Positions 1 to 64,000 of a DNA stretch of 64,000 bases are shown here, one piece after another (the first letter of the stretch is position 1; each line of letters opens with the position of its first letter). The notes below the pieces were generated by a model. The model was not told the DNA's origin and ran no database searches. It saw only the letters and a list, made by a program, of their open reading frames with translations. Position numbers and translations under genes: made by a program. Source of the stretch: Candidatus Bathyarchaeota archaeon (lineage in GTDB: Archaea > Thermoproteota > Bathyarchaeia > Bathyarchaeales > Bathyarchaeaceae); contig CAVOMX010000012.1 in the NCBI GenBank assembly GCA_963697165.1, positions 32,001 through 96,000 of the forward strand, written 5' to 3'.

Positions 1-2
1 TT

Positions 3-110
3 GTTGGAGCAGTTGCAACTCTAGTAGAAAAAATTCCTGGAATAGATGACAATATCACAGTACCACTAATAACCGCCTTACTTGTATACATTCACGGAGC
101 ATTAATTTAA
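3..110 (+). CDS. C-terminal fragment of a SEC59/DGK1/VTE5-type polyprenol/dolichol/phytol kinase (runs off the window start)
   Basis: My translation from nt 3 is VGAVATLVEKIPGIDDNITVPLITALLVYIHGALI*. The E...DDN(L/I)xVP motif followed by a terminal TM helix is typical of this family. Confidence 0.7.
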   Translation, partial: VGAVATLVEKIPGIDDNITVPLITALLVYIHGALI

Positions 111-269
111 AAAACCAACATCTTCATTTTTTGCAACATAGATCCCTCTCTCTAAACATAATGGCTTTTCAGCGAAAGGACACTTATTTTTATGACAGGT
201 CGTAACCCTCCTTATGTTTAGCTAAACATGACCTAGCTTAACAGTAAGAAAAAAAGCGTATGCTAGCTG

Positions 270-578
270 TCAAATTTCTAAAGATTCTCTAATTTCGTCT
301 TCTTTGAAACCGTTGATTAAGATTCTGCCATCTATAAGTATTGCCGGAAAGCTGAAACGCCCTCCACGGTTAAGAATGTCCTCTCCGATTTTTTCGTAAT
401 CTTCATCGTTGCATAAGTCGACATCAACATACTCGAATTCAATGTTGTTATCTCTCAGAAGTTGCTTCTCTTTATTACACCACGGGCAGGTACTAAGAGC
501 ATACAACAAAACTCTGTGTTTGCTATTTTTGCCTTGAACCTTTATAGTCTGCATTTTCTCCCCTTTTGGTCTCATCAT
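270..578 (-). CDS. Glutaredoxin/NrdH-like protein
   Basis: YALSTCPWC CxxC motif, SFP cis-Pro motif and a C-terminal INGF. Confidence 0.9.
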   Translation of the reverse strand: MMRPKGEKMQTIKVQGKNSKHRVLLYALSTCPWCNKEKQLLRDNNIEFEYVDVDLCNDEDYEKIGEDILNRGGRFSFPAILIDGRILINGFKEDEIRESLEI

Positions 579-1138
579 TAATACAATTTATCTGAGTTTA
601 GCATATAAATTTTTATAATTTTGAGAATAGAAACCAAAGCGAAAACCCAAATCTTCTAGTGCTAAATCCAAGTATATCCTAATGGGGCTGAAAAGGTTCA
701 AACACAGGAGCACACATTCTTTCCCACTTGAAAAAGGTTGAATGTGACCTATACTCATCAACAACTGTGCTAAAGCCTCAGCACCCCTCTCACATTTCCT
801 TTTTTTATTTATTGCCCTTTTAAATTGATTATACCCAATATTTTTCTCTAGCTCTTGGCCTTTCTTCTATCCACCTGTCCTAAACCGGTCTTCCTTTGTT
901 GTTGATTTTGATAAAACAAAAGAGGAGAACGCACGTTTGCTACGTATTTTTGGTTAACCTACTGTTATTTCTCCCATGTAGACCTGTTTTCCATTTTTTG
1001 AACATGAAACTGGAAAATGATGTAGACATCCCTGCGGTTTAATTGCTAGCTTTGGTCAAAAACAAATAGCTGGAAAGCCATTCTCTTATATAAAACCATT
1101 TAATCTTTATCCTTCTAACAAGTTGGCAGGCTGAAACT

Positions 1139-2095
1139 TTGCAATCTTTGGTTCCTGACGAAATAATTGACATGTTACATAGACAAAAGTATCATCTGGT
1201 GGGAAACCACTCGGCGGTAAAACGGTGCAGATGGCTCTACAACAGTATAGTTCAAGATAGAACATGCTATAAACAGAAATTTTATGGAATAAAGAGTCAC
1301 CAGTGCCTCCAGATGTCTCCCTCACTTTTTCATTGTACAATGAGTTGCGTTTTTTGTTGGCGTGCCCAGAGTGGAGACCACAATTTACGGTGGGACGAAA
1401 CCCGATTACCCGAGTGGGATGACCCAGAGGACATAATTGATGGGTGTATCCGCGAGCAGAAACGGATATTGACGGGATACAAGGCAACCCCCAACGCGGA
1501 CCAAACTAAACGCTTAGAGGCAACAACGCCCAAGCATGCAGCCATAAGCCTAACCGGAGAACCCACCCTATATCCTCATCTGGACGGGTTAATCAATGGC
1601 TTTCACAAACGTGGATTCACCACGTTTCTAGTCTCTAACGGGACAGTTCCAGAAGTCCTATCCAATCTGACCGAGGAACCCACACAACTTTACATTTCGG
1701 TTTCGGCTTTTGATGAGAAAAAGTTCTCTCAGGTTTGTCGTCCCCATGTTTCGGATGCGTGGAAAAAACTTAACAAAACCTTAGAGTTGCTTCCCAGCTT
1801 CAAGTGCCCAACGGTGATCAGATTTACTTTGGCGAGGCACCTGAATCTTGAGCATCCCAAACTTTTCGCAGAGCTTGTCAGAAAGGCAAATCCAACATAT
1901 TTGGAGCCGAAGGCTTACATGTATCTGGGATTTTCGAGGCTAAGGCTGGACTTTAGTAACATGCCGACTCATATGGAAATCAAAGATTTCGGGTCTCAGT
2001 TGTCTACGGAACTGGGTTACAACATTCTCGATGAGGCACCTGACAGCAGGGTGGTTCTGCTTAGCCGCTTGGAAAAGGCTATTAAGTTAGCCTAG
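1139..2095 (+). CDS. taw1: 4-demethylwyosine synthase TYW1/Taw1 (radical SAM)
   Basis: HSAVKRCRW, CYKQKFYGIKSHQC, CxxxCxxC (CTMSCVFCWR), AISLTGEPTLY, EPKAYM.LGFSR. Confidence 0.95.
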   Translation: MQSLVPDEIIDMLHRQKYHLVGNHSAVKRCRWLYNSIVQDRTCYKQKFYGIKSHQCLQMSPSLFHCTMSCVFCWRAQSGDHNLRWDETRLPEWDDPEDIIDGCIREQKRILTGYKATPNADQTKRLEATTPKHAAISLTGEPTLYPHLDGLINGFHKRGFTTFLVSNGTVPEVLSNLTEEPTQLYISVSAFDEKKFSQVCRPHVSDAWKKLNKTLELLPSFKCPTVIRFTLARHLNLEHPKLFAELVRKANPTYLEPKAYMYLGFSRLRLDFSNMPTHMEIKDFGSQLSTELGYNILDEAPDSRVVLLSRLEKAIKLA

Positions 2096-2129
2096 ACTTC
2101 ATTTTGAATTGTTTCTGGCTGTGAACTTT

Positions 2130-2771
2130 ATGTCGTTGAGGGAAATTCTGGAAAAGATTCAAGAAGATTTGAGTGGAAGAGAGCAAGTGCGGGAAGATGT
2201 TCACAGGGACATGCGAAAGGCAACGCGCCTCTCTAAACAAGCTATTCAAGTTACTCACCAAGAAAGATTTGATGACGCTAAAGCCATGCTTGAAGAGGCA
2301 AAGATGCTGTTTGTGAAGCTTAGGGAGACAGCCAAAGATTATCCTTACCTTTTTTACAGCGGTTCTGTTGGTGCTGCCTTCGAAGAAAACGCTGAAGCTC
2401 ACATATTACTTACGCTGATTCAGGAAAGCAGATTTCCAAGTCCGAAAGAAATCGATGTTCCCGTAACGCCCTATGTGCTATCTTTGGGGGACGTGATTGG
2501 GGAGATTAGGCGTAGAGCGCTCGATTTGATTCGGAGAGGAAACGTGGAGGCATCTGAGAAGTGTCTAGAGTGGATGGAGCACATCTACTCCGAGTTGACG
2601 GCTCTAGATGACGCATACATAATCGTTAACGGTCTTAGAAGAAAAGGCGACGTTGCGAGGCGCCTCATAGAAATTACCCGAGGAGACATAACCATCGAAG
2701 TTAGAAGAACCGCCCTAGAACGCTCAATCTTAAAACTAGAGAACAAACTTGAAAAGGAAAATACTGACTGA
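2130..2771 (+). CDS. Translin/TRAX family protein (archaeal C3PO-like)
   Basis: All-helical protein with RE...R, EENAEA and YVLSLGDVIGEIRR motifs and LRRKGDVAR. Confidence 0.85.
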   Translation: MSLREILEKIQEDLSGREQVREDVHRDMRKATRLSKQAIQVTHQERFDDAKAMLEEAKMLFVKLRETAKDYPYLFYSGSVGAAFEENAEAHILLTLIQESRFPSPKEIDVPVTPYVLSLGDVIGEIRRRALDLIRRGNVEASEKCLEWMEHIYSELTALDDAYIIVNGLRRKGDVARRLIEITRGDITIEVRRTALERSILKLENKLEKENTD

Positions 2772-2802
2772 AAAGCCCGAAACCTAAACAGTTTGGGGTC
2801 AA

Positions 2803-3315
2803 AATGGGAGTTGCCGAAGCTTAGCCCAAAGTTTTCTGCCAAAAAAGCCCATCAGATGCAGCAGCGACTATAATAGAAGCTCAGTTTTGAGGAAAATTCC
2901 GCCTGCATATTCAGCGATAAGAATGCTTTACCTTGAACCAGACGTTTTTATGGTCGATGGTTAAGGATTCACTCATCCTTATAGCTTGGGGTTTGCTTCG
3001 AATCTGGGTTTGATTCTGGACAAACCAAATGTTGGGGTAGCAAAGAGCCTGTTGTACGGTAAAGCTGAATCAGTTGGTTCACCTGGACGGGTTTCGCCCC
3101 TAAAGGATAATAAGAGAGAGACCATCGGCGCCGAGGTTATAACAAAGCAGGAAACAAAATCTGTTTTCTATATTAGTGTCGGTCATAAGGTGTCGTTGGA
3201 TCGGGCAGTAATGTTGGTTATGCATTGTGCGAGAAAATATCGGTTGCCTGAGCCGATTAGAAGAGCACACATGATAGCTAATAGCGAAAGAAAGAAGCAT
3301 AAATCAGTTCTTTGA
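2803..3315 (+). pseudogene. nfi: Endonuclease V pseudogene
   Basis: N-terminal remnant FSAKKAHQMQQRL* is followed by a large internal deletion, then PDVFMVDG*GFTHPYSLGFAS (in-frame TAA in the DGxG motif), GVAKSLL, YISVGHKVSL and RLPEPIRRAH. Confidence 0.85.
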
Positions 3316-3434
3316 GTGTTTATCCTTAAAATTATCTAAGTAGACCTAGAATTGTTTACTAATTATATTGAATGTAGAGTACGGATTCATAAATGATTAA
3401 TTAGAATAAGTTTTCCTTTATTCTGTCTTAATAG

Positions 3435-4166
3435 GTGTTATATTTGACCGCCATTCCACAGGTTCCCGAAAATATTGTTCAAAGGAAAGTTATTGTCTAC
3501 AAATCCAGAGTAGACCCTGCGATGCTAAAACAAAAAGCAGAAGAGATGAAGAACGAATTATTCGTTAAACGCTTCTCAAAACCTAAACCTGAAGATATAC
3601 ATGTAGTCTCGGTTGACAAACATTATGAACCATACGTTCTTGTTGACGCAAAATACAGAATTGAATATTACACAAAAAAAAGTTACACTGTTGAGGTCGC
3701 CGAGAAAGCTAAAGAAGTGAAGATACTTGGGGAAACCTTCGTACCTCGGATGGTTGCTATTCCCGATTCTGAGCCTGAGCAGTTCCGTAAGTTTATCAGT
3801 CTTGAAGGACAAGAGTGGTCTTTCTATGAAGACAAAGCATACTTTATTCTTGACAAGAGCGGAAATGAGGTTTCGCCTGATCAGGTTCCTATTGCTCCCT
3901 CTGAGGATAATCCCACAAAACTCTTGAAAGAGTTCGGAAAGAAGACTGAAAAGGTAAAGATCTCTAATCGAGAAGTAATGTTGATCGCTAAAACCAAGAT
4001 AATCAAAAGACCCTCAGACGTGGACACTATTGACAATGAAACATTTCAGGTCACTGAGCACGCGGTAATCTACAATCCAATCTACATAATCACGTTTAGG
4101 AACGTGAAGAATAAAGAAGAAAAAACCGTCAGAATAGACGGCGTCACTGCGGAAGTAATCCAGTAA
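3435..4166 (+). CDS. Hypothetical protein
   Basis: Intact 243-aa ORF with a GGTG-type SD region and a C-terminal IDGVT; no function recognised. Confidence 0.7.
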   Translation: MLYLTAIPQVPENIVQRKVIVYKSRVDPAMLKQKAEEMKNELFVKRFSKPKPEDIHVVSVDKHYEPYVLVDAKYRIEYYTKKSYTVEVAEKAKEVKILGETFVPRMVAIPDSEPEQFRKFISLEGQEWSFYEDKAYFILDKSGNEVSPDQVPIAPSEDNPTKLLKEFGKKTEKVKISNREVMLIAKTKIIKRPSDVDTIDNETFQVTEHAVIYNPIYIITFRNVKNKEEKTVRIDGVTAEVIQ

Positions 4167-4313
4167 CAAGCAGGCGCACAGACGGTTCTTTCTGTTCTCA
4201 AACTCTTTCTTTATTGCGCTTAGAGAAAATGCTAAACTTAGTGTTTTATAGAAAAAATAAGACGCTGAATTGTCAGCGCTTAAAATCTAACTTGAACAAC
4301 TCCGTTTTTTTAC

Positions 4314-4778
4314 TTAGTTTTCTTGTAGTATACAATCGTCGTATTCTTTCTCTAGTTTGTTCTTGTGTCCCAGCTCTTCCTGCGCCAGCTTTGAGAATAG
4401 TTCGCCCATCTTTGTTCCTTTGAGTCCAAGAGCCAAAGTTTTGTAATAGTCGAAGGTGCTTTTTTCTCGCTTAGTCGCATACACAAGTATTGCTTCATAA
4501 TCTGCGCCAGATGACAATGGAGTGTCCTGCAGCATGTCAATGATCTTGAGGTCTTGAACTGCGCCGCCGTGGGAACCAAGTTGCGAAATCTTCGTTTGAT
4601 CCTTAATTATCGCTTCAAGCTTGTTTTTGTGCCCAGTTTCTTCATCTACCAGTTGTTTGAGGAAAACTTTGGATGAAGGATACTTTGCATTCTTTAGAGC
4701 CATAGTGTAAAGGGTGATGGATTGTTCTTCAACTTTTACTGCGGCTTCGATAATTTTTTTCCATTCTAGTTTTGACAA
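4314..4778 (-). CDS. Ferritin-like/rubrerythrin family di-iron protein
   Basis: Repeated E...Y...EExxH pattern (VEEQSITLY, DEETGH, REKSTFDYY, QEELGH). Confidence 0.9.
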   Translation of the reverse strand: MSKLEWKKIIEAAVKVEEQSITLYTMALKNAKYPSSKVFLKQLVDEETGHKNKLEAIIKDQTKISQLGSHGGAVQDLKIIDMLQDTPLSSGADYEAILVYATKREKSTFDYYKTLALGLKGTKMGELFSKLAQEELGHKNKLEKEYDDCILQEN

Positions 4779-4871
4779 GAATTGTTTCCCCTAAACTTTC
4801 TGTGGTTGTTCACTGAACATAAAGTTTTCGAATAACCATTTTGGGTTGCAGAGAACTAAAACTTGTGATGC

Positions 4872-5333
4872 TTACTTTCCGTGGCGCTCAAGATATTCTT
4901 CGACTGTTGGATAGAGCGACTTCACTCTGTCCCGCCGTTTTATTAGGTTGATGTTACGTAGTAGCACACAAACATCTTTTGCGTTGCAGAAGCTTTCGGT
5001 TTTGCCGTCTGGACGCTTTCTGGTGACACAAATACAGTTATCTACCATACAGTTGGCTACGCATGCGGTGCAATGGATGCACAGATCTTCTATGATGCCG
5101 ATTTCTCCCGCCTTCCAGTAAAGAGCATTAGTGGGGCAAGCTTTTACGCACAAATTGCACTCTATTCCTCTGCATGTTCTCAGGTCAATCTTTATGCTGC
5201 CCTCTTCAAAGAAGTCCTTGATTCCCATTGGCTCTAGAAACTCAGCCCTGCGGCTCTTCGGTTTCTCTTCAGAAACTTCTTCCGAGAGGAGATCAAAAAT
5301 ATTCACGTTTTGTTTCTCAGATTTTTTGGGCAT
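4872..5333 (-). CDS. 4Fe-4S dicluster domain protein
   Basis: CRGIECNLCVKACP and CIHCTACVANC ferredoxin motifs. Confidence 0.85.
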   Translation of the reverse strand: MPKKSEKQNVNIFDLLSEEVSEEKPKSRRAEFLEPMGIKDFFEEGSIKIDLRTCRGIECNLCVKACPTNALYWKAGEIGIIEDLCIHCTACVANCMVDNCICVTRKRPDGKTESFCNAKDVCVLLRNINLIKRRDRVKSLYPTVEEYLERHGK

Positions 5334-5544
5334 CTCAGTTCATCCCCTCCCGAGCCTCTTTCTGGTGTATTTAGAGTTGTAAGCTTCCTACAAAATGTTA
5401 CCTATTTTTCAACTCATCAATCTCAGCAAGTCCACCAGATTAACCACACTGTGGCTGCTTTATCGCACACATTCATTTCAGGGTCTAAAGATGATACAGT
5501 TTATAGCTTTTAAAAAAATGGTTATACAATAATTTGGAAATGTA

Positions 5545-6520
5545 ATGAACTGCGAAAAAGGGAAAAATCAAGTGAAGAAAACTGTTGTCATAATCGTTTG
5601 TTTGCTGTTTTTGCTGTCCCTGCTTGTTTTAACGCTTATTTTGTCTATTGGAACAGAATCCGATTTCCGCGAAGGGAAAAATGGGGGTCCTGCATTCATT
5701 ATCTGGGGGCACTCGAGATTAATCTGATGAAACATATATGGGTGGAGAACCTGAGTGTAACGCATCTAGAGATGTCTACGATGCTATTTACGGCTTATTT
5801 CCGGGCACATAATATGCTAGTTGCAGCAACTTTTTAGGGAATCGGCACCCAGCCAGACCAAGTTTTCGGCAATGTTAGATACTGCGAAGAAAATTACAAC
5901 TTTACCGCAATTTTTTTACAAGGGACACAGCATAGGCGCCTATTGTGATGATGAAAACTGTGAACTTGGGGAACACTGGACGCTTTATGCTGACGACAGC
6001 TATGAAGCAGAATACATCTGGGATTACCTTATGCATGATAGGATGATTTCGGGTACACACGATTTTGTTTTCCTTTGGACATGCAGCTACGGCTCAGAAG
6101 CCAGAATAGGAAAAATAGATGAGAACTGTCACAGCGTCGGCATGCTAGCATCATGGATGGACACAAACAGTTTAGAAGCTGACGGCTACGCATCCCCTGA
6201 CCGCAACAATCACTGTTTTATTGGTTTTGACAATTACTCGAGTTGGTTCACCAACAAAACAAGGTATGGCAACTTCAGTGATGCCGATTTTGTTTCCCTA
6301 TTCTTTGAGTATGAATTGTATGATGGCTGGACAATAAACGATGCATTTGATGCCGCTGCAGAAGAAACGAACTCTCAATCATCTTTCGGTGACTGCAAAC
6401 TTTACACAGGATATCTTATGCCTGACCCCGATAATCCGGGAAGATCTGTGATGTGTTAAATACGTGTGTGGGGTCGACGGAAACCTTAGACTGCTAAGAG
6501 AGGAGTGAAAGGGCAGATGA
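5545..6520 (+). pseudogene. Degraded gene for a secreted/extracellular protein
   Basis: Signal-peptide-like start (KKTVVIIVCLLFLLS), several broken frames, a 212-aa core (FYKGHS, FVFLWTC, CFIGFD), and a TAA at 6457-6459 followed by apparent continuation (IRVWG..DGNLRL). Confidence 0.55.
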
Positions 6521-7170
6521 AGCTGTTGACTAGAAAATTGTGTTTGCCTCTGATTCTTGTTGGTGTGTTAGCGGTTTTGGTTGTATACTTGCCTACCGTA
6601 CAGTTAGCAGAAAACTCAGATGCAAACGAGGTGCTGGTCTTCTTAGAAGAGGTAGTTAGCTTAGATGTGCAAAAATATGACGCAACATTACGGGGTACAT
6701 CAGTGACGTATCCTGATTGGCTAGATTGTCTTGCCCATTTGACTGGAAAATATACTCTTGAATCCGAAACAAGCAGAATAGATGTGCTCTTCAAATTCAG
6801 AAACGACACTCTGTCTTGGTGCCTTGCGCGATTAATTGAGGGTTCACCGCACTATACTGATTCCCCATCTGGGAACATTCGTGATTGGATTAAGGGTTTT
6901 CTTTAGAAGTATCAGGAATACTCGAAAACTTCAAGCTTGGAAGAAATGAGAAACATGTTAGACACTGTTGATGTTAAAGAAAACACGACAAAAACAACTG
7001 ATAACCTGAAGCTTAACGTGTCTGTTAATTCGTTTTCGTTCTCCTCTGATTGGAGATACACCCTTGATGGCACACGACTATGATAGAGTGAATTTTAGTG
7101 TCCGAAACATGTACTTCTATGCTTTCAGCGACGAGAGAAGCTACCGACAAACAGTTGATACGCCGTGAAC
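6505..7170 (+). pseudogene. Degraded gene for a secreted/membrane-anchored protein
   Basis: Signal peptide. After an in-frame TAG at 6904-6906 the frame stays open ~55 codons (KYQEYSKTSSLEEMRNMLDTVDV...WRYTLDG), then frameshifts and truncates. Confidence 0.6.
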
Positions 7171-7232
7171 ATCACCGATTACGTATTTATCTCTGGTAAA
7201 CCTCTTAGACAACATTACAATAGACGTTAACT

Positions 7233-8099
7233 GTGATTAAAGTGGCTGGCAGATACAAGGCAATTGCAGTTGAAACCCGATACTGGAAACCAAGAGACGA
7301 TTACGCTCGAGACATAATTAAAGGCATAAAAAACATAATAGCTGACGGAGACTACGTCACTCTCTCTGAAAAGGCAGTTTCCACGGCGCTTGGTAACATA
7401 GTCGACGAAAAAAGCGTCAAACCAAACAGGCTTGCACGTTTCATCGCCAAATACTGGATGCAGCTTGTGTGGCCTTACATTCTGGGTCCTGTATGTCACC
7501 TGAGACAGAAAACCATAACGTTTCTCCGTTCATATCCTACTGAAGAAGGGAGCCTTCACAAGCAGCTAGCCCTTGAGCGGAGCGGTTTTCTGCAAGCCCT
7601 GATGCATGGCTCAGAGGGCGGCATCGACGGAAGCAACCTGCCCCACTCCTATGTCTGTCTGCCATTAGAAAATGCCCACGATGTTGCAACTGAACTGCGG
7701 AAAAGAATAGAAACTGAGCTTGGAAAAAAGGTGTCGGTTGCTATTGTGGATACAGACAAAACTTACTCGCTGAAGGGCTTCCATTTTACTCCTCGTCCAA
7801 AACCCATGAAAGGGATACATTCTCTTGGAGGTGTTTTAGCTTACGTGGCTGGCAGATCTCTTAAATTAAAGAAAAGAGCTACTCCCTTAGCAATATCTGG
7901 ACCTAAAATAACAACCGAAGAAGCTATTGAGGTCGCTAAAGTAGCTAACCGAACACGGGGAGCGGGAGCGGGCAGAACTGTTTGGGACATGGTACAAACA
8001 TTCAATGTCTCCTTGACGAGCGTAACTTGGAAGATGCTCGGCAGCGTGAAACATCACCCCGTAGTAATTATAAGACACAAAACGCAAAGGAGTCAGTAA
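7233..8099 (+). CDS. CofE-like (F420-0:gamma-glutamyl ligase family) protein
   Basis: DGDYVTLSEKAVS, EGGIDGSNLP, VAIVDTD and a GAGAGRT motif. Confidence 0.8.
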   Translation: MIKVAGRYKAIAVETRYWKPRDDYARDIIKGIKNIIADGDYVTLSEKAVSTALGNIVDEKSVKPNRLARFIAKYWMQLVWPYILGPVCHLRQKTITFLRSYPTEEGSLHKQLALERSGFLQALMHGSEGGIDGSNLPHSYVCLPLENAHDVATELRKRIETELGKKVSVAIVDTDKTYSLKGFHFTPRPKPMKGIHSLGGVLAYVAGRSLKLKKRATPLAISGPKITTEEAIEVAKVANRTRGAGAGRTVWDMVQTFNVSLTSVTWKMLGSVKHHPVVIIRHKTQRSQ

Positions 8100-8131
8100 C
8101 CTCAAATTCACATACTAAGGAGCATAGAAAA

Positions 8132-9661
8132 ATGGACCCGATTGTGGAGCAGATGAATACTTTCTTTGAGCCGAATGCAGTTGCGATAATAGGTGCATCG
8201 CGCAGAACCATGAAGGCAGGGCATGTTATCTTCAAAAACTTTGTAATCAACAAACAAAGAAACCTCTTCAAAGCAAAACTGTATCCCGTTAACCCAAACG
8301 AAAAAACCATCCAAGGTTTCCCCTGTTTCTCCTCAATTCTGGACATCAAAGACGAGGTGGACTTAGCGGTTATAGTTGTTCCAGCCAATCTTGTTCCAAA
8401 AATTATGAAGGAAGTCGCCAAAAAGGGAGTGAAAGCGGCTGTAATAATCACTTCCGGCTTTAGTGAAGTTGGAAACCTCGAACTAGAAGAAGAAGTAACG
8501 GCAATCGGAAAAAAGGCGGGAATCCGTATTCTCGGTCCCAACTGTTTAGGCGTCTATGACTCCAAAACTGGCGTGGACATGCTGTTTCTACCCGAAACTA
8601 AGACTCTCACTACAGGAGATGAAGTTGTTGCCACGCCCCGCCCAATGGCAGGTCCCACAGCCATAGTAACCCAGAGTGGCGCCTTCGGCGCAGCCGCCTT
8701 GGATTATCTGGCAGGTAAACAGATGGGCGTAAGCAAGTTTGTAAGCTTTGGCAACAAAGCAGACGTAACTGCGTCAGACATGCTTGAGTACCTTTTGCAT
8801 GACGACAAAACGCATGTTATCCTCTTCTACTCTGAGAGCATAGACAACGGACGAGAATTCATGAAAGTTGCAAAGAAAGTCACCTGCAAGAAGCCTATTA
8901 TTGCTTTAAAGGTGGGAAAATCAGAGGCGGGAGCCCGTGCAGCAGCGTCCCACACAGGATCAATTGCTGGCTCTGACAAAATCTACTCCGCTGCATTCAA
9001 GCAGGTCGGCGTTCTAAGGGCAAATGACCTTGAGGAATTTTTTGACATGGGTAAAGCTTTGGTTTTTCAGCCTCCAGTTGCAGGAAATAATGTTGCAATA
9101 ATAACGGATGCGGGTGGACCTGGAATCATGGCTGTTGACGAGTGTGTGGCTCAGGGGTTGAACGTGAAACGGTTTTCTGAAGAAACTCTACAAAAATTTG
9201 AGGCACTTAAGCGAGAAGGAAAAATTCCACGTTTTGCAACTAACATGAATCCTGTTGACCTCACGGGTTCGGTGACGTCTGAAATGTTTGAGGAGGGCAC
9301 ACGAATTCTTTTCGAAGACCCTGAAATTAATGGCATCATTGTTTTGGGGTTGCATCATCTTCCAGCCCTGCAGGAGGACTTTGTTGACCTTGTGGCAAAC
9401 CTAAGAAACGATTACAATAAACCTGTTGTTGCTTGTGACGTGGGCGAAACTGAGATGGCTCTTCATATCCGTTCAAGGTTCGATAAGCTTGGTATTCCTT
9501 CCTATTTCTCTCCTGAAGATGCGGCTCGTGGCATGGCTGCCCTTGTCAAGTATGGTATGTATTTGAAGAAGTGTGGGCAGTTTGAGAATTACGTGGAGTC
9601 GTTCATGAAACGAAAGAACCTGCGTGAGAAACGAAAGAACAGTTGGACAAAGAAGGCTTAG
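8132..9661 (+). CDS. acdA: ADP-forming acyl-CoA (acetate--CoA) ligase alpha subunit
   Basis: FFEPNAVAIIGAS, YPVNP, ITSGFSE, RILGPNCLG, TQSGA, SFGNKAD, phospho-His ASHTGS, NPVDLTG. The likely start is MDPIVEQ at 8132. Confidence 0.92.
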   Translation: MDPIVEQMNTFFEPNAVAIIGASRRTMKAGHVIFKNFVINKQRNLFKAKLYPVNPNEKTIQGFPCFSSILDIKDEVDLAVIVVPANLVPKIMKEVAKKGVKAAVIITSGFSEVGNLELEEEVTAIGKKAGIRILGPNCLGVYDSKTGVDMLFLPETKTLTTGDEVVATPRPMAGPTAIVTQSGAFGAAALDYLAGKQMGVSKFVSFGNKADVTASDMLEYLLHDDKTHVILFYSESIDNGREFMKVAKKVTCKKPIIALKVGKSEAGARAAASHTGSIAGSDKIYSAAFKQVGVLRANDLEEFFDMGKALVFQPPVAGNNVAIITDAGGPGIMAVDECVAQGLNVKRFSEETLQKFEALKREGKIPRFATNMNPVDLTGSVTSEMFEEGTRILFEDPEINGIIVLGLHHLPALQEDFVDLVANLRNDYNKPVVACDVGETEMALHIRSRFDKLGIPSYFSPEDAARGMAALVKYGMYLKKCGQFENYVESFMKRKNLREKRKNSWTKKA

Positions 9662-10035
9662 GGCTGTTCTTTAAGCCAGCTAGCAACCTTGCTGAACAGT
9701 TTGCTGGTGGACATGTCGATGACGGGCACCATAATTCTTTCTTTTGTCTCTATTATTGCCCTGTATTGGGGCATGAGCGCGTAACTTACGAATGCCCAGT
9801 AAACTTTCTTTTCTTCGATGAGAGCTTTTGCGGCGATTTCGCTTGATGTGGGTAACGGATAGTAGATGAAGATAACTCCGTTTGCCCAGTAGAGTCCTGT
9901 TGGCTTTCCACCGACTGCAATGTTTGTAAATCGTGCCAAATCATCCACAGTTTTGAAACGGGTCTGCTCCATTATGATGATCTCTTTGAAGGATTCACCT
10001 TTAATCATCAGATCTTCCATACAGAATGTCTCCAC
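9658..10035 (-). CDS. Conserved hypothetical archaeal protein
   Basis: Intact ORF (LYWANG.., VPVID) that overlaps the acdA stop convergently. The start may be MIKGES at 10008. Confidence 0.7.
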   Translation of the reverse strand: METFCMEDLMIKGESFKEIIIMEQTRFKTVDDLARFTNIAVGGKPTGLYWANGVIFIYYPLPTSSEIAAKALIEEKKVYWAFVSYALMPQYRAIIETKERIMVPVIDMSTSKLFSKVASWLKEQP

Positions 10036-10149
10036 AAGACAGTTTCAGGTAGACCCCATAATAAGAATTTGGGTACAATATTGTATAGCTGTTTTATTTT
10101 TTTGACGAAAGAACCCTAAAAGAAGATGCATACAATTCTTGATATTTTG

Positions 10150-11171
10150 TTATGATGGGGCTGCTTTGGCGGGGATTTTTAGCCGTTTTTCGATTTCTCT
10201 GGCGAAGATGTTGGCTGCCTCGGACCTGTGCCTGTCAGTTATGACCAATTTTGGATTGCATCGTTCCACATACTCTAGCAGTTCATTAAAGTCAGAGTGG
10301 TCACTCAACGCAACAACGTACTCGTTTGCTCCGACCCTTCGGCACGGCTTCCTAAACTCCCAGCCACTCGCATAAATACGCAAGGCTTCTCCCTCGACCT
10401 TTTTCCGCGAATATGAGTGATAAAAGACGACGCAAGGTTCATTTTGGTTTAGCATTGATTGAGAATCTTTGTCAGTCAAATTGTAGAAGCTGTTTCCCCA
10501 GTTTCATTCCGTGCTGTTCACAAACCTTTGAAACATTGAAAATGTTTTCTGGAACAATAAAGGGCACCTTTATTTTTGCCTCGTAAAGTGATTCGCATCA
10601 TCTTCTGTAGCTTGCCATGATACCCAAAAAGGTATACTGGTCCTCGTTTCAACCCCTGCTCCACCAAAGAGACAAGCATGCCTTCGACCATCATGCTAAA
10701 CGGTCTGACGCGAACAGGGTCACCATAGGTAGCTTCCATGACCAGTATGTCCGTTTCTACTAGGGGTGTTCGGGAAAATCTGAAGTCGCTAGTGTATAGT
10801 ATCCGAGTCTGTTCCTTATCCTCGACAAGAGCCTGGGCTGTTCCCAAGATGTGGTCTGCATAATGCAAAGTTAATGTTTCATCCTCATACGTCAAGGCTT
10901 CCCCATAATCGAGAGTTTTCACGGTTCCCCTAGTTAACCAGCGGGGACCTTTCAGTGCGTCTATCAGGTCTCTTGTGGCAGGAGTCATAACCACTACTTC
11001 ACAGTTCTTTAGGCTCTTTCCTAGCCCAACCATATGGTCAGCGTGGGCATGAGTAACCACTCTTATTGGTCTAGACTCGCCGTAAGCGTCGCATGCAACG
11101 TGCTTTCCTAAAAGAACTGCACCCAACTTGGTCACATTAGCCTTTGAGTGAATACGCGACGCCTCAGACAA
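10150..11171 (-). CDS. Metallo-beta-lactamase/beta-CASP-type nuclease (split by frameshifts)
   Basis: THAHADH, DHILG, YTSDF and MEATYG in the 5' ORF; ALSDHSDF and VITD in the 3' ORF. Confidence 0.85.
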
Positions 11172-11331
11172 TTTCAGTTTCTCCGATCGACTGAAACTGT
11201 TTCTTATAGGAAGCTTTTAAAAGGTTCTTGAAATGTTTCTGCCTAAATCTGTCTGTTCCTCGTTTACGTTGGCTGTCCTCAAAGTTTTTTACTAAAAAAC
11301 GTTTGTCGGCTAAACATTTTTTGCATATTTA

Positions 11332-11937
11332 TTAGTCGTCTCTTGGACTTAGCATGCAGTCCACCATTTTTGGGCATACCAAGCACCCTTGAGGGATGGG
11401 CACGTCTTTTGGTCGGTTAGCCAAGTATCCGAAAGTTTGTGGGCAACCTGACGACGCGACTTCTTTGTTGATAGATGACTCGGGTTTCTGTTCCTCTTTA
11501 TTTGATTTCGGGTTCTGTTTTGTGGTTTATCTTTTTGCACTTCTTCTTTTGTGACTGCGGGTTCAGCTTTAAGTTGCTTTGTTTTCTCTTTCTTCTCTTT
11601 TTTGATGTCCGCTAGTGTTGGGAATCAAAGCTTTAACTTTCTTGAAGAAGTTGGGACCTGAATCTTTTACCTTTTCTAGAACAGTGTTTTCGGACTAGAA
11701 TTGTTGCTGTTTCCTCTTCTTCTTCTGTATCTGTTGCTTCTTCTTGTACAATGGTTGGTTCTGGAACTTGCTTCGTATGATGGACGCTTCTTGTTCCAGT
11801 TTGGCAAAGCAGTAGGGGCAAGCTTCGTACTGTTTTGGCGGTGTGACAGAGAGGATAGTTAATAGTAAGGGTTCTTCGACTTCCCTTTGACATCTTGGAT
11901 TTGGACAAACAACCACTACGGCTTCTTCCGTCAATCT
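11332..11937 (-). CDS. Cys-rich protein: N-terminal Zn-ribbon, charged linker, C-terminal Cys motif (split by frameshifts)
   Basis: N-terminal CPNPRC...CPYC. My minus-strand translation of the 3' end is GCPQTFGYLANRPKDVPIPQGCLVCPKMVDCMLSPRDD*, with the stop at 11332-11334. Confidence 0.65.
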
Positions 11938-12235
11938 TACTGCATCTCGAATGTTCTTTGATAAATAGGCTCTGTTCAGGATATTTAGGTTTAATGAATC
12001 CAAAATCTAGACACCCAATATTCCACAAAAACGTTTTTTTCCGTTTTTAATCCCATTTTTGAGGCTTATTTTCTGTGATTAGAACAGGATTTTCCGAAGT
12101 TCCAACATTAACGTTCTACAATTCAATAAACGTAATAGCTAATTTTCTGATTAGATTTAAATCATTGGTAGCCTAAGTTTCTGTTTGAGGGCTTAATCAT
12201 CAATAAATTAGAAGTCTTTGTCTAGGTGAAATGTT

Positions 12236-13690
12236 ATGGTTTTGCGAGTTTTCAACACAATGAGCGGACAACTAGAAGAGTTTAAGCCATTACATGATAA
12301 GCAAGTAGGCTTGTACGTTTGTGGACCCACCGTCTATGACTGGGCTCATCTAGGTCACGCCAGAACATACATCGCCTTTGACGTTATTGTTCGCTGGTTG
12401 GAGTTTAAGGGCTACTCGGTCTTCTACGTTCAGAACATCACGGATGTGGGTCACCTGACCACAGACACATCTGAAGACAAAATTGGGAAAAGGGCGAAAG
12501 AACGGAGAGTTGAGCCCATGCAGTTGGTTGAATTTTACATGCGAGAATACTTCAAAGACCTCGATTCTTTGGACGTGAAACGACCAGACATTTCTCCCAG
12601 AGCCACAGGGCACCTCCTTGAAATGATTGAGGCAATCCAGTCTCTGATACAGAAGGGAATCGCCTACGAGGTTAACGGAAATGTGTTCTTTGACGTATCA
12701 AAACTGGATGACTACGGCAAACTGTCCAAGATTAAGATTGACGAAACGCTTGAGGGCTCCAGATTCGAGGTTCACCAAGATAAAAGAAATGCAAGAGACT
12801 TTGCGCTTTGGAAAAGAGCAACGCAAGACACTGTTCTCAAGTGGTGGAGTCCATGGGGTATCGGTTTTCCGGGGTGGCACATCGAGTGTGCGATTATGGG
12901 CTTGAAGTATTTGGGAAACCAGTTTGATATTCACGGTGGGGCTCGTGACCTGATTTTTCCTCATCATGAGAACGAGATTGCCCAGAGTGAGGCTATGACT
13001 GGAAAGAAGCCTTTTGTTAAGTATTGGCTGCATACGGGTTTTCTTAAGATTAATGGGGAAAAGATGGCTAAGTCGTTAGGGAACTACATAACTGTTCGTG
13101 AGGCGTTGAAGAAGTATTCTGCTGAGGCTATCCGTCTCTTTGTTTTGTCTACTCATTACAGGAGTGAGATAGATTTTACTGATGAGCGGCTAAAGGGTGC
13201 TGAAACCAGCTTGAATAGGCTCTATAACGCTTTGGAGTCTTTGGAGGATGCCAAGAATGTTTCGGTGAAACGAGAACCAAATACGGTTGAGCGTCTGTTT
13301 GGCGAGAATGTGGAGAAACTTAGGAGCGAATTTGTGAAGGCCATGGATGAAGATTTTAACACTCCGCAGGCGTTAGCTGCCCTCTTTGAGTTGTCGAAGG
13401 AGATTAACAGGTTTCTTGACGAACAGAAACAAGTGAGCACAAAGATTGTGGAACAAGTTTTTGACAATTTTTCGGAGCTTGGAAAAGCTTTGGGGCTCTT
13501 CCATAGAGAGAAGACCAAGGAAGTTAGCGGGAAGATAACTCATGATCTGGTGAAGCTTCTGTTCGATTTGAGAGAGGAGCTACGCAAGAAGGGAGATTAC
13601 GGCTTGTCGGATGATATAAGAGCTAGAATGAAAGAGTTAGGTTTGGTTATAGAGGATACTGCTGAGGGACCCAAGTGGAAGCTAGTTTAA
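12236..13690 (+). CDS. cysS: Cysteine--tRNA ligase
   Basis: YVCGPTVY, HLGH (HIGH), GWHIEC, DLIFPHHENE, KMAKS. Confidence 0.98.
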   Translation: MVLRVFNTMSGQLEEFKPLHDKQVGLYVCGPTVYDWAHLGHARTYIAFDVIVRWLEFKGYSVFYVQNITDVGHLTTDTSEDKIGKRAKERRVEPMQLVEFYMREYFKDLDSLDVKRPDISPRATGHLLEMIEAIQSLIQKGIAYEVNGNVFFDVSKLDDYGKLSKIKIDETLEGSRFEVHQDKRNARDFALWKRATQDTVLKWWSPWGIGFPGWHIECAIMGLKYLGNQFDIHGGARDLIFPHHENEIAQSEAMTGKKPFVKYWLHTGFLKINGEKMAKSLGNYITVREALKKYSAEAIRLFVLSTHYRSEIDFTDERLKGAETSLNRLYNALESLEDAKNVSVKREPNTVERLFGENVEKLRSEFVKAMDEDFNTPQALAALFELSKEINRFLDEQKQVSTKIVEQVFDNFSELGKALGLFHREKTKEVSGKITHDLVKLLFDLREELRKKGDYGLSDDIRARMKELGLVIEDTAEGPKWKLV

Positions 13691-14869
13691 ACAATGTTTA
13701 CGACTCTGTTATCATTCATTTCAGCGGAGAACTTTGGCTCAAAAAGCTTTGGACCAGAAAATATTATGAGAAGCGTCTTGCCAGAAATCTTAAGACAAAC
13801 ATTGAAGCATTACAATGTTCCCTACAGCGAGCTTGTTCGTAGACACGGCAGATTCTACCTGAAAACGGATTCGGCAGTGGAGGCGGCGAATAAGCTGGCG
13901 CGTGTTTTTGGGATTTCTTCGGTTTCTCCTGCAGTTGAAACAAGTTCTAAACTTGAGGATGTAATCGAGAAAAGCCTGTTCGTGGCGGGTATCGCGTTAG
14001 AGGAGGGAAACAGTTTTGCTGTTAGATGTAAACGTGTTGGCAAACTAGAATATTCAAGTGCTGACGTCCGCAAATTGTTGGGTCAGAGGGTTTTGGATGA
14101 GTTTGGGGAGAAACTGGGATTAAGGGTTGATTTGGGTAATCCTGACGTTGTTTTAGGCGTTGAAATTAGGGATAACGAAGCTTTTGTTTATTCGCAGACT
14201 GTTGAGGCTGTTGGCGGTATGCCTCTTGGTGTTCAGCCGAAACTTGTTGGCTTGTTTAGTGGAGGAATAGATTCGGCTGTTGGGTGCTGGCTGGTTATGA
14301 AACGAGGCAGCCCAGTTGTGCTTGTTTATTTTGACAATAGTCCATTCACGGATGAAACCACAACAGAACGAGCCTATCGGGTTGCTGAGGTGCTGTTCAG
14401 TTGGGCTATTGGGTTTCCAAGAAAGGTTTACGTGGTTCAGCATGGCGAAAACCTGAAACAAATCATGCAAACTAACAGGAAATATTCGTGTTTGCTCTGT
14501 AAACGTATGATGTATCGGGTTGCTGAACGGCTGGCAGAACAGTTGAGGACTGAGGGAATCGTTACGGGAGAAGCCATAGGCGAGCAGGCTAGCCAGACCT
14601 TAACTAACCTGAGAGTGCTGGACTCTGTCGTTAAAAAATATCCTGTTCATAGACCTCTGCTGGGTTTTGACAAGCAAGAAACTGAGGCAATTGGAAGAAA
14701 GATTGGGACTTATGAGCCTTCGAGCAAGAAGGCGGCACCATGCACAGCAGTTCCCTATCAGCCATCTACAAAAGCGAAGATAGAAGAAGTTCTCAAGGCG
14801 GAGGAGAAGCTGGACATAGAAGCGATGGTTGAGCGGTCGCTGGAGTCAATCAAAATCGTTGAACTATAA
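13675..14869 (+). CDS. thiI: tRNA 4-thiouridine synthase ThiI (THUMP + PP-loop, CxxC type, no rhodanese domain); one frameshift near 13792
   Basis: The true N-terminus is in another frame from GTG 13675 (..YDSVIIHFSGELWLKK..YEKRLARNL). Also SGGIDS, CLLCKRMMY, TGEAIGEQASQT and RPLLG.DK. Confidence 0.92.
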
Positions 14870-14871
14870 AC

Positions 14872-15216
14872 TTAAGATCTGCCTTCTTTTTGTTTAAGCC
14901 ATTGTTCTGTTCCAACTTCTTTTCTTTTGAGGAGGTCGCTTTGTCGTGCAACAAGAGCCTTCTCTGCCTCTTCATCACTTAACTATGGGTCACCTAACGA
15001 CAAGAATGTTTCACAGGGTAGTTCACTGCATAAACCGCAATGCTCCAACTGTTTCGTGTTAACGCAGCAGTTGTATAGAGGGCATGATTCAACTTTCATC
15101 ATGGTGGTCCAAAATGGTTTGCCTTCTTGATTGCCGCATCCTCTACATTTTGTGTTTAAGTGTTCACAGGCGCCACAAAACAGTTCGCAAACGGCCGCCA
15201 AGTTTTTGTCAACCAT
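14872..15216 (-). CDS. DUF3795-type Cys-rich protein (frameshift near 14983)
   Basis: CELFCGAC...CRGC...CPLYNCC...HCGLCSELPC; the frame continues after the shift as SDEEAEKALVARQSDL..EQWL. Confidence 0.75.
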
Positions 15217-15302
15217 ATAATTTGCGCCCCTATCTTTGGTGGTGCTCACAAGTTTAATATGCAGTTTGTGCTTTCAAGAAAATGAAAGTGGTGGACTAAG
15301 TT

Positions 15303-15731
15303 ATGGAGTTTAAGGATTGTGTCAAGTTTGCTAACGAAAATCCAGTGAGTTATATTGTCAACGGTTGAAGGGTGATCAGCTGCAGGTAGAGGCTTTTTTA
15401 TGTGGTATGCTGATGAGTCTGGCTTTAATTTTCACACAGGTGCAATGAAACCGGTGTATAGTCAGTTGAAACAGAATCCTAAGGTTGAATTGTGCTTTTA
15501 CAATCCGAGATGAGAAGGATGGGGTTATGATGAGGGTAAAGGGAACTGTTGAATTCTTAAATGATGTAGAGTTAAAGGGAAAGTTGGTTGAAGAGAGGCA
15601 ATTTTTGAAAGCTTGAGGCTTTACTGCTGAAAAGCCCCGATTTAGTTATTTTCAGAATCTCCAAAGGCGAAGCCTATTTCTGGAATATGGAAACCAATTT
15701 TGAGGTTAAGAAAGCAATCAAATTCGGATAA
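15303..15731 (+). pseudogene. Pyridoxamine 5'-phosphate oxidase-like (FMN split-barrel) pseudogene
   Basis: My translation: MEFKDCVKFANENP.., FHTGAMKPVYSQLKQNPKVELCFY, MMRVKGTVEF, with several in-frame stops and frameshifts. Confidence 0.8.
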
Positions 15732-16145
15732 AACTAGAAACGCAAACCAGCCAAACTTGTTATCGGCTTAGTTTGTGGATAAGAAAAACCGTTTATTTTG
15801 TGTGGCTTCATGCGGCTACGCAGACAGTCCACAATGTTTCTACTCTTCTACAGACGTCGCATCTGTGTTGTATCATGTAGCCTAATTCTTTGTCTACTTT
15901 CATTTCTGAATTACAGTCAGAACATTTCATTTCTTTATTCACCTCCAATTTTGTTTATCTAACCTTTCTGTGGTTAGTATTTCTTCAAGGGTTTCAATAC
16001 GTAAGCGAAAAATATATTCATATACCCCGTAAACTATATAGACTATAGAACTTCTCTGAACCAGCAACACCAACCAAACAACGAAAAAAGAAAAGTGAAT
16101 ATGCACCCCAAAAGCTGACAGAATCGAGTTCAGACTGCTATGTGA

Positions 16146-16288
16146 GTTTACCTCCTCGTAAGCACCGACAATGACCGAGCCATCCACGTGTTCAAGAAAT
16201 CGGGTTTTGAAATAGAAGGAAAACTGTGGAAAGAAACTACGTCAACGGCAAATACAGAAACGATTACAGAATGGCACTTTTCATATAA
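16146..16288 (+). pseudogene. C-terminal remnant of a RimJ/RimL-type GNAT acetyltransferase
   Basis: My translation: VYLLVSTDNDRAIHVFKKSGFEIEGKLWKE/NYVNGKYRNDYRMALFI*, matching the N..A...Y/F.K.GF..EG motif; the 5' part is missing. Confidence 0.75.
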
Positions 16289-16376
16289 CCACTGATGGAC
16301 AAAAACAAAACTTGTTTACTTGTTGAAGTTGAATCGGTAAACTCCTTAAGTGCTCTTTCACAGTTAATGTTTAGTT

Positions 16377-17277
16377 ATGTCAGCCGTTAGTATTGCTGTG
16401 CGAGCCTTTCGTAAACTCGAACCTAGAAGACCTTCAGTTTACTGGAAGCCATAGAGCAGCAGATGAGAAATTATGAGTATGCACCAAAAGATGCAATCCA
16501 AAAGCAATCAGAGCTTCCGCTTTCAGAAATAGATTATCGATTACCGAATCTCACAAAAAATCGGCTATTGAAGGGTTGGCAAGGAAAATATCTTGGCTAC
16601 AGCCTCACAACAGCAGGATACGACACCCTAGCCATAAACGCCCTAGTGAAAGCAGACATAATCGAAGCCTTCGGCAAACCCCTAGGAGTAGGAAAAGAAT
16701 CAGACGTCTACAACGCCCTTGGACCAGATGAAAAGCAGTTGGCACTTAAATTCCATCGTATAGGCAGAACCAGCTTCAAAAAAACCAAACTCAAACGAAA
16801 CTACACGGTCAAATACAGCTACACTCCCGACTGGAACCACCAATCCAGAATCGCAGCCAAAAAAGAGTACGTTGCCCTGAAGCTGCTGTATGTAAGGGCG
16901 TGGCGGTTCCTGAGCCAATCAAACAGACCCGACACGTCTTGGTCATGAGCATGATAGAAGGCGCAGAGCTTTACCATTACCCCAAACTGCCAGACGCACA
17001 GACCGTCCTAAACGAGATACTTTTCAACATAAGAAAGACTTACCAAGACGTCAACATGATACATGGAGACCTCAGCCCATACAACATCATACTTCAGCCA
17101 AACATGCATATTCTCATAATCGACTGGCCACAAAACGTCTCCACAAAGCACCCAAACGCAAAGGAACTGCTAGAACGAGACATACAAAATGTTCTAACCT
17201 TTTTCCAAAGAAAATATGGACTAGAAACCAAGCTGCAAGATGCCCTAACTTACGTCACAGAAGATTCCGAAAACTAA
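16377..17277 (+). CDS. rio2: RIO2-type serine kinase (split by frameshifts)
   Basis: N-terminal wHTH with GYSLTTAGYD, GVGKESDVY, KFHRIGRTSF, IHGDLSPYNI, IIDWPQ. Confidence 0.92.
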
Positions 17278-17319
17278 CGTAACGACGCAAGATTGAACGA
17301 GTCCAGCAGCAGTATGGTC

Positions 17320-17562
17320 TTACTTTTCGTGAGGCATGTCGACACAGATGTACAGTATGTTGTTTCCTCTAAGGAGTATGCTTCCGTAGTTTGCAGTCAA
17401 TTGGTCATCAACACGCTCGGTAGCTTTCTCCAGCAGCACATTCATGTGGCTGTCACACCGAACCATTGTACCTCTATATTCAACTCCATTCTTTAGGACA
17501 ATAGCTACAAAACTGTTCAACTGTTTAGTCAATGCATTCAAGGGTTTTCTACTTGGCTCCAA
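17320..17562 (-). CDS. Sm-like (LSm/SmAP) RNA-binding protein
   Basis: LKNG..YRG....D.HMNVLL and G.ILLRGNNILYI (Sm1/Sm2 motifs). Confidence 0.95.
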   Translation of the reverse strand: MEPSRKPLNALTKQLNSFVAIVLKNGVEYRGTMVRCDSHMNVLLEKATERVDDQLTANYGSILLRGNNILYICVDMPHEK

Positions 17563-17726
17563 TGAATCACCAGCAATAGACCTACTAACATAAGTGTCGA
17601 TTTATAAAAGTTATGAGCAAAGAATAAAAAGAAGAAACTGCTGATTGGAGCCGCTGCCCCAAAAGACAGCCTTACAGAACAAAAACCAGAACCGTTTTTA
17701 GCCCAGGATGTTCCTTAAACGTTTCA

Positions 17727-18452
17727 TCAACAAGCTGTCGGATCCAGCTTCTCGTATGCTTCGGTGCTGAGAACATCATACCAGAAGGCTTTTGACACAT
17801 ATCCGTAAACGGGCTTGTCACATTTTATGAGATGCGGCAGCACTTCTCCCATCAGATCCAGTTCGGGTTTATCTCCCTTCAACTGTTTCATCACCTCAAG
17901 GGTCTCGCCCTTCAGTATGGAGATTCCTACACTCACTGGCTTTTCTAAAGTCGGCTTCTCCTCAAATCCCAGAACCTTTCCTTCCGAACTCAGATTTGCC
18001 AATCCAACTCGGACTTTGAAGCCCGATGACAATGCAACAGTACCCCACGCCTTTTTGTCTTTGTGATACTGCAGCAGGTCTGTGAGATTCATGTTTGTTA
18101 CGATGTCCCCGTAATATACAAACAAAGTGTCCTTTGGGCTCACCGCGCCCTTATTGTAGGCTGTCAGCACTGCACCTGCTGTTCCCTTTGAAGAAGCATC
18201 ATCTTCTACGTAGGTGATGTTCACACCAAATCTGGAGCCATCCTCAAAGTAATTCATGATCTGTTCTGATTTGTAGTTGACCAGAAAAACTAGGTCTTTG
18301 ATTCCGTGAAAACGGAACAGGCGAACCACATATTCTAGAAGCGGCTTCTGTTTCAATCCCACAGGAACCATAGTTTTCTGGATATAATTTGTAAGTGGTC
18401 TAAGGCGTGTGCCTTTTCCTCCACAAAGAACTATTCCCTTAACTTTGCTCAT
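17727..18452 (-). CDS. Sugar-1-phosphate nucleotidyltransferase (NTP_transferase family)
   Basis: LCGGKGTRLRPLT, GTAGA, YGDI, FEEKP, WYDV; the C-terminus is probably frameshifted. Confidence 0.9.
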   Translation of the reverse strand: MSKVKGIVLCGGKGTRLRPLTNYIQKTMVPVGLKQKPLLEYVVRLFRFHGIKDLVFLVNYKSEQIMNYFEDGSRFGVNITYVEDDASSKGTAGAVLTAYNKGAVSPKDTLFVYYGDIVTNMNLTDLLQYHKDKKAWGTVALSSGFKVRVGLANLSSEGKVLGFEEKPTLEKPVSVGISILKGETLEVMKQLKGDKPELDLMGEVLPHLIKCDKPVYGYVSKAFWYDVLSTEAYEKLDPTAC

Positions 18453-18505
18453 TTGAAACACTACCAAAATATGAAAGAAAAAGGAAGAAAATAGAGTTTA
18501 TGTTT

Positions 18506-18784
18506 TTACTCTGTTGTGCTCTCGGATTCAATCTCTTCGATTGGTCTCGGAGGCGGAGTAGTTCCCATTGTCCAGCCAATCCATGCTCCTATCGCTAGGA
18601 CTGCGACAAAAGCGATCAGCACTGGAACTGCAATCAACCAGAATTGGACGTCAGATGCAAGTCCCAAGTCAATAATTGGTTTAACTAACTGTTCGTAACC
18701 AAAGAGTGTGACAATGTATCCGACAATGACTACAGCACAGACCAGAAAGATTACCCATCCGATAGCTTGATCTTTACTAACCAT
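18506..18784 (-). CDS. Conserved two-TM archaeal membrane protein
   Basis: MVSKDQAIG... and WIGWTMGTTPPPRPIEEIE. Confidence 0.8.
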   Translation of the reverse strand: MVSKDQAIGWVIFLVCAVVIVGYIVTLFGYEQLVKPIIDLGLASDVQFWLIAVPVLIAFVAVLAIGAWIGWTMGTTPPPRPIEEIESESTTE

Positions 18785-18847
18785 TCTATTATTCACCACG
18801 ATGTAGCCAACTCTATCTAGAACCATATTATAAGCTTTATTGTCAAA

Positions 18848-20110
18848 TCAGATAGTTCCTGCATCCCAAGTAGCCAAATACTTCTTCTGCTCGTCTGTAA
18901 GCACATCAATTTCCACGTTTATAGCCTTCAACTTCAGACCCGCCACAAGCTCATCTATCTCCTTGGGCACACGGTAAACTCTAGTTTCCAGTCCCCTGTT
19001 TTTGATCAGATACTCTGTTGACAGCGCCTGATTCGCGAAGGACATGTCCATAACCTCTGACGGATGCCCCTCTGCCGCGGCAAGATTCACAAGCCTGCCC
19101 TCAGCCAGCAAATGAAGTTTTCTTCCATCCGCAAGAGTGTACTCTTCCAAGTTTGGTCTTAGCGTTCTCTTGGACTTGGACATCTTCTCCAAGTCAGGTA
19201 TGTTGATTTCGACGTTGAAGTGTCCGCTGTTGGCGATTATGGCGCCATCTTTCATCTTCTGCATGTGCTCTTTTCTGATAACGCCCTTGTTTCCTGTGAG
19301 CGTCACGAAAACATCTCCAATCTCAGCAGCTTTATCCATGGGCATAACTTGGAAGCCATCCATCACCGCTTCCAGAGCCTTTGTGGGGTCAATCTCTGTG
19401 ACTACTACTTTGGCTCCCATGCCTTTGGCTCTCATGGCTAAGCCTCTGCCGCACCATCCGTAACCTGCAACAACAAAGTTTTTTGCAGCCAGCAAGATGC
19501 TTGTGGCACGTAATATTCCGTCTATTGTGCTTTGTCCGGTGCCGTATCGGTTGTCAAACAGGTATTTGGTGTATGCATCGTTTACGGCTATTATTGGGTA
19601 TTTGAGTGCGTTGTCCTGTTCCATGGCTCTTAATCTTATGACTCCTGTGGTGGTTTCTTCGGTTCCTCCAATTACATTCTTTAACAGTTCTGTTCGTTCC
19701 TTGTGGAGGGTGCCCACAACGTCGGCGCCGTCATCTAACGTTACTTGGGGTTTATAGTCCAGTGACTTGTTTATGCACCAGAAGTATTCTTCGGTTGTTT
19801 GGTCGCGCCAAGCATAAACGTTTATTCCTTTAGTGGCGAGGTATGCTGCCACTTCGTCTTGGGTAGAAAGAGGATTTGAGCCACAAAGGGCAATTGTTGC
19901 GCCTCCAGCCTTGAGAGTTTCTGCAAGAACTGCGGTTTCTTTGGTTACATGCAGACATGCACCAATAGTGATATTTGCTAAGGGTTTCTCTTTTTGGAAT
20001 CTGCTTCTAATCTGAGCTAATACGGGCATGTGCTTTGCTGCCCATTCAACAAGTAATGCTCCTTGAGGAGCCAAGTTTATGTCTTTAACTTTATAATCTG
20101 CCATCAGCAT
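18848..20110 (-). CDS. ahcY: Adenosylhomocysteinase
   Basis: [46 protein letters not shown]. Confidence 0.98.
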
Positions 20111-20197
20111 CTCCTTCTTTCTGCGTCTACTACAGGTTTAGTGTTATTTTGTTGTTACGGTTAAATGACCCGATGAAAGTTGCTGATTACTTGTTTG

Positions 20198-20473
20198 TTA
20201 CTCAAGCCGTTTGATTATGTGATAGCCGAACTGGGTTTTCACTATTCCAGAGATTTGTCCTTTCTCGAGAGCGAAGGCGACTTGTTCGAATTCCTTCACC
20301 ATCTGTCCGCGACCAAAGGTTCCGAGGTCTCCGCCGCGCTTTTTGGATGGACAGAGCGAAACATCTTTGGCTATGGCTGAAAAGTTTTCTCCCTTCTTTA
20401 ACCGTTCTAAAACTGTGTTTACTTCTTTCTCAGTTTTCACGAGGATATGTGCACAATGAACTTTATTTGACAT
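20198..20473 (-). CDS. ppiC: Parvulin-type peptidyl-prolyl isomerase
   Basis: HILV, S.CPS...GGDLG.F..GQMV..FE, TQFGYHII. Confidence 0.95.
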   Translation of the reverse strand: MSNKVHCAHILVKTEKEVNTVLERLKKGENFSAIAKDVSLCPSKKRGGDLGTFGRGQMVKEFEQVAFALEKGQISGIVKTQFGYHIIKRLE

Positions 20474-20563
20474 AAGAAAAGAATAACCAAAAACGGTTTA
20501 TAACAGTTATTGCGTCCAAACATCAAGGACACCCCAGATTATGTGATGAAACTTGTTAGTCAG

Positions 20564-20573
20564 GCTTAAATAC
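20564..20573 (+). promoter_or_regulatory. Putative TATA box for the riboswitch-thiT transcript
   Basis: GCTTAAATAC about 25-30 nt upstream of the aptamer 5' end. Confidence 0.55.
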
Positions 20574-20598
20574 AAAGAATGGGCTCATTTACTTTAAG

Positions 20599-20698
20599 GT
20601 GTATGGGGAGCTGGGTTAACCCGGCTGAGAGGACAACTGGACTGTTGTCGACCCTAAGAACCTGATCCAGGTAATGCTGGCGGAGGGAAAGAAATGAC
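20599..20698 (+). ncRNA. TPP (THI-box) riboswitch
   Basis: GGGGAGC-[CTGGG ttaa CCCGG]-CTGAGA-[GACAAC/GTTGTC stem]-ACCC-AGAACCTGATCCAGGTAATGCTGGCGGAGGGA matches the TPP consensus and lies immediately 5' of thiT. Confidence 0.95.
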
Positions 20699-21218
20699 AG
20701 AAACTAAACATGGGTTTTCGACAAAAATATTAGCAGAAACAGTTACGTTTGTGGCTCTTGCCACAGTTTTAAGTTACATCAAACTTTTCAGTCTACCACA
20801 AGGAGGCTCCGTAACCGCGGCGTCGATGGTGCCGATTCTTTGGTTGGCGCTGCGAAGAGGACCAAAAGTGGGGCTGTTCGCGGCTACAGTCTATGGCGTA
20901 GTCCAGTTTGCGTTTGGACCCTACATTTTTCATCCCGCACAGGTGCTGCTCGATTATCCAATTGCTTTTGGGTTGTTGGGAATTGCGGGATTCTTCCAGA
21001 ATCGTTCCTTTTTAGGCGCAAGCTTGGGCATAATTGGGCGATTTGTTGCCCACTTCCTTTCGGGCATAATCTTTTTTGCCAGTTACGCGCCTGAGGGAAT
21101 GAATCCTGCAATCTACTCTACGGTATACAATGGAGGCTATCTGCTGGTTGAGCTTGTGATAAGCCTCTACGTCATTTACTTACTACAGGCCAGTAAAGCG
21201 TTGAAAATCTACATGTAA
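20694..21218 (+). CDS. thiT: ECF transporter S component, thiamine ThiT
   Basis: LPQGGSVT, RRGPKVG, HPAQVLLDYP.AF, HFLSGIIFF..YAP, YS.VYNG.Y. Confidence 0.93.
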   Translation: MTETKHGFSTKILAETVTFVALATVLSYIKLFSLPQGGSVTAASMVPILWLALRRGPKVGLFAATVYGVVQFAFGPYIFHPAQVLLDYPIAFGLLGIAGFFQNRSFLGASLGIIGRFVAHFLSGIIFFASYAPEGMNPAIYSTVYNGGYLLVELVISLYVIYLLQASKALKIYM

Positions 21219-21267
21219 TAAGCTGATGACCCACAAGAGTTGGAGATAAACAAAGTTTTTGTTGTTT

Positions 21268-22110
21268 TCAGTTCCTTTTTAGGAATCCTTCTAACCCCTT
21301 GGGGTTTCTCCTACTTCTTTTAATAGCAATTTTTTCTCCTACCCGAAGTCTCATTCCGTCAAAAGCTGCTACCGCTGGAACTCCAGTTGTGTCTTCGATT
21401 ATTTTTATTTCGTATGCGGGTCCGCTGAAGAGCATTTTCATTCCGAAGTGTGTGGCTATAACCATCTCAGGCTTGACGGTGTCAACGATTTTGGCGGCTT
21501 CTTTTGGCGTCATATGTCCCGCCCATGGGCTTCCTAGGGGTCTCATTACAGAAAGGATGAGGATTCTAACTCCTATATATTGTTCTTCGATGCCTTCAAA
21601 ATATTCGGTGTCGGCGGTGTATCCGATGTCGCCGACCTCAGGGATTTTGAACCTAAAACCTACAGTTTCAGGGTCAGAGTGCATAGTTTTTGTGGCAACT
21701 ATTTTGGTGTTGCCGACTTTGAAGTTGACGCCGGGTTTCAATATTATTGCCTTTTCTAACATGTTCTGGTGGTATGTGGAGATTGCGGGTCCAGTTTCTT
21801 GGTCTCCGATTAGGATGTTTGGGGGCGCGGCTACGATTCCTCTTTTCTTAAGCATGCCTTTGGTCATGGCTTCAACTAGAATCTCCGCGTTAGTGTAATG
21901 GTCGGGGTGTCTATGAGAAACAAGTAATGCCCTGATTTTTTGGGGAGACAACCCTGCTTCTAGCGAGTATATGAGGGCGCCTGGACCAGGGTCAACGTGA
22001 ATGTTAAAGTTCTGGGAGATGAGGCGTATTCCTCCTGTTCTTCGTTTCTGTGTTATGGTGGCGAATCTTCCGCCTCCTGTTCCCAAAAATACCAGTTCAA
22101 CTTCGTCCAT
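21268..22110 (-). CDS. MBL-fold metallohydrolase
   Basis: FLGTGGGRF, VDPGPG, SHRHPDH, YTADT, THFG. Confidence 0.9.
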   Translation of the reverse strand: MDEVELVFLGTGGGRFATITQKRRTGGIRLISQNFNIHVDPGPGALIYSLEAGLSPQKIRALLVSHRHPDHYTNAEILVEAMTKGMLKKRGIVAAPPNILIGDQETGPAISTYHQNMLEKAIILKPGVNFKVGNTKIVATKTMHSDPETVGFRFKIPEVGDIGYTADTEYFEGIEEQYIGVRILILSVMRPLGSPWAGHMTPKEAAKIVDTVKPEMVIATHFGMKMLFSGPAYEIKIIEDTTGVPAVAAFDGMRLRVGEKIAIKRSRRNPKGLEGFLKRN

Positions 22111-22248
22111 GATTTTTCACCCTTATGGGGTGGACTGCAGTTTATTTTGATAGAATATGGCAATAAATAGTTATAAGGTTTTGAATCTTGGGGTGGCAGA
22201 GAATGTTATATTACCCGTAATCATGAAATATCTGTAGATGATTCGATA

Positions 22249-22923
22249 ATGAAGGTTGTGGTTCGTGTTGGCGGTTCAGTTGTGGGTTCTCCTCTCAACT
22301 CTCTTCTGATAGCCAAATATGTTGATTTGCTGAAAGAATTGAAGCAGCAGGGACACGAGGTTGTCGCAGTTGTGGGCGGAGGCTCGCTTGCTAGAGAATT
22401 CATCAAAGCGGCAGCAGATCTTGGTTTAGAGGAGACAAGAAGGGACTGGGCTGCGATTCATGTTTCGCGGCTGTTTGCTCAACTGTTCATGTTAGGTTTG
22501 GGCGAGATTGGCTGTGGAAGTGTTCCCGTTTCTGTAGATGAGGCTCAAGCTTGTTTGGATACGGGTAAGGTTGTGGTGTTTGGTGGTTTGCGTCCGGGAA
22601 TGACAACAGATTCAGTAGCTGCATTGATTGGCGAACGAATACATGCTGATTTGTTGGTGAAAGGCTCAAACGTGGACGGCATATACAGCAAGGACCCGAA
22701 GAAGTATTCTGACGCAAAAAAACTGGATGCGTTACGGTTTGAAGATTTGGGGAAGCTCTTTGAGGCAAACAGTCACAGGGCAGGGATTAACCAAATTATC
22801 GATCCTGAAGCAGTTAAGATTCTCCAGAGATGCAAAATAAAGACAGTAGTAGTGAATGGTTATGACTCGGAGAATGTTTTGGCTGCAGTTAAGGGTAAAC
22901 AGGTTGGAACTGTTATCACGTGA
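22249..22923 (+). CDS. pyrH: UMP kinase
   Basis: RVGGS, VVGGG..AR, PGMTTD, VDGIYSKDP. Confidence 0.95.
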   Translation: MKVVVRVGGSVVGSPLNSLLIAKYVDLLKELKQQGHEVVAVVGGGSLAREFIKAAADLGLEETRRDWAAIHVSRLFAQLFMLGLGEIGCGSVPVSVDEAQACLDTGKVVVFGGLRPGMTTDSVAALIGERIHADLLVKGSNVDGIYSKDPKKYSDAKKLDALRFEDLGKLFEANSHRAGINQIIDPEAVKILQRCKIKTVVVNGYDSENVLAAVKGKQVGTVIT

Positions 22924-22982
22924 GTTTGTGTGTGAGAGGTAAGGCTTAAATTAACTATTTCCTGTTTCTTTTGAAGAGATGG

Positions 22983-23088
22983 GCGGCGGTAGCGAAGCCA
23001 GGTCAAACGCGGAGGACTCAAGATCAGCGTTTGATGAGCTATCCTTTCCCATAGGGGTTCGCAGGTTCGATTCCTGCCCGCCGCACCA
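22983..23088 (+). tRNA. tRNA-Leu(CAA) with an 18-nt intron at 37/38 (23023-23040) and encoded CCA
   Basis: Acceptor stem GCGGCGG/CCGCCGC, anticodon stem GAGGA/TCCTT with CT-CAA-G, long variable arm, GGTTCGATTCC T-arm. Canonical BHB: CTCA/TGAG helix with AGA and CTA bulges. Confidence 0.95.
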
Positions 23089-23147
23089 CCATCTTATGAT
23101 TTGTTGTGCAAATTTTTATATGAACAGTCAGTGTATATGGTACTTTT

Positions 23148-23914
23148 ATGGTGTTGAATAGACCGATTTTCTTTCAGACAATCAACATAGTCGCCTTCAT
23201 AGTAACTGTTGCCGTGAATGGGCTGGCTGGAAGCACAACCCTACTAAATGGGGTGACAAGCGGCGAGGTTTCCGATTTTTATCCAACATTGGTTACGCCA
23301 GAGGGTTTCACGTTTGCGATTTGGGGTGTCATCTACATGCTTTTGCTGGCATTCATCGTCTATCAAGCATTATCCAAGAACAGGGACAAGCCGTTTCTAA
23401 GTCAGATTGGTTTGCTGTTTGCGTTAAGTTGCGCCTGTAACGTTGTTTGGCTGTTTCTTTGGCACTACAAACTGTTCATGTATAGTCTGGTTTTGATGTT
23501 TGCGCTGTTGGCAAGCTTGATTCTCATCTATTTGCGGCTGGATATTGGCAGGGCAGCTGCTTCGCTTAAGGAGATGGTGTTTGTGCATTTGCCTTTCAGC
23601 GTTTACTTGGGCTGGATAAGCATCGCCACCATAGCTAACGTATCGGTTGCTTTGACGGCTTTTGGCTGGGATGGATTTGGCATCGAGGCGTCGACGTGGG
23701 CTGTTGTGATAATCTGTGTTGCTTTGCTACTATCTTTAGCAATGCTCGCAAAAAGAAAAGACATAGCGTTCTGTTTCGTGGTTGTCTGGGCTCTATCGGG
23801 ATACTTGTAAAACAGAGTGGATATGAAAGCATCGTTTTGGCTTCTGAGATAGGCATAGGACTTCTTCTTGTCGCCATCGGCGTGACTGTTGCTTTTTCAA
23901 GACTTAAACGCTGA
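23148..23914 (+). CDS. TspO/tryptophan-rich sensory protein-like membrane protein (frameshift near 23800)
   Basis: TPEGFTFAIWGVIY, NVVWLFLWH, PFSVYLGWISIATIAN; multiple TM helices. Confidence 0.8.
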
Positions 23915-23937
23915 AAAACCATACCTCCTATTGCAGG

Positions 23938-25331
23938 GTGACAATTGGGTTGCTGAAGAAAACCAAAATCGTGTGCACGATTGGTCCCGCCAGTCTAGAG
24001 TCTGAGACATTGGAAAGGATGTTTCAGGCTGGCATGAACTGTGTTAGAATAAACACTGCATACGGAGACTTTGACCGTTACAGGCAGGTTGTGGACAATG
24101 TTCGAGAAGTAGCTGACATGCCTGTTATGGTTGATTTGAAGGGTCCAGAAATCAGGATTCGAACAGACAAAGAACATGTCGTCAAGAAGGGCGAGGTGCT
24201 TGAGGCGGGCTTCAATGGTGAGGCAATCAGCTTTAATCACAACTTCATTGACCATATGAATGTTGGCGATGTGATTTTCATTGATAACGGCAGAATCAGA
24301 ACATTCTGTTATCGAAAAGGCTGATGGTTCATTGCGTCTGCTTGTAGAGAACGGCGGGGTAGTATCTGATGGCAAAGGCGTCAACGTTCCAAACAAACAA
24401 CTTACAGTTCCAACCCTATCACAACGGGACCTGAAGATCATCGACTTTGCAAAAGAGCATGAAGTAGAGTTTTTGGCTCTCTCATTTACAAGAAACGCCA
24501 AAGACGTAGCAAACCTCAAGTCAGCGGCTGAAGGACTTCAAGGGGGCAGTGATTGCTAAGATCGAAAACTTTGAGGGAATCACAAACTTCAAGGAGATTC
24601 TAAACGCATCAGAAGCAATCATGGTTGCAAGAGGCGACTTGGGCGTCGAAATCGAGCCAGAACGTGTTCCTCTAGTCCAGAAGTCTCTGGTTCGCAGTGT
24701 GCAATCAGGCAGGAAAAACTGTTGTGACAGCCACGGAGATGCTGGAATCCATGATGCATCAGCCTAACCCAACAAGAGCCGAAGTCAGCGACGTGGCAAA
24801 CGCGATACTGGACGGAACCGACGCAACCATGCTTTCTGGAGAAACAGCGGTTGGCGAGTTTCCGGTCGAGTCTGTGGCTATGATGACTCGTATAGCCTTG
24901 GAGGTGGAAAAGGCGACAAAAAGCAGCGTTAAAGACAGGGGATTTGTTAACATCTCGGATACTGTAAGCTGGTCTATTCAGAGGATTTGCCAGAGCATGC
25001 CCTTGACCAAGATTGTTACATTAACTAGGTCAGGTTACACGGCGAAGATGATTTCCCGTTTCAAGATTCGCAGATCAGATAATCGCGGTTACGTCCAAGC
25101 CCGATGGTAAAGAAGCAGCTGGAGCTGGTTTATGGCGTAGTTCCAGTGCATTATGATTACCGCAAAGAAGAAGACAGACTACTGTCTGTTGCATGTATGC
25201 TGTATTCCATGAAGTTGCTAAACATCGAGGACTTGGTGCTCTTCACAGCCGCTTTTAGAACAAAAATGAAACATGCAAGCAACCTCATCGAAATCCACAC
25301 ACTCAAAGAACTCCTAGACCTAAAAAAATAG
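23938..25331 (+). CDS. pyk: Pyruvate kinase (split by several frameshifts)
   Basis: [66 protein letters not shown] across five consecutive ORF pieces. Confidence 0.93.
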
Positions 25332-25685
25332 CCTGCTCAACACGCCGAGAAATCATATTATTAGCTAAATATGTTGTAAGAACATATTATTTAATAGTGC
25401 AGACTTCTTTGTTAACAGAAGAAGCACTATGTTTGACTAACTCTCAAATCCACGGTTTAGTTTGGATCAAGTCACTGCTGGAGTTATCACCCGATTAATC
25501 CCACAACTCTACTTTTTTAGAAATCAAGTGGGTTAAATTTTTACCAAAAAAATTCACGCCTGCTTATATAGTCTGAATTTCAACTGTTGATTCAAAGTGG
25601 ACTTCCAACTTATTCATAAAAGTCTCTTATTAGTTGGTTGTTTAGATGTTTTCTTTTTTGTACCATAATTTAGAAATACCAAAGT

Positions 25686-26170
25686 TTACTGGGGAACAAA
25701 ATCTAATATGCACTGTTGCGATTCTTTGCATTTTTGAGATTTGAGTTTAAACTTCATTGTTTTAGCAATTTCAGAAACCCAAACTTGATATTCAGTACTG
25801 CAAATAGTTTCACCAATAATTCCAGAAAGGTCCTTTCGCCCACTTTTGATCATTAAATTATGCCATGGACAACCAGTTATTATTATTCGAAATCCATTCT
25901 GCGGTCTTTTCTGCCTTAAATTTGAATCCTTCCAACTCAAGCTTTGTTACAAGACTCTCAAGAAGAGCCTCTGAGCCGTTTTCGAGCCCTAAAAATGATT
26001 GGATCATTCTAGCCTGAATCTTTGGCATTACTTTCCAGACTTCATTATCCAATTCTAGAGCAGCGTCAAATCCGTGTTTCTCTTCAACTTTCATAAACCA
26101 CAGTCCATCCACAGCTTTGTAGCTCCGATTAAAATAGTCGGCGACTTGTTGCGAACTCAATTTAGTCATA
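25686..26170 (-). CDS. DUF6125-like (V4R/4-vinyl reductase-like fold) protein (frameshifted)
   Basis: AVDGLWF..VE...G...A..LD..VW, followed by CPW.....K.GR and C...C motifs. Confidence 0.7.
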
Positions 26171-26334
26171 TGATCACACTTAGCTCTTAGAAAGAGCTGA
26201 TAAATCAGGTTTTTCTAAAAAAGTATTCAACATTTTTATCGCTTGAAATAGTCATAACATATAAACGGAACAAAAATTTGATATCCACTCCCACAAACTC
26301 CTTTATTGGTCACAACAGAACAGAGATACTAAAA

Positions 26335-27750
26335 ATGGATAACGAACAGTTTAGGAAATATGGGCACGAAATGGTGGATTGGATAGCCGATTTCATGAAA
26401 AACATCGAAAAATATCCTGTGCATCCGGATATCCAGCCGGGAGAAATCAAAACACAACTTCCTAAAAATGCGCCAACAAAAGGAGAGAAAATGGAGGACA
26501 TTCTCAAGGATTTCCAGAACATCATCTTGCCCGGAATTACCCACTGGCAGCATCCTTGTTGGTTCGCCTATTTTCCAGCAAACAATAGTCCACCCTCGGT
26601 TCTGGGAGAATTTCTGACAGCCGCGCTTGGGGCGCAGTGCATGATCTGGAAGACTTCACCCGCAGCAGAAGAACTAGAGGAGGTGACATTGGAGTGGCTC
26701 AGGAAAATGGTTGGCCTGCCTGAGGGCATGGTAGGCGTGATACAGGATTCCGCATCCACTTCTACGTTAGTTGCCTTAATAGCCGCTAGAGAAAAGGCGT
26801 CAGACTTCGAGATTAACAACAAAGGCTTCGCTGAATTCTTGACTGTCTATTGTTCAGAGGAAGCTCATTCAAGTGTTGTGAAAGGTGCGAAGATTGCCGG
26901 TTATGGTGAGGAGAACATACGACTGATTCCCGCTGATGAGAACTTTGCAATGATCCCCGCAAAGCTTGAAGAAACAATTCGAGAGGACATAGCTGAAGTA
27001 AAAAAACCAGCCTTTGTCTGCGCTACGTTAGGAACGACCTCTTCTGCGGGCGTAGACCCTTTGGACAAAATTGGAGCCATCTGCAAGAAACATAACGTGT
27101 GGCTTCACGTGGACGCAGCATATGCAGGCGCCGCTGCTATACTGCCAGAAAAGAGATGGATAATGGAGGGCATAGAATATTCGGATTCATTTGTTTTTAA
27201 TCCCCATAAATGGCTACTCACCAACTTTGACTGCTCAGCGTTTTTCGTTAAAGATTTAATAACGCTCAAGAAAACATTCGAAATTCACCCTGAATACCTC
27301 AAGACGGGCGTGGATGCCAAGGTCAATAATTACCGAGATTGGGGAATCCAGCTAGGAAGACGGTTTAGAGCACTTAAACTATGGTTTGTTCTGCGATCAT
27401 ATGGGGTTGAAGGTCTTCAGAATATGGTTCGTGAGCACATCAGATTGGCACAAATGCTAAAACAGTGGATAGATGATGATCCACGTTTTGAAGTTATGGC
27501 TCCTGTAGATTTTAGTTTAGTTTGCTTTAGGTTTAATCCAAAAAGCATGTCCGAACAGCAACTAGATGAGTTGAATAGGCGGTTGCTTGAAAGCGTCAAT
27601 CAAACTGGCAAGACCTTGTTGACCCACACTATGCTCAAAGGCAGGTATGTGATTCGTTTTTGTATTGCTCAGAGAACAACCAGGGAAGAGCATGTTAGAC
27701 AAATATGGAAGCTGATCACTGAGAAAGTAGAAAAATTGCTAGAACGGTAA
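26335..27750 (+). CDS. PLP-dependent aromatic L-amino acid decarboxylase (group II, DDC-like)
   Basis: PGITHWQHP..FAYFP, SPAAEELE, AHSSV.K, LGTT, WLHVDAAYAG, FNPHKW (PLP Lys), LGRRFRALKLW. Confidence 0.93.
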   Translation: MDNEQFRKYGHEMVDWIADFMKNIEKYPVHPDIQPGEIKTQLPKNAPTKGEKMEDILKDFQNIILPGITHWQHPCWFAYFPANNSPPSVLGEFLTAALGAQCMIWKTSPAAEELEEVTLEWLRKMVGLPEGMVGVIQDSASTSTLVALIAAREKASDFEINNKGFAEFLTVYCSEEAHSSVVKGAKIAGYGEENIRLIPADENFAMIPAKLEETIREDIAEVKKPAFVCATLGTTSSAGVDPLDKIGAICKKHNVWLHVDAAYAGAAAILPEKRWIMEGIEYSDSFVFNPHKWLLTNFDCSAFFVKDLITLKKTFEIHPEYLKTGVDAKVNNYRDWGIQLGRRFRALKLWFVLRSYGVEGLQNMVREHIRLAQMLKQWIDDDPRFEVMAPVDFSLVCFRFNPKSMSEQQLDELNRRLLESVNQTGKTLLTHTMLKGRYVIRFCIAQRTTREEHVRQIWKLITEKVEKLLER

Positions 27751-27766
27751 CAAATCCATGTTCCAT

Positions 27767-29170
27767 TTAGAGACGATGTTTGCTTTTGTTCATTTCATGC
27801 CTTTTACCGGAGATTGCAGCAACCGTTTCTCCAACCTTATTTTCTTCTACCACTAGAATGATTTGCGAAGTATGAGGTGCAAAGATTCCACGTTTAATGT
27901 TTATTTGAGGAATCGCCCCGATAGCCATTGACGCGACCCCAGAAGAATACTTCATTCCGTCTCCAATAAGGGTGACAACTCCAACGCCATATTCTATCGT
28001 TAAGTTTTCGTCGAAGCCCTTGAGGCGCTCTTCATTCTTTCGCAGAAAATCTGAATCAAGAAACAGAAAATCACGGATTCGTTTTCCGGTCTCAAGTGTT
28101 TCAATGCCCAAATCCAGAAAATCATTACAGTTTTCCCAAATCCTCAAAGCATCTTCAAAAGACCTGCTGTTTGTATCATCCATCGTGAGTATTGCACAGC
28201 CTGATTTGCCTGTAACACATTTCACGGTTTGATCAAGATTGCTTTCAGAACTTATTAGTGTATAATCTTCGGGTTTAACCATTGACATAACCTTGATTGG
28301 CTGCCCGAATTGCTTAGCCATCGAGATTGCATCGCCTTGAACAATCTTCATTCCCATCTTAGACGCTTTATGAGCCTCATTATACGTAAGAGAAACAATG
28401 TGCTCAGTTACCTGACCCCTAACCATCCTCGGATCAGCACTTTGAACCGGCATCTCCTTAAACAGAACAGTTTCAACATTATATTTTCGCTTTAGTAAAC
28501 ATGAAACAAAGACAGCTGAAAGATCAGAGCCGCCTCTTCCAAGCAATGTTTCTAGCCCGTCACTTGTTATTCCAAGAAATCCTCCTAGAGCAACACTTTT
28601 TCCTGCTTCAAGCACCTCGATAAGCGGTTTAGATTTGCTTTTGCTCAGATGATAATTGGGTGTAGCAGTTTCGAAGTTATCGTCAGTTATGATTGGCCAG
28701 TTTTCTTTTTGAATGTGACAAGAGTCGAACCCGTTGCTTCTCAGGACATAATCCATCAATACAGATGTAGGTAATTCTCCGCCATGTGTGAGAACTTTTG
28801 CTTTGACTGTTCCATGAAAGCGTTTGTTTATTAAAGCCAAAGAGTCATCCAGTTGCCGCTTATAGTTTTTCAGTTCACTGATAGCTTGTTTTAGATACTT
28901 GCCTTTGACGTACTTTTTGGCTAATTTTTCGTAGACGTTAAAGATATAGTCTACTGGAAGGGGTCCAGATTGTGTACATGATTCGCCTAGTTGAATGAGC
29001 TTGTCGGTGAATCCGTTTGGCGCAGAAAAAACAACTATTGGACCTAAATCGCTTTGATTTTTAAGATCATTTACACAATCCAGAATAGCAGGGATATTCT
29101 TGCCATCTTCACTTAGTAAACTTCCACCAAATTTGGCAACTGAAAGCGTTCTGATCGTCTTCACCCTCAT
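27767..29170 (-). CDS. Aspartate kinase family protein (divergent)
   Basis: VAKFGGS, VVFSA, GGE, LGRGGSD.SA, SADPR, LTYNEA; C-terminal ACT-like VTLIGDGM. Confidence 0.85.
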   Translation of the reverse strand: MRVKTIRTLSVAKFGGSLLSEDGKNIPAILDCVNDLKNQSDLGPIVVFSAPNGFTDKLIQLGESCTQSGPLPVDYIFNVYEKLAKKYVKGKYLKQAISELKNYKRQLDDSLALINKRFHGTVKAKVLTHGGELPTSVLMDYVLRSNGFDSCHIQKENWPIITDDNFETATPNYHLSKSKSKPLIEVLEAGKSVALGGFLGITSDGLETLLGRGGSDLSAVFVSCLLKRKYNVETVLFKEMPVQSADPRMVRGQVTEHIVSLTYNEAHKASKMGMKIVQGDAISMAKQFGQPIKVMSMVKPEDYTLISSESNLDQTVKCVTGKSGCAILTMDDTNSRSFEDALRIWENCNDFLDLGIETLETGKRIRDFLFLDSDFLRKNEERLKGFDENLTIEYGVGVVTLIGDGMKYSSGVASMAIGAIPQINIKRGIFAPHTSQIILVVEENKVGETVAAISGKRHEMNKSKHRL

Positions 29171-29243
29171 TACAGCTAACTGGAAACGAATTAAAACATT
29201 TTAAGCCTTTTGTGTAAGCTAGAAAACAAAAAAAGGAGAAGCT

Positions 29244-29624
29244 TCAAACATTCTTGTCGGACTGGATTTTATACGCTAATCCCGAGAACAAGGCCACATC
29301 TTTGTCTTCTTTCTTAACTACTACTCTGCATAAAGCTAAAGTTTTTCCATCCGAAACAGTATTTGCCTCAGCAGTCAAAATGTCTCCCTCTAATGTGGGT
29401 CGTAAGTAGTTTATGCTAACCTGAACCGCAACTGCCTGCTTATCACCAAAGTTTACGGCTTCAGCAAATGCACAGTCAGCCAAAGAAAACAGCACGCCTC
29501 CATGAGTGAAGCTTGCAATGTTTGTGTGTTCTTTTGTGACTTCCAGAGACATTTTCGCGTAACCGTCTCTTATTTCAAGAACTTTGATTCCTAATAACTC
29601 TCTGAAATGGTCATGTCCCTTCAA
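29244..29624 (-). CDS. paaI: PaaI-type hotdog-fold thioesterase
   Basis: HTN.....HGGVLFSLAD.AFA.A.N, INYLRP. Confidence 0.9.
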   Translation of the reverse strand: MKGHDHFRELLGIKVLEIRDGYAKMSLEVTKEHTNIASFTHGGVLFSLADCAFAEAVNFGDKQAVAVQVSINYLRPTLEGDILTAEANTVSDGKTLALCRVVVKKEDKDVALFSGLAYKIQSDKNV

Positions 29625-30658
29625 GTTTTATCACTTCTGGTCAGTTCTGTGCGTACATAACGATACATCTTACGGAGCAACGATGATATCCCTTTGGGCA
29701 AGAAAACAACTATTATGACAAGAAAGATGCCAAGCCCCAGCAAACGTACTGGCGGTCCCACATTACTTACTGCTGGAAAGAGTGGACTTAGAGCAAGCTG
29801 CAGGGCGCCATCTATGTTTGGCAGAAGCGTGTCAATAAAGACCATTATCGCCGAGCCTATTATTGGACCTTCGATGGTGCCAAGACCGCCGATAACTGAC
29901 ATCATCAGCGGCTGGAATGATTTGTCTGCAACAAAAACTGAGACACTAATGTATTTTAGAAAATGGTAGTAGATTGCGCCTGCCAATCCAGCAAAAAATG
30001 TGCTGAGAACAAATGCGTAAAGTTTGTATTTTGCAGTGTTTATGCCAGTCATGCTTGCTTCAACTGCGTTTTGATGTATTGCTCGGAAAGCTAAACCCAT
30101 TTTTGACTTCATTATGAAATATATCACAGCCACGGTTATTATGCTGATTACAGCTGCAAAGTAATAGAATGGTAATCCTGGTGCTACTAATAATGGAGTT
30201 GGGAAACCAAGAACGGCATGGGTATAGTCATCGAAGTGACTGAACAGGGTTTCTGCGATAACGGAAAAGCCGAAGGTTACCATGGCTAAGAACCAGGCTT
30301 GAAGTCTTACACATGTGACGCCTATCAAAAATCCGATTCCTGCAGAGAATGCAGCTCCGATGAATATTCCGATTATTGGGGGTATGCCCAAGTTTATTGC
30401 AAGCAACGATGAAGTGAATCCGCCTATGCCCAAGAATGCTGCGTGACCTAGTGAGCCTTGCCCCGACATGGCTAATAGATTCCAGCTTGAAGCGTATATC
30501 GTGAAGATGGCGATAAGTGTTAAGATGCGAATAATGTAAGTGTCGCTTACAAAAAGGGGAAAAGCCAAAGAAACTGCGATTGCAATCAGGATTATTCTGC
30601 CTTTTGTGGACTGCAGAATCTTGAGAATGTTGTCTTTCGTGAACTTTTTCCTGAACAT
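29621..30658 (-). CDS. livM: HAAT-family ABC transporter permease LivM
   Basis: SWNLL..SGQ.SLGHAAF, G.AFRAI, GGLGTIEGPIIG, PKGI. Confidence 0.92.
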   Translation of the reverse strand: MFRKKFTKDNILKILQSTKGRIILIAIAVSLAFPLFVSDTYIIRILTLIAIFTIYASSWNLLAMSGQGSLGHAAFLGIGGFTSSLLAINLGIPPIIGIFIGAAFSAGIGFLIGVTCVRLQAWFLAMVTFGFSVIAETLFSHFDDYTHAVLGFPTPLLVAPGLPFYYFAAVISIITVAVIYFIMKSKMGLAFRAIHQNAVEASMTGINTAKYKLYAFVLSTFFAGLAGAIYYHFLKYISVSVFVADKSFQPLMMSVIGGLGTIEGPIIGSAIMVFIDTLLPNIDGALQLALSPLFPAVSNVGPPVRLLGLGIFLVIIVVFLPKGISSLLRKMYRYVRTELTRSDKT

Positions 30659-31534
30659 TTAGTCGCCCTTCTCTCCAAAGAGTCCTTTTGGTCTGAGGAT
30701 AAGAACAATTATTAGAAGTGAAAACGCAACTGCGTCTCTCCAGATGCCGCCAAAAAATATGACTGCTGATTGTTCTGCAATTCCGTATAATAACCCGCCG
30801 ATTATTGCGCCGGGTATGCTTCCTAAGCCACCCAAGATTATGATTGCAAACGCTTTGATGGTTGGTATTGCTCCTATGTATGGAGTGAACGGAGCGATTA
30901 TGCCATAAAGTGAACCTGCGGCTCCAGCTAATGCGGCGCCTAACGCAAAAGTGAAAATGTAAATGTGTTCAATGTTTATTCCCATGAGCATTGCGGCTTG
31001 ACTTTTTTGGCTTGTTGCTCTCATAGCCCTGCCTATCTTGGTTTTCTTAATCAACAAAACTAGCCCAACTAGTATGGCAGCAACAAATGCGAGAGAAATT
31101 AGCCGGTCATAGCTTATGGCCACTTCACCCAAATGTAAGCTCATGTTTTCGAAGGGACTGGTAATTTGTTTAATTTTTTCGCCCCAAATCAGAACAGCAA
31201 TATTGTCAAATACCAGAATCAATCCCAGGCTTACAAAAATTTCGTTAAGTTTGTCTGCTCCCAAAACCCTGCGGAAAGCCAATCTTTCAACTGCTACTCC
31301 AATTAATGCAACTATTCCCATCGACAAGAATAGTGCAATGTAGGCATTCACTCCAAAGACGGTGCTTATTGAGAAGCTTACGTATGCACCCACCATTAGG
31401 AGTTCGCCGTGGGCAAAATTCACCAGCTTCATTACGCCAAAAATTAGATTCAATCCTGTGGCAAGTAAAATGTATATACAGCCTATTGCTACACCCCATA
31501 TCAAAGTTAGAATCAACGTTGTAGCGTCAATCAT
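30659..31534 (-). CDS. livH: HAAT-family ABC transporter permease LivH
   Basis: GLNLIFGV..VNFAHGE, GRAMRA, GGLGS..GA, RPKGL. Confidence 0.93.
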   Translation of the reverse strand: MIDATTLILTLIWGVAIGCIYILLATGLNLIFGVMKLVNFAHGELLMVGAYVSFSISTVFGVNAYIALFLSMGIVALIGVAVERLAFRRVLGADKLNEIFVSLGLILVFDNIAVLIWGEKIKQITSPFENMSLHLGEVAISYDRLISLAFVAAILVGLVLLIKKTKIGRAMRATSQKSQAAMLMGINIEHIYIFTFALGAALAGAAGSLYGIIAPFTPYIGAIPTIKAFAIIILGGLGSIPGAIIGGLLYGIAEQSAVIFFGGIWRDAVAFSLLIIVLILRPKGLFGEKGD

Positions 31535-31672
31535 TTGATTTTCAACCGTTTGTTTGGCTATATTCTACTTAAAATTTCCGCTATAAGGATAATTCAAGAG
31601 GAAAACAAAAAATTCTAGAAATAAAGAAAAAAGGATGGTTGGGAAGTTCCCGTTGACTTTTGAAAGTCATTC

Positions 31673-33062
31673 TCAGGGACTTCCTAGCGCGTAGTTGTCG
31701 GGAAGCACAAAATCTGCCTGCTTTATTGTGCCAACAATTGGAGCCGTTTCAGGCCAGATTACTTGTGGTCTGCATTCGCCAATGGTTGCATCGTAGTACA
31801 GCTGTTCCACAAAGGTGAACGGAGCAATCTCGTGGTATGCTTCTGTAGCGGTGCTGAACTGGATTTTTCCGCTCTCAGTTATGATCAACATTTGGTTCAT
31901 ATTGCATGATTCTATGGCTGCTCTAATGTCACTCTTGTCTAATGTTCCTGCTCGTTCTATGGCGTCTTTTGCTATATAGAATGCGTCGTATGTGTCTGCG
32001 CCCATCATTCCTGGAATAGTATTGTATTTGTCTTGGTAGGCAGCCACGTAGTCATCCATTGCCGACAGATAGAAGGGTGGTCCAGCGTAGGAAGCAAATT
32101 TTGATTCTAGTAGTTGGCGATCACCCCATTCTCCGAGTGCAGTGTAAAACTCTGGCTCTTCACAGCATTCGACTGCTATGTAAATACTGTTTAATCCAAC
32201 ATCGTTTTGTCCTTGTTTATAAATTGTGGCGGTGTTTCCTGTAAAGTCTACGACATAAACTGCGTCAGGTTTAGCTGCTTTAACGTTTGTTAGTTCTGCT
32301 TGGAAGGTTGTTGTGGTTATAGGATAGCTTTGTTCGGCAACAATATCTATTGGCAGGTTGTCCGCTTCGATGAAGTGTTTGGTTGCATCCCAAACTCCTT
32401 TTCCAAAAGCGTCGTCACGGTAAAGAACCGCAAGCCTAAGATTCCTTGTAATACCGTATTCACTTGCAAGCAAAGGTTTCATGGCTTCAGCAAAGAAATG
32501 AGCAACTGTTTCTGAATAGTGATATGTGGTGGTACAATAGTGGAACATGTAACTCATTCCATCCGCATCGGTTATTCGCAACGGAGAGTCTGCTGGAAGA
32601 CCACCATAGTTAGCCTGTGGACCTCTTCTTGTAACAAGATGACTTGAAGCACCTGTTATAATGTAGGGAACACGAGCTTCGATGGCTGGAACTTGACCTG
32701 CAAGGGTAGCTCCACTTCCGAATCCTCCGATGAGGAGATCAACTTCTTCCTGTGAAATTAGCCGCGTGACTTCGTTTACTGCAGCATCTGGATTAGCGTT
32801 TTCTGTGTCTCCAGTTACCAACTGAATAGTAAGGTTCTTACCCAGAGAGGACACGTAAACGCCACCCATAGCGTTGATTTCTTCAACGGCCATTCTGGCT
32901 GCACGATCCATGTCTTGTCCGACGGGTATTTGGTATGGCGCAACTAGACCTATTTTGATTGTTGACTCTGATGTCGGATGATGTTAGTTGCCAAGCAGCA
33001 ACGGATCCAGCGACAACTACGATCACAATGACAATTGCAGCAAGTAGTTTCTTGTTTATCAT
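31673..33062 (-). CDS. livK: HAAT-family ABC substrate-binding protein with N-terminal membrane anchor (frameshift near 32975)
   Basis: ATG 33062 starts MINKKLLAAIVIVIVVVAG; after the shift come IKIGLVAP, AVEEINAMGG and YDAFYI..DAIERAG. Confidence 0.88.
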
Positions 33063-33111
33063 CTTAGTTTCCTCTAACTTCGTTAGTATTGCATTTAAAT
33101 TGTTAATAAAA

Positions 33112-33702
33112 TTAACCCACGTTTACTTGTTCTCTGCCGATTTTGAAGGCTTCAAGATTAAGCGCTACGTATTTTTCTTTGAGCCTACCTGCGATAGCCT
33201 TCTCCAGTGACTCTTTTGTAACTGGATTCTCGGGGATGCCTGAGAGGGCTCCAAGAAGGACTGTGTTAACCACCAGAATGTTTCCAAGCCTGTTGGCGAT
33301 GCCGATTCCATCGACTTCATACACTTTGTGTGCCCTACCTTTTATTATGCCTAAAATCTTTTCATGATTCAAAACAGATGAACCCCCAACAGATGTGCTT
33401 GGCGGTATATACTTGGTATTCACTATAACTGTCCCATTTTTGTTCAACATCGGGAGAACCCTTGCAGCTTCAAGCATTTCAAACCCTAAGATTATGTCAG
33501 CTTTTCCAGACTCTATCAACGGAGCTTGAACCTTTTCGCCAACCCTAACATGCGCAACTATTGAGCCACCTCTTTGAGCCATTCCATGAACTTCCGCCTT
33601 TGCAACATCCCAGCCGTCAATGAGAGCCGCCTCACAAAAAATGTCACTAGCAACAACGATGCCCTGTCCGCCTACACCAGAAAAAACAATGTTCAACACC
33701 AT
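33112..33702 (-). CDS. iorB: Indolepyruvate:ferredoxin oxidoreductase beta subunit
   Basis: GVGGQG, EVHGMAQRGGS, NTVLLG, N.EAF..G. Confidence 0.95.
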   Translation of the reverse strand: MVLNIVFSGVGGQGIVVASDIFCEAALIDGWDVAKAEVHGMAQRGGSIVAHVRVGEKVQAPLIESGKADIILGFEMLEAARVLPMLNKNGTVIVNTKYIPPSTSVGGSSVLNHEKILGIIKGRAHKVYEVDGIGIANRLGNILVVNTVLLGALSGIPENPVTKESLEKAIAGRLKEKYVALNLEAFKIGREQVNVG

Positions 33703-35894
33703 CTACTTTTTGCTCCTTATCACATCAAAAGGACAAATCTCTTCACAGACTCCACAACCATAACAGAGGGTCGGATCAATCTCAGCACGTTCAGAAGTGA
33801 GAGAAATCGCAGGACAACCAAACTGTTCAACGCACACACCACACGCGTTGCATTCTTCCAAAACCTCCCTCTTTGGACCCTTTTTAACCAAAAGAGGGCA
33901 AGGTCTTCGAGATATTATAACAGAGGGACCGCGGTAATCTAAAATTTCACGTATAACTTTCCTTGCGTTTTCAACATCGTACGGGTCAACGATCTCTACT
34001 TTCTCGATTCCCAAGCTTCTTGCAACATCTGCCAACTCTATTACTTTTGTTTGTTCGCCTAAAGCATTCTTTCCAGAACCCGGTGTCGGCTGATGCCCCG
34101 TCATTGCCACAGGTACGATTATCCAATATTACTACACAGACGTTTGATTTGTTGTATGCGATGTTTAGTAAACCCGGCATTCCGCCATGAAAGAACGTTG
34201 AATCGCCTATTACCGCAAAAACTTTGTCTTTGACTCCCGCGTGAATCATGCCTGCAGCCTGCGAAATTCCGGCACCCATACAGAGGCAGGTTTGAACAGT
34301 ATTCACGGGTGCCATGAATCCTAGAGTGTAGCAGCCTATGTCGCCTGTGACAATTTTGTCTGTTGTTTTGCCTTTAAGGCTCAGTGCACTTTCGGGGCAC
34401 CATTGAATGCACACAGGCTCGCCATCACATGTGTCACATATTAGCGCTTTCCGTGTGCTGGGATGCAGGGTTATTGCCCCGTATTTGCATGCTTGGATGC
34501 ACCAGCCGCATCCATTGCATTTTTCTTCATCAACTGTTATTGTCTTATCATCGGTTGACTGAAGTAAAGCATCTTTTGGGCAGGATGTAACACATGGAGC
34601 TTCTTCGCAGGTTCTGCAAGTTACAGCAATATTGGATAACGTATCAAGTCGTACAGCTCTTATTCTGGACTTAACTGGATTGAAGGTTGCCTCCTTCTCA
34701 AATGAGCAAACATACTCGCATACGACGCAGCCATTACACTTTTTGGGGTTACAGTCAACAAATTGGTTAACCGTATTCAGGGCATAATAGAATGCTCTAT
34801 GTGGACATCCTGGACAGAGCACAGGAGGACGAGATGGCAAATCCAAGCTGTTTTGCAGTTCCGTCTTCTCGCATAACCCCAAACCCACAAAAGCGGCTTT
34901 AACTATATCGGGAGTAAACTCGCCAATTTCCTCTAGTGCTGTATTGTTTTTTCCCAAAATGTGCAGGATGCAAGCATTTAATTCTATTTTCAATGTATGG
35001 TCGTAATTCTTCAACAACAATTATTTTTTTGACTTTGGACGCAAACTTCTTGAAAACTTGCTTAGGAAACGGATACACAAAACCCAGTTTCAGCCAAGAA
35101 AACTGGTTTGAATCCAACACCGACCTTGCATAGTAATAGCCTATGCCGCTACCTACAATCCCAATTTCTTTTCCATTATCCTCAATAACATTGAACTTTG
35201 AGCGGTCAACAAGCTCGGTTGCCTCTTCCAGTTTTTCCTTGAGGATTCTGTGCCGTTTAATCGCGTTCGAGGGCACCATAACCCATCTTGAGGCATCCTT
35301 GTCAAACTCGGCTTTTCGAGGACTCCTGGCAATCTCCTTAATTTTGACGCGCCCTTTTCCGTGAGCCACACGAGTAGTTAAACGAACAATCACAGGCAAT
35401 TGCAGTCTTTCACTTATTTTGAATGCTTCGCGGGTCATATCTAATGCTTCTTGAGGATTACCTGCATCAAAAAGAGGAATATCTGAGTGAACCGCAAAAT
35501 ATCGTGTATCCTGCTCATTTTGGCTGCTGTGCATTGCCGGATCGTCGCAGACGGCAATGACCAAACCGCCTTTAACTCCAGTATAAGCAAGAGTCATGGC
35601 AGCGTCAGCAGCGACGTTCAACCCAACATGCTTCATAGAAACGATGGCTCGTACACCCGCCATTGATGCACCAGCAGCCACTTCCAAGGCAACTATTTCG
35701 TTTATGCTCCATTCAGCGTATATTCCAAAGTTTTTGGCTGCATCAGCGATTGTTTCAAGAATTTCCGTTGAAGGCGTTCCAGGGTATGCGGTTGCCACTT
35801 GTACTCCAGCTTCTACAGCGCCCCTTGCGACTGCTTCGTCGCCATTGAGCAACAGGAAACTGCCAGGTTTGTCAACAGCTATCTTTGCGTTCAT
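33703..35894 (-). CDS. iorA: Indolepyruvate:ferredoxin oxidoreductase alpha subunit with an internal polyferredoxin insertion (frameshifts near 34980-34950 and 34110)
   Basis: YPGTPSTE, MKHVGLNVA, DDP.MHSSQNEQD, RPPVLCPGCPHR, GDIGCY, IGDSTFFH, DN..AMTGHQPTP and a C-terminal 2x4Fe-4S domain. Confidence 0.92.
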
Positions 35895-35907
35895 TCCGAT
35901 TAAGCCT

Positions 35908-37224
35908 TCAAATCTTGCCTGAGCGCATATCTAAGACCCGTTTTGCTTTTCCCTCGGTCCTAGGGAGATCTCCAGGTTTTACAAGTTCGATAAGCGGTGA
36001 AAGCCCAGTGATGTTGTTTACTTTCTGGTTGATTTTAAGCTTCAATGCTGTCAACTCTTCTGGGGTGCTCTTTACGCTTTTTTCTGTCAGTTCTGCTTTT
36101 ATTGTGAAAACATCCAGTGCGCCTGGTCTTTCAAGAATTATTTGATACTGTGCCGCCAATTCAGGAAGTCCCATTATTGCATATTCTATCTGTGACGGAA
36201 ACACGTTGACGCCTCGTATGATCATCATGTCGTCTGATCTTCCTCTGATTCTCATCATTCTGGAGTGGCTTCGTCCACATTCACATTGTTCTGTTTCAAT
36301 AACTGAAATGTCTCTTGTTCTGAACCGCAGAATGGGGAGACCCGTTTTTGTGAGTGTCGTAAAAACCAGTTCGCCTTCTTCTCCTGCGGGTAATACGTCG
36401 CCCGTTTTTGGGTCAATAGTTTCAATGAGGAAGTGATCCTCCCAGATGTGCAAACCGCTATGTTCACGGCATTCCACTGAAACTCCTGGACCACACAATT
36501 CAGTCAATCCATATATGTCGAAAGCTTCAATTTCTAGTTCGTTCTCGATTCTTTCTCTTATTCTCTCCGACCAAGGTTCTGCCCCAAAGAGACCCATTCT
36601 AAGTTTAAGGTCAGTTCCGGGGTTGATTCCTTCTTTAGCCAATGCTTCAGCAAGGTAGATTGCATAACTGGGCGTGCAACACAGGACTGTTGAACCTAAA
36701 TCGTTCATGAGTTTTATTTGTCTCTGTGTCATTCCGCCGCTGATGGGAATGATTGTTGTTCCGATTTTTTGAGCACCATAATGAAAGCCGAGACCGCCTG
36801 TAAATAGGCCATAGCCATAAGCGTTGTGCATTACATCCTGTCTTCTAACACCCGTGGCATATAGTGATCTTGCCATTAATTCTGCCCAAACATCCATGTC
36901 ATTTGTGGTGTATGCTCCAACCACCGGATTCCCTGTTGTTCCACTCGATGCATGTATTTCAACAATGTCATCAAGATGAACGGAAACCATTCCAAATGGA
37001 TAATTATCTCTTAAATCATTCTTTGAAGTGAAAGGAATTTTTTGTGCATCCTCTAGCGTCTTTATGTCATCGGGTGTTATTCCGTGACTTTTGAATTTGT
37101 TACGGTAAAATGCCGAGTTTTCGTAACAATACTTCACTTGCTTTTTGAGGAGTTTAAGTTGATGTTTCCTTAGTTCGTCTCTGGTTGCGGTTTCGACTTT
37201 TTTGTTCCAGTATACGTCAGCCAT
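35908..37224 (-). CDS. paaK: Phenylacetate--CoA ligase
   Basis: HASSGTTG, YGYGLFTGGLG, GAEPW, YGLTE..GPG, GRSDDM.IIRGVNVFPSQIE, GKAKRV.D. Confidence 0.95.
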   Translation of the reverse strand: MADVYWNKKVETATRDELRKHQLKLLKKQVKYCYENSAFYRNKFKSHGITPDDIKTLEDAQKIPFTSKNDLRDNYPFGMVSVHLDDIVEIHASSGTTGNPVVGAYTTNDMDVWAELMARSLYATGVRRQDVMHNAYGYGLFTGGLGFHYGAQKIGTTIIPISGGMTQRQIKLMNDLGSTVLCCTPSYAIYLAEALAKEGINPGTDLKLRMGLFGAEPWSERIRERIENELEIEAFDIYGLTELCGPGVSVECREHSGLHIWEDHFLIETIDPKTGDVLPAGEEGELVFTTLTKTGLPILRFRTRDISVIETEQCECGRSHSRMMRIRGRSDDMMIIRGVNVFPSQIEYAIMGLPELAAQYQIILERPGALDVFTIKAELTEKSVKSTPEELTALKLKINQKVNNITGLSPLIELVKPGDLPRTEGKAKRVLDMRSGKI

Positions 37225-37238
37225 AACGAAATCTCCAA

Positions 37239-37943
37239 TTAAATGCCCAAATATAATTCTTTGATATGATCATTAGACAGCAGTTTTCTCCCTTCGCCTT
37301 CTATTATAATCTTGCCTTCTTCAAGAACGTAGCCTCTATCGGCGATATTCAACGAATCGCGGATGTTTTGCTCAACCAGAAGGATGGCAACCCCTTCGTC
37401 GTTTATTTGCCGTAACGTATCCAATACTTTGGCTACGATTATGGGGGCTAAACCCAGCGATGGCTCATCAAGTATTAAGAGTTCAGGATTTGACATCATG
37501 CTTCTGCCTATGACCAGCATCTGCTGTTCTCCTCCGCTGAGATTCTGAGCCAGGGTTTTCTCTTTTTTTCGTAGAACAGGAAAAATTTGGTAAATACGTT
37601 CCTTTGATGCCATAACTTGGTGTTTATCCTTTATCGTGTAAGCGCCCAAAAGCATGTTCTCTTCAACAGTCATTCTTGGAAAAATTTCTCTGCCTTCAGG
37701 AATCATAGTTACTCCTTTCTTAACAATTTCATATGGCGGCAAGTTTTCGATGTTTTCGCCTTTAAAACGGATAGCTCCACTTTTTGCGGGCAACAACCCC
37801 ATAATAGTTTTGACTAGTGATGTTTTGCCTGCACCATTAGGACCAATTATGCTAACTATCTCTTTTTCTTTAATCTTGAATGAGACATCCCACAGGATTT
37901 GAATCATACCATATGCTGCAGAAACATTTTCGATTTCTAACAT
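37239..37943 (-). CDS. livF: HAAT ABC ATP-binding protein LivF
   Basis: GPNGAGKT, PEGR.IF, LSGGEQQML, DEPSLGLAP, LVEQN. Confidence 0.95.
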   Translation of the reverse strand: MLEIENVSAAYGMIQILWDVSFKIKEKEIVSIIGPNGAGKTSLVKTIMGLLPAKSGAIRFKGENIENLPPYEIVKKGVTMIPEGREIFPRMTVEENMLLGAYTIKDKHQVMASKERIYQIFPVLRKKEKTLAQNLSGGEQQMLVIGRSMMSNPELLILDEPSLGLAPIIVAKVLDTLRQINDEGVAILLVEQNIRDSLNIADRGYVLEEGKIIIEGEGRKLLSNDHIKELYLGI

Positions 37944-38698
37944 TGTTGTTCCTCATCAAAAGAAATTTTTTTGCCCAAGTACACTTTGATTACGTTCTCA
38001 TCATTGCATACTTCTTCAGGTTTTCCTTCACATATTTTCTCGCCATGATGGAGAACGGTTACTCGGTCACATAGCCCCATAATTACTCTCATAACATGTT
38101 CCACTATGAGTAAAGTTACTCCTTGTTTGTTGATGCGTTTTATCAAAGCAATTGCTTCGTTGCTTTCTTTTGGCGTCAAACCGGTTAGAAGCTCGTCCAA
38201 TAGAAGCAATTTAGGTGATGTAGCCAAAGCTCTTGCAAGCTGGACACGCCTCAATTCTATAACATTCAAATTTCTAGCAGGAATATTGAACTTTTCTTTG
38301 CCTAAACCTACAAAATCCAAAAGTTCTTTAGCTTTGTCCGATGAATCTTGTTCATTTTCTTCTTCTTTTCTGCCAAAAAGCACCCCAATGTACACATTTT
38401 CGAGCGTAGTCATATCAGGAAAAGATTGGACCGTTTGAGACGTTTTTGTTATCCCTTTAGAACAGATTAGATGTGAAGGAAGTTTTGAAATGTCTTCATT
38501 CAAAAACATAACTTTACCAGAGTCCGGTTTGTAAATTCCACTAATTACGTTCAGTAGAGTTGATTTCCCGGAACCATTAGGTCCCACAAGCCCAGTGATT
38601 TCATTTTCATTAACTGTGAAATTCACCTGTTTTAATGCTTTGAGACCTCCAAACTCTTTTGAGACTTCAATACATCGAAGCAAGTCTATGATCTCCAA
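37937..38698 (-). CDS. livG: HAAT ABC ATP-binding protein LivG
   Basis: FGGLKAL, GPNGSGKST, LARALA..PKLLLLDE, IVEH, V...YLG. Confidence 0.93.
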   Translation of the reverse strand: MEIIDLLRCIEVSKEFGGLKALKQVNFTVNENEITGLVGPNGSGKSTLLNVISGIYKPDSGKVMFLNEDISKLPSHLICSKGITKTSQTVQSFPDMTTLENVYIGVLFGRKEEENEQDSSDKAKELLDFVGLGKEKFNIPARNLNVIELRRVQLARALATSPKLLLLDELLTGLTPKESNEAIALIKRINKQGVTLLIVEHVMRVIMGLCDRVTVLHHGEKICEGKPEEVCNDENVIKVYLGKKISFDEEQQC

Positions 38699-38769
38699 AG
38701 TATAGAATGAAATGTTAGCTATGTGAAAATATAAATATTCTTTATGCCTCCTTGAATTGGGGAGAGACG

Positions 38770-39225
38770 ATGATAATAAAACAAGTAAGTGTCTTCTTAG
38801 ATAACAGGCCTGGTTCGTTATCGGAAGTAATTGAGCATATTGACAAGTTTCAAATTAAGATATTTGCGTTGTCAATCGCTGATGCTGGCGAATTTGGGTT
38901 AATTAGAATGATAACTGAAGACCCTGAAAGAGCTAAAAAACATTTGGAAGACGCAGATTTCATTCTCGCAAAATCAAAAAAGAATACAGAAATAATAGTT
39001 ATTCTGATAACCGAAAACGGTAAGGTCTCCAAAATCGCAAAGATTCTAGGCGATGATAATTTGAACATCGAGTATGCTTATTCATCTGCGGTGCTAATAG
39101 ATGGAAAACTTGCGGTTGTTCTAAGAGTTAAGGATTTGAATAAAGCTGAAAAAATTCTTAGAGAAAATAATATACCCATTCTTTCCTTGGATGAAATAAA
39201 AAAAAGCTTTGAAAAAAGCAGTTGA
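38770..39225 (+). CDS. ACT-domain protein of the type associated with paaK/ior
   Basis: IKQVSVFLDNRPGSL, ALSIAD..EFGLIR, NIEY.Y; divergent from livG. Confidence 0.9.
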   Translation: MIIKQVSVFLDNRPGSLSEVIEHIDKFQIKIFALSIADAGEFGLIRMITEDPERAKKHLEDADFILAKSKKNTEIIVILITENGKVSKIAKILGDDNLNIEYAYSSAVLIDGKLAVVLRVKDLNKAEKILRENNIPILSLDEIKKSFEKSS

Positions 39226-39506
39226 CAAACATGTTAGATTATTTCACTAGCTGATTAAAATTCCACAACGCCAATTTTTGATAATAAAATTCCGATAAAA
39301 TTTATGTTACTTCTAGAATTATCTTTCATAGGACTTTTTTTAACCTAGTTTAACTTTTTAATAAATGGAGAATGTAGCGATCATCGCAGCTGTTGCAGTA
39401 GGGATGCTGATTCTTCGAACTAGAAACCTCACTAACTTTTATTATCTTCAAAACAACACCCTCACAAATATCAAAGTCGTAAAGCCACTTTTTAGAATAG
39501 CCATTA

Positions 39507-40476
39507 CTATGTCGCCAGTATCTGTGCGAGTTTCATTAGGTTTAGGTCTAGTAGTTTTTCGTTTGTGCATACTTTTTCTAGACTTATGCTGGTCACTTTT
39601 CCATTCTCTAGCCCAACCATCCTGTTTCTTTGCTTGTTTAGTAGGAGTTCTATGGCTTTGTTTCCGAACAGGTTGGCTAGGAGCCTGCTTCTTGCTGTTG
39701 GGTTTCCTCCTCTCTGTGCATAACCTGTAATGCTCAACCGCACCTCTACCCCAGCCTTCTTCGCAATATCTTTCAGCAGTTTGCGGGTGTCACCGATTCC
39801 CTCCGCAGCCACAATAATGCCTGACTTCTTGCCCTTAGCACCATTAACCTCTAACGTGTGAACAATAGCTCTCTACGCTATACTCAACTTCAGGAACTAG
39901 AATCACCTCGGCCCCAACAGTTAACCCAATCATGAGCGCAAGAAAGCCCCGTTTCCGTCCCATAACCTCAACAACAAAGATTCTCTCATGAGAATTTGCG
40001 GTATCCCTGATCTTGTCGATCTCCCCAATCGCCGTATTCAATGCAGTGTCAAAGCCTATCGTCTCGTCAGTCCCAAACACGTCATTATCAATCGTTGCGG
40101 GAACCCCAACAATAACCGCATCAGACACCTTACTCAACTCTAAGGCTCCACGCAACGAACCATCACCGCCAACCACAACCAGTCCATCAACCCCATTCAA
40201 GGCAAGAGCGTCCGCAGCTCTCCGTACGCCCTCAGGCTTTCGGAACTCTGGACTCCTTGACGTCCGAAGAATCGTACCGCCAACATGAAGAATGCCGCCA
40301 ACATTACGCGGAGTCAACTCCCTAAACCTGTTAGAGATTAAGCCATCCCATCCCCGCTCAAAACCCACAACCTCCAAACTCTTAGAATAAGCAACACGAG
40401 TAACCGCCCGTATCGCAGCATTCATTCCGGGAGCATCTCCCCCGCTTGTCACCAAACCAATCCTCTTCAACAACAT
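39507..40476 (-). CDS. pfkA: ATP-dependent 6-phosphofructokinase, bacterial PfkA family (frameshift near 39850)
   Basis: TSGGDAPGMNAAIR, GGTIL, VGGDGS, PATIDND, EVMGR, AEG, GYAQRGG. Confidence 0.92.
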
Positions 40477-40602
40477 CTCCCCATTCTGTAACTGTTCAAT
40501 ATGAAACAGTAGTTCTAACCAAAATAATAAACTTGAGGACTACTTGTCCGCAAACCTCGCTTTTACAATTAACTTTAATAGCTTCTTTCAGGACATTATC
40601 CA

Positions 40603-41238
40603 ATGAAAACGGAGGAACAGCATTTGAGTGACGAAGCACAAGGTCGATATTACATGCCCGGAGCCACCACAATAGGCCTAGTTTTTGATGGCGGCGTAAT
40701 CTTAGCATCAGAAAAAAGAGTCACATACGGCTCCATGATAATGAGCAAAACAGGAAAAAAGGTCTTCAGAATCGCCGACCAAGTCGGCGCAGCATGCGCA
40801 GGACTAGTCTCCGACATGCAAATTTTGACGCGAGAAATTGAAGCCCAAGCAAAACTGTTTGTATTAGACACAAAGAGATCCATGCCCGTAAATGCAGCCG
40901 CCAAACTCATGTCAAATGTTCTCTTCAACAGACGCATGATTCCTTTAATCACCCAAACAATCGTAGGCGGAATGGACGATGACGGACCAGCACTATACGT
41001 GCTTGACGTTCTCGGATCTCTATTGCCTGACACCTACGCTGCCGTGGGTTCAGGAGCCCAAATGGCAACAGGAGTCCTCGAAGAAGGGTACAAAGACAAC
41101 ATGTCCATGAAAGACGCAAAAACGCTGGTTCTAACAGCCATAAAATCTGCTATACGCCGAGACGTAATGAGCGGCGATGGTGTAGACTTGATGATCATTA
41201 CAAAGGGTGGAATCCAAGAAGAAAGCACCAACTTCTGA
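40603..41238 (+). CDS. psmB: 20S proteasome beta subunit (Thr1 position is Ala)
   Basis: [29 protein letters not shown]. Confidence 0.93.
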
Positions 41239-41341
41239 TCCGTCCCAAACCTATTTTTTATGCCCCTGTTGCGGGCATCTTTTATTCAGAAACTTTAATA
41301 CCATTAGGGTTGCCTTTCCAGTATGTCAGGGGCAAAACAAC

Positions 41342-41959
41342 ATGACGTTTCATTTGACACTCGTAGAAGGCAAATTTCTCGTAAAATTGGCAAGACAATC
41401 AGTAACAGATTATCTAACAAACGGGAAAGTCTTGCAGGTTCCTGAGAACATTTCACCTAAACTGATGGAGCCTTGTGGCGTCTTTGTCACATTAAACCGC
41501 GTCCATGAAGAAACAAAAATGTTGAGGGGCTGTATTGGTCTTCCTTATCCCACAACTCCTTTCGCTCAGGCTATTATAGAGGCTGCAGTCAGCGCCGCAA
41601 CCCAAGACCCACGTTTCCCGCCAGTTGTCCTAAAAGAACTTGACCAGATAATCTTTGAGGTTAGCGTCTTGACTCCCCCTGAACTTGTTAAAGCCGAAAA
41701 ACCAACAGATTACCCGTCAAAAATAGAAGTTGGACGCGACGGACTCATAATCGAAAACGGCTACCATAAAGGTCTGTTGTTGCCGCAGGTGCCTGTTGAA
41801 CTAGACTGGAACAAAGAAGAGTTCCTCTGCCAAACCTCCATGAAGGCAGGGCTTCCGCCCGATGCTTGGCTGTTGAAGAATACAAAAATATACAGGTTCC
41901 AAGCAATCATCTTTGAAGAAGAAACCCCAAAAGGCGAAATTAAACTAAAAAAAATCTAA
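41342..41959 (+). CDS. AMMECR1/TIGR00296 family protein
   Basis: GVFVTL, LRGCIG, DPRF, EVSVLT, GLLLPQV, KAGL. Confidence 0.93.
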
Positions 41960-41974
41960 AGGAAACTGCATATT

Positions 41975-43156
41975 ATGCGTGTTCTGTTCACTCCTTCTGG
42001 TGTGGGATTGGGTCATGTTGGTCGATGCATCCCCATAGCCAGAAGGCTTGAACTGGACGGAGCCCAGATTCTATTTTCTACTTACCGCGAAGGCTTAAAG
42101 TATGTTCAACAGGAAGGCTTCCAAGCTGTTGAGGCACCAGACATCGGAGTTGCAGTTAAGCCCGACGGAAGCATAGACTTCAGGTTAACAACAGTAAATC
42201 CTGGACCATTCTTGTCCGTTTACACCATCATGAAGCAGGTTGACGCTGAAATCAATTTTATACAAGCCTTCAAGCCAGACATTGTGGTTTCGGATTCGCG
42301 AGCATCCTCTCTTGTTGCTGCAAAACTGCTGGACATACCCAGAATATGTATTCTAAACCAATTTCAGGTATTTATTCCTCGACGACAAAGGTTCCTGAAG
42401 CTTGCCAGAATAGCAGACGCCACCACTTTGACTCTTGTCGGAAGAGTATGGGCAGATGTAATTCAGGTCTTGATTCCAGACTTTCCTCCACCCTACACTA
42501 TTTCAACCAGAAATCTGTATATTCCAAAGGCTTACCACAAAAAAACGAAGTTCATAGGTCCAATTCTTCCTGTAATCCCAAAAGATTTGGCTGAAAAAAA
42601 GCAGCTTCGAAAGAAACTTGGTTTAGCAGATGATAAACCTATTGTCTTTGCGCCCATCAGCGGACCCGCAAAGGAGCGCGCCTACTTCACGGGACTCCTC
42701 AGGCAAATATTCAGCAAGTTTCCAGATGATTATCAGATAGTCATGTCTCTTGGCTACCCGAAATCTTCAACAGAACCCGTCAATGGCGAAAATCTGATTA
42801 TCCACGGGTGGATTCCGAACCGTTTCGAGTATCTGAAAGCTTGTGATGTTGTGGTTTCTAGGGGTGGTCATGGAACGTTGTCACAGTCGGTCTGTTATGG
42901 GAAGCCAATAATTCTTGTTCCTACGCCCAGTCACACCGAACAACTCAACAACGCCAAAAAGGCAGTTGACTTAGGAGTTGCAGAGCTTATCCTGCAAGAA
43001 GACCTTAATTTGGATGTTCTGTTGAAAGCTGTAAAAAAACTTTTGGAAACCAGTTTTCAGCAAAAGTCAGAGAATCTCCAGAAAGAAGTTATGCAGTGGA
43101 ACGGATTGGAAGCCGCCGTAAAAATAATCGCAGATAATGCACAAAAGAAACTATGA
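41975..43156 (+). CDS. GT-B glycosyltransferase (GT28/MurG-like)
   Basis: GVGLGHVGR, VVSD, SRGGHGT, P...HTEQ..NA. Confidence 0.85.
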   Translation: MRVLFTPSGVGLGHVGRCIPIARRLELDGAQILFSTYREGLKYVQQEGFQAVEAPDIGVAVKPDGSIDFRLTTVNPGPFLSVYTIMKQVDAEINFIQAFKPDIVVSDSRASSLVAAKLLDIPRICILNQFQVFIPRRQRFLKLARIADATTLTLVGRVWADVIQVLIPDFPPPYTISTRNLYIPKAYHKKTKFIGPILPVIPKDLAEKKQLRKKLGLADDKPIVFAPISGPAKERAYFTGLLRQIFSKFPDDYQIVMSLGYPKSSTEPVNGENLIIHGWIPNRFEYLKACDVVVSRGGHGTLSQSVCYGKPIILVPTPSHTEQLNNAKKAVDLGVAELILQEDLNLDVLLKAVKKLLETSFQQKSENLQKEVMQWNGLEAAVKIIADNAQKKL

Positions 43157-43251
43157 TAGTATTATTTGTTATGCCTGTCTCATTAGATTATCTGACTGTC
43201 TAGATAATAACACAACAGTTACATAAGCCCAACAACAAGCCGCTGAATATG

Positions 43252-43866
43252 TTACTTTTTTTGTTTAAAGTTCATTCCAAGAACGTATAGTTCCGCGCTT
43301 TGTGATCTGCTAGCCTTTGGCTTGACAATCTTCACGAAACTGAAATGATGTCTTGCGTCGTAAACGAACCTGTTTGTTATGCTTCCCTGAAAGACCTTAA
43401 CAAAGAAGTTTCCTCCAGCCCTAAGAATGGATGTTGCTATCCGAAGAGAATTGGTTGCGAGGTCGATTTGCCGAGCGTGATCAAGTTCCCAGATTCCGGA
43501 GACGTTAGGCGAAATGTCCGAGACAACAACATCAGCTGAGTGTGGTAAAAACTTTAAGATATCTTGAACTGTTTTCTGTTCTCTAATGTCGCCGGTGATG
43601 GCTAGAGCGTTGGGGGCATCAAAAGGTTCTATCGGTTTCAGGTCAACCGCTAACACAAAACCTGAATCTTCTACAATTTGTATGGCCGCCTGCGTCCATC
43701 CGCCTGGGGAAGCACCTAAATCCACCACCACATCGCCAGGATTAATGAACTGGTATTTCTTTACTGCCTGAAGAAGCTTATAGGATGCACGGGAACGAAA
43801 GTTTTCCTTTTTTGCTTTCCGGTAATAATATTCTCTTTTTCGTTCATTGACCCATGCACTAGGCAA
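43252..43866 (-). CDS. rlmE: 23S rRNA Um2552 methyltransferase RlmE/FtsJ
   Basis: RSRASYKL, DLGASPGGW, VSDISP, FVKVFQG, KPKASR..S.E. Confidence 0.95.
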   Translation of the reverse strand: MPSAWVNERKREYYYRKAKKENFRSRASYKLLQAVKKYQFINPGDVVVDLGASPGGWTQAAIQIVEDSGFVLAVDLKPIEPFDAPNALAITGDIREQKTVQDILKFLPHSADVVVSDISPNVSGIWELDHARQIDLATNSLRIATSILRAGGNFFVKVFQGSITNRFVYDARHHFSFVKIVKPKASRSQSAELYVLGMNFKQKK

Positions 43867-43868
43867 AA

Positions 43869-44246
43869 CTAGTTTTCACCAGTAAGTTCCGTTTCCACTT
43901 GGTCTTGTCCTAGAATCCACGCGGTTAACCTTGGGCAGTCGTTTGGACTAATTGGGCTCCAAGCTCCGCATCTTGCATCGTTCGGGCACATCAGACAAGG
44001 AGAATCAATTATGGAATTGAGTGAAGCAGGTTTTCTTTTAGGAAAAAGGCGATAAGTCCATCTTCCCTCATAGAGTTCCTTCTCGCGGAGAATCAGCCCC
44101 TTGGTTTCCAGTTTTAGGGCAATTCTGCTGCCTTCCCTGCTAGTTGCGTCCAGTTCTCGCCAAAGTTCAGATTGAAGTACGCCATCGTTCCCGTTGTTTG
44201 AAATAAAATTTAATGCTTTGTATTCCAGTTCGTTGCGTCTAGGCAT
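43869..44246 (-). CDS. tfeB: TFE beta subunit (RPC34/hRPC39-like: winged helix plus 4Fe-4S domain)
   Basis: G.LQSELW..L...SREGSR wHTH, then PCLMCPNDARC-x10-C..L..W. Confidence 0.8.
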   Translation of the reverse strand: MPRRNELEYKALNFISNNGNDGVLQSELWRELDATSREGSRIALKLETKGLILREKELYEGRWTYRLFPKRKPASLNSIIDSPCLMCPNDARCGAWSPISPNDCPRLTAWILGQDQVETELTGEN

Positions 44247-44475
44247 CTACTTTCTGTCCTTCACGTATTCAATATTATATAGACACTTTAAGACATAAAA
44301 AGATGTGTGTTTTCTGGCTCCATTTACCTGTGTATTAGCAAAAAAGATTTCTCTCTGTTTAGTTGCTGGATGGATTACAAAACGTTTTAACACTCCCAAT
44401 CCACAATATTTCCTTGTGAACACCAAAAAAGCCGTCACCATCATAAGGTAACGGTTGTTGCGAGGAACCCGAAAA

Positions 44476-45504
44476 TTGTCTGCAAATAATTCAGCAGAAT
44501 CTTACTGTTTAGGAATCGAATCCACAGCAGATGATTTCGGTGCTGCAATTGTATCTTTTGAAGGCAATGTTCTATCAAACGCGAACGACACCTACATGCC
44601 AAAGCAAGGTGGAATCCATCCACGGGAGGCTGCTAGGCACCACGCAGAAGTCTCCGAGAAAGTTCTGGCAGAAGCCTTCGAAAAAGCGTCAGTGAAGCCG
44701 CAGGACATCAGTTTAGTGGCGTTTTCTCAGGGACCCGGATTAGGTCCATGTCTCCGAACAGGCGCAACCGCAGCCCGCGCCTTAGCATCATATCTTGATG
44801 TTCCATTGGTTGGGGTCAATCATTGTGTGGGTCACATCGAAATAGGCAAACTGGCAACTGGAGCCACTGACCCCGTTACATTGTATGTTTCTGGAGGAAA
44901 CACTATAGTTTCAGCCTTCGAAGCAGGAAGATACCGAATCTTCGGGGAAACGTTAGACATTGCAATGGGTAACTGTTTGGATGTTTTTGCTCGAGCCGTA
45001 GGCTTACAGCAGAGGCGTGGTGCACCTTTTGGAGCTGTAGTTGAAGAGCTGGCGCGTAAGGGCAAAAACTTTGTTTCTCTTCCGTATGTCGTGAAGGGTA
45101 TGGATCTGTCTTTTAGTGGGCTTCTTACCGCGGCTGTGCAGGCGTTTCAATTAAAGAAGGGCTCATTGGAGGATATCTGTTTCAGTCTTCAGGAGGTTGC
45201 CTTTTCCATGTTGGCTGAGGTTACTGAACGGGCTTTGGCTCACACACAAAAGCCTGAAGTCCTATTAACTGGGGGTGTAGCCGCTAACAAAAAGCTGCAG
45301 TCGATGCTTCAAGTGATTGCGGATGAACATGGTGCCCGTTTCTGTGCTGTTCCCCTGAAGCTTGCCACAGACAACGGCGCTATGATTGCATGGGCAGGTA
45401 TTCTTGCGTATGGGAGCGGGTTGTCTACGCCTGTGGAAAAAAGTTTTGTTAATGTTAAGTGGCGCTTGGAGGACGTTTATGCCCCTTGGGTTGAGGGAAA
45501 ATAG
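44476..45504 (+). CDS. kae1: KEOPS N6-threonylcarbamoyltransferase Kae1
   Basis: LGIESTA, GGIHPREA, GPGLGPCL, VNHCVGHIE, YVSGGN, ETLDIA, DNGAMIA. Confidence 0.96.
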   Translation: MSANNSAESYCLGIESTADDFGAAIVSFEGNVLSNANDTYMPKQGGIHPREAARHHAEVSEKVLAEAFEKASVKPQDISLVAFSQGPGLGPCLRTGATAARALASYLDVPLVGVNHCVGHIEIGKLATGATDPVTLYVSGGNTIVSAFEAGRYRIFGETLDIAMGNCLDVFARAVGLQQRRGAPFGAVVEELARKGKNFVSLPYVVKGMDLSFSGLLTAAVQAFQLKKGSLEDICFSLQEVAFSMLAEVTERALAHTQKPEVLLTGGVAANKKLQSMLQVIADEHGARFCAVPLKLATDNGAMIAWAGILAYGSGLSTPVEKSFVNVKWRLEDVYAPWVEGK

Positions 45505-45505
45505 T

Positions 45506-46145
45506 ATGGTGCTGATTAAGAAGGGAGCCGAAGCAAGTCTATACTTGGAAACGTGGCATGACCGCAAAGTCATCATGAAGCGGCGGTTGCCCAAGAAGTA
45601 TCGTATTCCAGAATTGGACCTGCTGATTCGTTCTCAGCGGACAATTCATGAGCCTCACCTTATCCACAATGCTAAGGAGGCGGGGGTTCCTACGCCCACA
45701 ATTTTTATGGTTGACGTTGCAGATGCCAACATCATAATGGAGTTTGTGGAAGGAAAACAGGTCAAAGAAGTGCTAGACAACGTTTCTGCGGAAGAACGGC
45801 TAAGCTTGTGTATTCTTATTGGTACGACTGATTGGGCGGCTCCACAAGCACGGAATCATCCACGGTGATCTCACAACCTCAAACATGATTCTGACACCAT
45901 ATCGCAAGGTTGTCTTAGTTGATTTTGGTTTAAGCGAAAGGTCAGTGGAGCTAGAGCCGAAAGGGGTGGATCTTCATCTCATGAAACGGACTCTCCAGAG
46001 CAGCCATTACAAGCACGCAAAAGAGTGCTTCAAAGCAGTCATGAGCGGCTATGCTGAATCTGTGGGAACGGAAGAGGCAAAAAAGGTTATCGCGAAGGTT
46101 CGTGAGATAGAAAAGAGAGGACGCTACGTTGCCGACAGGGAATAA
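45506..46145 (+). CDS. bud32: KEOPS kinase Bud32 (frameshift near 45824)
   Basis: GAEA, K.R.PK.YR, IHGDLTTSN, DFGL, IEKRGRY. Confidence 0.94.
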
Positions 46146-46218
46146 TTAAACTTTCACTAAAAGTTGACAAAGGCTCTAAATATGGTGAAGTCGTTACGTT
46201 ACGATTCATTGAGGTGAT

Positions 46219-46506
46219 TTGTTGAGGATTCTGCTTGACGAGATGTTCGCTGGCTTGAAAGAGTATTTTGAGATTCTAGGCTGGGATGTTATAACCGCCC
46301 AAGAGGCGGGGCTAAGAGGAGCAAAAGACAGAGCCGTTGTGGAGTATGCTGTAAAAAATGATTTGCTTCTTGTGACTGAGGACCAGAAGCCTGCGGAGTT
46401 GATGAATCTCAAGGGAGCCAAGTACGTTCTTATCTCTAATGCGATGATCGCCAAAATAGCGGACGAAAAAATCAGAGAAAAATATCCCGACCTCAAACAG
46501 AAATAA
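46219..46506 (+). CDS. DUF5615/Mut7-C PIN-like protein
   Basis: ILLDEM, GWDV, G.KD..V..YA, LLVTED. Confidence 0.8.
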   Translation: MLRILLDEMFAGLKEYFEILGWDVITAQEAGLRGAKDRAVVEYAVKNDLLLVTEDQKPAELMNLKGAKYVLISNAMIAKIADEKIREKYPDLKQK

Positions 46507-46582
46507 GCAGCATAACTATTTGTCCATAAAACATTAAATGGTATGCATACAAAATGTTGCATCAACTCTTTAAATTCAAGGG

Positions 46583-47206
46583 ATGATGGCAATGAAACAA
46601 AAAACATGCTTTCCATCAGAGTTTCCGAGAGGTAAAGTAGCCTATTTTGTAACAAGTAACATTCACAAGTTTCAGGAAGCCCAACTTGTCCTCTCTGAAT
46701 ACAAGATTGCAGTCGCCAAACTCAGAGTAGAGGCAGTTGAGATTCAGGATGACAGTCTAGAAAACATCGCAAAATTCAGCATCCAAGATGCCGTAAAAAA
46801 CTGTGGGCTGCCCGTTTTTGTGGAGGACGCTGGACTCTTTGTTGAGGCTTTAAACGGTTTTCCCGGACCCTACTCCAAGTATGTTTACAACACGGTTGGA
46901 GTCAAGGGCATCCTCAAACTAATGAAAAATATTGAAAACCGCAAGGCCTACTTCATGTCCGTTGTTGCCTTTGGCAGCCCAGATGAGCAACCAACATGTT
47001 TTGTCGGCAAAGTGAATGGAACACTTTCTTTGCAGGAGATGGGCACTTCCGGCTTTGGTTATGACCCCATATTTGTGCCGTCAAAGGGCGATGGCAGAAC
47101 CTTTGCCAAGATGACGACAACAGAAAAAAATGGGTATTCGCATCGGGCTGAGGCTCTAAGAAAGTTTGCTTTATGGTATTCTTCCTTTAACAAACGAAGA
47201 TTTTAA
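46583..47206 (+). CDS. rdgB: XTP/dITP diphosphatase (Ham1/RdgB)
   Basis: TSNIHK..E, EIQ, EDAGL, FPGPYS, FGYDPIF, SHR. Confidence 0.95.
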   Translation: MMAMKQKTCFPSEFPRGKVAYFVTSNIHKFQEAQLVLSEYKIAVAKLRVEAVEIQDDSLENIAKFSIQDAVKNCGLPVFVEDAGLFVEALNGFPGPYSKYVYNTVGVKGILKLMKNIENRKAYFMSVVAFGSPDEQPTCFVGKVNGTLSLQEMGTSGFGYDPIFVPSKGDGRTFAKMTTTEKNGYSHRAEALRKFALWYSSFNKRRF

Positions 47207-47254
47207 ATACCCGCGTCCCCTCCGCCTTTAGAGAGCTTCCGGAGAAGAAGAAAC

Positions 47255-47695
47255 ATGCCGAAACAAGAAAAGGGTATATCCCATCAAACAAGACCCGTTA
47301 CCAAGAGACCACCAGCATGGTGCAGATACACAGCTGAAGAAGTGGAGGCTCTTATCCTGAAGTTGTTCAAAGAGGGATTTCCCCCTAGCAAGATAGGAAT
47401 CATTCTTCGTGACCAGCATGGTGTTCCATTAGCGAAACCCATCATCGGAAAATCTGTTACTGAAGTTCTTAAAGAACGGAAAGTGTTCTCGTCTCTTCCA
47501 GAAGATTTAGAAAATCTTCTACGAAAGGCTACTAGCCTTCATGTTCACTACGACAAAAACAAGGCAGATTTACATAACAAAAGGGCGCTCCAGATAGTGG
47601 AAGCAAAAATATACAAACTCTCCAGATACTACAAAAAACGAGGCGTGCTTGCTTCGGACTGGAAATACTCACCAAAGGCAATCGCCCTTTTCTAA
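47255..47695 (+). CDS. rps15: 30S ribosomal protein S15 (uS15, archaeal)
   Basis: S..TRP....P.W, IG..LRDQHG, LPEDL, KIYKLSRYYK. Confidence 0.96.
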   Translation: MPKQEKGISHQTRPVTKRPPAWCRYTAEEVEALILKLFKEGFPPSKIGIILRDQHGVPLAKPIIGKSVTEVLKERKVFSSLPEDLENLLRKATSLHVHYDKNKADLHNKRALQIVEAKIYKLSRYYKKRGVLASDWKYSPKAIALF

Positions 47696-48636
47696 TTTGG
47701 GGTTAACTATTGTCTAACAGTTCCCGAATAATCAATAAAATATCGTAAACTGTCAAGTCTAGAAATAAAATTACTACTTTCGGACGTGACTCTCAAAAGT
47801 GCTGTACCCATAATTAGACATGAAATATTACTGGAATTGGATTGCATTTATCTTTAGAATTTAACTGTGATTGTACACTAGATAATTTAATGTTGCTTTT
47901 TTTGATAAGAAACAGAACCTTGAAAGGAACTGTTAATAATATTTTCATGTTCCATTATTTCTTATACTAGTTAATCACAAATTGATATTCCGTTAATCAA
48001 TTGTTACTGATAATAAGTGGAAAGCAGTACCCCAACTAATCTAAAACTAGCTTTATCTCCCCCTGATGGCTCAGTTTTATTTTTTTTATTACAAGTTAGG
48101 TTACTGCATTCCTAGAAAATAGTATAATGAATTATCCGTTGTAAAATCAAAGTTTGCTAATTGAACCAATAAAAGCCTCAATGCCAGAGTAAGCAACTAC
48201 CAACTAGAAAGTATTAAATTAAAGTCTCCTAACAAGCTGAATTATTTTTTTATATTGAGACTTATTCTATAATGAAATTCCAGAAGGCTTATGTACTGTG
48301 ATCTAAGGTTGTAGCATGTAGTAGGGTAAAAATCTTTATTGAGAGATGAAAATTCCTTCCACCTACCACATACTACATTTTGACTTGTTTTATTAATCAT
48401 ATTTCATTCTTGTTAATCTTGAATTAAGTTTACTATACACTGTTTTGTAGAACGGAAATAGAGCAGCACATCTATACGCACCTTCAGATAGACTCCTTAA
48501 CTAAGAGAGTAATAGTCTACAAAAAAGATTTAATATTCTCTGTCTTATCTCAAGTCTGGATGATTACAAATGTCCTTTAGAAGAGCAAAGAAAGTACCGT
48601 TATTACTCTGTGATTTAACTAAAAATGTGAAAAATA

Positions 48637-50091
48637 ATGTCTGTGAGTAAGCAACAGATTGCCGACCTCACAAAAGATTCAGTTGAGGCGGCTAAGCTTA
48701 TTTTAGACCATGTTGAAAAAGGCGACCTTATTCATGTTTCTTCTCATGTTGACGCTGACGGTTTATCCGCAGGGGGCATCATGGGAAAGGCTCTGCTTCG
48801 GGCAGGAGCAAAGTTTCGTTTACGACTAGAACGGTGGATGGACGAGAAGGTTGCCGATAGGATAGCCAACGAAAATGCGGCTTTAACAATTTTTACTGAC
48901 ATGGGAAGCGGCTACCTTGATCTGCTGGGCGAAAGGCTAGCAAACAGGGACGTAATCATTCTTGACCATCATCAGCCCATCACAGAGATTCCTTCAGGAT
49001 TTGTTCAAGTTAATCCACATACTCATGGAATAGATGGAACCCGCGACATCAGCGGCGCCGGTGTCGCCTACTTTGCCGCGAAAGCAATGGATAAAAAGAA
49101 CATTGATTTGGCTTGTCTTGCGGTGGTGGGGGCGTTAGGTGATTTGCAAGACAAGAATAATGAGCGAAAGTTGAGGGGCGCAAACACGGTTATTCTAGAT
49201 GATGCTGTTAAGTCGGGTTGTCTTGAGGTCGAAACTGATCTGCTGTTTTTTGGGCGAGAAACACGTCCTATTCATCAGGCTCTTGCTCGCACAACAAACC
49301 CGTTTATTCCCGAGATAAGCGGAGAAGAGGACCAGAGTCTTGCTTTTCTCGTAAATTTGGGGATTAAGCCTAAGCGGAATGACAAGTGGCGGGCTTTACG
49401 TGACCTTTCTGGTGACGAGAAGAAGACGCTGCTTTCTGCTATTGCGGATCATTTGGTGTCAAAGGGTTTAGCCGGGGACATCGCATTTGATTTGGTGGGC
49501 GATGTTTACACGTTGACTTATGAGGAGCCTTGGACTCCTCTGCGTGATGCTAGAGAATTTTCTGTCCTGCTTAATGCTACGGGACGCATGGACAAGGCTG
49601 GGTTAGGTGCGGCTATCTGTATGGGCGACAGAAAGAAGTGCCTAGAAGAGGCAACTGAGGTGATACAGGCTTATCGGGGCACCATTACCAAGTATCTTCG
49701 TTGGATTACTGAGAATCCGGAACGACTCGAGGAGTTGGACAGCATCTATGTGGTGCGGGGGGACGGCTTTATTGACGAGAAGGTTCTAAGTCCCGTATGC
49801 ACTATCCTATCGACTACTCTTACTAAGCTGGGAAAACCCATCATCGCTTATGCCACTATCTCAGAGGAGGATCAAGTTAAAGTGTCATCTAGAGGGTCAG
49901 AGCCACTAATACAGAAAGGCTTGAATCTTGGAGCCATCATGCAGTTTGCGGCGGAGAAGTATTCTGGCAGAGGTGGAGGACACGACGTTGCCGCTGGAGC
50001 CCAGGTGCCCATCAATGATGTGGAAGCATTCATCAAGCTTGTTAATGAACTAGTTAAGAAGCAGTTGGCGGGAGAAACAATTGGATGCTGA
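48637..50091 (+). CDS. DHH/DHHA1 phosphoesterase (RecJ-like, GAN/Cdc45 family)
   Basis: H.DADG, D.GSG, LDHH, NPH, GALGDLQ, GGGHDVAAG; conserved rps15-DHH-pcc1 context. Confidence 0.92.
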   Translation: MSVSKQQIADLTKDSVEAAKLILDHVEKGDLIHVSSHVDADGLSAGGIMGKALLRAGAKFRLRLERWMDEKVADRIANENAALTIFTDMGSGYLDLLGERLANRDVIILDHHQPITEIPSGFVQVNPHTHGIDGTRDISGAGVAYFAAKAMDKKNIDLACLAVVGALGDLQDKNNERKLRGANTVILDDAVKSGCLEVETDLLFFGRETRPIHQALARTTNPFIPEISGEEDQSLAFLVNLGIKPKRNDKWRALRDLSGDEKKTLLSAIADHLVSKGLAGDIAFDLVGDVYTLTYEEPWTPLRDAREFSVLLNATGRMDKAGLGAAICMGDRKKCLEEATEVIQAYRGTITKYLRWITENPERLEELDSIYVVRGDGFIDEKVLSPVCTILSTTLTKLGKPIIAYATISEEDQVKVSSRGSEPLIQKGLNLGAIMQFAAEKYSGRGGGHDVAAGAQVPINDVEAFIKLVNELVKKQLAGETIGC

Positions 50092-50323
50092 AATTCGCTT
50101 ATCCTACAAGAATGAACGTGAAGCAGAGGCAGTTTCGAAGGCTGTTTCTCCAGATAATGTGGAGATTCCGTTAGGATTGTACATCAAAACAGTGAGAAAC
50201 GGCTCCGAAGTCAATACAAAAATAAAATGCCAAACTAGGCTGGCGACGCTAATAGCCACTATCGACGACCTTTTGGCGTGTGTTTCAGTAGCAGAAAAAA
50301 CATTCAAAGTAGCAAAAAAATAG
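50081..50323 (+). CDS. pcc1: KEOPS subunit Pcc1
   Basis: A.AV..AV.PDN and TL.ATIDDLL; located downstream of the DHH gene. Confidence 0.85.
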   Translation: MDAEIRLSYKNEREAEAVSKAVSPDNVEIPLGLYIKTVRNGSEVNTKIKCQTRLATLIATIDDLLACVSVAEKTFKVAKK

Positions 50324-50820
50324 CCACTCTACTGAGTGCCGTTGAAATTAGGAGATAAATTCACAGAATAATACAATATTTGTAATTGCATGTAATTGTT
50401 TTGGAAAAAATGCTAACAATCAAAGCAAGCGTCCCCTACATAAGTTGCCACAGGTGGTTGCAACAATTAAGACCAAAACTAGTTTGCGAATAAAAAGGGA
50501 GTTAACACAAATTCATAATTTATTCGTGTTATTTTCCCATCTTTTGGTCATGTTTCTTCTTTTTTTGTTTGTTCTTTTTTGCTAATGATGGCATATATTT
50601 CACCTGCTAGAAATGCTTTCAATTAATGACAATACTGAAGATGCCTATATACTTTGATAAGCAAAACGAAATGGTTCGTTCAAATCAGCAATCATATTGG
50701 GATACTAATAAAAGCTGATTGTTGAAAACAGTCTTTTTTCAGAAAAACCGCCATAATCTATCCCGTATACTTCAACTTTAATAATCTCCTGCCCATTTTT
50801 TAGCTTCTGAGGCAGCAAAG

Positions 50821-51607
50821 ATGGACAACTGGAGACTACTCAAACTCCAAACAGCAGACGCCTTCACAAACATGGCAGTCGACGAAGCAATAATGAAAGC
50901 AAGAATCGAAGACAGAGTACCCAACACCCTCAGACTCTACCAATGGAGGCCCTCAGCCGTTTCCATAGGACGCTTCCAAACCTTAGCAGACGAAATCCAC
51001 GTAGACAACTGCAAAAAACATGGCGTAGACATTGTAAGAAGAATCACAGGCGGCGGAGCCGTATACCACGACCAAAACGGAGAAATCACCTACAGCATAA
51101 TAGCCAAAACAAGTGACCTAGGACTGCAAAGACCTAGACATGCTCTCTGCATACCAGAAAATATGCAGCGGACTAAACGAAGCAGTCAAAATCCTCGGAA
51201 CCAAAGCCGAATATCGTCCACCAGACCCAAAACGGTGCCCAAACCTCACAATAAGCGGAAAAAAAATTTCCGGAAATGCCCAATCATCCAAAAAAGGCAT
51301 ACTGCTTCAGCATGGAACCTTTCTGTTAGACATAGACCACGAAAAAATGTTCACTTTCCTTAGGGTTCCTTGGGCAAAAACATTAGATGACGTGCTTGCA
51401 GTCTCAAAAAGAAAGTTGACCTCTGCAAGGCAAGAGCTTGATTCAAACTTTTCTAACCAAGAGGCCTACCGAGCATTAGTTAAAGGCTTTGAAAAAGCAC
51501 TAAATGTGCAGTTTGTGGAAGAAGAACTCACAGAATACGAACAAAAACTCGCCGAAAAATATAGAAAAGAAAGGTTTGTGACCGAGGAGTTGGACTTTCC
51601 TCGGTAA
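50821..51607 (+). CDS. Lipoate-protein ligase/octanoyltransferase catalytic domain (LplA-N/LipM type; frameshift near 51123)
   Basis: NMAVDEA, LRLYQW...VSIGRFQ, RRITGGGAVYHD, GKKISGNAQ, LLQHGT. Confidence 0.92.
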
Positions 51608-51629
51608 AGCATCAGTTTAGCTGCGTTTT

Positions 51630-53653
51630 CTACAGTAGCGCATATAAGACTATTGTTTCAGCAAACACTGAAGCTACCAGAGACATCACTGTTATCAACG
51701 TGTTCAGTGAAGGTCCTGCAGTGTCTTTGAATGGATCTCCAACAGTGTCACCTACAACAGCAGCTTTGTGAGTCTCTGAACCTTTACCACCAAAAGCTCC
51801 AGCTTCAACATACTTCTTAGCATTGTCCCATAATCCGCCTGCATTAGACATCAACAGAGCAAAGATAAGTCCCGAGAAGATGCTGCCTGCCAAATAGCCA
51901 CCAAGAGCCTGTATGCCGCCAATGAAACCTACCGCCAATGTAACAGTAATAGACATAACGCTTGGAAGGATCAACTCTTTTAGTGCACCTTTCGTGGCTA
52001 TGTCAATACAAGAGTTGTAATCTGGTTTCACGCCTTCTTTGCCTTCTTTCAGACCCGGAATATCTCTGAACTGTCTCCTGATTTCTTCAATCATCCTGAA
52101 CGCATTTTTGCCAACACTGAGCATAACCAAAGCTGAAAACACCGCAGGTATTGCAATACCAATGAGCGCACCAGTCAAAACTAAGGGATCCATCAGGTTG
52201 AAACTGATTACTTTTCCAGTTGCGTTTTGAACTATTTGTTGGAATGCTGCAAGCAACGCAATTACTGTTAATCCTGCTGCTCCAATCGCAAATCCTTTTG
52301 TTATAGCCTTGGAAGTGTTGCCCGCGGCGTCAAGCTTGGCAGTGACATCAAGAACTTCCTCTTCTAATCCTGCCTGCTCGGCAATTCCTCCTGCGTTGTC
52401 TGCGATAGGACCATAAGCGTCTCCAGCTACAATCATTCCAACAATAGATAACATTCCAACTGCTGCCATGCCAATTCCGTAAACACCTGAAACTCCATAT
52501 GCTTCTGCTACTGTATACGCTCCAAAAGACGCCAATGCAATTCCTAGAAGCGGCGGAAACATGCTTAGTAATCCGTAAGAAAAGCCTGTGATTATGTTAA
52601 CCGCAGCGCCAGTTTGTGACGCTTCGGCTGTTTTAAGTACTGGAGTTTTGTCTATTGAAGTGAAGTAGTCTGTTGTTATTCCAATAACAACTCCTGCACC
52701 CAATCCGATAACAGCTGCTGCCCAGATGCCGAAGTTAATGCCCATATACTGTGTCACACCAAATGTTATGGCACCGAACAAGATGCATGTCAAGTATGTT
52801 CCCCAATTGAGAGCTTTTCCAGGATTGCCTTTTTTACCCACACGAACCATGGCAACTCCCAAAATTGAAGCCACAATTCCTAATCCCGCAAATATCAGTG
52901 GAACATTGACCAACATGTTATCGAAGGAAGCTAATCCAGGGATAACACCCAATATCATTACAGCCACAATGCTTGCTACATAGGAGTCAAAAAGGTCCGC
53001 TCCCATTCCTGCAACGTCACCAACGTTGTCGCCAACATTGTCCGCTATTACTCCTGGGTTTCGGGGATCATCTTCTGGTATGTTCATTTCCACTTTGCCT
53101 ACAAGATCTGCTCCAACATCAGCAGTTTTTGTGTAGATTCCTCCACCCACCTTCGCAAATAATGCCATGGCACTTGCTCCAAAGCTGAAGCCCAGAACTA
53201 TTGTTGGGTCAGCAGTGAAGAAGTAAACAGCACTTAGACCAAGGAGGGCTAATCCAACTACCGCTAATCCCATAACTGCTCCTCCACGGAAAGCTATGGG
53301 AAATGCTTTGTTTAGTCCCTGTTTTGCTGCAAAGGCTGATTTGACGTTTGCTTTTAGTGCAACTGTCATTCCCAAGAATCCTGCCAATGCAGAACATATT
53401 GAACCAAAAACGTAAGCTACTGCCATAATTGGGTTTAGAAATATCGCCAAGACGTGGCTACTACTGCAACGAACACTGCAAGATACTTGAACTCCACTTT
53501 CAGGAATGCTTTGGCACCTTCTTGTATGGCGCCCGCAATTTCCTTCATTTTGTCGGTTCCGCTACTTTGTTTGTTTATGTAGAAATAGAGATAGATTGCA
53601 ACTAGTATCGATACTACTGCAGTAATCGGCGCAATTGTCCAATCAATCATCAT
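51630..53653 (-). CDS. hppA: Membrane-bound Na+/H+-translocating pyrophosphatase, K+-dependent type (frameshift near 53450)
   Basis: GGGIYTKTADVGADLVGKVE, EDDPRN, DNVGDNVGD, YGPIADNAGG, GDTVGDPFKD. GNTSKA has Ala at the K+-dependence position. Confidence 0.95.
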
Positions 53654-53902
53654 CGTAATTTACACATCCTCGTTTTAGAAGTATTACGATCTTAGCTTGT
53701 TTGTTTTAAGTTTTTCGTAGAAGTGTTCAACTGTATTGATTGATTCCTCCCTTTTTGCCATGTGTGCTCAAATTTTGAATCCACATTTCAGACTTTAGTA
53801 TGTTTGTTAGAAAATTTTTACATAAAATCTAAGAAACGCTTTTTAGTAGATTACTTCCACCTTAAACATCTAATCTTCAGCGTCAGTAAACAGGCGGTTG
53901 AA

Positions 53903-56651
53903 ATGAGCTCTGAATGGCATTCGTTAGAAAAAAAGCAACTTTTAGAATCCTTGAAAGCCACCGAAAAAGGATTAAGTACAGAAGAGGCTGAACGTCGACT
54001 CCAAGAGTTCGGACCCAACGAACTAGTTGAGAAAAAGCGTGTAACTCCCCTTCAGATATTCTTTGGTCAATTCAAGGACATCTTTGTAATCATGCTTCTA
54101 ATAGCTATGGCAATATCAATCAGTGATTGCAATCACCCGTGATGCGGGAGAATTCGTGGACGCCGCAACCATAGGCGCCATCATATTCCTCAACGCCATA
54201 GTCGGTTTTGTACAAGAGTATAGATCAGAAAAGGCAATGGAAGCCATGAAAAATCTCACGGCTCCCAAAGCCCGAGTCCTCAGAGACGGAACAGAACAGC
54301 TCATTCCATCAAGAGAGGTCGTGCCCGGAGACATCGTTCTTTTGGAAGCTGGAGATCGCATCCCTGCTGACGCTCGACTCCTCGAAGTTGTGGACCTGAA
54401 GACTGACGAAGCAATTTTGACTGGTGAATCCACAGCAGTCGACAAAAGGGACGATGTTCTTGACAAAAAAACGGCTGTAGCTGACAGAAAAAACTCGATT
54501 TTTATGGCAACTCACATAACTTACGGTAGAGGCAAAGCCGTAATCGCATCAACTGGAATGGAAACAGAATTCGGCAAAGTTGCCGAGATGGTTCAAGCCG
54601 TGGAGCAGACAGAAACTCCACTCAAGCAGAAACTAACAAAGTTTGCCAAAAAATTGGGAATAATAATTATTTTCGTGAGTGCCGCAATATTTCTACTTGA
54701 ACTTTATGAAATTTTTGTTATTGGCGGAGGCGGCAGTTTAGAACACATTATCGACCAGATAATCGGCGCCTTTGAAACTGCAGTCGCCCTTGCCGTCTCA
54801 GCAGTTCCAGAAGGTTTGCCTGCAGTTGTAACTGTGTCCCTTGCATTGGGCGCTAGAGAACTTGCAAAACGTAAAGCTCTAATCCGCAGGCTTTCATCTG
54901 CAGAAACTTTGGGAGCAACAGACATCATCTGCTCCGACAAAACCGGAACCCTGACAAAGGGCGAAATGACCGTGCGCAAAATCTACGTCAACAACAAAAT
55001 GATTGACGTAACAGGCGCCGGCTATGAGCCAACAGGAGATTTCCTCATAAACGGTGTTCCCATAGACCCAAAGGAAGATGCAGACCTTACTTTGTTGTTG
55101 AAAGCTGGCACCTTGTGCTCCAACGCCAGTTACGACGGAAAGAAAGTGATTGGAGACACAACAGAGGGAGCATTGATTGTGGCAGCCGCCAAAGCTGGAA
55201 TTGTAAAGGAAGATCTGGAGACCTGCCATTCCCGTCTGCATGAAGTTCCCTTTACCTCCGAGAGAAAGCGCATGACGACAGTTCACAAGTCACCTGAAGG
55301 AGGAGGGGGATTTGTATACGTTAAAGGAGCCGTCGAAATCCTCTTAGACCGTTCAGGTATACATCCTCAAGGGCAATAAAGCAGTTAAGTTAACCAAGAC
55401 CGATAAAGAACAGATCATAAAGACAAACGAGGAGATGGCAAATCAGGCTCTTCGTGTCCTCGCCATAGCTTACAAAGAGTTGCCAACCATTGGAACAAAG
55501 AAACACGATTCGGAAGAGTTGGAGAGCGACTTAGTTTTCATAGGCTTAACAGGAATGATTGACCCGCCCCGAGATGAAGCAAAAGGCGCCATTGAGCTGT
55601 GCCGAAAAGCAGGCATAAAGACTGTCATGATTACTGGAGACCACAAACTTACAGCAGTTGCCATAGCCAAAGAGTTAGGCATAATGGAAGGCGATTTGGC
55701 TCTAACAGGCGCTGAACTGGACAAAATGAGCGAAGAAGAATTCGATAAAGTAGTGGAGGACGTATCAGTTTACGCTCGGGTTTCTCCTGAACACAAGCTT
55801 CGGATAGTTAGAGCCCTGAAAAAGAAGGGACACATCGTCGCCATGACCGGAGACGGAGTCAACGACGCACCAGCCCTCAAACAGGCAGACATAGGAATAG
55901 CCATGGGCATCACAGGAACCGACGTGACCCGAGAAGCTGCAGACATGGTGCTTGCAGACGACAACTTCGCCACAATCGTCACAGCAGTTGAAGGCGGACG
56001 AGCAATATACGATAACATACGCAAATTCTCTTTCTTCCTGTTGCGTTCCAACTTTGACGAACTATTGGTCATAGGTGTCTTTGCGTTGATGGGACCATTC
56101 TTGGGCGGAGCAGACCTCATATTGCCTTTAACTCCTGCCATGATTTTGTGGATAAATCTGGTTACAGACGGAGGACCTGCATTAGCTTTGAGCATGGACC
56201 CACCACAGGAAGACTTGATGAGTCGACAACCGCGAAACCCTAACGAAGGCATACTACATGGAAGATTCGCTTCAATCTTAGCCAGTTTCGTGACCCAATT
56301 CCTAGGTACTGGTGTACTGTTCGCTATTGCTTACTTCGTATGGGGACGCTCCTTAGCTGAAGCACAAACCATGGCTTTTGTGCAAGCCACTATGCAGGAA
56401 CTGCTAATCGTGTGGAACTGCCGGTCAGAAACAAAGAGCGCATTCAGACTCAGCTTCACTTCAAACAAGTTCCTGCTCTTTGCAGTGGTTGCCTCAGCAA
56501 TACTAACTGTTATAGTGCCTTACACTGGTTTGCTAGGAACAGCACCACTAGACCTGATGGACTGGGCTACTCGTTCTACCCATCTCGTTCTCAGGATCTG
56601 CTGATATTGCCTGAGATCTTCTATGGACGAAAGATTTGGCGCTGGAGATAA
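53903..56651 (+). CDS. P-type (type II, Ca2+-like) cation-transporting ATPase (several frameshifts)
   Basis: TGES, AVPEGL, DKTGTLT, KGA.E, DPPR, MITGD, TGDGVNDAP, INLVTDG. Confidence 0.93.
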
Positions 56652-56771
56652 GCTAAAGATACTGCGGATTTGCTGCCTAGAAATAGGTAGTTCACAATCC
56701 TTTTTTCTAATCTTTATTTGCTTTTCATAAGTATGAATAAGGTCTTAGCATAAGCATTTTTTTGAAGAACA

Positions 56772-57002
56772 ATGTTTAAACCGCCACTACGTTTACGATT
56801 CCTGTTCCACAGTTTTGGTCTAGGTTGCGTAAGCAGCGCCATCTTTCTGCAGGCACTAGTATTCTGGGACATATCTCAAACAGGATTCTTCAGAGCCACT
56901 GAACAAAACCAGATGATACTGTCGTTCGAGATTTTTCTAACAATCTTTGCTTTGGTCTATTTTGTTTATATGTACCAACGTTTAGTTCGATCACTGCAAT
57001 AA
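56772..57002 (+). CDS. Small two-TM membrane protein
   Basis: 76-aa ORF with two hydrophobic segments. Confidence 0.6.
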   Translation: MFKPPLRLRFLFHSFGLGCVSSAIFLQALVFWDISQTGFFRATEQNQMILSFEIFLTIFALVYFVYMYQRLVRSLQ

Positions 57003-57143
57003 AATATGCCTAAACAAATGTTTTGAAAGATTTGTTTCTCTTCGAAAGCAACGTTATGGTGACATTTTCGGAGGAAGTAACAACTGTTAAATAATTTCTC
57101 TACAAGAAAAAGAAGGAACAGTTGGTTTTGAGAGGTAAAAAAA

Positions 57144-57818
57144 GTGAAACTCCAAAAAGTATGCATAATTGCTTTGTGTACACTACTTTTGACGTTAGCT
57201 TTTTCTGAGGTAGGCCACTCAGCCCCTGAAGAAGCACCGAGTGTATATTATCTAGAATATGGCGGTCTCAAAATAGACGTTAGAGCTCCTAGTCAATCAT
57301 ATCCAGGCGAGAACATAACAGTTACCGTGAAAGCAGAAGCGATAACCGAGATTTACGTCAAATACGTCCGCGTAACAATTTATGGTGCATTAAATGCTAC
57401 TGACAAGGTTACCTTACGGGATATCATTCACCTTGAAAATTATTCTTTCACTTCTTCCTCTGAAGTTCATGAAGTCCAGTACAACGTAACAATCCCCGAT
57501 AACATGTCTCCAGGATTAACCTATGGCGTAATAAGCAGTGAATGGGAACTCATGGGTTCGCCCCAAAAGATTCTCCCAGCAGGATTCGCTTTGACATACA
57601 TCAGAAACATGGACTTAGAACAGCTTCAAACAGAATATCAAGAACTAAACGCTACACACCAATCGTTGCTGCAAGAATACACAGAACTGAAATCAGGCAT
57701 AAACGAAGACTTGGATTCTACCCGAAACATGCTATACATCTTCGTTGCAACAACCGTTGTCGCCAGCATCACAGTTATTGTTCTGTTAATGAGAAAACCC
57801 AAAAAGATTTGGATTTAA
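57144..57818 (+). CDS. Secreted protein with a beta-rich domain, coiled coil and C-terminal TM anchor
   Basis: Signal peptide, a heptad-like LEQLQTEYQELNATHQSL segment, and a C-terminal TM followed by RKPKK. Confidence 0.75.
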   Translation: MKLQKVCIIALCTLLLTLAFSEVGHSAPEEAPSVYYLEYGGLKIDVRAPSQSYPGENITVTVKAEAITEIYVKYVRVTIYGALNATDKVTLRDIIHLENYSFTSSSEVHEVQYNVTIPDNMSPGLTYGVISSEWELMGSPQKILPAGFALTYIRNMDLEQLQTEYQELNATHQSLLQEYTELKSGINEDLDSTRNMLYIFVATTVVASITVIVLLMRKPKKIWI

Positions 57819-58816
57819 AATCCCAAAACTTTTTTTGCTTCTTCAATCTCTTCAGGTAGCAGTTGCCTTGGATAATTATAGAGCGGACCGCCCGGGCTCT
57901 CGTTATAGTATGGTCTGTTGCATCCTGGACATCCTGAAGTAAGAAACGGCTTGCCTGTGTCTATGTCTTCTAGTAGCATTTCTTTAGAGATTCCAAAGCT
58001 TGTAAGATTCCCGTTCTTATCAAATTCCATGTTTTCGAAGCGTGCTTTTCTGTGGGTTAAAATGTAATGGGCAACTTGTGATCTCCGATAACTGCTTATG
58101 GATGGAGGAGACCTGTTTTCAAGAGCGGTTCCTGGAATTGGCGTAAAGGCGAACAAGCCTGGGTAGACTCCTGAATCAACGCACCATTGAATCTTTTGAC
58201 AAAGCTCCTTTTCTGTTTCTCCCAGACCCACAATAAGATGTGTGCTCACGGAGCCTTCCCCGAAGACATGGACAGCTTCCTTTAACGCTTCATGTTGTTT
58301 CTCCCAGTGGTAAGGTCCGCCAATGTTTTGTCCCTTAACGTTCCCGAATATCTTCTCTGTAGCCGCATCCAAGGCGATGCTTACTCGGTTAACGCCAGCG
58401 TCTACCCATTTCTTCATTTTCTGATTGCTTAGTGGCTTGCACGAAACAGAAATAGGCGCCGCGACTCTGGAGCTGATTTCCTTAACAAGAAACAAAACGT
58501 CATCAAAAGCCTCTGGATAATTTAGTGATTGAATGCAAACCCGCTTTATCGTCCCCGCTTTTACGTTTCTTTCTATTGCATCAACTATTTTTTTTGTCGG
58601 GAATGCTGGCCAAGTGACTCTGGAGAGCCTGTCTGCTCTGCCTTTGCTGTTTCTGGCTTGAGGGCAGAAGCCGCAGTTGGCGGAGCACTTTTCGTTTCGA
58701 CACATGAGCAGATATGCGGTTGTTGGTTTGGCATCTAGCTTGCCTCGTAACAAGCCTAATACAATTGCTGAGCCTGTAGAAACACGGACTCTTTCAGGGA
58801 AGCATGTGTCACTCAT
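57815..58816 (-). CDS. lipS2: Radical SAM lipoyl synthase subunit LipS2
   Basis: CSANCGFC plus the C-terminal TSGCPGCNRP motif described for Thermococcus LipS2; gcvH and lpl nearby. Confidence 0.85.
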   Translation of the reverse strand: MSDTCFPERVRVSTGSAIVLGLLRGKLDAKPTTAYLLMCRNEKCSANCGFCPQARNSKGRADRLSRVTWPAFPTKKIVDAIERNVKAGTIKRVCIQSLNYPEAFDDVLFLVKEISSRVAAPISVSCKPLSNQKMKKWVDAGVNRVSIALDAATEKIFGNVKGQNIGGPYHWEKQHEALKEAVHVFGEGSVSTHLIVGLGETEKELCQKIQWCVDSGVYPGLFAFTPIPGTALENRSPPSISSYRRSQVAHYILTHRKARFENMEFDKNGNLTSFGISKEMLLEDIDTGKPFLTSGCPGCNRPYYNESPGGPLYNYPRQLLPEEIEEAKKVLGF

Positions 58817-58960
58817 TTGACAACACCGAACATTTTTGGATTCTATATTGTAAATATTTGGCGCCTATATTTATCTCTACCAAACCTAAATCTTGGAAAA
58901 CAGAAACTTCTTATGAGCTTTACCCTTCTCTCTATTCTGGTAGTTCTTGGGGAATTGAAA

Positions 58961-59296
58961 ATGGCGGATGGTCCTCGTATAATACGAGAGAAAAAAACTG
59001 TTTCCGCGATGATACACCTTTACTGCCGTAAACATCACGGAACTCATGGCGATGAACTTTGTCCAGAATGTAATGAACTGCATGAGTATGCAATGCTGCG
59101 GCTGTCAAAATGTCCTTTCCAAGAAAACAAGTCAACTTGTGGCAAATGTTTAGTTCATTGCTACAAACCAGACATGAAAACGAAAATAGCTAAGGTTATG
59201 CACTATTCTGGACCCCGAATGTTGTTTCATCATCCTATTCTTGCGTTGCATCATGTCCTTGATGGAAGAAAAAAGCCTAAGCCACTAAAGAAATAG
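58961..59296 (+). CDS. YgbA / nitrous-oxide-stimulated promoter family Cys-rich protein
   Basis: REKKTV..MI.LYC...H, C.EC..L..YA..RL..CP...K.TC..C..HCY, M.YSGPRML. Confidence 0.88.
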   Translation: MADGPRIIREKKTVSAMIHLYCRKHHGTHGDELCPECNELHEYAMLRLSKCPFQENKSTCGKCLVHCYKPDMKTKIAKVMHYSGPRMLFHHPILALHHVLDGRKKPKPLKK

Positions 59297-59352
59297 GTCT
59301 ATTTGATGTTGTATTCAAAAGGTTTTTAGAAACCCAAGATGATTAAGCGAGT

Positions 59353-60343
59353 ATGACGAGCCTAGACGCTGAAAGCATATGGCGGATGCCAAAAAAGGAG
59401 CTAGTTTCATTAATTGAGAGTGGGGCTATTCCAAACAGGACAGGGAAGATTCGGTTCTATGCTCCAAGTTTTGTCTACTACAAAAACAAATATTTTGGTT
59501 CATCTCACGATGCTTTCCCTTCCATCTCAATCACGGGCTCCTCCTGTGCACTGAAATGCAAACACTGCAACGGAAAAGTGTTAGACACGATGGTTCCATC
59601 CCTGACTCCAGAAGGTCTCTTTGAGCTCTGTGCAAAACTGAAAAAAGATGGAGCAGTTGGCTGCCTCATAAGCGGAGGATGCCTTCCAGATGGTTCTGTT
59701 CCCATTGACAAGTTCATAGATGTTATCGCCCAGATAAAGAAGGAGCTGGGTCTAACTGTTGTTGTTCACACAGGGGTAATTGACTTTTCAACTGCAAAAC
59801 GGTTGAAGGCTGCTGGAGTTGACGCTGCGTTAATCGACATAATTGGCTCCGACGAAACTATCCGTGAAGTCTATCGTCTCGATGTTAGCGTTGAAGATTA
59901 TGAACGGTCACTACAAGCTTTTCATGAATCTGGAATTCCCTTTGTTCCACATGTGCTTGTGGGGCTACATTACGGTGAACTGAAGGGCGAACTTGAGGCA
60001 CTGAAAATGATATCGAAATATTCGCCTTCTGCGGTCATAACAATAGCTTTTATGCCTATCCGTGGGACGCCCATGGAAAACGTGAGTCCGCCTGAACCAG
60101 AAGATATTGCAAAAATTACTTGCTTCTGCCAAACTATTGATGCCAGAAACTCCACTTGTTTTGGGGTGCATGAGACCAAAAGGTGAGCATAGAAAAAGAA
60201 CTGACATGCTTGCTGTTAGAGCTGGCGTAAACGCAGTAGCCTTTCCTGTCGAGGAGGCAATCCAGCTTGCAGAATCCCTGAAGCTAGAAATCTCTTTTTC
60301 GCCTCTCTGCTGTTCCCAAATTTTTGAAGACATCAAGCCTTGA
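59353..60343 (+). CDS. lipS1: Radical SAM lipoyl synthase subunit LipS1 (frameshift near 60118)
   Basis: SITG..CALKCKHC, LISGG, PHV.VGLH.G, then LGCMRP and CC, the motifs described for Thermococcus LipS1. Confidence 0.85.
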
Positions 60344-60398
60344 TTCATTCGAGGCAATCCGATACATTCTGGATTGTTTTAGCTAATGTACGATAACT

Positions 60399-60770
60399 TT
60401 AGGGGCGTACTTTTCTTTGTACAATCTTGTGTTTCTTAATTGCAAACTCTATTGCATGTGCCAAATCTTCTTTTGAAAGTGCCCCCACAATACCATTCAC
60501 GGGTCTTCCTCCACAAAAAAACAGGAATGTAGGCGTTCCCATCACACCATACTTGCCCGCAAGTTTCTCATTTTCGATGCTGTCTACAACATTAAGCTTA
60601 ATGAACTTCAGCTTATCTCCGTATTCTATGGCTAGTTCGTCGTAAACTGGTTTGATTGCCTGACAATGGGGACAAAATGGATGCCAGAACTGCACCACAA
60701 CCAACTGTTTTTCCTCTAAAATTCGTTCTTTCCAGTCTACCGCGTTTGCCTCTTCTATCTGCTCAAACAT
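60399..60770 (-). CDS. Thioredoxin
   Basis: FWHPFCPHC, KYGVMGTPT. Confidence 0.9.
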   Translation of the reverse strand: MFEQIEEANAVDWKERILEEKQLVVVQFWHPFCPHCQAIKPVYDELAIEYGDKLKFIKLNVVDSIENEKLAGKYGVMGTPTFLFFCGGRPVNGIVGALSKEDLAHAIEFAIKKHKIVQRKVRP

Positions 60771-60935
60771 GACCTGCCGCCTAAATTTCTGTATCCCTTA
60801 TGAGAATAAGTCATTTTTGCTCAAACATTGCTTCTCTTTCATGCTTTACTGTTATGGTTTTTTCCTTGATTCGAATCGTTATGTTTTTAAGATAAACAGT
60901 TATCACAATACGGTAACTGATAGAGGTGGAAAATA

Positions 60936-61358
60936 ATGGTCAAGGTAGAAGACTATGACGTGCCTGAAAATCTGTGTTACCACAAAGAATACCTCTGGGC
61001 TAAAGTAGAAGATGGAAAAGTGAAGATCGGAATGATCGATTTCGCTCAGAAACAACTCCATGACATTGTATATGTTGAACTCCCAAGCATCGGTGACACC
61101 ATAACCCAGAGTGAACCCTTCGGAACTCTAGAATCCGTGAAAGCCGTCTCAGATTTAGTTGCTCCTGTAAGCGGTACCGTTGAAGCTGTAAACGAAGAAC
61201 TAGAATCCAAACCTGAGTTACTCAACGAAGACCCATATGGCGAAGGATGGATACTGATCGTAGCCCCGTCAAATCTAGATGCAGACCTGAAAAAGATCCT
61301 GAACTTCGAATGCAGCTGTAGAATGGCACAAAGAACTCGTAAAAGAGGGTTAACTTAG
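60936..61358 (+). CDS. gcvH: Glycine cleavage H-type lipoyl carrier protein (3' end frameshifted)
   Basis: IG..DFAQ..L.DIVYVELP, ESVKAVSD (lipoyl Lys), N.DPYGEGW; GAGGTGG SD. Confidence 0.95.
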   Translation: MVKVEDYDVPENLCYHKEYLWAKVEDGKVKIGMIDFAQKQLHDIVYVELPSIGDTITQSEPFGTLESVKAVSDLVAPVSGTVEAVNEELESKPELLNEDPYGEGWILIVAPSNLDADLKKILNFECSCRMAQRTRKRGLT

Positions 61359-61448
61359 TTTATAGGTAAGCACCTTTTAGGTTTCACTAGAGAAACCGGT
61401 GAGGTCTTAGTAGGGGTTAATCCAAAACACTTTATTTTTTAATAAAAG

Positions 61449-61667
61449 GTGGGCATCGAAGGCGCAGTAGTAACTGGGATAAATTATGTTATTCTCATGA
61501 AAAGCCTCGGCATCAAAGTATTGGGAGTGATATTAAACAAGGTTCACACCAGTTATCTGACCGCTGAAATCAGACAGTATATCAAATCTGCTTTCAGCAA
61601 TCTTGGCGTCGAGTTGCTTGGCATATTGCCTCGTATCCAATTGGATGGGCGAGGAGCAATTCCTTAA
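61449..61667 (+). pseudogene. Fragment of a BioD/CobQ/CobB-like P-loop protein
   Basis: GVILNKV and VELLGILPR; the N-terminal part is absent. Confidence 0.5.
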
Positions 61668-61801
61668 ATCTTTAGTTGGCTGGTCATGTTTTCTTGATAA
61701 TGATATACAGTAATAAAATAAAATCACAGTAATTTTATTAGGAAGATTTTTTATCTGCGATGTAGACAATTAATGTGAATACAAATAGGCTGGAATCCAT
61801 A

Positions 61802-61995
61802 ATGGCCAAAATCCATAAACAAATAATTAAGTTACTACAAACCTCAGAAAAGCCATTAACCCTCGTTGAGCTTGCAGAACAACTCGAAACAACAGAAAAA
61901 AAGGTTTTCAATGCTTTAAAGAAACTCTTCTCGACGAAGAAATCAGTTGCGACGCCAAAACTCGTCAGTACTCTCTTGTAAAAAAGCAAAGCTAG
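61802..61995 (+). CDS. Small winged-helix protein (frameshift near 61933)
   Basis: IIKLL...KPLTLVELAEQL....KKVFNAL..L; continues after the shift as EEISCDAKTRQYSL. Confidence 0.65.
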
Positions 61996-62091
61996 ACCCT
62001 TTTTGTATCCATTTTTAATTTGAACTATCCGTTGAGAACAAGATTAATATGGAAACCAGTTCTTAGTTTGACAGCCAGAGTTGAGATTTAA

Positions 62092-63432
62092 ATGACCCGA
62101 AAAATCGTAATTATTGGAGCTCACGCTGCAGGTCTTGATGCGGCTTCTGCAGCCAGAAAAACTGATAGAACCGCTGAAATAACTCTTATAACAAAAGAGA
62201 ACAAAGCGGCATACTCCAGATGCGGTCTCCCCTTCGTTTTGGGTGGACACATAAAAACCTTTGATGACCTGGTGGTCTTTCCAGAAAGATTCTACAAAAT
62301 GATGAAACTAAACCTTCTAACAGAAACCACAGTAACAAACGTTGATGCAAAAGCAAAAACTGTCTCGATACAGGACAAAATCGGAAACAAGGACACTCTT
62401 TCATATGACAGTTTAGTGCTAGCCACCGGCGCTGACCCCTTCATGCCACCAATAAAGGGACGAGAAAAGAAGGGAATATTCGTAGTTCGAACAATAGAAG
62501 ACGGAGAAAAAATCAACAAAGCAATTGAAACAGCAAAATCAGCAGTCATTATAGGCGCAGGACTTATTGGTCTTGAAGTTGCCGTAGCATGCCTTGAACG
62601 AGGCCTAAAAACTACGGTTGTTGAATTTCTGCCATATGTTCTTCCAGTTTTGCTGGACAAAGCTATGGCTGATCACGTCCAGAAAGCGCTTGAAGAGAAA
62701 GGCATGAACATCATTGTCGGAAAAGGAGCAGAAGAATTCCTTGGAACCGACAAAGTTACCGGAGTTCTTGTTGCAGGAGAAACAATTCCAGCAGACGTGG
62801 TAGTTGTAGCCACTGGTGTAAGAGCCAACCTTGAATTGGCAAAAAATGCTGGAGTAGAACTTGGAAAACAGGGCATAAAAACCAACGTGAGAATGGAAAC
62901 CAACATCAAAGATGTTTACGCAGCTGGAGACTGCGCCGAGTCAATATACCTCGTCACTCGTAGACCTATGATGAGCCAGCTTGGAACCACTGCTGTGAGA
63001 CAAGCAAAAGTTGCAGGAATCAACGCTGCCGGAGGATACTCCACATTTACTGGAGCTTTAGGTTCGTGGATTACCCGATTATTTGACACTGAAATCGGTG
63101 GAACTGGACTTACAGAGTTCATGGCTGGACGATCCGGAATAGAAACGGTTTCGGCAACCATAGTTTCAAAAACAAGGGCTGACTACTTCCCCGGGGCATT
63201 ACCTGTCAAAGTCAAACTCGTTGCAGACAAGGAAACAGGTAAGCTAATTGGCGGTCAAATCATTGGAGGCGAAGAAGTAACCCAACGCATAAACGTCTTA
63301 TCCTTTGCTATACTAAACGAAATGACTATCCAAGAACTGGCGAAAGCTGAAACATGCTATGCACCTCCACTATCGGAAACTTGGGAGCCTATGATATTAG
63401 CTGCAGAAATGCTCTTGCGAAAACTCAAGTAA
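62092..63432 (+). CDS. FAD-dependent pyridine nucleotide-disulfide oxidoreductase (NADH oxidase/CoA-disulfide reductase family)
   Basis: IIGAHAAG, YSRCGLP (single redox Cys), GAGLIGLE..E (NADH-type), YAAGDC, YAPP. Confidence 0.92.
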   Translation: MTRKIVIIGAHAAGLDAASAARKTDRTAEITLITKENKAAYSRCGLPFVLGGHIKTFDDLVVFPERFYKMMKLNLLTETTVTNVDAKAKTVSIQDKIGNKDTLSYDSLVLATGADPFMPPIKGREKKGIFVVRTIEDGEKINKAIETAKSAVIIGAGLIGLEVAVACLERGLKTTVVEFLPYVLPVLLDKAMADHVQKALEEKGMNIIVGKGAEEFLGTDKVTGVLVAGETIPADVVVVATGVRANLELAKNAGVELGKQGIKTNVRMETNIKDVYAAGDCAESIYLVTRRPMMSQLGTTAVRQAKVAGINAAGGYSTFTGALGSWITRLFDTEIGGTGLTEFMAGRSGIETVSATIVSKTRADYFPGALPVKVKLVADKETGKLIGGQIIGGEEVTQRINVLSFAILNEMTIQELAKAETCYAPPLSETWEPMILAAEMLLRKLK

Positions 63433-63592
63433 CATCTCTGTGTGAGACGTTCTAAAACTGTAAGCCTAGCCTTTTAATTGACTAGGCACACCATCATCTC
63501 TTCTTTGATAAAACTTCAAATTTTTTGGCTGAAAAGAAAAGCTTTATTTGTCCGCTATACTTTAATCGAGTTTCTTGTAAACGGTGGTTCCT

Positions 63593-64000
63593 ATGGGAAA
63601 GGAAAAACTAAAGATCGCTTTTTATTGGGCGGCTAGTTGTGGAGGCTGCGAAGTAGCTGTTCTTGACGTCAACGAAAAAATCTTAGACGTCGTTGCAGCT
63701 GCTGACATTGTATTCTGGCCTGTAGCGATTGACATCAAATACAAAGATGTCGAAGCTATGCCAGACAAAAGCATAGACGCATGCTTCTTTAACGGCGCAA
63801 TAAGAACCGAAGAAAATGAAAAGATGGCGAAACTCCTAAGACAGAAATCAAAGATTCTTGTGGCCTTCGGCTCATGCGCCAACGATGGATGCGTAAAAGG
63901 TCTCGCGAATCTTTGGACCAAAGATGATGTCTTTGAGCGAGCATATCTTGAAACTCAATCAACTGTGAACCCTGAATCTGTTTTGCCTAAAACACGTGTC
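63593..64000 (+). CDS. mvhG: Group 3 [NiFe]-hydrogenase small subunit, MvhG-like (partial, runs off the window end)
   Basis: My translation: MGKEKLKIAFYWAASCGGCEVAVLD...FFNGAIR.EEN...LR.KSKILVAFGSCA..GC..GLANL. Confidence 0.88.
   Translation, partial: MGKEKLKIAFYWAASCGGCEVAVLDVNEKILDVVAAADIVFWPVAIDIKYKDVEAMPDKSIDACFFNGAIRTEENEKMAKLLRQKSKILVAFGSCANDGCVKGLANLWTKDDVFERAYLETQSTVNPESVLPKTRV

Follow-up and report, generated by a model that had tools for sequence, protein, structure and literature searches.

The thiT gene of the Bathyarchaeia genome studied here is probably controlled by a TPP-sensing translational OFF switch, which would keep production of the thiamine importer in check in an organism that is probably auxotrophic for thiamine. 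All coordinates refer to the window, i.e. the whole 64-kb stretch of DNA analysed (CAVOMX010000012.1, 32,001-96,000, forward strand), unless another locus is named. In the proposed mechanism, transcription would begin approximately 9 nt before helix P2. Without TPP and with no P1 to close the junction, the 3-bp helix P4 would be unstable, and the 30S subunit could reach the GGAGG sequence, permitting ThiT to be made and to pair up with a shared EcfA-A'-T module encoded elsewhere. In the presence of TPP, the ligand would bridge the two sensor arms, lock CCU onto AGG and block initiation. Docking of the two arms by TPP is likely to be the event that locks P4 over the Shine-Dalgarno (SD) site.

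The assignment to the TPP riboswitch class is based on a significant Rfam match, as expected from an earlier sequence-only reading of this DNA. RF00059 scored 62.5 bits (gathering score 54.3; E 7.1e-10), the match spans the whole model (positions 1-105), and it is the sole RF00059 match in the genome, which is 81% complete. The aptamer shows the CUGAGA core and the ACCUGA...GCG-N-AGGGA arm, with core columns that are invariant or nearly so over 44 sequences. The locus had been described as a complete THI-box; all motifs listed for it were found in their places, but "complete" was too strong, since P1 does not form across the relatives, and four of the pairs flagged as non-standard in the Rfam alignment fall in or beside P1. 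The GACAAC/GUUGUC stem had been regarded as an extra element, but represents the ordinary optional P3a, which is reported for 552 of the 907 TPP sequences counted in PMC2258182.

Table 1. Features of the riboswitch-thiT locus and its neighbours, and HTH-like ThiN proteins from other loci (positions in the window unless a locus is given).
Feature	Position	Strand	Remark
Predicted TATA box (riboswitch-thiT transcript), TTAAATA	20566..20572	+	Sequence; predicted position
RF00059 TPP riboswitch match	20594..20705	+	Conserved core 20605-20688
Predicted 5' leader	20596..20604	+	Start ~20596 from a ~23-nt TATA-to-start distance (PMC4247193)
AGGU of the proposed ON helix	20597-20600	+	Partner ACCU 20660-20663; minimum-energy fold
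Pyrimidine-sensor arm	20605..20654	+	P2, P3, CUGAGA, P3a
P2	20605-20607/20652-20654	+	Pyrimidine-sensor arm
P3	20610-20615/20620-20625	+	Pyrimidine-sensor arm
CUGAGA core	20625-20630	+	Sequence
P3a, GACAAC/GUUGUC	20632-20637/20644-20649	+	Pyrimidine-sensor arm
Pyrophosphate-sensor arm	20660..20688	+	P4 and P5
ACCUGAUC core	20660-20667	+	Sequence
P4, CCU with AGG	20661-20663/20684-20686	+	Pyrophosphate-sensor arm
P5	20667-20670/20677-20680	+	Pyrophosphate-sensor arm
Shine-Dalgarno GGAGG(GA) within the aptamer	20682..20688	+	AGG 20684-20686 forms the P4 3' strand
thiT, ECF thiamine S component, 174 aa	20694..21218	+	Single-gene unit; TIGR02357, PF09515
ppiC, parvulin, divergent	20198..20473	-	TATA-like box at 20497-20503, ATG 30 nt further on
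Metallo-beta-lactamase-fold (MBL) gene, convergent	21268..22110	-	thiT neighbour
HTH-like + ThiN proteins	L302:2768-3730, L303:3088-4047, L304:1114-1965, L305:3642-4604, L308:1377-2402, L309:1208-2146

From these positions we infer that the 3' core of the aptamer is the ribosome-binding site of thiT. Its GGAGGGA had been read as SD-like, and both its location ahead of the ATG and its complementarity to 16S rRNA agree with this view. GGAGG pairs with the 3' end of the genome's own 16S rRNA at -10.6 kcal/mol, and only 10.8% of 223 genes of the same genome reach an SD duplex of -8.5 kcal/mol. The last G of the thiT GGAGG is situated at -8, within the genome peak at -8 to -11 that comprises 54 of 64 genomic GGAGG sites in a search confined to the vicinity of starts and that is also seen for GAGG among 223 unambiguous starts. 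The locus thereby resembles the "direct translation attenuators" described in PMC2258182, which have the same aptamer, a purine-rich 3' core replacing the ribosome-binding site, and a start codon not more than 15 nt from the core (5 nt in the window). The same source cautions that an SD-like 3' end need not be under ligand control in every aptamer.

The arrangement is widespread in the class. The set comprised 154 distinct class aptamers for which a gene could be identified downstream, among them six genus loci that the search pattern had missed and that were added by hand; it excluded three class loci that gave no hit downstream, as well as at least four in which the pattern missed the aptamer. 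A start codon follows the aptamer directly at 104 of these 154 loci (96 canonical, 8 near-cognate assigned by hand), and some of the non-direct loci may be frameshifted direct ones. The spacer between AGGGA and the start measures 4-9 nt at 99 and 5-8 nt at 85 of the 104 direct loci, hence the last G of GGAGG comes to lie at -8 to -11, the genomic SD position. Since every TPP aptamer conserves AGGGA, the SD match is in part to be expected anyway. GGAGG is completed by a variable base, which is a G at 91 of 104 direct versus 23 of 50 other loci, which are not phylogenetically independent; within family f24 the ratio is 21/23 versus 10/18, and among Bacillota thiT switches 4/15 carry this G. It is not required, as indicated by the direct loci of families f34 (0/3), f14 (0/2) and f25 (1/3).

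No intrinsic terminator was found between the aptamer and the start codon, and with the aptamer 3' end itself forming the SD site, the earlier statement that there is no separate expression platform is upheld. Any effect at the RNA level would thus have to be factor-dependent. It seems unlikely to us that the TPP-bound aptamer excludes ribosomes but acts mainly at the RNA level, through early cleavage or termination of the transcript left untranslated (archaeal aCPSF1/FttA-type termination or decay). Ribosome exclusion at thiM and thiC of E. coli does come with a second layer of control (PMC10578472); however, the strict SD-type spacing points to initiation as the selected step.

Some loci have near-cognate codons at the SD-spaced position in frame with thiT, namely ACG in L074, L137, L145, L149, L170 and L196, ATA in L010 and L142, and GTA in L011; at L074, L137, L010 and L011 no canonical start exists ahead of the first membrane helix. 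Non-AUG initiation that weakens ThiT output is one possible explanation, decay is another.

The comparison with related genomes that the sequence-only reading had proposed bears out covariation of P3, P3a and P5, and not of P1. Using 44 sequences out of 99 alignment-ready direct loci, 98.3% of the cells in P2, P3, P3a, P4 and P5 are paired, a value reached by none of 500 shuffles. Two-sided, compensatory changes were detected at nine pairs (3/6 in P3, 5/6 in P3a, and one P5 pair). P2 and P4 are invariant in all 44 sequences, hence they are uninformative on covariation, and the ligand-binding cores are likewise unchanged in 44/44. In the canonical Rfam register, P1 is paired in 37.7% of the cells; 56 of 500 shuffles score as high, and slid controls behave alike. 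A P1-type duplex of -3 kcal/mol or stronger occurs at 13 of 99 direct and 25 of 50 other loci, and at all 15 Bacillota thiT loci (Rfam-based comparison, 15 of 20 loci run), where every duplex is at -3.7 kcal/mol or stronger. A genuine P1 is retained in L069, L072 and L097. Collectively, the P1 that closes the three-way junction appears to be missing from the direct aptamers of Bathyarchaeia, and because this defining helix of TPP riboswitches was not found, the thiT switch is classed as a variant TPP riboswitch.

A switch lacking P1 is plausible by analogy, because P1 makes no contact with the ligand and a shortened P1 still permitted repression, with raised output, in E. coli thiB (PMC10578472). 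Nevertheless, the loss of P1 could weaken ligand binding. In TPP switches of solved structure the three-way junction is closed by P1, and all Bacillota examples checked keep it, hence one might regard the P1-less aptamer as a relic that no longer switches and is kept as a structured leader with a constitutive SD. We give this idea very little weight, since a relic would hardly agree with cores that are invariant in 44/44 sequences, helices that covary, an aptamer kept in 23/24 genus genomes and reused before thiT, thiW, thiC, thiDN, permease and binding-protein genes, and a complement to the CUGAGA core at 18/50 non-direct loci.

Regarding the regulated gene, the thiT ORF passes the NCBIfam equivalog ECF_ThiT_YuaJ (TIGR02357) with 143.6 bits against a cut-off of 108.45 as well as Pfam PF09515, and its product matches solved ThiT structures (E ~3e-14). 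This homology suggests that the protein binds and transports thiamine. The genes ppiC and/or MBL flank thiT at 18 of 18 same-genus loci examined, and the named ThiT loci closest to the window are from Ca. Bathyarchaeum. The genome carries an archaeal 16S rRNA gene, LSM and Rio2 genes lie in the region and the GC content is even. The Bathyarchaeia-type host assumed earlier is therefore supported, and a bacterial chimera is rejected on the basis of the 16S rRNA, LSM/Rio2, the even GC and the conserved neighbours. ThiT proteins of about 250 aa were seen in L006, L029 and L135; they match the window protein in two pieces, which suggests an internal duplication or an insert.

Judged from its gene content, the host is likely auxotrophic for thiamine, and the riboswitch is the one regulator evident in it. 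ThiC, ThiN/ThiR and thiamine pyrophosphokinase gave no match in the 81% complete genome, Thi4 gave only short hits, and thiL is split. ThiC was also not found in five further genus genomes, and ThiN neither in five family f1 genomes nor in the genome of L070. An ecfA-ecfA'-ecfT module is located in L277, with no S component among its ORFs of at least 120 aa. As pyrophosphokinase gave no match and thiL is split, we found no recognisable pathway leading from thiamine to TPP; in addition, the junction is altered, with P1 lacking and a G in the variable position of P4. Both observations would fit a switch of the same design that binds thiamine or thiamine monophosphate, or that has an affinity far below that of bacterial TPP switches. 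Such a change of ligand is nonetheless highly improbable in our view, because the pyrophosphate-arm consensus is intact, and the break in thiL may be an assembly error, since Rio2 is split as well. Three genes are split across frames, namely thiL (L285:1052-2040), Rio2 and a third one (window 16463-17277 and 23938-25110 for the latter two), which we take to be a probable pyruvate kinase; these splits are likely indel errors of the assembly. The window also contains a tRNA gene (22983-23085; RF00005, 46.5 bits), whose variable arm is long and whose anticodon loop has an insert.

In another archaeon, initiation occurs approximately 23 nt past the TATA box (PMC4247193), and we infer a similar distance for the window transcript, which would then start about 9 nt before P2. 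Calibration of this distance within the genome gave no peak among 138 SD-less ORFs; ppiC, with a TATA-like box 30 nt ahead of its ATG, is one case consistent with it. Among the 29 family f1 loci that gave a single TATA call, 26 have the box at -35 to -41 relative to P2; in family f24, a TATA-like box is found at -31 to -34 in 18 of 23 direct loci. With a spacing of about 23 nt, the f24 transcripts are predicted to have 1-4 nt before P2, which leaves no room for a P1 strand.

The leader contains AGGU, or GGGU with equal pairing, at 24/32 f1, 9/13 f9 and 0/23 f24 direct loci, the f24 leaders being too short for it. Pairing of the leader to ACCU has a mean of 0.31 versus 0.09 with shuffled leaders over 99 loci, and 0.69 versus 0.00 at the window locus. 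In the minimum-energy fold of the predicted transcript, AGGU sits on ACCU and the SD is left free. The ON (AGGU-ACCU) and OFF (P4) folds of the window have -30.6 and -30.5 kcal/mol, respectively, and the constrained ensembles differ by 0.3 kcal/mol. The same box, leader and aptamer are present at the Ca. Bathyarchaeum tardum locus L070, where a GTG start follows 7 nt on, the riboswitch-thiT cassette being part of the complete genome record of this organism. Based on the folding, we see slightly less than an even chance that the AGGU of the genus leader actively holds the ON state on ACCU and so replaces the 5' strand of P1. Against such a leader helix, ACCU is invariant, so covariation would be invisible, and AGGU is absent at 23/23 f24 and 8/32 f1 loci. 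The leader AGGU may also be a remnant of an ancestral P1 strand.

The sequence-only reading had further suggested that a weak P1, GUGUAU/AUGAC, forms upon TPP binding and buries the start codon too, which is most improbable: the window does allow five pairs interrupted by a bulge, several genus members can form similar weak duplexes of -1.2 to -2.6 kcal/mol and TPP indirectly stabilises P1 in E. coli (PMC10578472), but the helix shifts the energy from -30.5 to -27.7 kcal/mol (a cost of ~2.8), is no better than shuffles over 32 family-level (f1) loci (mean -0.8 versus -0.5 kcal/mol), lies out of the junction register, shows no covariation and would be impossible with a leader of 1-4 nt.

Other architectures exist beside the direct one. 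A second type has UUCUCAG(C) just after the aptamer, and another SD with its start codon 30-65 nt further along (L104, L131, L151, L157-L159, L161, L162, L166, L168, L174, L179, L186, L190, L192, L199, L202). UCUCAG, which complements the CUGAGA core, occurs within 32 nt of the aptamer at 18 of 50 non-direct versus 1 of 104 direct loci and, in free folding of 17 loci, is found paired to the core in 15; when the aptamer is enforced, the downstream SD becomes less accessible at only 6 of 17 loci of this type. Outside the class, the aptamers of family f42 (L214, L216, L217, L220, L226, L230) have a strong P1, precede a binding-protein gene and show a classical anti-SD platform, in which CUCCUUC stands against AAGGAGG and the leader GGCGGUAG against CUACCGCC.

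Thirteen class genomes encode a PF10120 protein of ~300-356 aa, and 11 of these 13 have no RF00059 match. In the six proteins checked, the ThiN domain follows an N-terminal part that gave weak HTH hits in four of them; we take this HTH + ThiN layout to be that of ThiR and regard the proteins as ThiR-like. Several of the HTH-like ThiN proteins are encoded beside thi genes. It is a tentative and somewhat doubtful generalisation that Bathyarchaeia possess a naturally P1-less minimal TPP riboswitch of ~85-95 nt from transcription start to ribosome-binding site, in which P4 is the switch helix and lineages tune it by having no leader, by a 5' AGGU invading P4 or by a downstream UUCUCAG invading CUGAGA, and that such RNA control is the main thiamine regulation in Bathyarchaeia, largely alternating with the HTH-ThiN regulator.

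Several elements of the thiT switch are already known from the literature: the class of TPP aptamers, the direct burial of the SD, and the occurrence of TPP switches in Thermoplasmatales. The missing P1, the f24 leaders of predicted 1-4 nt and the genus AGGU/ACCU ON helix would be new. Rodionov (2002) reportedly predicted that the Thermoplasmatales TPP riboswitches bury the SD directly. Like the thiT switch, these are archaeal and precede transporter genes (bioRxiv 10.1101/538918; PMC2258182), and they are described as transcribed together with the downstream gene (bioRxiv 10.1101/538918); they differ in belonging to another phylum and to other transporters. In the T. volcanium and P. torridus rows given in PMC2258182, the 5' two thirds share the GGGGAGC...GCUGAGAGGA-P3a-GACCC layout with the thiT aptamer. 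Direct SD burial in TPP switches is described there mostly for Actinobacteria and Cyanobacteria. The thiT switches of Bacillota, for example RSthiT of Lactococcus lactis (PMC8862789), share the aptamer and the target family with the window, whereas 15/15 have P1 and in 14/15 the first in-frame start is at least 19 nt away. The E. coli thiB switch is also an initiation OFF switch that acts via competing short helices, as described in PMC10578472, yet it uses P1 and a downstream sequestering stem, whereas the thiT switch has no P1 and its proposed competitor lies 5' and attacks P4. The fluoride riboswitch of Thermococcus kodakarensis is likewise natural, archaeal and presumed translational, but of a different class (cited in PMC8241225); according to that source it was in 2021 the only natural archaeal riboswitch tested experimentally.

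A literature search for Bathyarchaeia riboswitches or P1-less TPP aptamers, with key subscription papers outside its scope, found no paper. GARNET ran RF00059 over GTDB genomes according to PMC11621547, and the Bathyarchaeia aptamer sequences probably sit undescribed in public alignments of this kind. The switch is short and makes explicit ON/OFF predictions, and its cassette is present in Ca. B. tardum, which makes ligand control of archaeal initiation testable. If true, a working P1-less TPP aptamer would alter the textbook view of P1 as the switch helix and provide a compact part for archaeal gene control.

Archaea are thought to be sparing with riboswitches, and the sequence-only reading had called them very rare. 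This holds for the literature but not for Bathyarchaeia, in which 93 of 151 genomes (63 of 94 high-quality ones) have the TPP aptamer; the 123 RF00059 matches in these 151 genomes, 114 of them above the cut-off, contrast with the 87 archaeal riboswitches of all classes together that are given for a 2017 census in PMC5473149. Closer to the window, 39 of 61 relatives (window genome included) have an RF00059 match, among them 23 of 24 other genus members. ThiT is present in 73 of the same 151 genomes. Outside the class, the aptamer occurs in 20 of ~131 phylum genomes from four families, before binding-protein or ThiW genes, and ThiT above the cut-off in 2 of ~131. In a midpoint-rooted ThiT tree of 98 rows with a mostly Bacillota bacterial sample, 52 class proteins are separated from 39 bacterial ones by a branch with SH-aLRT 85 (unstarred), the class side including one marine protein, and a FastTree of 275 rows agrees. 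As ThiT is nearly absent elsewhere in the phylum, a single old gain from bacteria in the class is plausible. The earlier suggestion that riboswitch and thiT were acquired jointly from bacteria finds no support, because this aptamer type also precedes other genes in four families lacking ThiT. Nor do the ThiT tree and the wider phylum range of the aptamer support a recent joint transfer. Given this range and the likeness to the visible part of the Thermoplasmatales rows, an arrival of the aptamer with thiT should not be assumed.

The genes behind the class aptamers are thiT, thiW, thiC, thiDN, permease and binding-protein genes, and all main targets are thiamine genes. At nine thiT loci (L056, L057, L058, L124, L143, L152, L306, L307, L085) there was no RF00059 match even at E 0.5. 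The aptamers of L015, L177, L212 and L099 precede genes for a MinD/ParA-like ATPase, a DUF2284 protein, a PadR-like protein and an unknown protein, none of them obviously linked to thiamine; these are perhaps rearranged or orphaned copies. Furthermore, three S-component-like families that bear no thiamine label and have weak or no ECF Pfam hits were found behind TPP aptamers (L017, L160, L171, L189, L201, L210, L211; the L104 type; the L158 type), and because of this placement they probably carry thiamine or its precursors. Finally, a P-loop protein of ~190 aa with no Pfam family above the cut-off is encoded behind TPP aptamers or between thiDN and thiW (L178, L185, L206, L208, L209; L302:4272-4832; L303:1980-2537; L305:244-798) and is likely the product of an unassigned thiamine-salvage gene.

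Follow-up and report, generated by a model that had tools for sequence, protein, structure and literature searches.

The iorA gene located in the window, the 64,000-nucleotide stretch of Bathyarchaeia DNA analysed here, encodes a WorS-type 4x[4Fe-4S] domain that is inserted in-frame into the TPP-binding module of IorA, between the ligands of its proximal cluster. Within the searched genomes the fusion is confined to two Bathyarchaeia families, where it is old and conserved. As a tentative functional assignment, to which we give a probability of roughly 0.4, the domain might be a built-in inlet for the electrons that an anabolic carboxylation requires, probably docking WorL, the large subunit of a tungsten aldehyde oxidoreductase, as leading partner. 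The borrowed module bears on the question of how 2-oxoacid oxidoreductases come to work in one direction and with one electron partner.

An inserted four-cluster domain in IorA

The fused protein is encoded by the sole iorA copy of the window's genome (G000; Table 1). Its motif CPGCPHR, which we take to carry the first two ligands of the TPP-proximal [4Fe-4S] cluster, and its motif GDIGCY, presumably providing the third, are 157 residues apart, compared with 24 residues in 22 of 26 parsed canonical IorA loci from the same order and class and 30–31 in the other four. This corresponds to a net insertion of 133 residues, by which the window protein departs from a TIGR03336-type IorA, where only a short loop would be expected to link the CxxC to the DIGC ligands. 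The initial annotation had already placed an in-frame domain between the two motifs, and positions 34373–34768 (−) are indeed free of stops, encoding 132 residues with the four named motifs within the ORF 33986–35020. Two of its figures need correction: the canonical spacing is short, as stated, but measures 24 instead of about 20 residues, and the 16 motif cysteines are all present but do not make up the total, as an extra cysteine just before motif A, found in 121 of 121 homologs, raises it to 17.

Table 1. Coordinates of the iorA gene, its motifs, the neighbouring genes and the insert-less homologs. Occurrences refer to 16 fused loci with wide flanks, which stem from related genomes and are not independent.
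Feature	Position	Strand	Remark
iorA, alpha subunit, domains I-II-VI-V	33703..35894	(-)	split over three frames by two frameshifts outside the insert
WorS-type 4x[4Fe-4S] insert	34370..34768	(-)	net 133 aa; 16 motif Cys + one extra invariant Cys
CPGCPHR	34816-34796	(-)	helix after it precedes the inserted domain
Insert motif A	34738-34706	(-)	
Insert motif B	34618-34577	(-)	
Insert motif C	34519-34487	(-)	
Insert motif D	34438-34394	(-)	
GDIGCY	34345-34328	(-)	far side of the insert
C-terminal 2x[4Fe-4S] domain V	33703..33870	(-)	ordinary; 8/8 Cys present
iorB, beta subunit, CoA-binding domain III	33112..33702	(-)	16/16
PaaK-like AMP-forming arylacetate-CoA ligase	35908..37224	(-)	16/16
Liv-type ABC transporter ATPases, two genes	37239..38698	(-)	named from sequence; livF 15/16
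Liv-type substrate-binding protein + two permeases	29621..32911	(-)	binding protein (livK) 14/16
PaaI-like hot-dog thioesterase	29244..29624	(-)	15/16
ACT-domain-pair protein, divergent	38752..39225	(+)	13/16
Insert-less IorA, G424	L197:6657-8495		
Insert-less IorA, G382	L198:6662-8500		

Neither frameshift (near 34,965 and 34,111) falls within the insertion, and the usual C-terminal 2x[4Fe-4S] domain is additionally present and complete, both as originally noted. Since six of 25 tested G000 genes are frameshifted against their relatives, assembly error is indicated as the source. The iorA reading frame is intact in related genomes (726–732 residues), and the 729-residue ortholog P0001 scores 703.8 bits as a whole on TIGR03336, above the curated cut-off of 650.9; the window gene matches this profile only piecewise because of its frameshifts. 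The proximal-cluster cysteines, the TPP motif and the C-terminal 2x[4Fe-4S] domain expected of an IorA are all found, C360, C363, C521 and the eight cysteines of domain V being near-invariant among homologs. By profile score, motifs and operon the window protein is therefore classified as IorA with a predicted arylpyruvate:ferredoxin oxidoreductase activity. Two other window genes, named from sequence as pyruvate-kinase-like (23938–25110) and phosphofructokinase-like (39507–40476), are also found in pieces, which matches the frameshift-rich assembly.

In a full-length AlphaFold2 model (pLDDT 80.6, pTM 0.77) the core is well folded and the insert follows the helix 364–373, with pLDDT values of about 40–79 that fall under 50 at its C-terminal junction. 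A second model (pTM 0.37) contains a moderately folded insert and an unfolded TPP domain, and neither model places the inserted domain. A fold search with the model returned only OFORs and other TPP enzymes, and PDB searches found no solved IOR structure.

The fused enzyme shares with canonical IorAB (TIGR03336/TIGR03334; Pyrococcus, Thermococcus, Methanococcus) the domain order I-II-VI-V, the separate iorB, the cluster and TPP motifs and an operon resembling anabolic IOR clusters with an AMP-forming ligase. It differs by the 133 extra residues, which, placed between the proximal-cluster ligands, raise the number of predicted clusters by four, and by a backbone whose long branch separates it from the native Bathyarchaeia IorA. 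A four-cluster domain joined to the TPP-binding subunit of an OFOR is also found in PadI, the β-subunit of phenylglyoxylate:NAD+ oxidoreductase (NF045766). There, however, the domain (profile positions 7–138) is N-terminal on a PorB-type subunit (148–438 match PorB-type proteins), whereas in IorA it is internal, between cluster ligands; the insert reaches 80.9 bits on NF045766 over the domain only, against a cut-off of 700, and is no member of PadI. PorE and PorF of the methanococcal anabolic POR are, by description, likewise OFOR-tied iron-sulfur proteins and proposed conduits for reductive carboxylation (PMC13768988; bioRxiv 2024.03.05.583561), but are described there as separate, loosely bound proteins, whereas the insert is not a separate gene. 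The architecture had initially been thought undescribed. A full-text search of open-access papers found no description of it, and PadI provides a precedent in part; the fused IorA is thus apparently an undescribed variant of a known enzyme. It demonstrates that a cofactor-binding fold can accept a WorS-type wire domain in its interior.

Distribution, selection and loss of the domain

A junction-spanning query matched end to end in 19 of 60 relatives (17/24 of the same genus, 2/3 of family f9 and 0/33 of the others), three of these matches being cut by contig ends. Across the class, with six candidates scored per genome, the fusion occurs in 60 of 401 genomes including G000, namely in 9/18 of family f1, 50/103 of f9 and 0/279 elsewhere. 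The best 120 protein matches listed each cover 92–100% of the query, and the spacing of 157 recurs in 117 of 121 proteins, the remaining four being unparsed by the pattern. Fourteen of the 16 motif cysteines are invariant in all 121 homologs and the other two in 120. The many frameshifts in the window's assembly might raise the suspicion of an assembly chimera or a recent accident, but the same junctions recur in the relatives, class genomes and parsed proteins just counted, and no second DNA copy of the insert was found in the genome; the probability of such an origin is accordingly negligible. Misassembly is ruled out by the many independent assemblies that span and share the two junctions, and recent duplication is likewise rejected.

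Among the best 150 representatives of the set clustered at 50% identity (8762 proteins matched), 126 were scorable, the other 24 being fragments or devoid of the motifs, and no independent insertion was detected in them; their loop spacing ranges from 21 to 38 residues. Two loci that looked like candidate fusions (L043, L044) turned out not to be fused. Other types of fusion were encountered as well. Three IorA-like proteins of 1005–1139 residues (P0229, P0242, P0256) are fused to a Fer4_20 + Pyr_redox_2 (GltD/NfnB-like) module, possibly another built-in electron partner for IorA that may be NAD(P)-linked, and in P0152 and P0139 IorA is joined, as read from sequence, to an IorB-like chain, which is N-terminal in one and C-terminal in the other.

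The insert is under purifying selection. Its pN/pS amounts to 0.19 (dN 0.138, dS 1.53; 78 pairs among 13 same-genus genes), which is close to that of domain II (0.195) and higher than that of the catalytic domains (0.10–0.14).

In trees calculated with the loop removed (the first with 14 partial or near-duplicate and two unparsed rows excluded, the second with 35 chosen rows), the fused IorA proteins group together, and a long stem (1.3) sets them off from the native Bathyarchaeia IorA. Sequences of the genus g1 branch from within f9, suggesting that the gene was transferred or lost in a patchy manner. In the f9 genomes G424 and G382, iorA has 613 codons and no insert but nonetheless falls inside the fused clade, as sister to the fused protein of G399 (97/94, with two more starred nodes around). 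In G424, whose IorA scores 728 bits and thus exceeds the IorA cut-off, the first and last residues of the insert still flank the gap as a scar (spacing 35; 25 in G382). The nested position and this scar mark a secondary deletion, and the domain is thus dispensable in these two proteins, the only ones without insert among 63 clade members in one sampling. Both genomes retain paaK-iorA-iorB and worL-worS, so that a co-loss of worL-worS with the insert is not seen, and a compensatory change of domain V is not clear (3/28 and 8/28 versus 3/29 in the sister). The fused form and its close deletion relative constitute a natural pair for asking whether the module favours CO2 fixation or fixes the donor.

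The deletion in one lineage and the variable loop length of canonical IorA would also suit an electronically disconnected passenger in a permissive loop, which is kept for stability, iron storage or redox sensing, and in the model the insert is attached at the end of a helix that appears to lead away from the proximal cluster. However, both families have preserved the full set of cluster ligands at a dS of about 1.5, and in the sampling mentioned only two of 63 clade members lack the domain; we consider a mere passenger distinctly unlikely.

Relationship of the insert to WorS

The assignment of the insert to the CooF/HycB/DmsB-like four-cluster domains, made at the outset, is supported. Its best solved matches (9mqx_E, 6x6u_B, 6x1o_B, 8c0z_C) include small subunits of tungsten aldehyde oxidoreductases; in the classification of tungsten oxidoreductases, as far as outlined in PMC13328260, the WorS/AorA small subunit belongs to classes II–IV. 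The insert is 62–64% identical to Bathyarchaeia WorS and 62% to a worL-adjacent WorS, and within the genome its nearest paralog (61.5%) immediately follows worL on contig C22, a pair that recurs across the order. An aldehyde oxidoreductase or a hydrogenase had been suggested as partner; the closest free relatives, WorS proteins beside worL, speak for the former, and nothing points to the latter. In the domain tree (59 rows) a branch (88/93, not starred) sets the 33 inserts off from the neighbouring Bathyarchaeia WorS, and they do not group with the WorS copies of the genomes they come from, which argues for one old capture and against repeated recent copying.

Common to the insert and WorS/AorA (9MQX, 6X6U, 8C0Z) are the four-cluster motif pattern with 16 cysteines, the groove residues and the motif-A loop, the motifs alone being read. 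The insert differs in being part of IorA, neither a separate subunit nor encoded beside worL, and in its less acidic and less conserved outer half. It does not continue beyond the last strand of the fold and thereby lacks the C-terminal extension of about 25 residues that is conserved in Bathyarchaeia WorS. According to the published descriptions of solved WorS/AorA, the C-terminal helix binds to the groove of the next subunit and thus builds filaments (PMC12318220; bioRxiv 2023.01.23.525143). Fixed residues specific to the insert are found at the junctions, namely the extra cysteine and a terminal glycine. Judged from its sequence, the insert is a relative of WorS and not a WorS subunit. The G000 genome contains, besides the worL with adjacent worS (C22:72037-74459), an orphan worL and two further four-cluster paralogs (C11:167850-169764, C12:134650-135171, C1:45335-46306), of which one is an orphan and the other, extended at its C-terminus by a long tail, resides in an Hdr-like cluster. 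In this assembly frameshifts affect both worL genes.

The two halves of the domain are unequally conserved. A signature of the motif-A loop occurs in 36 of 37 inserts and 20 of 20 worL-adjacent WorS, two counts that lean high because the signature was defined from these groups, and in 0 of 14 Hdr-linked or orphan paralogs. Mean identities (33 inserts, 20 WorS) are 0.79 versus 0.76 for the motif-A segment, and 0.68 versus 0.83 for the motif B–C half, whose net charge of −2.7 compared with −6.9 in WorS reflects a loss of acidity; motif D is relaxed as well (0.69 versus 0.77). We assign motifs A and D to the S1/S2 domain, assuming the DmsB-family topology. In the solved WorSL complex, as described in PMC12318220, WorL is contacted by the S1/S2 domain, which is packed against it, and the path along the filament is made up of S3/S4. 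A retained WorL-facing side and a released filament side would fit this pattern, which descent or packing on IorA would also explain. The signature also persists in four of five orphan WorS copies and may therefore reflect descent only.

Insert positions that match by alignment the WorS groove (Y40, F42, V48, M50 and F96 in the description of PMC12318220) stay hydrophobic, and the equivalents of P59, V63 and M89 are near-invariant. A domain with a helix-accepting groove but no helix of its own might cap a WorS nanowire and pool the electrons of an oxidatively working IOR with those of aldehyde oxidation. The conserved C-terminal extension of Bathyarchaeia WorS would be in line with such a cap, as would a long ORF resembling an ADP-forming acyl-CoA synthetase (Acd-like, named from sequence), a catabolic sign, near three of 16 fused loci, two further Acd-like matches near fused loci being short. 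On the other hand, the motif B–C half, which would form the filament path, is precisely the relaxed one, the operon is of the anabolic type, and WorS helices can, by the account in PMC12318220, fold back onto their own subunit; a nanowire cap hence appears quite unlikely.

Operon context and candidate electron donors

The genes around the fused iorA (Table 1), in particular those for the AMP-forming PaaK-like ligase (565 bits on TIGR02155, under the cut-off of 646), the Liv-type transporter and the ACT and PaaI-like proteins, point to an anabolic salvage of aryl acids. An AMP-forming ligase adjoining IOR is read as a sign of biosynthesis in the account of PMC13285125, and aryl acids are described to supply aromatic amino acid synthesis via IOR in M. 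maripaludis (PMC4162585). Chorismate synthase (aroC) is encoded in 19 of 20 fused genomes and missing in 11 of 14 genomes with canonical IorA, although kin among them are not independent, and prephenate dehydratase is encoded in 20 of 20 fused genomes. This gene pattern is consistent with salvage in prototrophs for the fused form and peptide fermentation for canonical IorA, and it rules out auxotrophy as the reason for the operon. None of the seven Pyr_redox_2 genes of G000, candidates for a flavoprotein partner of the PadH/AorC kind, lies in the operon.

We infer that the insert acts as an electron wire or as a docking module for a partner, the function already proposed in the initial annotation. 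In the favoured scenario the Liv transporter would bring in aryl acids, PaaK would activate them and IOR would carboxylate the aryl-acetyl-CoA to arylpyruvates, from which aromatic amino acids would be formed. The WorS-type domain, fixed in a variable loop of the TPP-binding module, would be the electron inlet that lets IorAB run this reductive carboxylation, and would probably dock WorL, taking the position that WorS has in the tungsten aldehyde oxidoreductase. The electrons released by aldehyde oxidation would then pass from WorL via the four inserted clusters to domain V, the proximal cluster and TPP. The direction is favoured by the strict presence of paaK and the near-constant chorismate synthase, with the Acd-like ORF near three of the 16 loci counting against it, and the inlet and its docking to WorL by the identity with WorS, the kept cysteines and motif-A loop and the relaxed B–C half; PorF, described as electron conduit to the anabolic POR (bioRxiv 2024.03.05.583561), offers an analogy.

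Several findings count against docking of WorL. No worL gene was found at the 16 fused loci or near iorA in ten further genomes, motif D is relaxed despite belonging to the same half as motif A, and WorL already possesses its own WorS. G424 and G382 keep worL-worS and the operon core and have thus retained the enzyme without the domain, which weakens the inlet as such. The available text on the T. kodakarensis interactome mentions no contact between IOR and AOR, the latter term being absent from it (PMC12016516). Co-occurrence of the fusion with WorL or an orphan WorL is uninformative, since all 61 genomes have WorL.

The missing genomic link to worL and the loss of the insert while worL-worS was kept would be more easily understood if the insert lengthened the wire without preference for a partner, as a tethered polyferredoxin comparable to PorE/PorF; it would then store electrons or provide an additional surface on which soluble ferredoxin or a different donor could act, with the WorS-type loop kept for packing on IorA or for folding. 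The fixed, insert-specific junction residues conform to this idea, as does the weak selectivity of PFORs for redox partners reported in PMC13768988. Yet paralogs serving other partners changed the motif-A loop and the insert did not, and the outer half, the expected new docking face, is the relaxed one; a partner-neutral wire is therefore possible, albeit somewhat unlikely. The most far-reaching version of the WorL-docking proposal, in which IorA captured the docking subunit of the tungsten aldehyde oxidoreductase, so that a direct, ferredoxin-free complex with one continuous chain of about eight clusters would use aldehyde oxidation to drive CO2 fixation onto aryl-acetyl-CoA, is bold and on balance unlikely. 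If true, archaea that abound in soil and sediment would possess a hard-wired machine for carboxylation, to which the natural deletion variant provides the control.

Some genes in the vicinity deserve mention. NuoE/NuoF-like (Bfu-type) genes lie about 5 kb upstream of one fused locus (L032:3-2130) and were unseen at the other 15. A DUF6125 protein gene, apparently frameshifted, occupies positions 25686–26169 (−), and similar ORFs are found near the cluster in six other same-genus loci. The operon ends with a gene for a 467-residue protein of the amino-acid-kinase family (aspartokinase-like; 27767–29170, (−)), which follows the cluster in several relatives too. Beside the cluster, at positions 26278–27750 (+), a pyridoxal-dependent decarboxylase is encoded that could supply arylacetaldehydes via amines; a similar gene is located by the cluster in G003 and G009.

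What the first reader, a model, noticed from the sequence alone, without database searches (positions are those of the whole stretch)
57815..64000. Lipoyl-carrier system wired to a hydrogenase: lipS2, ygbA-like, lipS1, trx, gcvH, wHTH, NADH/disulfide reductase, mvhG
Seen: both subunits of the archaeal two-component lipoyl synthase, a lipoyl-Lys H protein, a thioredoxin, a Cys-rich YgbA-like protein, a single-Cys flavin-disulfide reductase and the start of an MvhG hydrogenase gene within ~6 kb. The window has no GcvP, GcvT, E1/E2 or classical CxxxxC dihydrolipoamide dehydrogenase. Established: LipS1/LipS2 lipoylate the H protein in Thermococcus, and lipoate-binding proteins act in the sHdr sulfur-oxidation system. 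Inference: the lipoylated H protein may serve as a thiol/disulfide electron carrier for an Mvh(/Hdr)-type complex rather than for glycine cleavage, with the flavoprotein and thioredoxin recycling it. That would be a candidate undescribed energy-metabolism module.
Basis: partly seen in the sequence, partly recalled or inferred. Interest (0 to 1): 0.75.

Follow-up and report, generated by a model that had tools for sequence, protein, structure and literature searches.

The report
Orphan lipoyl carrier beside archaeal hydrogenase
A group of sediment archaea keeps the machinery to attach lipoic acid to a small carrier protein although it lacks the enzymes known to use that carrier, and places the carrier beside an unusual NADH-linked flavin enzyme and a hydrogenase/heterodisulfide-reductase cluster, which makes protein-bound lipoic acid a testable candidate for the unknown disulfide these organisms pass electrons through.

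Summary
All genes are real (Bathyarchaeia-type genome). The operon continues mvhA, hdrA-mvhD, hdrC, hdrB, gapA, pgk; a lipoate ligase lies 6 kb upstream. In the genus a lysine-bearing GcvH occurs in 20 of 24 relatives and LipS1 in 20 of 20, but GcvP and GcvT in 0 of 24 and E2 in 0 of 20, so the carrier has no known client. The best-conserved link is gcvH-flavoprotein (25 of 30 same-order genomes outside the genus), not gcvH-hydrogenase. Mvh/Hdr adjoins the pair in this genus (mvhG follows the flavoprotein in 17 of 21), in a mobile Hdr cassette with its own pair, and in two other loci, but in 0 of 23 other same-order loci. Thioredoxin is optional (8 of 21). A CxxxxC reductase exists elsewhere in the genome. 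Best reading (0.42): the single-cysteine flavoprotein is a non-canonical dihydrolipoamide dehydrogenase, and lipoyl-GcvH links NAD(H) to HdrB, giving NADH + reduced ferredoxin to H2. No chemistry is shown. GcvH as the HdrB disulfide was proposed in 2022 for Culexarchaeia, and this scan noted it on other DNA several times. The GcvH-flavoprotein pairing was not found in the papers searched.

The parts
50821..51607 (+). Lipoate-protein ligase catalytic subunit (LplA-type), split over two frames; attaches octanoate or lipoate to GcvH (inferred)
   Evidence: NF053750 112 + 70 bits (cut-off 480), PF21948 in both pieces; about 265 aa and intact in relatives at the same place
57815..58816 (-). LipS2 lipoyl synthase subunit (radical SAM)
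   Evidence: NF053743 361.4 bits, cut-off 270
58961..59296 (+). YgbA-like Cys-rich small protein; optional passenger
   Evidence: PF11756 148 bits; 11 of 21 genus loci
59353..60343 (+). LipS1 lipoyl synthase subunit, one-base frameshift near 60110-60130
   Evidence: NF053742 193.5 + 50.4 bits; frames; over cut-off in 39 of 44 relatives
60399..60770 (-). Thioredoxin (CPHC), convergent with lipS1; optional
   Evidence: PF00085 84 bits; 8 of 21 genus loci
60936..61353 (+). GcvH-type lipoyl carrier, Lys69 in ESVK; extra base at about 61309 shifts the last residues (listed ORF ends 61358)
   Evidence: TIGR00527 130.8 bits; alignments; frames; other runs lack the base; tree
61449..61667 (+). Fragment resembling the C-terminal part of cobyrinic acid a,c-diamide synthase; strain-specific, not part of the module
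   Evidence: NF004921 35 bits, model positions 364-429 of 482; not clustered with any ORF of the related loci
61775..61995 (+). Small winged-helix protein between gcvH and the flavoprotein (frameshift near 61930); seen only in this genus; putative regulator
   Evidence: weak HTH hits; cluster 12
62092..63432 (+). Single-cysteine FAD/NADH disulfide reductase of the CoADR/Nox/Npsr family; candidate non-canonical dihydrolipoamide dehydrogenase
   Evidence: TIGR03385 368 bits, under cut-off 578.8; nearest solved structures 6PFZ, 6RUZ, 3CGB; invariant C44, Y365, Y423, E178; Bathyarchaeia clade
63584..64000 (+). mvhG, first gene of mvhG-mvhA-hdrA/mvhD-hdrC-hdrB, followed by gapA-pgk beyond the window (G000:C12:95584-104256)
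   Evidence: NF045875 88 bits on the fragment; downstream ORFs; orthologues annotated; HdrB 343 bits

Best explanation
LplA plus LipS2/LipS1 lipoylate Lys69 of this GcvH (inferred from family membership; shown for the Thermococcus enzymes). The neighbouring single-cysteine flavoprotein exchanges electrons between NAD(H) and the lipoyl dithiol/disulfide, acting as a non-canonical dihydrolipoamide dehydrogenase (inferred from gene coupling). Where glycine-cleavage P and T proteins exist, the pair can serve as H + L. In this genus, which has lost P, T and E1/E2, the pair serves as the two-electron, high-potential arm of the MvhGA-HdrA(D)CB complex encoded next to it, lipoyl-GcvH standing in for CoM-S-S-CoB (inferred). 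At sediment H2 pressures the likelier direction is confurcating: NADH -> flavoprotein -> dihydrolipoyl-GcvH -> HdrB/C/A, joined by reduced ferredoxin -> MvhD/G/A -> 2 H2, the net reaction of a HydABC-type hydrogenase. Shown here: gene identity, conservation, gene order and missing partners. No catalytic step is shown. My odds: about 0.7 for the flavoprotein acting on lipoyl-GcvH, about 0.6 for HdrB as the other partner given that.
For: No known lipoate client in the genus: GcvP 0 of 24, GcvT 0 of 24, E2 0 of 20; no other lipoyl domain in 5 of 5 genomes. Yet lysine-bearing GcvH is in 20 of 24 and LipS1 in 20 of 20. The gcvH-flavoprotein pair is found in 25 of 30 fetched same-order genomes outside the genus, 22 of them within 40 bp on one strand, and in 20 of 25 loci named Bathyarchaeia against 1 of 53 loci of other named taxa. 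The linked GcvH falls in a clade (98/96) apart from the gcvT-linked copy. In 7 of 14 GcvP-positive genomes the only Lpd-model match is at the level of this flavoprotein. A second, divergent flavoprotein-GcvH pair (flavoprotein clade support 100, short branches across families f1 and f6) travels inside an flx-hdrA-frhB / hdrBC cassette in G013, G018, G096 and G129. G056 and L085 place the pair beside hdr or mvh-hdr in other arrangements. HdrB is in 23 of 24 genus relatives and in 14 of 15 GcvP-less genomes outside the genus. ComD and DsrC are over cut-off in 0 of 5 genomes, and the Hdr substrate in Bathyarchaeia is stated to be unclear (PMC7886697). Lipoamide E0' of -0.29 V allows direct exchange with NAD (PMC6067878); with textbook potentials the confurcating reaction stays favourable up to about 0.03-0.2 bar H2.
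Against: mvh/hdr genes lie in 0 of 23 fetched same-order loci that carry the direct pair outside the genus and the cassette (some are cut by contig ends). Within the genus, hdr genes adjoin mvhA in only 12 of 21; 6 go straight from mvhA to gapA, G006 has no mvh at the locus, and G003 keeps flavoprotein-mvh-hdr 44 kb from gcvH. Outside the order only 4 of 18 flavoprotein-bearing genomes have gcvH adjacent. Homologues sit beside gapA/pgk without gcvH in Hadarchaeia and Hodarchaeales records, and without gcvH in methanogen records. A CxxxxC class-I reductase that could recycle lipoamide is in 22 of 24 genus relatives. G025 and G026 have GcvP/T with neither Lpd nor this flavoprotein, G026 and G028 show no HdrB, and G107 has the orphan pair without HdrB. 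The closest characterised relative, A. fulgidus Npsr, did not reduce the disulfides tested (PMC7969121). The His of the Lpd His-Glu pair is absent. At least one genus member also encodes a HoxEFUYH-type set and NfnAB, so this route need not be essential.
Confidence: 0.42

Rival explanations
1. GcvH and the flavoprotein form an NAD(H)-lipoyl redox pair, but the acceptor is not Hdr. Dihydrolipoyl-GcvH feeds peroxide defence, protein thiol repair or persulfide/polysulfide reduction, and mvh-hdr came to lie between the flavoprotein and gapA in this genus only through clustering of redox genes.
For: The pair persists in GcvP-less genomes outside the genus with no mvh/hdr within the fetched stretch (G034, G040, G057, G070, G080, G085, G099, G102, G112, G120). 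The flavoprotein family comprises Nox, Npx and persulfide reductases. A lipoyl carrier in oxidative-stress defence is reported for S. aureus GcvH-L (PMC12440151, search listing only).
Against: A second pair travels inside an Hdr cassette across families. No peroxiredoxin, AhpD or rhodanese gene was recognised as a recurring neighbour of the pair. The flavoprotein has no rhodanese domain.
Confidence: 0.28
2. The flavoprotein is an ordinary CoA-disulfide/persulfide reductase or NADH oxidase that rebalances NAD for GAPDH. Hdr uses a CoA-containing or other small disulfide, and lipoyl-GcvH, if it is redox-cycled, is served by the unlinked CxxxxC reductase.
For: Best family match is CoA-disulfide reductase, and Cys44, Tyr365, Tyr423, Arg22/Lys23 and Lys72 are conserved. 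Homologues abut gapA/pgk without gcvH in L094, L096 and L121. The CxxxxC/HPALSE enzyme is in 22 of 24 genus relatives.
Against: It leaves unexplained the 40-bp-or-less coupling to gcvH in 22 genomes and the second, independent pair. The CxxxxC gene is under the Lpd cut-off (about 315-345 vs 408.8 bits), is not beside lipoate genes in the 3 loci read, and is missing from several GcvP-positive genomes. Position 16 is Asp/Glu in 32 of 44 and position 40 Ala/Gly in 37 of 44 clade members, where other relatives mostly have Ser/Thr/Lys and Ser; that these positions contact CoA is recalled, not checked.
Confidence: 0.15
3. The genes are a reduced glycine-cleavage system: H + L kept with unrecognised P/T replacements, or the lipoylated H protein works alone.
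For: The H protein scores as a GcvH equivalog. In G032, G039 and G093 it is the only GcvH and coexists with GcvP. Stand-alone activity of lipoylated H protein in vitro is reported (10.1101/2021.03.28.437365, abstract).
Against: P and T are found in 0 of 24 genus relatives, including two single-contig genomes, and P is missing in 17 of 29 same-order genomes. Genomes such as G026, G033 and G115 keep a separate H gene, beside gcvT in G026 and G115.
Confidence: 0.1

Closest known systems
GcvH in the Ehe hydrogenase/HdrBC cluster of Culexarchaeia (Kohtz et al. 2022, PMC9723716; passages read)
   Same: A GcvH gene beside a [NiFe] hydrogenase and HdrB in archaea lacking CoM/CoB synthesis; the authors propose the lipoyl disulfide as the HdrB substrate; untested.
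   Different: There the hydrogenase is membrane-bound group 4 and the passages name no recycling enzyme. Here it is soluble MvhGA-HdrA(D)CB, with LipS1/LipS2/ligase and a single-cysteine flavoprotein conserved next to gcvH.
sHdr-LbpA sulfur-oxidation system (Cao et al. 2018, PMC6067878; passages read)
   Same: Protein-bound lipoate works with an Hdr-like complex; reoxidation by NAD+ through a dihydrolipoamide dehydrogenase is proposed.
   Different: LbpA has two conserved cysteines that this carrier lacks. The carrier here keeps the GcvH-type ESVK loop, HdrB resembles methanogen HdrB (E 8e-84), and the partner is a hydrogenase, not sulfur oxidation.
LipS1/LipS2 + ligase lipoylation of GcvH in Thermococcus kodakarensis (PMC13692748 and PMC11032457; passages read)
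   Same: Same two radical-SAM synthases, a ligase and an H protein; the L protein is not clearly identified there either.
   Different: T. kodakarensis has P and T proteins and a genetically supported glycine-cleavage role; this genus has neither.
MvhADG-HdrABC of hydrogenotrophic methanogens (PDB 5ODC and relatives)
   Same: MvhG, MvhA with both nickel-binding motifs, HdrA, MvhD, HdrC and HdrB with conserved cluster cysteines.
   Different: MvhD is fused to HdrA; ComD is not found in 5 of 5 genomes, so the disulfide is probably not CoM-S-S-CoB; the likely direction may be H2 production.
CoA-disulfide/persulfide reductases and NADH oxidases (A. fulgidus Npsr 6PFZ, T. thermophilus CoADR 6RUZ)
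   Same: Fold, single redox cysteine, two active-site tyrosines, acidic residue for NADH preference.
   Different: About 34-38% identity, under the family cut-off, no rhodanese domain, own Bathyarchaeia clade, coupled to gcvH.

Membership tests
LipS1/LipS2 lipoylation pathway | LipS2 and LipS1 radical-SAM pair | tested here: met
   LipS2 over cut-off; LipS1 pieces 193.5 + 50.4 vs 230; intact LipS1 over cut-off in 39 of 44 relatives
LipS1/LipS2 lipoylation pathway | Lipoate:protein ligase with catalytic and small subunit | tested here: inconclusive
   Catalytic subunit present but under cut-off; small subunit not searched
[quoted passage not shown] | H-protein domain with lipoyl lysine | tested here: met
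   TIGR00527 over cut-off; Lys69 invariant in 25 of 25 aligned
[quoted passage not shown] | GcvP and GcvT in the same genome | tested here: not met
   Not found in own genome (81% complete); 0 of 24 genus relatives
sHdr-LbpA system | LbpA with two conserved cysteines near the termini | tested here: not met
   No conserved cysteine among the invariant or near-invariant columns of the main clade; definition from PMC6067878
sHdr-LbpA system | sHdr-type subunits and sulfur transferases (TusA, DsrE) | not tested
   No sHdr-specific model was run; HdrB matches methanogen HdrB structures
Classical dihydrolipoamide dehydrogenase | CxxxxC redox disulfide | tested here: not met
   Single Cys44; TIGR01350 136 bits vs 408.8
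Classical dihydrolipoamide dehydrogenase | C-terminal His-x4-Glu pair (motif recalled) | tested here: not met
   Ala at 424 in 42 of 44; Glu429 in 39 of 44
Classical dihydrolipoamide dehydrogenase | NAD+-dependent dihydrolipoamide oxidation | not testable with these tools
   Needs an enzyme assay
CoADR/Nox/Npsr group | Single redox cysteine and two active-site tyrosines | tested here: met
   C44, Y365, Y423 invariant and aligned to 6PFZ, 6RUZ, 3CGB
CoADR/Nox/Npsr group | Score over the CoA-disulfide reductase equivalog cut-off | tested here: not met
   TIGR03385 368 vs 578.8
CoADR/Nox/Npsr group | Tightly bound CoA | not testable with these tools
   Residue pattern mixed; roles of those residues are recalled
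MvhADG-HdrABC | All six subunits, nickel motifs in MvhA, cluster cysteines in HdrB | tested here: met
   ORFs and motifs (mvhA and hdrA frameshifted here, intact in relatives); annotation of orthologues; HdrB cysteines invariant in 21 of 21
MvhADG-HdrABC | CoM-S-S-CoB as substrate (coenzyme M synthesis present) | tested here: not met
   ComD over cut-off in 0 of 5 genomes; Mcr and CoB synthesis not searched

The most novel reading that the evidence does not exclude
Bathyarchaeia run a lipoyl-protein electron hub. A dedicated GcvH lineage, charged and discharged with NAD(H) by a new single-cysteine type of dihydrolipoamide dehydrogenase, is the common disulfide for their several HdrBC modules (Mvh-, Flx/FrhB- and Nfn-linked). 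MvhGA-HdrABC then works as an NADH/ferredoxin-confurcating hydrogenase without coenzymes M and B, and the same flavoprotein is the missing L protein where glycine cleavage is complete.
Probability: 0.3. Interest if true: 0.85.

Novelty: new variant of a known kind. Interest (0 to 1): 0.58.

Why it matters
Bathyarchaeia are among the most abundant sediment archaea and carry HdrABC without the coenzymes it uses in methanogens; the disulfide is an open question in print (PMC7886697). This locus names a candidate carrier, its lipoylation enzymes and a candidate recycling enzyme, so the question can be tested with small soluble proteins. A positive first assay would also define a new class of dihydrolipoamide dehydrogenase and could explain archaeal glycine-cleavage systems that lack a recognisable L protein.

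Tried and rejected
Complex prediction of HdrB with GcvH (G017 orthologues with alignments): score 0.00 in two runs, no verdict either way. Search for fused forms among longer proteins: of 120 listed hits, one singleton joins GcvH to the first 233 positions of the flavoprotein and then ends, like the many singleton GcvH-GcvP/GcvT joins, so it is read as a frameshift artefact; no GcvH-HdrB fusion was seen. None of 8 long flavoprotein homologues scanned has a lipoyl domain. Expression: one RNA run has short contigs, mostly under 95% alike, over several genes; this shows neither transcription nor one transcript. The promoter/terminator scan found fewer sites than shuffles and uses a bacterial consensus. 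The AlphaFold model (pLDDT 77, low at 296-324) only confirmed the family. Thioredoxin and YgbA as core parts: rejected on patchy presence. GcvH as a lipoyl relay to E2 subunits: rejected for the genus, but possible in 5 of 15 GcvP-less genomes outside it. No held paper was found that lists the CoA-contact residues. A paper on the Methanocaldococcus NADH oxidase, recalled from memory, is not held and is not used.

Full report
Observation. Family scans give LipS2 (361 bits, cut-off 270), YgbA, LipS1 in two frames (193.5 + 50.4, cut-off 230), a CPHC thioredoxin, GcvH (TIGR00527 130.8, cut-off 115.85; Lys69), a weak wHTH, a 446-aa single-cysteine flavin-disulfide reductase (best model CoA-disulfide reductase, 368 bits, under its cut-off of 578.8) and MvhG. 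The assembly has many one-base frameshifts: lplA, lipS1, the ends of gcvH and wHTH, mvhA and hdrA. Most relatives are intact, and contigs of two other runs lack the extra base at 61309. Beyond the window the strand continues mvhG, mvhA, hdrA fused to mvhD, hdrC, hdrB, gapA, pgk (orthologues annotated). The nearest named records of the flavoprotein are Bathyarchaeia at 50-83% identity.

Is the carrier an orphan? In the own genome (81% complete) GcvP, GcvT, E2 and E1 are not found. Among 24 genus relatives the GcvH model rings in 21, one of these only through a lysine-less paralogue, so 20 of 24 have the lysine-bearing form; the four without are 58-86% complete. GcvP is over cut-off in 0 of 24 and GcvT in 0 of 24. 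On the 20 relatives with the lysine-bearing form, E2 is in 0 of 20 and LipS1 in 20 of 20. No other lipoyl domain was found in 5 of 5 genomes. In an even draw of the class, 17 of 29 same-order genomes lack GcvP while 28 of 29 carry the flavoprotein clade. Of the 15 GcvP-less genomes outside the genus, all have LipS1, 5 have an E2 and 14 have HdrB. These genomes are kin, not independent samples.

What travels with what. In 21 genus loci (own plus 20), gcvH is followed by the flavoprotein within 5 kb in 18. mvhG follows the flavoprotein within 200 bp in 17. hdr genes adjoin mvhA in 12; 6 go from mvhA straight to gapA, 2 end at a contig edge and 1 has no mvh here. Both lipS genes are in the fetched stretch in 18, ygbA in 11, thioredoxin in 8. 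Outside the genus, 25 of 30 fetched same-order genomes have a gcvH-flavoprotein pair: 22 within 40 bp on one strand, 1 convergent, 2 in the cassette below. None of the 23 non-cassette loci has mvh, hdr or flx genes in the stretch read (up to 20 kb, some cut by contig ends). Outside the order the pair is adjacent in 4 of 18 genomes. In the named set it is adjacent in 20 of 25 Bathyarchaeia loci and 1 of 53 loci of other named taxa; 2 loci without a clear taxon also have it, and named records may repeat some handles, so the sets are not summed. The oldest unit is therefore gcvH-flavoprotein, often followed by gapA-pgk; the wHTH and mvh-hdr look like insertions of this genus.

Links to Hdr beyond this genus. 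G013, G018, G096 and G129 (two families) carry a cassette of flx-like genes, several hdrA and frhB, then a divergent flavoprotein and a divergent GcvH, then hdrB and hdrC (in G013 and G018 it is spread over two contigs). The cassette flavoproteins form a clade with support 100 and short branches, which suggests transfer as a unit, and the cassette GcvHs group apart from the main clade (rough bootstrap, long branches present). G056 and named record L085 have the pair next to hdr or mvh-hdr clusters in other arrangements. G025 has a single GcvH with a different loop inside an hdr cluster with lipS1, lipS2 and a ligase, has GcvP/T, and shows neither Lpd nor this flavoprotein. ComD and DsrC are over cut-off in 0 of 5 genus genomes; Mcr was not searched. 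A second HdrBC in the genus sits with a polyferredoxin-MvhD and NfnAB.

The flavoprotein. It has the CoADR/Nox/Npsr fold and catalytic set: Cys44, Tyr365, Tyr423, and Glu178 at the place that confers NADH preference in A. fulgidus Npsr. It lacks a CxxxxC motif, the Lpd histidine and a rhodanese domain. In 7 of 14 GcvP-positive genomes of the first draw the only Lpd-model match is at its level; 4 have no match at E 1e-25, 1 has a true Lpd and 2 have a sub-threshold CxxxxC-type score. That fits an L-protein role but does not prove it. Against exclusivity, a CxxxxC/HPALSE reductase under the Lpd cut-off is in 22 of 24 genus relatives and, frameshifted, in the own genome, away from lipoate genes in the loci read. 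Two genus members also have a gene over the Lpd cut-off. Homologues lie beside gapA/pgk without gcvH in Hadarchaeia and Hodarchaeales records. Npsr did not reduce the disulfides tested. A plausible chemistry, inferred only: the dihydrolipoyl arm attacks an oxidised Cys44 centre (a mixed disulfide, with or without bound CoA) and closes its own ring.

Mechanism. Lipoamide at -0.29 V can exchange with NAD directly (PMC6067878). With textbook potentials for H2, NAD and ferredoxin (recalled), a lipoyl-coupled Mvh-Hdr is at equilibrium near 0.03-0.2 bar H2, against 1e-4 to 7e-4 bar for CoM-S-S-CoB. At low H2 it would make H2 from NADH and reduced ferredoxin, as HydABC does. The adjacent gapA is a possible NADH source or sink; in related Bathyarchaeia this pathway has been read as gluconeogenic, so the direction is open. 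I put this reading at 0.42, a non-Hdr acceptor at 0.28, an ordinary CoA/NADH enzyme at 0.15 and a reduced glycine-cleavage system at 0.10.

What is known. Kohtz et al. 2022 proposed GcvH as the HdrB disulfide carrier in Culexarchaeia (PMC9723716, passages). LbpA with sHdr is established in sulfur oxidisers (PMC6067878, passages). LipS1/LipS2 chemistry is known (PMC13692748, passages; PMC10332631, passages). T. kodakarensis has no clear L protein (PMC11032457, passages). The Hdr disulfide in Bathyarchaeia is called unclear (PMC7886697, passages). The description of a cultivated named relative has no occurrence of Hdr, Mvh, lipo or glycine in its main text (PMC10477458, term search). Also seen, without bearing: PMC12674515, PMC11697101, PMC9405070 and 10.64898/2026.10.01.755906 (passages); PMC7969121 (passages and part 2 of 4); 10.1101/2021.03.28.437365 (abstract); PMC12440151 (listing only). 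Searches returned no paper, judged by listings, on a GcvH-CoADR-type pair or on this locus. The library lacks most subscription papers, and no supplements were read; annotation tables there may list these genes. This scan noted the lipoyl-Hdr idea on other DNA several times, mostly for LbpA-type carriers. Look-ups by the flavoprotein sequence and by words for the pair found nothing.

Verdict. It is a new variant of a known kind: the lipoyl-Hdr idea is in print but untested, while the genus-wide orphan lipoylation and the order-wide GcvH-flavoprotein coupling give it a cheap first experiment. Interest 0.58.

Noticed in passing
G000:C6:11559-16216 (L002; also L203-L211): A GcvH-fold protein without the lipoyl lysine, whose hairpin is replaced by a longer cysteine-bearing insert, heads a nuoE/nuoF/Cys-rich/HoxU-like gene set and is divergent from an AbrB-PhoU-type regulator. 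Same arrangement in G002, G004, G009, G015, G017, G021 and G028, partly in G027, and a variant in G037. No earlier finding by sequence; Atlas hits are generic GcvH clusters.
   Followed up: partly
L042/L043, L048/L049, L153/L154, L171/L172, L145: Mobile-looking cassette (flx-like genes, several hdrA, frhB, a second flavoprotein-gcvH pair, hdrB, hdrC) lying between the resident gcvH and mvhG or gapA in genomes of two families.
   Followed up: partly
L056 (G025:C3:22000-41900): The sole GcvH of a 99%-complete genome has a different lipoyl loop and sits among hdrBC, hdrA, glcD, lipS1, lipS2 and a ligase. The genome has GcvP/T but no match to Lpd or to the flavoprotein clade, so Hdr might reoxidise its H protein.
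   Followed up: partly
L193-L195, L200: A second HdrBC of the genus is clustered with a polyferredoxin-MvhD fusion and NfnAB.
   Followed up: no
L094, L096, L121: Homologues of the flavoprotein lie directly after gapA/pgk or pgk, without gcvH, in Hodarchaeales, Hadarchaeia and an unassigned archaeon.
   Followed up: no
window 61449-61667: Isolated fragment resembling cobyrinic acid a,c-diamide synthase between gcvH and the wHTH gene.
   Followed up: partly
G000:C11:22702-24142; L213, L214, L217: CxxxxC/HPALSE class-I disulfide reductase under the Lpd cut-off, conserved in the genus next to a radical-SAM gene; substrate unknown.
   Followed up: partly
L055 and L063: Other GcvH paralogues lie among arsenite methyltransferase, arsenate reductase and transporter genes in G024 and G029.
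   Followed up: no
L197 (G070:C30): A ygbA-like gene lies just after an hdrCB-mvhGA cluster rather than beside lipS.
   Followed up: no
window 50821-56604 and G000:C12:96534-100805: Frequent one-base frameshifts (lplA, H+-pyrophosphatase, P-type ATPase, mvhA, hdrA) point to indel errors in the assembly.
   Followed up: partly
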